DNA from: Chiloscyllium plagiosum
Lineage: Eukaryota
Length of the DNA stretch: 34,628 nt
Direction of reading: 5' to 3'
NCBI RefSeq assembly: GCF_004010195.1
Contig: NW_025214707.1
Location: forward strand, 5,317-39,944
Part shown: positions 1-34,628 of the stretch, piece after piece
Position numbering within the stretch: position 1 is the stretch's first letter
How the letters are laid out: the number at the start of each line of letters is the position of its first letter
The notes under the pieces: generated by a model
Databases searched by the model: none
What the model saw: the letters and a program-made list of their open reading frames with translations, nothing else
Told to the model about the DNA's origin: nothing
Position numbers and translations under genes: made by a program

Positions 1-147
1 CCCTCCCTATCTCTATAACCTACCTGCAGCCCCTACCCTCCCTCCCTATCTCTATAACCTACCTGCAGCCCCTACGCCCCCTCCCTATCTCTATAACCTA
101 CCTGCAGCCCCTACACCCCCTCCGTATCTCTGTAACCTACCTGCAGT
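1..147. repeat. 39-bp minisatellite (about 4 copies, runs off window start)
   Basis: CCCTATCTCTATAACCTACCTGCAG recurs at 5, 44, 83 and (variant) 122. Confidence 0.95.
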
Positions 148-216
148 CCACCAGTAATTCTGTTCATGTACAGGTCTGGCACCTCATGCCATCCTCCAGT
201 CCCATTCCCTGCCCTC

Positions 217-550
217 GAATCATAGAGCTGTACAGCACGGAAACAGACCCTTCAGTCCAACTCGTCCATGCCGACCAGATATCCCAACCCAATCTAGTCC
301 TGTTTGCCAGCATTTAGCCGATATCCCTCTAAACCCTTCCTATTTACGTACCTATCCAGATGCCTTTTTATTGCTGCAATTGTACCAGCCTCCATCACTT
401 CCTCTGGATCTCATTCCATACACGTACCACCCTCTGTTTGAAAAAGTTGCCCCTTAGGTCCCTACAGCATGGAAACAGACCCTGGTCCAACTCATTCATA
501 CCAACCAAGTTCCTAAACTAAACCAACTTCACTTGTCAGCGTTTGGCCAA
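217..550 (-). mobile_element. Two CR1/HER1-type LINE 3' ends (217-462 and 463-550)
   Basis: Same sequence as the CR1 3' ends at 16339 and 33362 (TACAGCAYGGAAACAGACCCTTC...AAAAAGTTGCCCCTTAGGTC). Confidence 0.9.
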
Positions 551-663
551 TGGTTTGAATGACAGTTTTGGCTCTCTGATTCAGCTATTTCAATGTATAA
601 TGTTTACTTGCTTATGTTAAAGAGGTTTTAAGTTCTTGTGAGTTCTGAAAAAAGTTTGGAAAC

Positions 664-957
664 GGGGCGGCTCAGTGGTTAGTCCTGCTGCCTCACAGCA
701 CCATGGATCCGAGTTCGATTCCAGCCTTGGACATCTCCCCGTGTCTGCATGGGTTTCCTCCGGGTGCTCAGGTTTCCTCCCACAGTCCAAAGATGTGCAG
801 GTTAGGGTGAATTGGCCATGCTAAATTACCCATAGTGTTAGGTGCATTAGTCAGAGGGAAATGGGTCTAAGTGGGTTACTCATCGGAGGGCCGGTGTGGA
901 CTTGTTGGGCCGAAGGGCCTGTTTCCACACTGTAGGGAATCTAATCTAAAAAAAAAA
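664..957 (+). mobile_element. HE1-type tRNA-derived SINE with internal deletion
   Basis: A box GGCTCAGTGG, B box GTTCGATTCC, core GGGTTTCCTCCGGGTGCTC, CR1-like tail GGGCCGAAGGGCCTGTTTCC, AATCT repeats and A-run. Confidence 0.9.
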
Positions 958-958
958 C

Positions 959-1130
959 TATCTGTGTGGAGTTTGCACATTCTCCCTGTGAGCTTCCTCT
1001 CACAGTCCAGTGCTATGCAGATTAGGTGGATTAGCCATGGTAACTATGGGGTTGGAGGATGGAGTGGGTCTAGCTGAAATTCACTTTAGAGGGTCAGTGC
1101 AGACTTGATGGGCTGAATGGCCTTGATCTG
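959..1130 (+). mobile_element. Truncated, diverged HE1-type SINE
   Basis: TGTGTGGAGTTTGCACATTCTCCC core and GGGCTGAATGGCC tail. Confidence 0.8.
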
Positions 1131-1134
1131 TCAT

Positions 1135-2250
1135 GGAACCATATCGTCAGAGTTGTACAGCACAGAAACAGACCCATCAATTCAACTTGTCCATGCCAAC
1201 CACAAATCTGAAATTAATCTAGTCTCCCTTTACAACTATTTGGCAAATATTCCTCTAAAACCATCCTACTCATGTACCTATCAAGATGTCTTTTAAATAT
1301 TGTAATTGTACCAGCCTCCACCACTTCCTCAGGCAACTCATTCCATACACACACCACCCCCTGCATTGAAAAGTTGCCCCTTAGGTCTCTTTTAAATCTT
1401 TCCCCTCTCACTTTAAACCTATGCCCTTTAGTTTTGGACTCCCATATCCCAGGGAAAAAAGAGTATTCACCATATCCATACCCCTCATGATTTTATAAAC
1501 CTTTATAAGGTCACCCCTCAGCCTCTGACGCTCCAGGGAAAACAGCCCCAGCCTATTCAACCTCTCCCTATAGCTCAAATCTTCCAACCCTGGCAACGTC
1601 CTTGTAAATCTTTTCTGAACCCTTTCAAGTTTAACACCATTCTTCATATAGCAGGGAGTCCAGCATTGCACGCAGTATTCCGAAAGTGGTCTAACCAATG
1701 TCCTGTACGGCTGCAACATGACCTCCCAACTCCTACATTCAATGCCCTGACCAATAAAGGCAAGCATACTACCCTTCACTATCTTGTCTTACCTGCAACT
1801 CCACTTTCAAGGAACCTGCACCCCGTTGTTTGGCAATACTCCATAGGAGTTGAGAGTGTGTTGCTGGAAAAGCACAGCAGGTCAGGCAGCGTCCGAGGAG
1901 CAGGAAAATTGACGTTTCGAGCCGGAGCCCTTCATCAGCCCTGATGAAGCACTCCGGCTCGAAACGTTGATTTTCCTGCTCCTCGGATGCTGCCTGACCT
2001 GCTGTGCCTTTCCAGCAACACACTCTCAACTCTGATCTCCAGCATCTGCAGCCCTCACTGTCTCCTAGTTGAATGCTCCATTGGACCCTTCCCTTAAGTG
2101 TGTAAGTCCTGCCGTGCTATGTCTTTCCAAAATACAACACCTTGTATTTATCTAAACTAAACTCCATCTGCCACTGCTCAGTCCATGTGATCAAAGTCCA
2201 GTTATACTCTGAGATTACCTTCTTCACTGTCCACTACAGCACCACTTACT
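1135..2250 (-). mobile_element. CR1 LINE 3' portion, interrupted by a palindromic insertion
   Basis: Minus ORFs 1408-1779 and 1214-1411 encode the CR1 ORF2 C-terminus (YRTLVRP..EYCVQ.W, LERVQKRFTR, RLRGDLI, WNELP). Confidence 0.93.
1849..2071. mobile_element. Penelope-pLTR-like palindromic element with hammerhead-like cores
   Basis: 92-bp inverted arms 1847-1938 / 1941-2032; CTGATGA...GAAACGT on both strands; imperfect 14-bp TSD 1835-1848 / 2072-2085. Confidence 0.8.
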
Positions 2251-2271
2251 AATCAGGCCTCCTGCATTATT

Positions 2272-2480
2272 AAACCCTTACTTTGAGACCGTGACCCAAT
2301 GTCCTAAATTCACCAGCTGAGGGAATTGGCCACCCAGCACTTAAACCCCTGCCGTATTTTCTTGGTTTCAATAGGATCACCTCTCACTTGTCCAAACTCC
2401 AGAGAATATAGGCTCAGTCTCATCAATTGCTCCGTGTAGGAAAACCCCCTCACTGCAGGAATCAGCCTCATGCAACCTCA
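2272..2480 (-). mobile_element. Old CR1 fragment
   Basis: Reverse complement resembles the degraded LYSLEF...RGD region of CR1 ORF2. Confidence 0.65.
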
Positions 2481-2790
2481 CCTGAATGTCTCCTCACCTG
2501 TGTGATTTTCCATAGTCTGACGCCTTGAACTCTGTCACCAAATGTTATGGCTATTTGTGGCATATGACTGGAAGATGAATGCCCCTCATAGAATGCAGCA
2601 GTCACATCACTGGGGCCTGAGCCCAGTGTTCTACAGTGGATCTTCATCACAGCTCCTCATGGTGCAAGATCTGTCCAGTAGATCTGCTGCACCATCCTCT
2701 TTCCTGGCTGGGAACCACAGGGTGCCTTAGATTGAGAATGGGAGAGGAAAACCATTTGGGGATCCATTAAGAAAAGGGGGCTCTTGTCGA

Positions 2791-3010
2791 AGAATCATAG
2801 ATTCCCTACAGGCTATTCTGCCCATTGAGTCCGCACTGACTGTCCGAAGAGCATCCCACCCAGACCCACCGTCCTACCCTATCCCGGTAACCTTGCATTT
2901 CCCACGGCTAATTCACCTAACCTGCACATTTTTTTGGACTGTGGGAGGAAACCAGAGCACCCGGAGGAAACCCACACAGACACGGGGAGAATGTGCAAAC
3001 TCCCCACACA
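2791..3010 (-). mobile_element. 5'-truncated HE1-type SINE
   Basis: GGACTGTGGGAGGAAACCAGAGCACCCGGAGGAAACCCACACAGACACGGGGAGAATGTGCAAACT is the reverse of the HE1 core. Confidence 0.9.
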
Positions 3011-3479
3011 ATCCCGAGTTGCTTGCGCAATCGCAACTCAGCACAAGTGACACTGGGATAATAGACATTGTCACATAGACACAGATAAAGCCCTCAGAGC
3101 ATTAGCTCCTTCAAAATCCAAAGCTGTCTCCCGGCCTGACACCATCACATTGAACCACACTCCTCAGCGTTAATCCTTTCCAACCAGTACACCCTTATCC
3201 TACAGCCTGGAAGTGCTACAGAGCTGATTTCTGGGGAATGAAGTCACAAGGAGACAAAGTCACAAGTCACAAAGCAGGGGAGTGACTTTTCATTGGGGTT
3301 CTCAATGAGAGTTCCCACCCTCCCTTTGGCAGAAAGAGTCCTGGAAACCCATTACAAAGACATTAACTACGTTTGTACTATTGCTGTGCAGATTGGGAGA
3401 CCTTCCCCCCCCGTAGAAAATTTACTCCTCTCTCCCTCTCCACCCATGAAAGGAATTGAAAATGGCAGATAGGAGGAGA

Positions 3480-5107
3480 TCACAAAAGAGGTAAGTACAG
3501 AGATAGTGCATGTATTCATTATAATTTTCCAAAAATTCTTGGATTCCGGAGAAGGATGTGGGCACAATTAAAATATTTAAAAGACATTTGGGCAAGTTAT
3601 AAATAGGAATGGTTTGGAGGGATTCGAGCCAGGAGCAGGACTAGTTTAATTTGGGATTATCGTCAGCAAGGACTGGTTAGACCAAAGGGTCTGTTTCCAT
3701 GCTGTCTGACTCTATGACACAACTAATAGATGATTGGAAAACTGCTAATCTGACACCTCTATTCAAAAAGGGAGGGAGGCAAACAGTGGTTTACTATAGG
3801 CCGATTAGCCCAGCATCTATTGTTGGAAAAGTATCGGAATCAATTATTGGAAATACTGGCAGAATATTTGGAAACTCACAATCTCATCAAGGAGTCAGCA
3901 TAGCTCCATGAAAGGGAAATCGTGTCTGGCTAATTTATTAGCTTTTCTAAACTTAACCAGTGTGGATAGAGGGGAGCCAGTAGATGTCTTGTATTTGGAT
4001 TTTCAGAAGATGTTCGACAAGGTACCTCTCAAAAAGTTAGGTCATAAGTGCTCATGGTGTTGGAGGTAGTATATCGGTCGGGATAGAGAATTGGCTCATG
4101 GGTAGGAAACATCGAGGGGTTCTTTTTCAGGTTGGTAACCCGTGACCCGGGGTTCCACAGGGATTAGTGCAAGGACTGCAACTGCTTACCATGTTTATTA
4201 ATGACTTGGAGGAAGGAAGTGACTGTACTGCAGCGAAATTTGCAAACGACTCAAATATAGGTGGAAAGGTAAGTTGCAAGAGGGATACAGTTTACAGAGA
4301 GACATTGATTGGTTAAGCAAAACATTAGCAAAAAGTTGGCAAATGGAGTTTGATGTGGTGAAATGCTAAGTTGTTCATTTTGGAAAAGAGAACAAAAGAA
4401 CAGAGTATTATTTAAATGGAGAAAAACTGCAACATAAAGAAATGTGAGGGGACCTGTGCCTGAAACACAGAAAGCTAGCACACAGGGGCAGCAGGGAATC
4501 AGGAAGGCTCAGGGAATGTTGGCCCTTATTCCAAGGGAGTTGGAGTGTAAGAGTAGGGAAGTCTTACTATAACTGTACAAGGTGCTGGTGAGACCACGTC
4601 TGGAACACTGTGAGCAGCTCTGGTCCCTTATTTAAGGAAATATATCATTTCATTGGAGACAGTTCAGAGAAGGTTCACTAGGATGATCCCTGGTGTGGAG
4701 AAAAGGTTAAACAGGCTGGGACTCTACTCACTGGAGTTGAGAAGGATGAGAGCTGATCTCAGTGTAACATGTTGGATTTCTCAGGGGCTTGACAGGGTAA
4801 ATGCTGAGAGGAGGTTTCCCCTCCTGGGAGAGTCTCGGATACGAGGGACATATTGAAGGGGCGCCAATTGAGTTTGAGATGAGGAGGAATTTCTTCTCTC
4901 AGAAGTTTGAGAGTCCTTGGAGCCACAGAGAGCTGTGGGGGCAGAGACCTTATGTATATTTAAGGCTGGGATAGAGAGGTTCTTGATCAGTCGGGGAATC
5001 AAGGGTTATGGGGAAAGGAAAGTGGACATGAGGAAAGGTGATCCTACTGAATGGTGGAGCAGGTTCAAAGGGCTGAATGGCCTCCTCCAATTCCTATTTC
5101 TTATGGC
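3480..5107 (+). mobile_element. Decayed CR1 LINE (RT to 3' end) with a nested CR1 3' end at ~3573-3718
   Basis: DWKTANLTPLFKKG..YRPIS, YLDFQKMFDKV, KFAND, VQRRFTRMIPG..LGLYSLE motifs with many stops and frameshifts. Confidence 0.9.
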
Positions 5108-5214
5108 CTTATGGACTGGTTGATCTGTGGTCCTGCCCTGTGAAGTTATCGTGCAGCTGAGCTCTCCCCAACTTCCACTCCGCTCTAAACAAGCAACACC
5201 TCTGAACCTGATTT

Positions 5215-5382
5215 GGTCATTATCCCATTGCTCTGTGTAGGGGGGGGAATCTTGCTGTGCTCAAATGAGCTGCTGTGTCCCCCGCACCACAACACAGCAG
5301 GGAAGTTCCTCCTCAGCAGTTAAACACCTTGGGACATGCTAAAGTTGTGAAGAGCCCCGTTTAAAATGTAAATCTTTCTTCC
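5215..5382 (+). mobile_element. DeuSINE/SacSINE1-like SINE 3' fragment
   Basis: GGTCATTATCCCATTGCT..ATCTTGCTGTGC..TTGGGACATGCT..GTTGTGAA..AAATGTAAATCTTTCTT; mirrors minus copies at 5963 and 6885. Confidence 0.6.
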
Positions 5383-5962
5383 TTCTCAGCCTTGACTGAA
5401 TCTGTCCCTGATTTGACCCCCATGCTTCTCCAATGAAGAGACAGAGAGACAATTCTGTCCCTTTGGAAAGTGTTCATCTTACAAACAGACACACCAGTGT
5501 GTCACTGGGGGCAACACCTCCTCTGCTCGGATTCGTTTTTGGAAGCTGTGTATTTGCTTTTCAGAGAATCAGTACCAACTCATCTTTCTGTGGCTGGAAG
5601 AGTTTAAGTGACATATGATCCTGCTGTGGGGCTGCTGGCATCTCACAACAGAAGCATGAGTCAAGAATTCCTGCAGTTTTCCAAAGATTACACAGACCCT
5701 GCAGAGTGATGGAGTGCATATGTTCGGCAAGGATACCTGAGCCATTAATTACGAGGCAGCTCATTATTTACACATTGCAGCACCCCTCGCTGCGATTTGG
5801 ACAAAGTGTACCCTGGCAGGAAATCAGACAAACCACATGAATGTGCACTGGGAGAAGCCACAGAACATTCAAAAAAATAAAAATCCTTCGGCAGTGAGGA
5901 AAGAAAAAGAACATATTGATGAAGAAAGTCTGGAACAGAGAGGGGGAAAATGATCCAATTTG

Positions 5963-6272
5963 CAAGACTTGCATTTATGTAGTGCCATTCACAACCTCAG
6001 GATGTTCCAAAGCACTTCGCGGCCAATGAACGTGTCGCCTCAGTTAGGGGACAAAGCCATCAATTTGCTAGCTCCCACAAGCAAAAGTGTGATAATGGCT
6101 AGAGATTGTGTTTTGATATTGTTGGTTGTGGGATAAATATTGGTCAGGGCACTGGGTGGGGGGGCGGACATTTGGGAGCTCCCCTGCTCTTGTTTTTAAA
6201 ATGGGTCAGGAGTGGTTTCGTTCCATCTGCAGGAGAGGAAAGACAAGGTCTTATAATGTTTCATTTGAAAGA
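5963..6272 (-). mobile_element. DeuSINE/SacSINE1-like SINE fragment
   Basis: AGACTTGCATTTATGTAGTGCC..CACAACCTCAGGATGTTCCAAAGCACTT (reverse of tail) and GGGATAAATATTGGTCAGG. Confidence 0.65.
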
Positions 6273-6612
6273 TATAGGAGATATGAGCAGGAGTAGGCCA
6301 TTCAGCCCCTCAAGCCTGCTTCTCCATCCAACTAACTCACGGACAGATCTACTTGAACTCCATTTTCCCACAGTATCCCCAGTTTCACATCCTTAATGTG
6401 TAGAAATCTATTGACCTCTGTCTTGAACACACTCAATGACTCAGCTTGAACAATATTCTGGATTATAGAACTCCAAACATTCACCACCCCCCTCTCTCTT
6501 TGACTGAAGAATTTCTCCTCATCTCAGTCCAAAATTGCCGACCACTTATTCCAAGACTGGTGTATCGTCTGGTTCTAGACCCTTCCGGCAGGGGGAATAT
6601 CCTTCCCACATC
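6272..6612 (-). mobile_element. CR1 3' end (older subfamily)
   Basis: GCAGGAGTAGGCCATTCAGCCC tail; GAAGAATTTCTCCTCATCTCAGTCC is the reverse of the RTEMRRN region. Confidence 0.8.
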
Positions 6613-6614
6613 AA

Positions 6615-6866
6615 GGGTGGCACACTGATACCTCACAGCGCCAGGGACCTGGGTTCAATTCCACCCTTGGGTGACTGGCTGCGTGGAGTTTGCACGTTTT
6701 CCCCATGTCTTTGTGGATTTCTTCCCACAGTCCAACGATGTGCAGGCTAGGTGGATTAGCCAATGGAAAATGCACTGTTATTGGGTAGGGGGTTGGGTCT
6801 GGGTTGGATGCTTTTCAGAGGGTCAATGGGATGAATGGCCTGCTTCCACACTGTAGAGATTCTATG
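6615..6866 (+). mobile_element. HE1-type SINE
   Basis: CCTCACAGCGCCAGGGACCTGGGTTCAATTCC head, HE1 core, tail ACACTGTAGAGATTCTATGA. Confidence 0.88.
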
Positions 6867-6884
6867 ATCCTGTGGAGTCCTGTG

Positions 6885-7155
6885 CATCCCAGCAGCAAGA
6901 TCCCACAAACAGCAATATACTGATGGTCAGATAATCTGTCTTTGGTGATGTTGGCCAAGGGATAAATATTAGGTAAAACAGTGCTGTGGGAACTTACACA
7001 ACTGCCTTATCCAAGAGATGGCACTTCCAATTGGCACAGTGCTCCCTCAGTACTGCCCCTCAAGCATGAGCCCAGATTTTGTGCTCAAGTCTTTTGTTCG
7101 AGACCCAGAAACCCATAGCCTTCTGTTCCCGAGTGCTACAAACTGAGCCACCATT
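6885..7155 (-). mobile_element. DeuSINE/SacSINE1-like SINE, 5' part
   Basis: AGCAAGATCCCACAAACAGCAAT..GGGATAAATATT..GTGCTCCCTCAGTACTGC..ACTGAGCCA (reverse A box TGGCTCAGT). Confidence 0.65.
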
Positions 7156-8539
7156 GACACCTCAACTGATTACCATTGATAACGAATGGTTCTATGTCTT
7201 AGCTGCCATCTCTGCTGCTACTTTGACTGTAATCATTGATGGCCTACCTTCTCTATTGAGTAAAGGAACTCACTATCTTCTCTCTCATTCTTTCTCACCG
7301 TCAGATGTTACCTATCTAGTTTGAAAGGTTGGTGCCATCACTTTGAGACTCTCTTATCTTGGTCAAAGCCATGTGGGGGGCATTGAATAACTTGGGAACT
7401 TGAGAAAGTGATGAAGTACCTGACCCTAAGACAAGACAAGCAAGGGCCTGTGCCAGGCCCAAGTTCTGTTCTGAACTGGCTGATTTCAGTTAAGATGGTG
7501 GCAGATGAAGAACAATTGGCCCCAGTATCCTTCGTCAAGGATGTGAAGACTTGCCCCAGATTTCAGCTTTGTTCTACCAGACATGGGAGGCATCACCGGG
7601 TTCAACTTGCAGTTTCTGGCAAAGTAGAGGGGCAGCAAAGTTGGAGGTCAGAAGACTCTGCACTCGGCAACGCCACTGTGGAAGTTGTGGCTGCTGCTGG
7701 AACAGCGAGCGTAGAGTCCAGGCACCTAGGAGCAAGGAAGTGTGAGGACAGATGGAAGGGGACAGACATAGAGGGGACATGAGTCAGGGTTTGGGGAGCA
7801 GGAATGGCTAGAATCAGGTGAGAGGACATGTCTCCCAGAAGGCAACAGCCTGGTCCCTTGTCCAGTCCCTTTCCACTTCAAATTTAATTCTGGCAGAGAC
7901 AGGATGGTGCTGGGATTGGGTACAGTGCCAGCTGCCTGGCTAAATACCCATCCCATCTCCAAGCTCACTCGATTCTGCCCCATGTCTTGACATCTTTGGC
8001 AGTGCTCTCTGATATTTTACCCTGAGGACACCCAAATAATCAGAAGTGCAACAATTGACTTTTAATCAAATCAAATTTTTTTTTTGGTTTGCAGCTTGTT
8101 TCAATTTGACATTGTTTCTGCTGATTGGGTTTTGGAGGCTTTGCAAAAGAAGCAGTTTCACGATAAGTTATGAATAGCCTGAAGAAAGAATGGAGGCTCT
8201 TTTTTATTGAAGGGGAGAGGACAACTGGCTGTGTTTATACGATCATAATGACATAACTCTTGCAGTGCTAGGAATGGCCAAGTTTGTGTCGAAGTTAGCC
8301 CTCTGTCCAAGTGGCCAAAGGGATGCTGCTTCACTCATTTTCGCCAAATACCATTACAATCCCTTTGAGGAATTAATTCTGGGCTAACTCATGATTACAT
8401 TCTGATCTGCTAGTGATATGTTTTGTTGGTTTGGTGAGGGAGGGAGTGCCTCACTGTTGGAAGTACAGTCTTTCAGATGAGATCCTCACAGGTCCAGTAT
8501 TTCAGACAAGGGCAAGGGAATTCTCCCTTGAGAGAACCT

Positions 8540-9258
8540 CAGCAACATTCATCAGAATATTGGAGCTGGTCATTGACTTCAGGAAGCACACCCCTGTCTG
8601 TGTCGATGGAGGTGGTTGACAGCATCAGGTTCTTGGGAGTGACGGTCACCAACAATCTGTCCTGCTCCACCCACATTGATGCAAGGGTCAAGAAAGCCCA
8701 CCAACGTCTCTACCTCCTCAGGAGGCTAAGGAAATTCGGCATGTCCACAAGGACTCTTAACAATTTTTACAGATGCACTGTAGAAGTCATCCTATCTGGA
8801 TACATCACGGCTTGGTACAGCAACTGCTCGGCCCAGGACTGTAACAAACTACAGGGAATTGTGAACACAGCCCAGTCCCTCACACAACCCAACCTTCCAT
8901 CCATTAATTCCGTCTATATTTCCCACTGCCTCGGGAAGGCAGCCAACATCATCAAAGACCCCTCCCATCCCGGGTTAACCCTCTTCCACCCTCTTCCATC
9001 GGGCAGAAGGTACAAAAGCGGAAAGACACGTACCAACAGATTCAAGAACAGCTTCTTCCTCACTGTTGAATGGACCTCTCAAATGTTAAATTTAATATTG
9101 ATTCCACTGTTTGTACACCTTCTCTATAGCTGTAACCTTGTATTACATACACTGTTCCTTCACCCTGATACATTTTGTATGGTATGATCTACCTGTACTG
9201 CATGCAAAACAAAACTTTTCACAGTATCTAGATACATGTAACTAAATAAAACAAAATC
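8540..9258 (+). mobile_element. Rex1/Babar-clade LINE, 5'-truncated 3' fragment
   Basis: ELVIDFRK, then FLGVTVTNNLS..HIDARVKKAHQRLYLLRRLRKFG..FYRCTVE..ITAWY..IIKDPSHP..LPSGRRY..RTNRFKNSFF; 3' UTR ending AAATAAAACAAAATC. Confidence 0.88.
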
Positions 9259-9261
9259 AGG

Positions 9262-9595
9262 ACTTCTCTGCTTTATACTCTATAACCTTATTGGTAAAAC
9301 CCAGTATCTTCATACTTGAGTAACTTCTCTCTCAAGCTGTCAAGTCTCCTTCACCCTCCCTGATGCCTCTGCTTCTCCATCCCCTTTGGAATTATACCCA
9401 TGATTTAGTACTGTCTCTCCAAACTCTTCCTACCAAAATCAATCTCCTCACACTTCTGTGCACATTTTGAAATTGTGCCCAGCACACTAAGTCTCCAAAA
9501 TACATTGAATAATAGCTGTAGTCCTAACATCAACCCTTGGCTAACCCCAATGTTTACCGTCCTCCAGTGTGACAAACAACCATGCACCACCATTC
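9262..9595 (-). mobile_element. Ancient CR1 RT fragment
   Basis: Minus ORF VVHGCLSHWRTVNIGVSQGLMLG..GTISKCA resembles the CR1 GVPQGSVLG/ISKFADD region. Confidence 0.7.
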
Positions 9596-10144
9596 TCGGT
9601 CACTCAGTCACATTTGTATCCATTTTGTCACTGCCTCCTTTATTCAGTGAGCTCCATGGCATTAGAAAAGTGACAAGCCTCTCAAAAGTGACCATTACCT
9701 ATCTTAGGGGTGACCTGGGGTTGTGAGAGGCATTATTTAAATGCACATTCTTTTGCTGTCTTGATGCACGCCAATTGAAGTTGCACCTGTACCCGGGTTA
9801 ATGAGCCTGCCCTAAAAGGTAACAGAAAGGCACTTGGGGGGAGTTGGCAGAGGTGCAGCATCAAGAAATCCAAAAACATGTTGCAAGAAGCTGGTCGGTT
9901 GTGCCAGTCCACACAGTGGCATGGGTGCATCAGCAAGGCACGCTTCTCCGGGCAGGTTTGTAGAGATGGCAGAGGAGGGTAAGCAGACAGTGGCATTGGT
10001 GAGATCATTGGTATAGAGCAACTAGAATCTGCCACCTGTCCACCATAGTCAATGGAGCCACCTCATCCTCACCAGGAAACACCATGCGCTGAAGATCTTA
10101 GCATGGAGAACATGGAGAATTGTTACTAACTTGCTGACTTCATC

Positions 10145-10830
10145 TACATGGTCACGTTGGAGAGGCTAGGATTGATCGCCTTAAAGCAGAAAAGGCTAAG
10201 GGAGAGTTTTGTAGAGGAGCTACTGCGGTGAGTAACTCCCCTCCTGACTCCCCAAAGTCTGTCCCACCATCAACAAGGCACAAGTCAGGAGGGTGATGGA
10301 ATACTCCCCACTTGCCCCTGGATGGGGGCAGCTCCAACACTCAAGAAGCTCGACACCATCCAGGACAAAGCAGCCCCCTTGATTGGCACCACATCCACAA
10401 GCATCCACTCCCTCCCCCACTGACGCTCAGTAGCAGCAGTGTGTACCATCTACAAGATGCACTGCAGGAATTCACCAAAGATCCTCAGACAGCACCTTCC
10501 AAACCCACGACCACTTCCATCTAGAAGGTCAGGGGCAGCAGATAAATGGGAACACAACCCCCTGCAAGTTCCCCTCCGAGCCCCACACCACCCTGACTTG
10601 GAAATATATCGCCGTTCCTTCACCATCACTGGATCAGATCATGGAATTCTGTGTTGGTGGCTTTAGGATATAAATTGAAAATACTCAGCAGAGGTGAGGT
10701 GAAAAAAAAATTCCTTTTCCTGTCACAGTGAGATGTTGTGATTTGGAACTCATTACCTGAAAGATTTGGGGGAGCTAAATCAATAATAACTTTCAAAAGG
10801 GAACTTCATTGATAGCGAAAAAGGAAAATA
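10145..10830 (+). mobile_element. Ancient CR1 3' remnant split by the LINE at 10218-10650
   Basis: LERLGLIALKQKRLR at ~10149-10200 and ATTTGGAACTCATTACCTGAAAG (WNSLP) at ~10741. Confidence 0.55.
10218..10650 (+). mobile_element. CR1-group (L2/Crack-like) LINE 3' fragment
   Basis: KAQVRRVMEYSP, KKLDTIQDKA, VCTIYKMHCRNSPKILRQHLP; highly similar inverted copy at 19960-20850. Confidence 0.8.
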
Positions 10831-11727
10831 AGATTGCAGGATAATGCAGTTAGAATGGGAGAGTGGCGGTGGGGGGTGTGGGGGGAGTGAGACAGATTAG
10901 ATAGTTCTTTGCTCTTTCAAGGAGCTGTCACAGGAATAATGGGCTGAATGTTTTCCCTGTAATTCTTGACCACCATCTCGGAGGCAGCATCGTCACGGTT
11001 GTAATAATGAGTGAAAACAATGTTGCCACCCAACATTTGGCATTGAGATAGCTGATCAGCCATGATTGTATCAAACAGCAGAGTGGGCTCAAGGGGCTGA
11101 ATGGTCTACTCCTGCTCTTATTTCTGTAAAGAATGTGACTTTTTACTTCTGTGCTTTGTAAAACTGTGGACTGAAATGGGAAAGAACTGTTTTGAAAACC
11201 AGGGATCTCCAAGGATGGCTGAATGTTTAGACAATAAGGAACGTGATGCCTAGTGTGGACTCTATTTGTGAAGCAGCGATGTGCAGATGAACTGGAGACA
11301 CAGGGTTGTTTCGAAGTGAGGCTGGTCTCTAATCAACAAACCAATGGCAAAGCTCTTCTGTCTCCCAAAGACTATGCAATTGGTTCTCAGGTTAATACAC
11401 GTCTTGGCTGTGAACAAGACAGGGAGAAGCTTTGACCAGGAGAGAAACCAGCCAGTTTGCAGAACCCCAAAAACACCCTTTCAGTTCTCTGCAGTAAGAC
11501 ACCTCAAACCTGAGAAAGCCATTTTAGCTTTCCTTCGGCAAATGCTGTGAGAAACAGAATCCCCAGACGTTATTTATGTTGGACTCAAAAAAAAAATTGT
11601 TTAATGTCATTAAAGAGATCGAAACCTGTTTGACTGCAATATTTTCCACTGCTATCTGAGAGTTTAGATTCTAAATTGTAACAAGTGAAGAAACACTGTC
11701 TACATCTTTGACAGTGATAGTCAGACT

Positions 11728-11906
11728 GTATTTATTTGATTTATTTATTGTCACTTGTTACATGTATTTGTTACAAATACAGTGAGAAGTGTTGAATAGC
11801 GTCACTAGTCTCTGACGCCCACTTAAAATGCAGAAAATAAACCAAGACATAGAATATAAAGGTAGAGAATAAGAAAATAACTTTACAATCCTTTTTTGTT
11901 AAGTCC
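11728..11906 (-). mobile_element. 3' end of a retroelement with a Rex1-like tail, cut by the gap
   Basis: Reverse reads CTTCTCACTGTATTTG..AATACATGTAAC..GACAATAAATAAATCAAAT, similar to the tail at 9216-9258. Confidence 0.55.
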
Positions 11907-12406
11907 NNNNNNNNNNNNNNNNNNNNNNNNNNNNNNNNNNNNNNNNNNNNNNNNNNNNNNNNNNNNNNNNNNNNNNNNNNNNNNNNNNNNNNNNNNNNNN
12001 NNNNNNNNNNNNNNNNNNNNNNNNNNNNNNNNNNNNNNNNNNNNNNNNNNNNNNNNNNNNNNNNNNNNNNNNNNNNNNNNNNNNNNNNNNNNNNNNNNNN
12101 NNNNNNNNNNNNNNNNNNNNNNNNNNNNNNNNNNNNNNNNNNNNNNNNNNNNNNNNNNNNNNNNNNNNNNNNNNNNNNNNNNNNNNNNNNNNNNNNNNNN
12201 NNNNNNNNNNNNNNNNNNNNNNNNNNNNNNNNNNNNNNNNNNNNNNNNNNNNNNNNNNNNNNNNNNNNNNNNNNNNNNNNNNNNNNNNNNNNNNNNNNNN
12301 NNNNNNNNNNNNNNNNNNNNNNNNNNNNNNNNNNNNNNNNNNNNNNNNNNNNNNNNNNNNNNNNNNNNNNNNNNNNNNNNNNNNNNNNNNNNNNNNNNNN
12401 NNNNNN
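11907..12406. other. Assembly gap (500 N)
   Basis: Run of N. Confidence 1.
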
Positions 12407-12629
12407 TGATCTATCTGCTGGCCCTTCTGCACATATTTCCTCTGTTCTCTCATGGCATTATGTTCTTGTTATGCCTGGACTGTTTTGCAACATGATGCAC
12501 AGACTCACTTGGTCTTCCTTTAAGACTCTCTGATGATTGATAAACTTAAGGCTTCTGCATATGTTGATATCTTCCTTGAGAATAAGTTTCTCCTCTCTCA
12601 GCAGATGTACTCGCATGGCAGGATTTCTT

Positions 12630-12780
12630 TCTGTAGACTCCCTGCAGTGTGGAAGCAGGACATTCAGTCCATTGAATCCACACCAACCCTCTGAAATCAA
12701 CCCGCCCCAACTAATTCCCCCCCCCACCCCCACCCTCACCCTATCCCTGTAACCCTGCATTTCCCATGGTTCATCAACAT
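12630..12780 (-). mobile_element. HE1-type SINE 3' part leading into a SINE-derived tandem array
   Basis: CCCTGCAGTGTGGAAGCAGG..CCCTATCCCTGTAACCCTGCATTTCCCATGG matches 2800-2915. Confidence 0.8.
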
Positions 12781-13497
12781 AACCTGCACATCCCTGGACA
12801 TTATGGGACAAAATAGCATGGTCAATCCACCCTAACCTGCACATCCCTGGGCACTGTGGGACAATTTAGCTTGGCCAATCCCACCCTAACCTGCACATCC
12901 CTGGGCACTATGGGATAATTTAGCACGGCCAATCCACCCTAACCTGCACATCCCTGGGAACTATGGGACAATTTAGCTTGGCCAATCCATACTAACCTGC
13001 ACATCCCTGGACACTATGGGACAATTTAGCTTGGCCAATCCCACCCTAACCTGCACATCCCTGGGCACTATGGGACAATTTAGCATGGCCAATCCACCCT
13101 AACCTGCACATTCCTAGACACTATGGGACAATTTAGCATGGTCAATCCACCCTAACCTGCACATCCCTGGGCACTGTGGGACAATTTAGCTTGGCCAATC
13201 CCACCCTAACCTGCACATCCCTGGGCACTGTGGGACAATTTAGCATGGCCAATCCACCCTAACCTACACATCCCTGGGCACTATGGGGCAATTTAGCACA
13301 ACCAATCCACCCTAACCTGTACATTCCTGGGCAATATGGGGCAATTTAGCATGGCCAATCCACCCTAACCTGTACATTCCTGGGCACTATGGGACAATTT
13401 AGCATAACCAATCCACTCTAACCTGCACATCCCTGGGCACTATGGGGCAATTTAGCATGGCCAATCCACCCTAACCTGCACATCCCTGGACACTATG
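12779..13497. repeat. 53/54-bp tandem array (14 units) derived from an HE1 internal segment
   Basis: AACCTGCACA or a one-base variant at 12781, 12834, 12888, 12941, 12994, 13048, 13101, 13154, 13208, 13261, 13314, 13367, 13420, 13473. Confidence 0.95.
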
Positions 13498-13729
13498 TCA
13501 TATCATTCCCCACAGCAGCAGGGACTGGCACAATTGTAGCCATTCTGACTCACAGAGTAATTCAAAGTTGCTGACTTCAATTCTATTTCTGTCTTGCTGT
13601 TCACTACAGTCACTGTTCTGAAACTCTGCCCACTTTCAGCTACACACCTCTGACACCATGTTTCATGGGGTGTGTGTAATGTCTGCTCATTCAAAGTGAA
13701 AGCACCTGACGACTGAGGTCACACAAGTA

Positions 13730-13948
13730 TAAACATAGGAAGAGCAATCAGCCATTCAGCCCCTCAAGGCCTGTTCCGCCATTCAATGAGATCTTGGCCA
13801 TTCTATTGGTTAACTCCATAGACCTGCTTTTAGTCCATATCCCTTAATACCCTTTGCTGAACAAAAATGCATTGATTTAAGATTTAAAATTAATGACTGA
13901 TGCACTGCCATTTGTGGAAGACAGTTCCAAACCTCTACCACTCTTTGG
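13730..13948 (-). mobile_element. CR1 3' end
   Basis: GCCATTCAGCCCCTC tail; reverse of 13915-13948 reads QRVVEVWNCLP. Confidence 0.8.
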
Positions 13949-13950
13949 CG

Positions 13951-14135
13951 CTGGATGAGGTTCACTTGATTGATTCCAGAGTTGAGAGGGTTGGCTTATG
14001 AGGAGAGACTGGGACTATACTCATTGGAGCTTAGAAGAATGTTGGGGGGGGGGGGGGCGGAGTCTTGTAGAAATGTATAAAATTATGAAGGGAATAGCTA
14101 AGATAGAAACAGGGAGGTTGTTTCCATTGGTGAAG
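13951..14135 (+). mobile_element. CR1 ORF2 fragment inverted relative to 13730-13948
   Basis: RFT*LIPELRGLAYEERLGLYSLELRRM..EMYKIMKGIAKIETGRLFPL. Confidence 0.8.
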
Positions 14136-14309
14136 ATAATGTGATTCTTTTCCTTCAGGACATCGAGAATTAGGTACAAATCTACCTTGGTGGGCTGCTG
14201 ATTCACTGAGCCCCCACAGTTGCTGTTTTGTTGTCCTAGAATAAAGGCTACCACTTTGTATTGGACTTTAACACACAGTCTGTCCTCCATCACAGAAATG
14301 TGCACTTCA

Positions 14310-14671
14310 GGCTTCAAGACTTCTGCAAAGTCCTTGCTCCAGGACTACCGCAGCCAAGAGCCCCTGCTCCAGACACTAACACCGTTTTAGTCGACAAGCC
14401 GCTGCCTAGAGTCCACACTCCGGGCCTACCAAGCCAGGAGTTCCTGCTCCACCATTCCTGCAGTCGATGCCCCATCACCAACCCAGGGGTCCACACTCCG
14501 GGCCCACCAGCTAGAAGTCACCACCAACACCTCTTCGGCCTCCCTGCAACATGATGAAAATGAAGAAAAAAAAGGAAAGAATGAAAAGGAAAGAGAGAAA
14601 AAGAGTGCGGGCCGCCTGGAATAGACAGTGTCATCCTGAACACTACCTACCATGCTGGTGCCGCCATCTTG
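14310..14671 (-). mobile_element. Probable 5' end of an unclassified retroelement
   Basis: Minus strand starts CAAGATGGCGGC (YY1-type), then a pyrimidine tract and a GC-rich segment with a 16-bp direct repeat (14411/14489). Confidence 0.4.
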
Positions 14672-14834
14672 AAATGTAGAATCTCCTCTGGTCCCTGTGT
14701 GATAGATCCATCTCCCAAATCAATTACTCCTACACCCTTTAGAAAAAAGTGGTGAAACATTTGCATTTTGGACCTTGGAAGGAAAAATTGGACACACATT
14801 TGAAGTAAAATAACATATGGTAATAGTGGTCATC

Positions 14835-15000
14835 ATGGATTGCTGTAAAAAAAACTATCTGGTTCACTAATGTCTTTTAGAGAAGGAAATCTGCCATCTT
14901 TAACCAGTATGGCCGACGTGACTCTAGACCCACCAGCTAATGCACTTGCCTCTTAACTGAAATGGCCGAGAGACCTGCTTAGTTCAAAGGGATGGGCAAT
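14835..15000 (+). mobile_element. 3' half of a second SINE family (tail shared with the L2/Crack-like LINE)
   Basis: GAAGGAAATCTGC..GTGACTCYAGACCCAC..CTCTTAACTG shared with 32540-32680. Confidence 0.75.
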
Positions 15001-15124
15001 TCAGGATAGAGTTGTTTTAAAATGTCAATGGGCTAAATGATCTTTCCTTTGAAAGAAAGAGAAGCTTTTTGCCAAGTCCCCAATGTCAAGTGTCTCTTCC
15101 TGCGCATGACTATGTTCAGACTGA

Positions 15125-15282
15125 GGTTCAGGCAGCATCCAAGGAGCAGTAAAATCGACGTTTCGGGCCTGAAACGTCGATTTTCCTGCTCCTTGGATGC
15201 TGCCTGACCTGCTGTGCTTTTCCAGCACCACTCTAATCTAGACTCTGGTTTCCAGCATCTGCACTCCTTGTTTTTAACCTAA
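15125..15282. mobile_element. Penelope-pLTR-like palindromic element, collapsed centre
   Basis: CAGGCAGCATCCAAGGAGCAG..GACGTTTC / GAAACGTC..CTGCTCCTTGGATGCTGCCTG arms; TSD GTTCAGACTGA 15114-15124 / 15283-15293. Confidence 0.82.
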
Positions 15283-15489
15283 GTTCAGACTGATATGTGG
15301 CACACTTAATCCTGCAGGTGGCGCCAGAGGCTTGTTCAATAACATGGAAGGCCGGTTTATGGAGGCTTAAAATTAGAATTCCATTTCTGAATAAAATCGT
15401 CCTTTTCATTGTTTATTTAAGAGAAATAATTAGAACTCAGATGTTTGGTAGTAGCCTGTATGTGACCTCATTATTTTTATTTTGTTTGG

Positions 15490-15575
15490 TCAGGATCTTT
15501 TTGATGGGAGCTTACTGTGCACATTTTCACTGCTGCATCTTCTGGATCACAACAGTGACTACATACCAAAAGACT
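15490..15575 (+). mobile_element. DeuSINE-like fragment
   Basis: TGGGAGCTTACTGTGCACA..GCTGCAT..CACAACAGTGACTACA. Confidence 0.5.
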
Positions 15576-15617
15576 GGACAGCATTTTATTAGAAATCAGG
15601 GTTAGGAAAGGCACGAC

Positions 15618-16215
15618 AGAATCACAGAAGTATTATGGCATAGAAGGAGGCCATTTGTCCCATTGTGCCTGCAACAGTAAGCATTATTATCTAGTACCCA
15701 ATCTCCTGCCATTCTCTCATATGCCTGCACCCTATTTCTATACAACTAATCTTCCAATGCCCCTCTTAAATGCCTCAATTGAACCTGTCTCCGCCACATT
15801 TCCAGGCAGAGCATTCCGCACCCTAACTACTGAGTGAAAAAGCTTGTCCTCACTTCCCCCTTGCTTCATTCACACATCACTTTAAGTTTGATTCCTTCCG
15901 AGAATGAGGTGCCCAGAACTGTGCACGATACCCCAGCTGAGGTCGAATAGGTGTCTTGTAGAAGGTCAACATCACCTCCCTGCTCTTGTACTTTGTGCCC
16001 CTATGAATAAAGCTGAGGGCACTGTGTGTTTTATTCACTGCTCTCGCTCCCCTTGTCCTGCCATCTTCAATGATCTGGACACATCTACTCCCAGCTCCCT
16101 CTGCTTCTGCACCTCCTTTAGAATTGTGTCCCCTATTTGATACTGTCTTTCGATGTTCTTCCTGACAAAGTGCATCTTTCCACACTCTAACTGCCACCTG
16201 TCAGCCCACTCCAAT
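15618..16215 (-). mobile_element. CR1 LINE fragment (distinct subfamily)
   Basis: ALSFIHRGTKYKSREVMLTFYKTPIRPQLGY..QFWAPH; WADRWQLE..KMHF. Confidence 0.85.
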
Positions 16216-16338
16216 AACTTGTCAATCTCTCTTTTCTTTTTGCTTTTCTCCTCCCCTCCTGGTCTTTCTGCAAATAGTATGTTAGTTTGAAGACGTAAGA
16301 GAGTCTTGCTGTAAGCGAACAAGGATTCGGTGACATTA

Positions 16339-16860
16339 CATAGAGTCATAGAGATGTACAGCATGGAAACAGACCCTTCGGTCCAACCCGTCCATGCCGA
16401 CCAGATATCCCAACCCAACCTAGTCCCACCTGCCAGCACCCGGCCCATATCCCTCCAAACCCTTCCTATTCATATACCCATCCAAATGTCTCTTAAATGT
16501 TGTAACTGTACCAGCCTCCACCACTTCCTCTGGCAGCTCATTCCATTTGCGTACCACCCTCTGTGTGAAAAAATTGCCCCTTAGGTCTCTTTTATATCTT
16601 TCCCCTCTCACCCTAAACCTATGCTCTCTAGTTCTGGACTCCCCGACCCCAGGTAAAAGACTTTGTCTATTCACCCTATCCATGCCCCTCATGATTTTAT
16701 AAACCTCTATGAGGTCACCCCTCAGCCTCCGACGCTCCAGGGAAAACAGCCTCAGCCCATTCAGCCTCTCCCTGTAGCTCAAATCCTCCAATCCTGGCAA
16801 CATCCTTGTAAATCTTTTCTGAACCCTTTCAAGTTTCACAACATCTTTCCGATAGGAAGG
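16339..16860 (-). mobile_element. Young 5'-truncated CR1/HER1-type LINE
   Basis: Open 139-aa C-terminus LERVQKRFTRMLPG..RLRGDLIEVYKIM..NFFTQRVV..WNELP; CTCTATGACTCTATG tail. Confidence 0.95.
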
Positions 16861-16874
16861 AGTCCAGGATTTCT

Positions 16875-17095
16875 GTTTTCACTGGGCTGGTTCCTGGAAT
16901 AAGAGGGTGTACTTGATGAGGAATTAGGTAGAATGGACCTCCATTGTCCAACGTTTCGAAGAATGAGGCCAGATGCTAAGTAGCTGGAGAGTGTAGAATT
17001 AGCTGCTTCAGTCTCTGAATGGGAGGAATGGGGTTCATCTGAGATGAGGAGAAATTTATTGTGCTGGGAATTGGAATTCTCTACCTCAGTAGATG
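16875..17095 (+). mobile_element. Ancient CR1 remnant
   Basis: FTGLVPGIRG, FRRMR, EMRRN, WNSLPQ remnants. Confidence 0.55.
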
Positions 17096-17111
17096 TCAAG
17101 GTCATATCACT

Positions 17112-17270
17112 TTTCCTTCGTCATGGGACTGGCTGAGCCCAGCATTTATTACCCTGTCCCTAGTTGCCCCCCTTTGAGAAGGTGGGGGGTGAGCTGCCAT
17201 CTTGAACCGCTGCAGTCCACGTGCTGTGGGTTGACCCACAATGCCCTGAGGGAGGGAATTCCAGGATTTT
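17112..17270 (-). mobile_element. 3' end of the L2/Crack-like LINE
   Basis: Near-identical to 19990-20130 (SWNSLPQGIVGQPTA.GLQRFKMAAH). Confidence 0.85.
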
Positions 17271-17654
17271 AAATTAAATTTAAATTTTGAGGTCGGCTGT
17301 GCGGACCAGATTGGCACAACTAACGCCAGACTCAATCTCTGTTTCAGCTCAGAAACACTGGGGACCCACCCTGTGGCACTGTGAGTCAGACCTGGCTACA
17401 AGTAAGGAATGGAAAAATAAAGTTCCCAGTCTGTTTCACTGTAAGAGAAAGTATAATCGCCTGAATCCCATTGTAATGCTGAAGATTATTCAAAGAGAAA
17501 GATTCAAATAAATGTAATGTAACAGAGGTTACAGGAGGCTAATGGCACAAAAATGTCATCCAGATGAGAAAGACAAGGCTGGCGGGGGAAATGAAAAAGG
17601 ATCTCAAATAAAATGAAATAAAACATTAAAAATGGGCTACTTTTCAAAATAATC

Positions 17655-18705
17655 GACGCAACAGAGGGATTTGGGAGACCTCTCTGATGAATCAGAGAAA
17701 GCGAGCATCCAAATCCAGAGGGGAATAGGGAAAGCCAAGGGAATGTTGCTCTTTATTCCAAAGGGAATGGAGTATAAAAATAGGGAGAATTTTGCTAAAC
17801 CTATACAAGACACCAGTCAGACCACAGCTGGAATACTGTGAACAGGTTTGGGTCCCGTTACCTGAGGAAAGACAGACTGACATTGGAGGCAGCCCAGAGA
17901 AGGTCCACTCGGCTGATCCCGGGTATGGAGGGACTGTCCCATGAGGAGAGGTTGAGGAGGTTGGGCCTGGACGCATTGGGGTTTAGAAGAATGAGAGGTG
18001 ACCTTATTAAAACATCCACGATTCCCTGGGGGACTTGACAGGGGGGATGTGGAGAGGTTGTTTCCCCTTGTGGGAGAGAGTCTAGATTAGATTACATTAC
18101 AGTGTGGAAACAGGCCCTTCGGCCCAACAAGTCCACACCGACCCGCCAAAGCGCAACCCACCCATACCCCTACATTTACCCATTACCTAACACTACAGGC
18201 AATTTAGCATGGCCAATTCACCCGACCTGCACATCTTTGGATTGTGGGAGGAAACCGGAGCACCCGGAGGAAACCCACGCAGACACGGGGAGAATGTGCA
18301 AACTCCACACAGTCAGTCGCCTGAGGCGGGAATTGAACCCGGGTCTCAGGCGCTGTGAGGCAGCAGTGCTAACCACTGTGCCACCGTGTCGCCCACGACA
18401 GGACCAGAGGGTACAATCTCAGAATAAGGGGTCACCCATTGCAGACAGAGATGAGGAGGAATTTCTTCCCTCAGAGGGGAGTGAGTCTGTAGAATTCTTT
18501 CCCACAGAGGGCTGTCGTGGCTGGGTCAGTGAGTATATTCAAGGCTGAGACAGAGAGATGTTTAATCAGGAAGGGGAATGGAGGGGTGATGGGGAAAAGG
18601 CAGGAAAGTGGAGTTGGGGTTTATCAGATCAGTCGTGACCTCTTTGAATGGTGGAGCAGACTCGATGGGCTGAATGGCCTCCTGCTGCTCCAGGGCTTTA
18701 TAGTC
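17655..18705 (+). mobile_element. CR1 3' portion interrupted by an HE1 SINE
   Basis: GMEYKNRE..LYKT.VRPQLEYC, QRRSTRLIPGMEGL..RMRGDLIK, EMRRNFF; tail GGGCTGAATGGCCT. Confidence 0.9.
18083..18394 (-). mobile_element. Full-length young HE1-type SINE
   Basis: Reverse reads GGGCGACACGGTGGCACAGTGG (A box), GGTTCAATTCC (B box), intact core, TAATCTAATCTA tail. Confidence 0.95.
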
Positions 18706-19559
18706 TTAAAATGGGAAAACCAAGGCATAAACAAATCTTCTGATGGGGTGGCTGGAAAGAGGCTGGTATGCAGTATAAAACCCACCACAGGTCAGTTAGA
18801 CCTGTTCCTGTGCTGTAGACTATATGCAATTAGGACTTTTGAGAATAATTAGAGAGAAGGTAGGAATATTCAGGAATGAATGGGAGTTTAAATCCAATAT
18901 TTTAGTGCTTTGAAAATGGTGGTGGATGTGAAAATTGGGTTTGCAACACTATGGCACAGGATTCTGAGGCAAGTTTCTGGTGGGATTGTGTGTCAGGTTA
19001 AGGGCCTACAATGGGGTACATTCGTAACAATAAACAGACATACTGCAAGTCCAGGAGCTGGTCTTTGAACTTTGCCAGGCTTCAATGCTCTTCCTTAACT
19101 CTGTGAGCCAGTGCATTTTTCAAACCTTTCTGCTTGAGGGAAGCAACGACAAGATGAAGACAGAACTTCCTCAGCTATTTACAACATGATGTCCTATTGT
19201 TACACTGTCGCACGGTGCTGGAAATATCCCCCACCCTACACGCTCCCCTCAACTTAGAAAGACCCAAGGCTGATAGTCACATGTCCTGCAGGGAATTCTG
19301 GGACCTTGTCAGGGGGCTACTCACAGGCAGGCCTGAAGGTGGTGCAGTTTGGCCCAGGGTGAGCTGATTCCGAGCGGATTTGACATCGCTGATAAAGGAA
19401 AAAGGATTCAAGGATACTGGCTGCAAAACTTCAAAAGGAAGTGTGGCCTGGCCAACAATTGAGGGAACAATCACTGTTAGGAGCAGTGGCTAAAACACCA
19501 TGTCAGAGCCACCAATGGGCAAGATCAACGTTACACATTGTCCTTTCAGCTGGGGAATT

Positions 19560-19955
19560 TGACTGACCATGGTTAATCGACACCAACTGACCCGAGTTAA
19601 CCTACACTCACTGACACTGATTAATCCACACTGACTGGCTCTGGTTAATCTACACTCACTGACACTCATTAATCCACCCTGATTGACCCTGGTTAACCTA
19701 CACTCTCTGACCTGGTAAATCCATACTTACTGATTCTGGTTAATCTACACTGACTGCCCCTTGTTAAACTGCACTGACTCACACTGGTTAGTTTATATTT
19801 ACTGACACTTGTTACTCAACAGAGGATAAGACAAGTTAATCTATACTGGCTGACCCAGGTTAAACTAGACCTTTGTTAGTCTACATTAACTGAGTCTGGT
19901 TAGTCTATGCTGATTGATCCTTGTCAGTCTGTACCAACTGAAACTGGCTAGTCTT
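19560..19955. repeat. Degenerate left part of the 24-bp minisatellite
   Basis: Repeated variants of ACTGACCCTGGTTAATCTACACT. Confidence 0.8.
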
Positions 19956-20420
19956 TATTATCTTTCTATTCACATTTGGGACCTGGACATCGTTGGCTGG
20001 GCCCAGTATTTATTGCCCGTCCCTAATTGCCCCCTTGAGAAGGTGGGGGTGAGCTGCCATCTTGAACCGCTGCAGTCCATGTGCTGTGGGTTGACCCACA
20101 ATGCCCTGAGGGAGGGAATTCCAGGATTTTGACCCAGTGACACTGAAGGAACGGTGATATATTTCCAAGTCAGGATGGTGAGGGGCTCGGAGGGGAACTT
20201 GCAGGGGGTGGTGTTCCCATGTATCTGCTGCCCTTGTCCTTCTAGATGGAAGTGGCCGTGGGTTTGGAAGGTGCTGTCTGAGGATCTTTGGTGAGTTTCT
20301 GCAGTGCATCTTGTAGATGGTACACACTGCTGCTACTGAGCGTCGGTGGGGGGAGGGAGTGGATGTTTGTGGATGTGGGGCCAATCAAGCGGCTACTTTG
20401 AACTGGATGGTGTCGAGCTT

Positions 20421-20717
20421 AGAACATAGAACATAGAACAATACAGCACAGAACAGGCCCTTCGGCCCACGATGTTGTGCCGAACATTTGTCCTAGCTTA
20501 AGCACCCATCCATGTACCTATCCAATTGCCGCTTAAAGATTCTGACTCTACCACACCCACAGGCAGCGCATTCCATGCCCCCACCACTCTCTGGGTAAAG
20601 AACCCACCCCTGACATCTCCCCTATACCTTCCACCCTTCACCTTAAATTTATGTCCCCTTGTAACACTCTGTTGCACCCGGGGAAAAAGTTTCTGACTGT
20701 CTACTCTATCTATTCCT
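20421..20717 (-). mobile_element. Nested CR1 3' end
   Basis: AGAACAT tandem tail, ACAGGCCCTTCGGCCC; host sequence GAGCTT|CTTGAGTGTT resumes after it. Confidence 0.88.
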
Positions 20718-21030
20718 CTTGAGTGTTGTTGGATCTGCCCCCATCCAGGGCAAGTGGGGAGTATTCCCTCACATTCCTGACTTGTGCCTTGTAGATGGTG
20801 GGACAGGCTTTGGGGAGACAGGTGGTGAGTTACTCACTGCAGGATTCTCAGCCTCTGACCTGCTCTTGTAGCCACTGTATTTATGTGGTAAGTCCAGTCA
20901 GTTTCTGGTCAATGGTAACGCCCAGGATGTTGACATTGGGGGATTCAGTAAAGGAACATCATTAAATATCAAGAAACAAAGGTTAGATTGTCTCCTGTTG
21001 GAGATGGTGATAGCCTGGCATTTCTGTGGT

Positions 21031-21120
21031 TCCTGAAGAAGGGCTTATGCCCGAAACGTCGATTCTCCTTCTCCTTGGATGCTGCCTGACCTGCTGCGCT
21101 TTTCCAGCAACACATTTTTA
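21031..21120 (+). mobile_element. Single-arm Penelope-pLTR-like fragment with an intact hammerhead-like core
   Basis: CTGAAGA-A-GGGC-TTAT-GCCC-GAAACGTC at 21033-21060. Confidence 0.8.
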
Positions 21121-21707
21121 ATTTGTGGTGTGACTGTTACTTGTCACTTGTCAGCCCAAGCTCAGATATTGTCCAGATCTTGTTGTATTTGAACATGAAC
21201 TGCTTCAGTATCTGAGGAGTCGCGAATGGTGCTGAACACTGTGCAATCATCAGTGAACATCCCCCACTTCTGACCTTATGATGGAGGGAAGGTCATTGAT
21301 GAAGCAGCTGAAGATGGTTGGGCCTAGGACACTACCCTGAGGAGCTCCTGCAGAGATGTCCTGGGGCTGAGATAACTGACCATGACTATCTTCCTTTGTG
21401 CCAGGTGACTCCAACCAGCCCCCGATACCCATTGATTCCAAGTTTTGCCAGGGCTCCTTGATGCCACACTTGGCCAAATGCCGCCTTGATGTCAAGGGCT
21501 GTCCCTCTCCCCTCCCTTCTGGAGTTCAGCTCTTTTGTCCATGTTTGAACCAAGGCTGTAATGAGGTCAGGAGCTGAGTGACCCTGGTGGAACCCAAACT
21601 GGGCATCACTGAGCAGGGTATTGCTGAGCAGGCCACTCCCTCCTGACTGTATACCACTCTGCCACCACCTCTGCTGGGCCTGTCCTGCTGGTGGGACAGG
21701 ACATGCA

Positions 21708-21925
21708 CATTGGAAAAGTGTGGCTCTGGAAAAGCACAGCAGGTCGGGCAGCATTTGAGGAGCAAGAGTATGATGTTTCAGGCCTGAGCCCTTCATTCCT
21801 GATGAAGAGCGTATGCTCGAAATGTCAACTCTCCTGCTCCTCGGATGCTGCCTGACCTGCTGTGCTTTTCCAGCACCACACATTTTGACTCTGACTCTTC
21901 AGCATCTGTAGTCCTCACTTTCTCT
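21708..21925. mobile_element. Penelope-pLTR-like palindromic element
   Basis: Inverted arms; CTGATGA-A-GAGC-GTAT-GCTC-GAAATGTC from 21799; imperfect TSD CAGGACATGCA 21697-21707 / CAGAACATACA 21926-21936. Confidence 0.8.
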
Positions 21926-22102
21926 CAGAACATACAGGATGGTGATGGTGGTGACGGGGACATTGTCTGTAAGGTACTGATCCTGAGTGTATGATGACAT
22001 CAGGCTTTTACTTGACTCCCTTGTGAGACAGCTCGTACAATTTTGGCACTATCCTCTGGATGTTCATGAGGAGGACTCTGCAGAGTGTCATTGCCTCTTC
22101 TT

Positions 22103-23958
22103 GATTAATCCACTCTAACTAACCCTGGCTAGTCTGTTTTACCTAAACCAGGTTAGTTTATACTGATGGATATTGGTTGGTCCAAAATGACTGACCCTGG
22201 TTACATTATACTGACTGACCCTTATCAGTTTAAATTAAGTGAACCCAGTCAATCTATACTAACTGACACTATATTGACTCACCTTGGTCATTCTATACTG
22301 ACTGAGCCTAGTTAATCTATACTGACTGACCCTTATTACTGTCTATTAACTGACCCCGGTCAGTCTGTACTGACTGGCCCTGGTTAGTCTATATTCACTG
22401 ACACTGGTTACTCTATACTGACTGAGCCTAGTCAGTTTATACTGACTAACCCAGGTTACTCGATACTAACTGACCCTGGTTACTGTATACTGATGGATCC
22501 AGGTTACTCTGTACTGACTGACCCTGGTTACTCTATACTGACTGACCTGGTTCCTGATCCTAGCTGACCCAGGTTACTCTGTACTGACTGACCCTGGTTA
22601 CTCTATACTGACTGACCCAGGTTACTCTGTACTAACTGACCCTGGTTACTCTGTACTAACTGACCCTGATTACTCTATACTGACTAACCCAGCATACTCT
22701 GTACTAACTGACCCTGGTTACTCTGTACTGATTGACCCTGGTTACTCTATACTGACTGACCCAGGTTACTGTACACTAACTGACCCTGGTTACTCTATAC
22801 TAACTGACCCTGGTTCCTGTATATTGACTGACCCTGGTTACTCTATACTGATTGACGCAGGTTACTGTATAGTAACTGGCCCTGATTAATCTATACTAAC
22901 TGACCCTGGTTACTCTATGCTGATTGACCCAGGTTACTGTATACTAACTGACCCTGATTACTCTATACTGACTGACCCTGGTTACTCTGTACTGACTGAC
23001 CCTGGTTACTCTATACTGACTGACCCTGGTTACTCTGTACTGGCTCACCCAGGTTACTCTGTACTAACTGACCCTGGTTACTCTATACTGACTGACCCTG
23101 GTTACGCTGTACTGGCTCACCCAGGTTACTCTGTACTAACTGACCCTGGTTACTCTATACTGACTGACCCAGGTTACTGTATACTAACTGACCCTGGTTA
23201 CTGTATACTAACTGACCCTAGTTCCTGTATATTGACTGACCCTGGTTACTCTATACTGATTGACCCAGGTTACTGTATACTAACTGGCCCTGGTTAATCT
23301 ATAGTAACTGACCCTGGTTACTCTATGCTGATTGACCCAGGTTACTGTATACTAACTGACCCTGATTACTCTATACTAACTGACCCTGGTTACTCTGTAC
23401 TGGCTCACCCAGGTTACTCTGTACTAACTGACCCTGGTTACTCTGTACTGACTGACCCTGGTTACTGTATACTGACTGACCCTGGTTACTCTGTACTGGC
23501 TCACCCAGGTTACTCTGTAGTAACTGACCCTGGTTGCTGTATACTGACTGACCCTGGTTACTATGTACTGACTGACCCTGGTTACCCGATCCTAGCTGAC
23601 CCTGGTTACTCTGTACTGACTGACCCTGGTTACTCTGTACTGGCTCACTCAGGTTACTCTGTACTAACTGACACTGGTTACTCTATACTGACTGACCCTG
23701 ATTACTCTATACTAACTGACCCTGGTTACTCTGTACTGGCTCACCCTGGTTACTGTATACTAACTGACCCTGGTTACCCGATCCTAGCTGACCCTGGTTA
23801 CTCTGTACTGACTGACCCTGGTTACTCTGTACTGGCTCACCCAGGTTACTCGATCCTAACTGACCCTGGTTACTATGTACTGGCTCACCCAGGTTACTGT
23901 ATACTGACTGACCCTGGTTACTGTATACTGACTGACCTTGGTCAGTCTATACTAACTG
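22103..23958. repeat. 24-bp minisatellite (roughly 75 units)
   Basis: Unit ACTGACCCTGGTTACTCTATACTG, increasingly homogeneous rightwards. Confidence 0.97.
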
Positions 23959-24414
23959 TCCTGCTCCTATTAAACCACTCCAACACTCCCACACCCTCAT
24001 GTATAAAGTGGCTCTTTCAGCACGAACTGTTCCCTGCCCTTCCTTAGCACCCTCGCTCTCTCTTTGTTCCTTATCTCAGCTAGATCGGAGTATAATGAGC
24101 TGTTGTTGCTGCTGTGTTTTATTCAGCCAGAGCGTGGGATTGTGGACACTGTTTACTCTCTGGCCTGTGTGAGATGGATTGTTGCTGACACAACAAGCAC
24201 AAATATTTCCATTCCCCCGTCGTTTTATCCGTCAAGAAGCGGCAACAAAAAAATCCCACGAGAACCTGCAAGAGTTTCACCACTTAACCTGCCCTGACCA
24301 CACTGCTGTATAGTGGTGTTGAGGGGGTGCCATCTTCCAGTAAAGCACTCCCAGCCCGTCAGTGCATTGGGTGCCTTACTGGAAGGTATCATGTGCTGCT
24401 ATCGATGATAAGTC

Positions 24415-24525
24415 AGTTCTGAGGAAGGGTTACTGGACCCTGTAATGTTAACACTGCTTTCTCTCCACGCGGGCTGCCAGACCTGCTGAGTTTCTCCCGC
24501 AGTTTCTGTTTTTGTTTCTGTTTCC
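24415..24525 (+). mobile_element. Second pLTR-like family fragment with a degenerate hammerhead-like core
   Basis: CTGAGGA-A-GGGT-TACTGG-ACCC..GTTAAC..CTGCCAGACCTGCTGAGTTT. Confidence 0.6.
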
Positions 24526-24599
24526 GATGTAGTTTGTGCCAGATCAGATCCTTCACCTCATTACCACCTACACCCCCACCCCCACCGCCCTGTGATGAA

Positions 24600-25140
24600 G
24601 GTCAGGGCTTCAGCCTGGGTAGTTGGATTTGCCAACCTAGCTGGTATCTGCCATGTGCAGGGTGATGATGGACTGTACCCACATCGCACTGAGACACCCA
24701 TACCATATCGCAGCTGGGATCATCACTGGAAAAGGGTTCCATTCCTCCAGCATGTGTTCACCAAGAGCAGATCTTCAAAAGTCTGTGCCAGGTACCCTGT
24801 GAGCTGGCATGATGCCCAGATCCTTGAGAACTCTCTTGTCCCCACTAAAAACTGGATGCCTTATAAGGATGGTTACCCTGAGACTAGAGCTACCCTGTGT
24901 AACTCCATCACACAACAGCAGGCCACTTTTCCACCAGATGGTGGTGCAGACAGTGGCCTTCCTGAACAAGAGGTTCTGATCATTGGCTTAGGCTGCGGGG
25001 AGTGGTACAGTGTGGACAGAGTGTACCACAAAAGCCTGGCATGCTGTGCTCTGCGCAACCGGAGCACGCAAAGACGGGACGTGATGGACGCTGAAAGAGC
25101 TGCGAGAGCAGTTTTACGAGGAGCAGGATGAGGATGAGGG
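24600..25140 (+). pseudogene. Frameshifted PIF/Harbinger (HARBI1-like DDE) transposase fossil
   Basis: Across frames: GFANLAGICHVQG / MDCTHIAL..KGFHS / VCARYPVSWHDAQILENS / DGYP / QTVAFLNKRF / YSVDRV..LACCALRN, then an acidic GAGGAT tract, in the canonical order. Confidence 0.8.
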
Positions 25141-25224
25141 TATCAAGCAGAAGGAATTTCGCATTCTGCGTGATGGAACGGGATAACGACAGGCACTGCA
25201 AGCCAGACAGGACTAAACTGGCAT

Positions 25225-25352
25225 GAAAACAGAAATTCTCATTTCTGAAGAAGGATCTGAAACATTAACTCGGATTTCTCGCCGCAGACCTGCTGCGTTT
25301 TTCAGCCAATTTCCGTTTTGGTTTCAGATTCCCAGCATCCGCAGTTCTTCCG
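25225..25352 (+). mobile_element. Second pLTR-like family fragment
   Basis: CTGAAGAAGG..GAAACATTAACTC..AGACCTGCTG..TTTCAGATTCCCAGCATCCGCAG. Confidence 0.6.
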
Positions 25353-25916
25353 GTTTTTTTTGTTTCGGACCCAGTTCCAAGAGATGAGTGCTGTTTGCAG
25401 GGATCGATTGTTGACTGTCGATTAGCTGATCGAAAGCCAAGCAGTCACTGCCTGTTCTGAGCAAGGAATGCAATATTTTGTTTTCCCATTTCTTCTTCGC
25501 TTTTCTTGTTGTTCAATAAGTAACGTTTCCAACTGAACAATAAGATAATGCTATGCTACTGTGTGTGTTAGGGAACGAGCAGACAGGGTTTGGACATGAC
25601 ATGGTGCTGGGGATAGCAGTTCATCTGCCTTGCTTGAAATTTGTAGCTGCAGTGACAGTGGCAGTCTATCAGTCAGGTAATGATGTAAAATAGCAACACA
25701 CTCATGAATGTGAGCTTCTATTTGCCATGAAGAGCCACCCGTGCCACCTCTGTGCCCTCGAAAAGCCTTTTCCTTTTGCTAACCTTTACCTACACAGTGA
25801 AGGGTAACTCCTGGCTGCCAGTGCTCAACGCTAGCTCTGCTGACCAAAAGCAGCCCTCGAGACAGTCACATTCAACACCCGGTTCTGGGCCAGCGAGGGG
25901 GGCAGCTTTAATGAGT

Positions 25917-26005
25917 CAAAACAGAAAATGCTGGAGGAAACTCAGCAGGTCTGGCATCCATCTGTGGAGAGAGAGAGAGAGAGAAAAACAGAGTTAACGT
26001 CTCGA
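25917..26005 (-). mobile_element. Second pLTR-like family fragment (reverse) with GA expansion
   Basis: AAAACAGAAAATGCTGGAGGAAACTCAGCAGGTCTGGC..CAGAGTTAACG is the reverse of 24445-24515. Confidence 0.65.
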
Positions 26006-26139
26006 CTCCAGAGCACCCTTCCTTGCCTCTGCCCACTTAAAGCTGGAGAATATGTTGCGTTCGCCTTGGTGCCAACAGAGGTTGGGCTGAATGACCTATT
26101 TCTTTCTACGCTCCTGGATGGATCTGGTTTTTGAAAGGA

Positions 26140-26298
26140 CGACACAGTGGGTAGCACTATTGCCTCACCATACCAGGGACCTGGCTTTGATTCCAGCCTT
26201 GGCCAACTGTCTGTGTGGAGTTTATATGTCTCCCCATATCTGGGTGCTCCGGTTTCCTCCCACAATCCGAATATGTGCAGGTCAGGTGGATTGGCATT
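26140..26298 (+). mobile_element. HE1-type SINE 5' half
   Basis: CAGTGGGTAGCACTATTGCCTCAC..TGTCTGTGTGGAGTTT..GGTTTCCTCCCACA. Confidence 0.82.
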
Positions 26299-26323
26299 AT
26301 TGGTCTCACCATGTGTCTAATTT

Positions 26324-26648
26324 GGGCGGCACGGTGGCTCAGTGGTTAGCACTGCTGCCTCACAGCACCAAGGACCCGGGTTCGATTCCAGCCTCGGGCG
26401 ACTGTCTGTGTGGAGTTTGCACGTTCTCCCCGTGTCTGTGTGGGTTTGTTCTGGTTTCCTCCCATGTTTCAAAGAGGTGCAGGTTAGGGTGAACTGGCTG
26501 TGCTAAATTACCCATACTGTTCAGGGATGTGTACTTTAGGTGCATTAGTCAGAGGGGAATGGGTCTGGGTGGGTTACTCTTTGGAGGGTCGGTATGGACT
26601 TGTTGGGCCAAATGGCCTGTTTCCACCCTGTAGGGATTCTATTCTATG
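26324..26648 (+). mobile_element. Full-length HE1-type SINE
   Basis: A box TGGCTCAGTGG 26335-26345, B box GGTTCGATTCC 26379-26389, core, CR1-like tail. Confidence 0.95.
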
Positions 26649-26919
26649 ACCTCAGCCCTACACTTCTTGAAGTTCCCGGGAATCTATTACACAAAAGGTC
26701 TAATGGAAAGCAAATTGTTGTTGTAATGCAATAGGCAGTGAGAGTGGTGGATCAGCCAAAAGCTGGAAAAGCACTGTGTCAATTTATAAGCTGATTTGCC
26801 AGTTCCATCCTAAATTTATGGTACTTATAAAGGTGACTGTGTATATTCTATTACTAACAGTTCGCTTTTATTATCCCACTGAAGCAAACGTGCACACTAA
26901 AACCCTGAGAGTGGCAGCT

Positions 26920-29910
26920 AGAATGGTCTTCACCTGAGCCAGAGGGGTACCAATATCCTGGGGGGGCAAATTTGCGAATGGTCTCCGGGTGTGTTTAAAC
27001 TAAGTCAGCAGGTGGATGGAAACCTAAATTGTAGCTCGAGTGTAGAGGAGGTTGAGAGTAGGGAGGTCCAAAATAAGGTTTCAGGGTCGCAAGAGGGCAC
27101 TGGCAAGCAGGAAGGTGGCTTGAAGTGTGTCTACTTCAATGCCAGGAGCATTCGTATAAGGTGGGTGAACCTGCAGTCTGGGTTGGTACCTGGGACTTCG
27201 ATGTTGTGGCCATTTCGGAGACATGGGGAGAGCAGGGACAGGAATAATTATTGCAGGTTTTGGGATTTAGATGTTTCAATAAGAGCAGAGAAGATAGTAA
27301 AAGAGAGGGAGGTGTGGCATTGTTAGTCAAGGACAGTATTACGGTGGCAGAAAGGATGTTTGAGGACTTGTCTACTGAGGTAGTATAGGCTGAGGTTAGA
27401 AACTGGAAAGGAGAGGAGAGGACACCCTGTTGGGAGTTTTCTATCAGCCTCCGAATAGATCCAGAGATGTAGAGGAAAGGATAGCAAAGATTATTCTCGA
27501 TAGGAGTGAGAGTAACAGGGTAGTTGTTATGGGGGACTTCAATTTACCAAGTATTGACTGGGAATATTATAGTTTGAGTACTTTAGGTGGGTCAGGTTTT
27601 GTCCAGTATAAGCAGAAAGGTTTCCTGACACAGTATGTAGACAAGCCAACAAGGGGTGAGGCCACATTAGATTTGGTACTGGGTAATGGTGTTAGTACAG
27701 GTGTTAGATTTGGAGGTAGGTGAGCACTTTGGTGATAGTGACCACAATTCGGTTATGTTTACTTTAGCGATGGAAAGGGATAGGTATATACCACAGGACA
27801 AGAGTTATTGCTGGGGGAAAGGCAATTATGAAGTGATTTGGCAGGATTTAGGATGCATAGGATGGGGAAGGAAACTGCAGGGGATGGGCACAATTGAAAT
27901 GTGGAGCTTATTCAAGGAACAGCTACTGCGTGTCCTTGATAAGTATGTACCTGTCAGGCAGGGAGGAAGTGGTCGAGTGAAGGAGCCGTGGTTTACTAAA
28001 GACGTTGAATCTCTTGTCAAGAGGAAGAAGGCGGCTTATGTTAGGATGAGATGTGAAGGCTCAGTTTGAGTGTTACAGGGTAGCCAGGAAGGGACCCAAA
28101 GAGAGAGCTAAGGAGAGCCAGGAGGGGACATGAGAAGCCTTTGGCAGGTTGGATCAAGAAAAACCCTGAAACTTTCTATAGGTAGATCAGGAATAAAAGA
28201 ATGACTAAGAGTAGGGTTAGGGCCAATCAAGGATAGTAGTGGGAAGTTGTGCGTGGAGTCTGAGGAGATAGGGGAAGCGCTAAATGAATATTGTTCGTCA
28301 GTATTTACACTGGAAAGAGACAATGTTGTTGAGGAGGATACTGAGATACAGGCTACTAGACTAGACAGGATTGAGATTTACAAGGAGGAGGTGTTAGCAA
28401 TTCTGGAAAGTGTGAAAATAGATAAGTCCCCTGGGCCAGATGGGATTTATCCCAGGATTCTCTGGGAAGCCAGGGAGGAGACTGTAGAGCCTTTGGCTTT
28501 GATCTCTATGTCATCACTGTCTACAGGAACAGTGCCAGAAGACTGGACGATAGCAAATGTTGTCCCCTTGCTCAAGAAGGGGAGTAGAGACAACCCTGGT
28601 AATGATAGACCAGTGAGCCTTACTTTGGGTGTGGGTAAAGTGTTGGAAAAGATTATAAGAGATAGGATTTACAATCATCTTGATAGAAATAAGTTGATTA
28701 GGGATAGTCAACACGGCTTTGTGAAGGGTAGGTCTTGCCTCACAAACCTTATTCAGTTCTTTGAGAAGGTGACCAAACAGGTGGATGAGGGTAAAGCAGT
28801 TGATGTGGTGTATGTGGATTTCAGTAAGGCATTTGATCAAGTTCCCCATGATAGGCTACTGAACAAAATACAGAGGCATGGGATTGAGGGTGATTTAGCG
28901 GTTTGGATCAGAAATTGGCTAGCTGAAAGAAGACAGAGGGTGGTGGTTGATGGGAAATGTTCATCCTGGAGTTCAGTTATGAGCAGTTATAAGGATCTGT
29001 TTTGGGTCTACTGTTTTGTTATTTTTATAAATAACCTATATGAGGGCGTAAAAGGATAGGTTAGTAAATTTGCAGATGACACTAAGGTCGGTAGAGTTGT
29101 GGATAGCGTTGAAGGATGTTGTAGGTTACAGAGGGACATAGATAAGCTGCAGAGCTGGGCTGAGAGGTGGCAAATGGAGTTTAATACAGAAAAGTGTGAG
29201 GTGATTCACTTTGGCAGGAGCAACAGGAATGCAGAGTACTGGGCTAATGGTAAGATTCTCAGTAGTGTGGATGAACAGAGAGATCTCGGTGTTCATGTAC
29301 ATAGATCCCTGAAAGTTGCCACCCAAGTTGAGAGGGTTGTTAAGGAAGCATACGGTGTGTTAGCTTTTATTGGGAGAGGGATTGAGTTTTGGAACCACAA
29401 GGTCATGCTGCAGCTGGACAAAACTCTGGTGTGGCCGCACTTGGAGTATTGCGTACAGTTCTGGTCACCGCATTATAGGAAGGATGTGGAAGCTTTGGAA
29501 AGGGCTCAGAGGAGATTTACTCGGATGATGCCTGAGAGTGAAGGAAGGTCTTAGGAGGAAAGGCTGAGGGACTTGAGGCTGATTTTGTTAGAGAGAAGAA
29601 TGTTGAGAGATGACTTAATTGGGACATATAAAATAATCAGAGGGTTGGATAGGGTGGACAGGGAGAGCCTTTTTCCTCGGATGGTGATGGCTCGCACGAG
29701 AGGACATAGCTTCAGACTGAGGAGTGATAGATACAGGACAGATGTCAGAGGTGGTTTCTTTACTCAGTGAGTAGTAGGGGCGTGGAATGCACTGCCTGCA
29801 ACAGTAGTAGACTCGCCAACTTTAAGTGCATTTAAATGGTCATTGTATGGACTTATGGATGAAAATGGAATAGATGGGCTTCACAGGATCGAGGGCCTGT
29901 ACTGTGCTGT
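26920..29910 (+). mobile_element. Long CR1 LINE: ORF1 end plus disrupted ORF2 (APE endonuclease and RT)
   Basis: GLHLSQRGTNILGG (ORF1 esterase-type end); CVYFNARSI, VMGDFNLP, LDLVL, SDHN (APE); KSPGPDGI, QHGFVKGRSCLTNL, DFSKAFD, KFADDTK (RT); multiple stops and frameshifts. Confidence 0.95.
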
Positions 29911-30720
29911 GTCAGCCGCTGGCTATATATAGACTTCAGTATTTGTTTGTTGGCTCTCACTGGGACGCCAGACTTCAAGTTGGGGGGGGGGGGAGAGAAA
30001 AAAAGACCAAAGCAGCCGTGAAAACTGAGGCGTTCACCAAATTGAGACGTCCAGAGATCAGAATCAAGGAAGTGGCTTCCTGTTCCATTCCTGCAGCCTT
30101 TTGAAAAGGAACACGCACTGGCTGGAGTCGCACCGTCTGCAATGTGCAGCCTCAGCACAGGCCCCTCGAGCTGCAGGCAGACCCTGGGGCTGCGGTAAGC
30201 TCGCTGCCATTTTGTCACAGGGGCCATCCCAACGGCGGTAAATTGCAGCAGTCACTGGCTACTTCCCGCCCTCCCAGTCTCCCTCACACAGCGAAGGAGG
30301 ATGCAAGCTGACTCATTCTTTGTGGCGATAATATAAAACGACAGCAATCAACTGTGAGAACCCTCTCCCCTCCATGATAGATCTAAATCTCCCCCACAGC
30401 GTCAGGCTACACCCCGACCGGGGATGTCCTTTCACAATGCAGCTACTGCTTTAACACAGGCAACACAAGGGCACAGCAGGTTCCCACAAGCAGCGACGTG
30501 ATGGTGACCCGGTTTCTCTCAGATATATTCGCTCCAGCATCTTTGAGAGTGAGCAGGAGTTCTGCTCGGGCCTCGTCTGAGAGAGCAGCGCCTCCGACAG
30601 TGCAGCACTCCGCCAATGTTGCACCGGGAGCGGTAGGCCGCTCTGGAAGCGCTAACCTTCAGACTCAGTGGTGAGAGCTGCTGCCGACTGGGCCAGGCCT
30701 TGAAGTGGAGATCGCTCAAA
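29910..30720. promoter_or_regulatory. CpG-retaining candidate promoter/enhancer
   Basis: About 35 CpG in ~800 bp by hand count; ETS, YY1-like, E2F/GC-box, AP-1 and TATA-like motifs. Confidence 0.35.
30415..30695 (-). mobile_element. DeuSINE/SacSINE1-like SINE
   Basis: GCACAGCAGGTTCCCACAAGCAGC..CCTCCGACAGTGCAGCACTCC..AACCTTCAGACTCAG aligns by eye to 6885-7155. Confidence 0.6.
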
Positions 30721-31305
30721 ATCCCCCAAGACAAAGTATCACTAGATAAGACACTCTAACTCACAACACGAACCTCTGCCCTGCCTCTCCATGACAGGGA
30801 GGTGGACAAGGTCAGAAGTCACACACCACACCAGCTTATCATCCAACTGGGTTATTTGAAATCACAGTCATGTGACCCCACATTTCCAACACAATAGTTC
30901 TGTCCTGCTCCTTGGATTTTATCGAAAAAGCTGCAGTTATTGAAATGAGAAGGAGGTGGAAAGGAGTGGGGGGCATGGATAGAAGAGCAGAGAAAAACAC
31001 TTGACCCAAAAGCAGTGCTGGCAATCCGCCTGTTCCATTCAGAAACTATGGGGAGGCCTGGGAACCTTACAGCTGCAAGCAGAATTGTTACAGCCGGGGC
31101 CCCAGTCGACTCCATAAAATCCACCCCTCTGATCTGGGACGGTCTCGTTCAAATAATTAAGTGAGCAATCCACCTCTGGGAAAGGATTGATTGTCTGCTC
31201 CCATCCCACTCCCATGAGATATTCAAGATGATAAAAGTTCAGGATAAAATCGACCTGGAGCTGGCGCTTCCTCTCCTGCGGCATTCTAGGGTGAGAGGTT
31301 ATAGT

Positions 31306-31554
31306 TGAAAATGTGTTGCTGGAAAAGCGCAGCAGGACATTGAAAATGTGTTGCTGGAAAAGCGCAGCAGGTCAGGCAGCATCCAAGGAACAGGAGACAG
31401 GTGTCTGCTGGACACACTTTCCTCATTCCTGAAGAAGGGCTTATGCCCGAAACGTCGATTCTCCTGTTCCTTGGATGTTGCCTGACCTGCTGCGCTTTCG
31501 CAGCAACACATTTTCAGCTCTGATCTCCAGCATCTGCAGCCCTCGCTTTCTCTT
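31306..31554. mobile_element. Penelope-pLTR-like palindromic element with an intact hammerhead-like core
   Basis: Perfect 14-bp TSD TGAGAGGTTATAGT 31292-31305 / 31555-31568; core CTGAAGA-A-GGGC-TTAT-GCCC-GAAACGTC at 31429-31456. Confidence 0.87.
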
Positions 31555-31715
31555 TGAGAGGTTATAGTCTTTGGATACAGGGGAGCAAATTTAAAACAGA
31601 GCTAAGGAGAAACTGCTTCTCCCAGAGGGTTGTGAATCTGTGGAATTCACTCCCCCAAAGTGCAGAGGATGCTGGGACAGTGAGTCACTTTAAGGAGGAG
31701 TTAGATAGATGTTTA

Positions 31716-31980
31716 ATTAGATTCTCTCCAGGGTGGAAACAGGTCCTTCAGCCTAATAATTCCACACCAACCCTCCAAAGAGCAGCCTACTCCCCTATTT
31801 ACCCCTAACACTATGGGCAATTTAACATGGCCATTTTACCTAAGCTGCACATCTTTGGACTGTGGGAGAAAACACACACACAGAGAATGTGCAAACTCTA
31901 CACAGACAGTCACCCAAGGCTATAATTGAACCCAGGTCCCTGGTGCTGTGAGGTAGCAGTACTAACTACTGAGCTACCCA
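31716..31980 (-). mobile_element. HE1-type SINE
   Basis: GGGCAATTTAACATGGCC..CTGCACATCTTTGGACTGTGGGAG..GAACCCAGGTCCCTGGTGCTGTGAGG. Confidence 0.88.
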
Positions 31981-32331
31981 TCAGTAATGGGTTGAAGGGA
32001 TATAGAGAGAAGGCAGGAAAATGGGGATGAGGAGCATATCAGTCATGTTCAAAGGTGGAGCAGAGTCAATGGGCTGAATGGCCTAATTTGAGTCCGATAT
32101 CTTAGAACTTATGAATCCCCTGCCCCTGTCCTGCCTCTGATCAAACTGGGAGTGGCTATCTTCAACTTGGATTGGGATGGCATGGGACCTTTAAAAGACT
32201 TGAACAGCCCAACCATCCCAGACTCACCTGGTTTTGGGATTGAAATTACCCCACTGTCTATTCACCTCTCAATTTCCATCAGCAGAGTGAGGGCTATGTG
32301 GGATTTCTGAGCAGCTGATATGGAGAAGACA

Positions 32332-32717
32332 GCCTAGTGGTATTATCACTAGAATATTAATCCAGAGATTAGATCAGAGTGGTGCTGGAAAAGCACAGCA
32401 GGTCGGGCAGCATCCGAGGAGCAGGAAAATCGACGATTTGGGCAAAAGCCCTTCATCAGGAATAGAGGGACCTTGGTAATGTTCTGGGTTAAAATCCTGC
32501 CACGGCAGATGGTGGAATTTGGAATCAATATTAAAAAAAAGGCCATTTGTTGATTGTCAAAAAAAAGTCCACCTGTTTACTGATGCTGTTTTAAGAAGGA
32601 AATCTGCTGTCCTTTACCTGGCCTGGCTGGCATGTGACTCCAGACCCACAGACAATGTGACTTACTCTTAACTGCCCTCTGGCCTAGCCAGCGATGCCCA
32701 CATGCTGTGGGAAAAAA
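32332..32717 (+). mobile_element. tRNA-headed SINE of the second family, interrupted by a pLTR arm
   Basis: GCCTAGTGG (A-box-like), GGGTTAAAATCC (B-box-like), body shared with 14835-15000, tail GGCCTAGCCAGCGATGCCCACAT. Confidence 0.75.
32369..32463 (-). mobile_element. Single-arm pLTR-like fragment
   Basis: Reverse reads CTGATGA-A-GGGC-TTTT-GCCC-AAATCGTC (GAAA mutated). Confidence 0.78.
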
Positions 32718-33361
32718 GGACTCTGAAACTCTGACAGTATTTCAGCGTTCACTGAAGGCACAGAGTACATGGGTAGGCCTCAGGTCTGAGTGGGGTTAAG
32801 TACAGCCTAATGGGTGACATAAGGCTGGGGTTAGAGTCTGTACCTTTCCTGCTTTCTCTCTCTGGGGTCCACATGGAGTGGACAACTGCGTGCAGGCTGG
32901 AAGATGTTGGAATATTTCCAGCTGCAGAAGCCTTCAGCTCGGCTGCCCTAAACTCTCTGCTCATTTTGAGTGATAGCTCTGTGGTTTGTGTCTGTTGCAA
33001 TGTGTGAAGTGGCTTTCCAGACATTGGCCTATTTGTTTACCGTTTTCTGGGATCAATGCGACCACGTGTGGATTCGTGGCGCTCCACCCCCTCCTCCCCC
33101 TGGCTACTTTGTCAAGTGCATGCCTTGTAATCTCATCAAAGTTGGCTGTGAAAGCCTACTTCAAAGAAGATCAAAGGAAACAATGATAAATAAACAGCTG
33201 CAGCCGCAGACAGCATTCCCCTGGGGCCGAAAGAAAGCAGCAGTTCAGGTCCAAGTTTCAAACTGGAGAAAGGTAGATTGTGGTGATTCGGACCTTTGAC
33301 AATACTGGGCTGCTAAATATCAAAGGCAGAAAACAAAGCCTCTGGTGGCTTTTTAATACTC

Positions 33362-34628
33362 TGAGAGTCCGAGAGATGTACAGCATGGAAACAGACCCTT
33401 CGGTCCAACCCGTCCATGCCGACCAGATATCCCAATCCAATCTAGTCCCACCTGCCAGCACCCAGCCCATTTCCCTCCAAACCCTTCCTATTCATATACC
33501 CATTCAAATGCCTCTTAAATGTTGTAATTGTACCAGCCTTCATCACTTCCTCTGGCAGCTCATTCCATACACGTACTACCTTCTACGTGAAAAAGTTGCC
33601 CCTCTTTTCTATCTTTCCCCTCTCACCCTAAACCTATGCCCTCGAGTTCTGGACTCCCTGACCCCAGGGAAAAGACTTTGTCTATTTATCCTATCCATGC
33701 CCCTCATAATTTTGTAAACCTCGATAAGGTCACCCCTCAGCCTCCGATGCTCCAGGGAAAACAGCCCCAGCCTGTTCAGCCTCTCCCTGTAGCTCAGATC
33801 CTCCAACCCAGGCAACATCCTTGTAAATCTTTTCTGGACCCTTTCAAGTTTCACAACATCTTTCCGATAGGAAGGAGACCAGAATTGTGTACAGCATTCC
33901 AATAGTGGCCTAACCAATGTCCTGTACAGCCACAATATGACTTCCCAACTCCTGTACTCAATACTCTGACCAATAAAGGAAAGCATACCAAACGCCTTCT
34001 TCACTATCCTATCTACCAGCGACTCCACTTTCATGGAGCTATGAACCTGCACTCCAAGGTCTCTTTGTTCAGCAACACTCCCCAGGACCTTACCATTAAG
34101 TGTATAAGTCCTGCTAAGATTTGCTTTCCCAAAATGCAGCACCTCGCATTTATCTGAATTAAACTCCATCTGTCACTTCTCAGCCCATTGGCCCACCTGG
34201 TCCAGATCCTGTTGTAATCTGAGGTGACCCTCTTCGCTGTCCACTACACCTCCAATTTTGGTGTCATCTGCAAACTTACTAACTGTACCTCTCATGCTCG
34301 CATCCAAATCATTTATATAAATGACAAAAAATAGAGGGCCCAGCACCGATCCTTGTGATCCACTGGTCATAGGCCTCCAGTCTGAAAAACAACCCTCCAC
34401 CACACTACCCTCTGTCTTCTACCTTTGAGCCAGTTCTGTATCCAAATGGCTAGTTCTCCCTGTATTCCATGAAATCTAACCTTGCTAACCAGTCTCCCAT
34501 GGGGAACCTTGTTGAACGCCTTACTGAAGTCCATATAGATCGCACCTACTGCTCTGCCCTCATCAATCGTCTTCAAAAAAACTCAATCAAGTTTGTGAGA
34601 CATGATTTCCCATGCACAAAGCCATGTT
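33362..34628 (-). mobile_element. CR1/HER1-type LINE (RT to 3' end), runs off window end
   Basis: YMDFSKAFNKVPH, QGSVLGP..YINDL, KFADDTK, LERVQKRFTR motifs in frameshifted minus ORFs. Confidence 0.95.

Follow-up and report, generated by a model that had tools for sequence, protein, structure and literature searches.

The 34,628-nt stretch of the Chiloscyllium plagiosum genome analyzed here (the window) contains short palindromic units whose two arms meet in the neighborhood of a hammerhead-like core. This arrangement raises the question of what moves: whether the palindrome is itself a mobile unit, bounded by its ribozyme and copied as a whole, or whether its mirror half arises at the insertion site. 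As set out below, the units are very probably dead, 5′-truncated insertions of endonuclease-positive (EN+) Penelope-like elements (PLEs), derived from the end that bears the hammerhead (pLTR plus tail), with the mirror half built anew at each insertion.

The focal unit is an insertion into a LINE fragment

Positions within the arms are numbered from hammerhead C3 as +1, which places the predicted cut after +28. The focal unit consists of two 92-nt arms, 93% complementary and 2 nt apart, followed by an unpaired tail of 36 nt (Table 1); the initial annotation had described the same inverted arms and spacer, with a tail of about 35 nt. The C of CTGATGA is the start of both arms, and the center of symmetry thus falls at −1/+1, the 5′ edge of the core. 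The idea that the unit is folded back at the ribozyme does not hold if the cleavage site is meant, because that site lies 28 nt downstream of the center. The entire unit is predicted to fold as one hairpin of −181 kcal/mol, which would bury the hammerhead motif.

The unit is flanked by the 14-nt target site duplication (TSD) with two mismatches that had been reported for it. When TSDs were compared with end-anchored random pairs (n = 2,000 per insertion), 6 of 2,000 pairs scored as high as the focal one. A LINE paralog at 33372–34257, which includes a weak reverse transcriptase (RT) match, is collinear with the host fragment and holds the target site a single time; this site matches the two TSD copies at 11 of 14 and 9 of 14 positions. 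Because the paralog is collinear and has the site only once, the focal unit is a true insertion with target duplication.

Table 1. Positions of the focal unit, its insertion site, and the related copies in the window
Feature	Position	Strand	Description
Left TSD copy, focal unit	1835..1848	+	Last 2 nt overlap the arm
Inverted arm, focal unit	1847..1938	-	+1 to +92 from hammerhead C3; minimal hammerhead intact
Minimal type-I hammerhead motif	1911..1938	-	Core, helix II, GAAA, palindromic helix III, cleavage triplet; descriptor as in PMC4209133
Spacer (center of symmetry), focal unit	1939..1940	.	2 nt
Sense arm, focal unit	1941..2032	+	Two substitutions break helix II
Unpaired tail, focal unit	2033..2068	+	36 nt; outside the symmetry; ends in CTAG, the fixed 3′ terminus of the family
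Right TSD copy, focal unit	2072..2085	+	Pairs with 1835..1848
Host LINE fragment split by the focal unit	1149..2247	-	79% / 75% identity to 33372-34037 / 34085-34257
Empty site, paralogous LINE copy	34074..34087	+	Site present once
Palindromic copy 2	15125..15282	+	40-nt arms, spacer 0, center +17, inverted arm only to +60, tail present, TSD 11-15 nt
Palindromic copy 3	21708..21925	+	Old; arms 78% alike, center in 5-bp hairpin over core start, weak 11-nt TSD
Palindromic copy 4	31306..31554	+	Inverted arm +32 to +88, 7-nt filler, sense arm from ~31405 (~-24), perfect 14-nt TSD
Single arm	21030..21119	+	-3 to +86, without tail; minimal hammerhead intact; TSD not significant (113/2000)
Single arm	32369..32463	-	About -4 to ~+92, without tail; hammerhead decayed; TSD not significant (754/2000)

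Related copies share their outer ends and differ in their centers

Arm sequence was found in six insertions in the window, namely four palindromes and two single arms. The three sister palindromes have the architecture of the focal unit, as had been noted, and the single arms do stop near the core, starting 3–4 nt before it. The tail, 36–38 nt long, is present in all four palindromes and missing from both single arms; TSDs were significant in three of the four palindromes and in neither single arm. Among the host duplications claimed for the sister copies, those of copy 2 (11 nt without mismatch, or 15 nt with one) and copy 4 (14 nt, perfect) were each matched by 0 of 2,000 random pairs, whereas that of copy 3 (11 nt with two mismatches) is weak (113 of 2,000).

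The four centers of symmetry all differ, and the arms range from 40 to 92 nt. Placement of the center at the CUGAUGA core proved right for two of the four palindromes (1939 in the focal unit and ~21799 in copy 3), but the center of copy 2 lies at +17, in the 3′ strand of helix II, where both of its arms begin, and that of copy 4 is a 62-nt asymmetric region. The center of copy 3 falls within a 5-bp hairpin (21792–21806), as snap-back would leave. Since all four centers differ, the mirror half was probably built per insertion, rather than copied as part of a unit.

The outer ends of the window copies, by contrast with the variable inner ends, fall at two places, ~+86 to +92 and +124 to +128. 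The first of these is the end of three of the four inverted arms and of both single arms.

Two further observations concern individual copies. An origin of the arms of copy 3 from two subfamilies was considered, given that they are only 78% alike and differ in their helix II loops, and was dropped; the other diagnostic bases are common to both arms, and the TSD is equally decayed. In copy 4, an exact duplication (31305–31371) repeats the initial 35 nt of the inverted arm, through either priming that was aborted and begun again or a tandem duplication at a later time.

The arms match the minimal hammerhead of Penelope-like elements

The arms carry matches to the descriptor of the minimal type-I hammerhead of PLEs. 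The descriptor has four matches in the whole window, all inside these arms, and is matched by four of the seven arms that span the core. Metazoan PLE hammerheads are characterized by a CUGANGA core, an unpaired base before helix II, a G10.1–C11.1 pair, a palindromic 15.2–16.2, and the absence of loop 3 (Cervera and de la Pena 2014, PMC4209133), and all these features recur here. The window arms differ in having a helix II of 4 bp and a helix I of ~2 bp. In the metazoan survey, most motifs were single ones from truncated PLEs, and opposite-strand pairs lay 100–700 bp apart, whereas the opposed pairs in the window abut (PMC4209133). Sharks are not named in the available part of that survey.

Rfam models gave no match at the gathering score in the window, and chance matches only in 31280–32520. 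Covariation in helix II across the seven arms was no better than in shuffled sequences (206 of 500). A scan of viral contigs for the hammerhead pattern returned no matches; two matches in metagenome contigs, with GC-rich flanks unrelated to the unit, were read as chance.

Ends and joints of the family in public sequencing runs

The sense arm of copy 4 (31400–31560, C3 at 31429) served as the reference, at 80% likeness, for a comparison with 4 of the 24 public runs listed among four coded organisms with part of the locus. The records placed were 3,139 reads in run X21 and 60,917, 47,112, and 5,128 contigs in runs X4, X12, and X16, respectively; X4 and X12 are DNA runs. These counts point to a very high abundance of the family in organisms A and C.

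The 3′ end is fixed and sharp, with 847, 790, 802, and 141 records leaving the reference at 31552 in the four runs, and 158 reads of run X21 leave at the inner end, 31514. Among the 24 of 763 loose ends listed, heads with unrelated flanks (contig agreement of ~0.3) peak at 31424–31426 (367 and 289 records in X4; 277, 395, and 256 in X12), and a second peak lies at 31434 (284 records in X4). The boundary at 31424–31426 is sharp in all four runs compared. Upstream past 31405, 178, 196, 113, and 8 records continue with an agreement of 0.83–0.87, indicating that the arm belongs to a longer element.

In the 15 of 46 opposite-strand joints listed, heads at 31425–31443 are joined to partners at 31436, 31486, 31510, and 31518–31519, the last group corresponding to an inverted piece made of tail alone. 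These joints, which agree with head-to-head copies, have depths of 8–66, and the 12 of 61 listed joints with letters between have depths of 24–107, against summed depths in the millions; the distributions of joints and ends are seen at their peaks, contig depth is not copy number, and perfect palindromes may break contigs. No spot where many molecules begin or end was found in the runs compared on 31400–31560. The public reads derive from many genomic copies, probably lying in introns or flanks, and so are not evidence that the unit is transcribed alone.

A sharp head hot spot would be expected equally from a short non-autonomous master, that is, a single arm of ~130 nt running from −4 to the tail end, with its own start and mobilized in trans by a PLE enzyme in the manner of a SINE, the palindromes still being built at insertion. 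Consistent with such a master, the boundary is sharp in all runs compared and coincides with an initiator-like heptamer at 31423–31429; the consensus matches 1.2% of window positions, and its coincidence with the heads was noticed post hoc. The depth of the RNA run over 31406–31411 is about one tenth of that over the arm, and non-autonomous PLE derivatives do exist, in Chlamys and as animal retrozymes. However, the same boundary follows from run-off on an autonomous transcript, and it is common to at least three sequence variants in the window. The upstream continuation also speaks against such a master, the low depth there being partly an edge and subfamily effect, as does the lack of any pile-up of molecule starts or ends in the runs compared. 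We consider a SINE-like master improbable.

The palindrome as a hypothetical mobile unit

In its strong form, the earlier idea would make the whole palindrome mobile, as a hairpin RNA that the ribozyme delimits and processes and that is copied in this form. Two of the four centers do lie at the core start. In addition, a few contigs (two to three per run) join the outer 3′ end at 31552 to the inner 3′ end at 31520 on opposite strands, a configuration expected of whole palindromic units in tandem or of a circle junction; in one of these records, the two places are separated by an additional stretch resembling the tail. On the other hand, the palindromes share neither a center nor an arm length, and no junction dominates among the joints listed. 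The predicted hairpin would sequester the hammerhead, and each strand of the unit has one sense motif only, yet minimal hammerheads need dimers (PMC4209133); moreover, the center is ~28 nt away from the cleavage site. Mobility of the whole palindrome is therefore very unlikely. The proposal of a distinct, ribozyme-bounded, non-autonomous family likewise was not supported, in view of the differing centers, the low depths of the best-supported joints listed (8–107, against summed depths in the millions), the upstream continuation in some copies, a head boundary that is not the cleavage site, and an architecture that is the published PLE pattern.

Cut-and-paste MITEs or foldback DNA transposons, with which long inverted repeats, small size, and high copy number would agree, can be dismissed with near certainty, given the 36–38-nt unpaired tail that lies outside the symmetry at one terminus in place of terminal inverted repeats at both ends, TSDs that are long and variable (11–15 nt) rather than short and fixed, arm lengths from 40 to 92 nt, the existence of single arms, and the PLE-type hammerhead at the center. 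Retrotransposition, which the initial annotation had favored over cut-and-paste movement, was upheld by the variable TSDs, the fixed 3′ end, and the variable inner ends.

Relationship to Penelope-like elements

A Penelope-type origin, also proposed at the outset, gained support from the minimal hammerhead, the inverted copy, and the tail. The window copies show a minimal hammerhead in the terminal repeat (four of seven arms), an inverted, 5′-truncated head-to-head copy (four of six insertions), a one-end tail within the 30–40-nt range, a fixed 3′ end, variable 5′ truncation, and TSDs of variable length. Assignment to the PLEs is based on architecture, motif, and geometry, and the clade name Poseidon on geometry alone.

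Insertions of EN+ PLEs are 5′-truncated, often have an inverted truncated copy at the 5′ end, and carry a 30–40-nt tail at one end (PMC3846280, PMC8557442; also PMC8969392); their TSDs are 8–10 nt long, and palindromes at the head-to-head junctions have been ascribed to self-priming (PMC8557442, PMC3846280). The units described here resemble these insertions (Arkhipova et al. 2013, PMC3846280; Craig et al. 2021, PMC8557442) in the inverted 5′-truncated copy, the one-sided tail, the variable TSD, the junction palindromes, the heavy 5′ truncation, and the occurrence of solo pLTRs. They differ from the published ORF-bearing copies in that both halves are stubs of 40–130 nt that reach no ORF, and in their TSDs of 11–15 nt. 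The pattern is one already known, that of published PLE insertions in miniature.

The Poseidon element of Anolis carolinensis (PAc; Frangieh et al. 2024, PMC11167929) is also close to these units in its geometry. Its protein nicks and extends both target strands in vitro, and its RT starts at two internal sites that bound the tail, with a preferred start 111–118 nt after the start of helix II; shortening the RNA at its 5′ end gives a shorter product, and hammerhead mutants leave the product unchanged (PMC11167929). In the window, the 3′ end lies 116–120 nt after the start of helix II. As in PAc, the hammerhead is ~115 nt upstream of the 3′ end and two 3′ ends bound the tail; in PAc, both target strands can prime. 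The cut site follows the start of helix II by 20 nt here versus 26 nt in PAc, and the main text of the PAc study describes no palindromic stubs like those found here (PMC11167929). The PAc ORF starts at helix II, whereas here each of the three sense frames is interrupted before the end of the tail in at least one of the four tail-bearing copies.

Protein searches with peptides of these three frames, as queries of only 31–43 aa, found no relative; the sole match, P0001, was rejected as a repetitive chance match. Screening of the 117 stop-free frames of at least 72 aa in the window, outside the tandem array at 22–24 kb, gave no GIY-YIG match, and stubs of this kind would not carry that ORF. The RT and endonuclease matches in the window belong to LINE fragments with an exonuclease/endonuclease/phosphatase domain.

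Non-LTR retrozymes, known as PLE-derived tandems from one cartilaginous fish, are likewise non-coding and hammerhead-bearing (Li, Clavereau and Pollet 2026, bioRxiv 10.64898/2026.07.22.740005). The units of retrozymes are arranged head to tail in tandem, each with its own hammerhead, whereas the copies here are head-to-head pairs or single arms, and no head-to-tail array of this type occurs in the window. In the literature covered by title or abstract start, mostly outside subscription papers, we found no description of such stubs in sharks; one paper that matched Penelope, hammerhead ribozyme, and shark (PMC6155905) was set aside, “shark” denoting a fold shape in its available text.

Proposed formation of the stubs at insertion

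The observed TSDs suggest that the element nuclease, putatively that of an EN+ PLE, would first make staggered nicks 11–15 nt apart. RT would then start inside the element RNA at the outer site (+124 to +128) or the inner site (+86 to +92); these are the two observed 3′ ends, and their interpretation as RT starts is modeled on the anole element. The resulting cDNA would be short and would usually end 3–4 nt before the core, most likely at the 5′ end of the RNA. The head hot spot is an observation, and it lies ~30 nt from the cleavage site; a run to the RNA 5′ end is the cause that we infer for it. On the simplest reading, RT primes within the pLTR RNA and runs ~130 nt to the RNA 5′ end or stops earlier, and short stubs would therefore be the default product. 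Ribozyme cleavage would not be needed on this route.

The second arm may have been made when the other target strand primed synthesis at the inner site, followed by joining of the two cDNA heads, a route for which we see an even chance. Such second-strand priming agrees with the in vitro data and with the inner end that the copies share. Somewhat less probably, the second arm was made by snap-back of the first cDNA, with which the hairpin center of copy 3 agrees, as does the shortness of the inverted arm in copy 2. That arm stops at +60 and not at the inner site, a point against the scheme proposed here.

The head hot spot also coincides with ATT, noticed post hoc; ATT is the preferred cut motif of the anole Poseidon nuclease (PMC11167929). 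In Drosophila Penelope, the promoter lies inside the pLTR (PMC2377424).

A possible footprint of hammerhead cleavage

The stub junctions could conceivably record two RNA 5′ ends formed in vivo, one from a start before the core (−4/−3) and one from the hammerhead cleavage site (+28/+29), although we regard this as rather unlikely. Positions 31456–31459, at or just after the predicted cut, are linked to a head at 31425/31426 in 7 of the 12 listed joints with letters between (61 in total; orientation not stated), and in copy 4 the inverted arm ends 3 nt past the predicted cut, at the equivalent of 31460. Alternatively, joints at +28/+29 may be caused by a 4-nt microhomology (a near-match) in helix I, in the same register. 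No loose-end peak was present at the cut site among the 24 of 763 loose ends listed, and the available text of the anole study reports no reads ending at the hammerhead cut site (PMC11167929).

If a cut-site peak held genome-wide, self-cleaved PLE RNA would be an RT template in vivo, and the two arms could derive from two different RNAs. This would answer whether PLE hammerheads act in transposition, for which the anole in vitro work was negative. As a class, the stubs matter little. In annotations of shark genomes, they could be mislabeled as MITEs or as repeats of unknown type. Being so numerous, they provide a natural data set on the route to the inverted copy (second-strand priming versus snap-back) and on whether hammerhead cleavage shapes PLE templates in vivo.

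Other features of the window

The fixed 3′ terminus of the family (2052–2068 and 31538–31556) is a pyrimidine run ending in AG and resembles a splice acceptor; a pyrimidine run and AG also occur in the family consensus immediately 5′ of 31405. The pLTRs of PLEs can hold introns (PMC2377424).

Elsewhere in the window, an assembly gap of 500 N occupies 11907–12406. A 213-codon stop-free frame at 24490–25131 has no Pfam match and is possibly the antisense of a decayed retroelement. A decayed LINE at 26900–29800 retains endonuclease (27400–27720) and RT (28205–29551) matches, with stops and frameshifts. A tandem array at 12780–13497 (period of 53, 13.5 copies, 90% matches) is built from part of the SINE-like repeat that is dispersed across the window. 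Two related 24-nt minisatellites, at 22269–23958 and 19560–19867, lie on opposite strands in 70.5 and 12.9 copies, respectively; the longer one contains long stop-free frames of an 8-residue repeat, probably a chance property of its unit.
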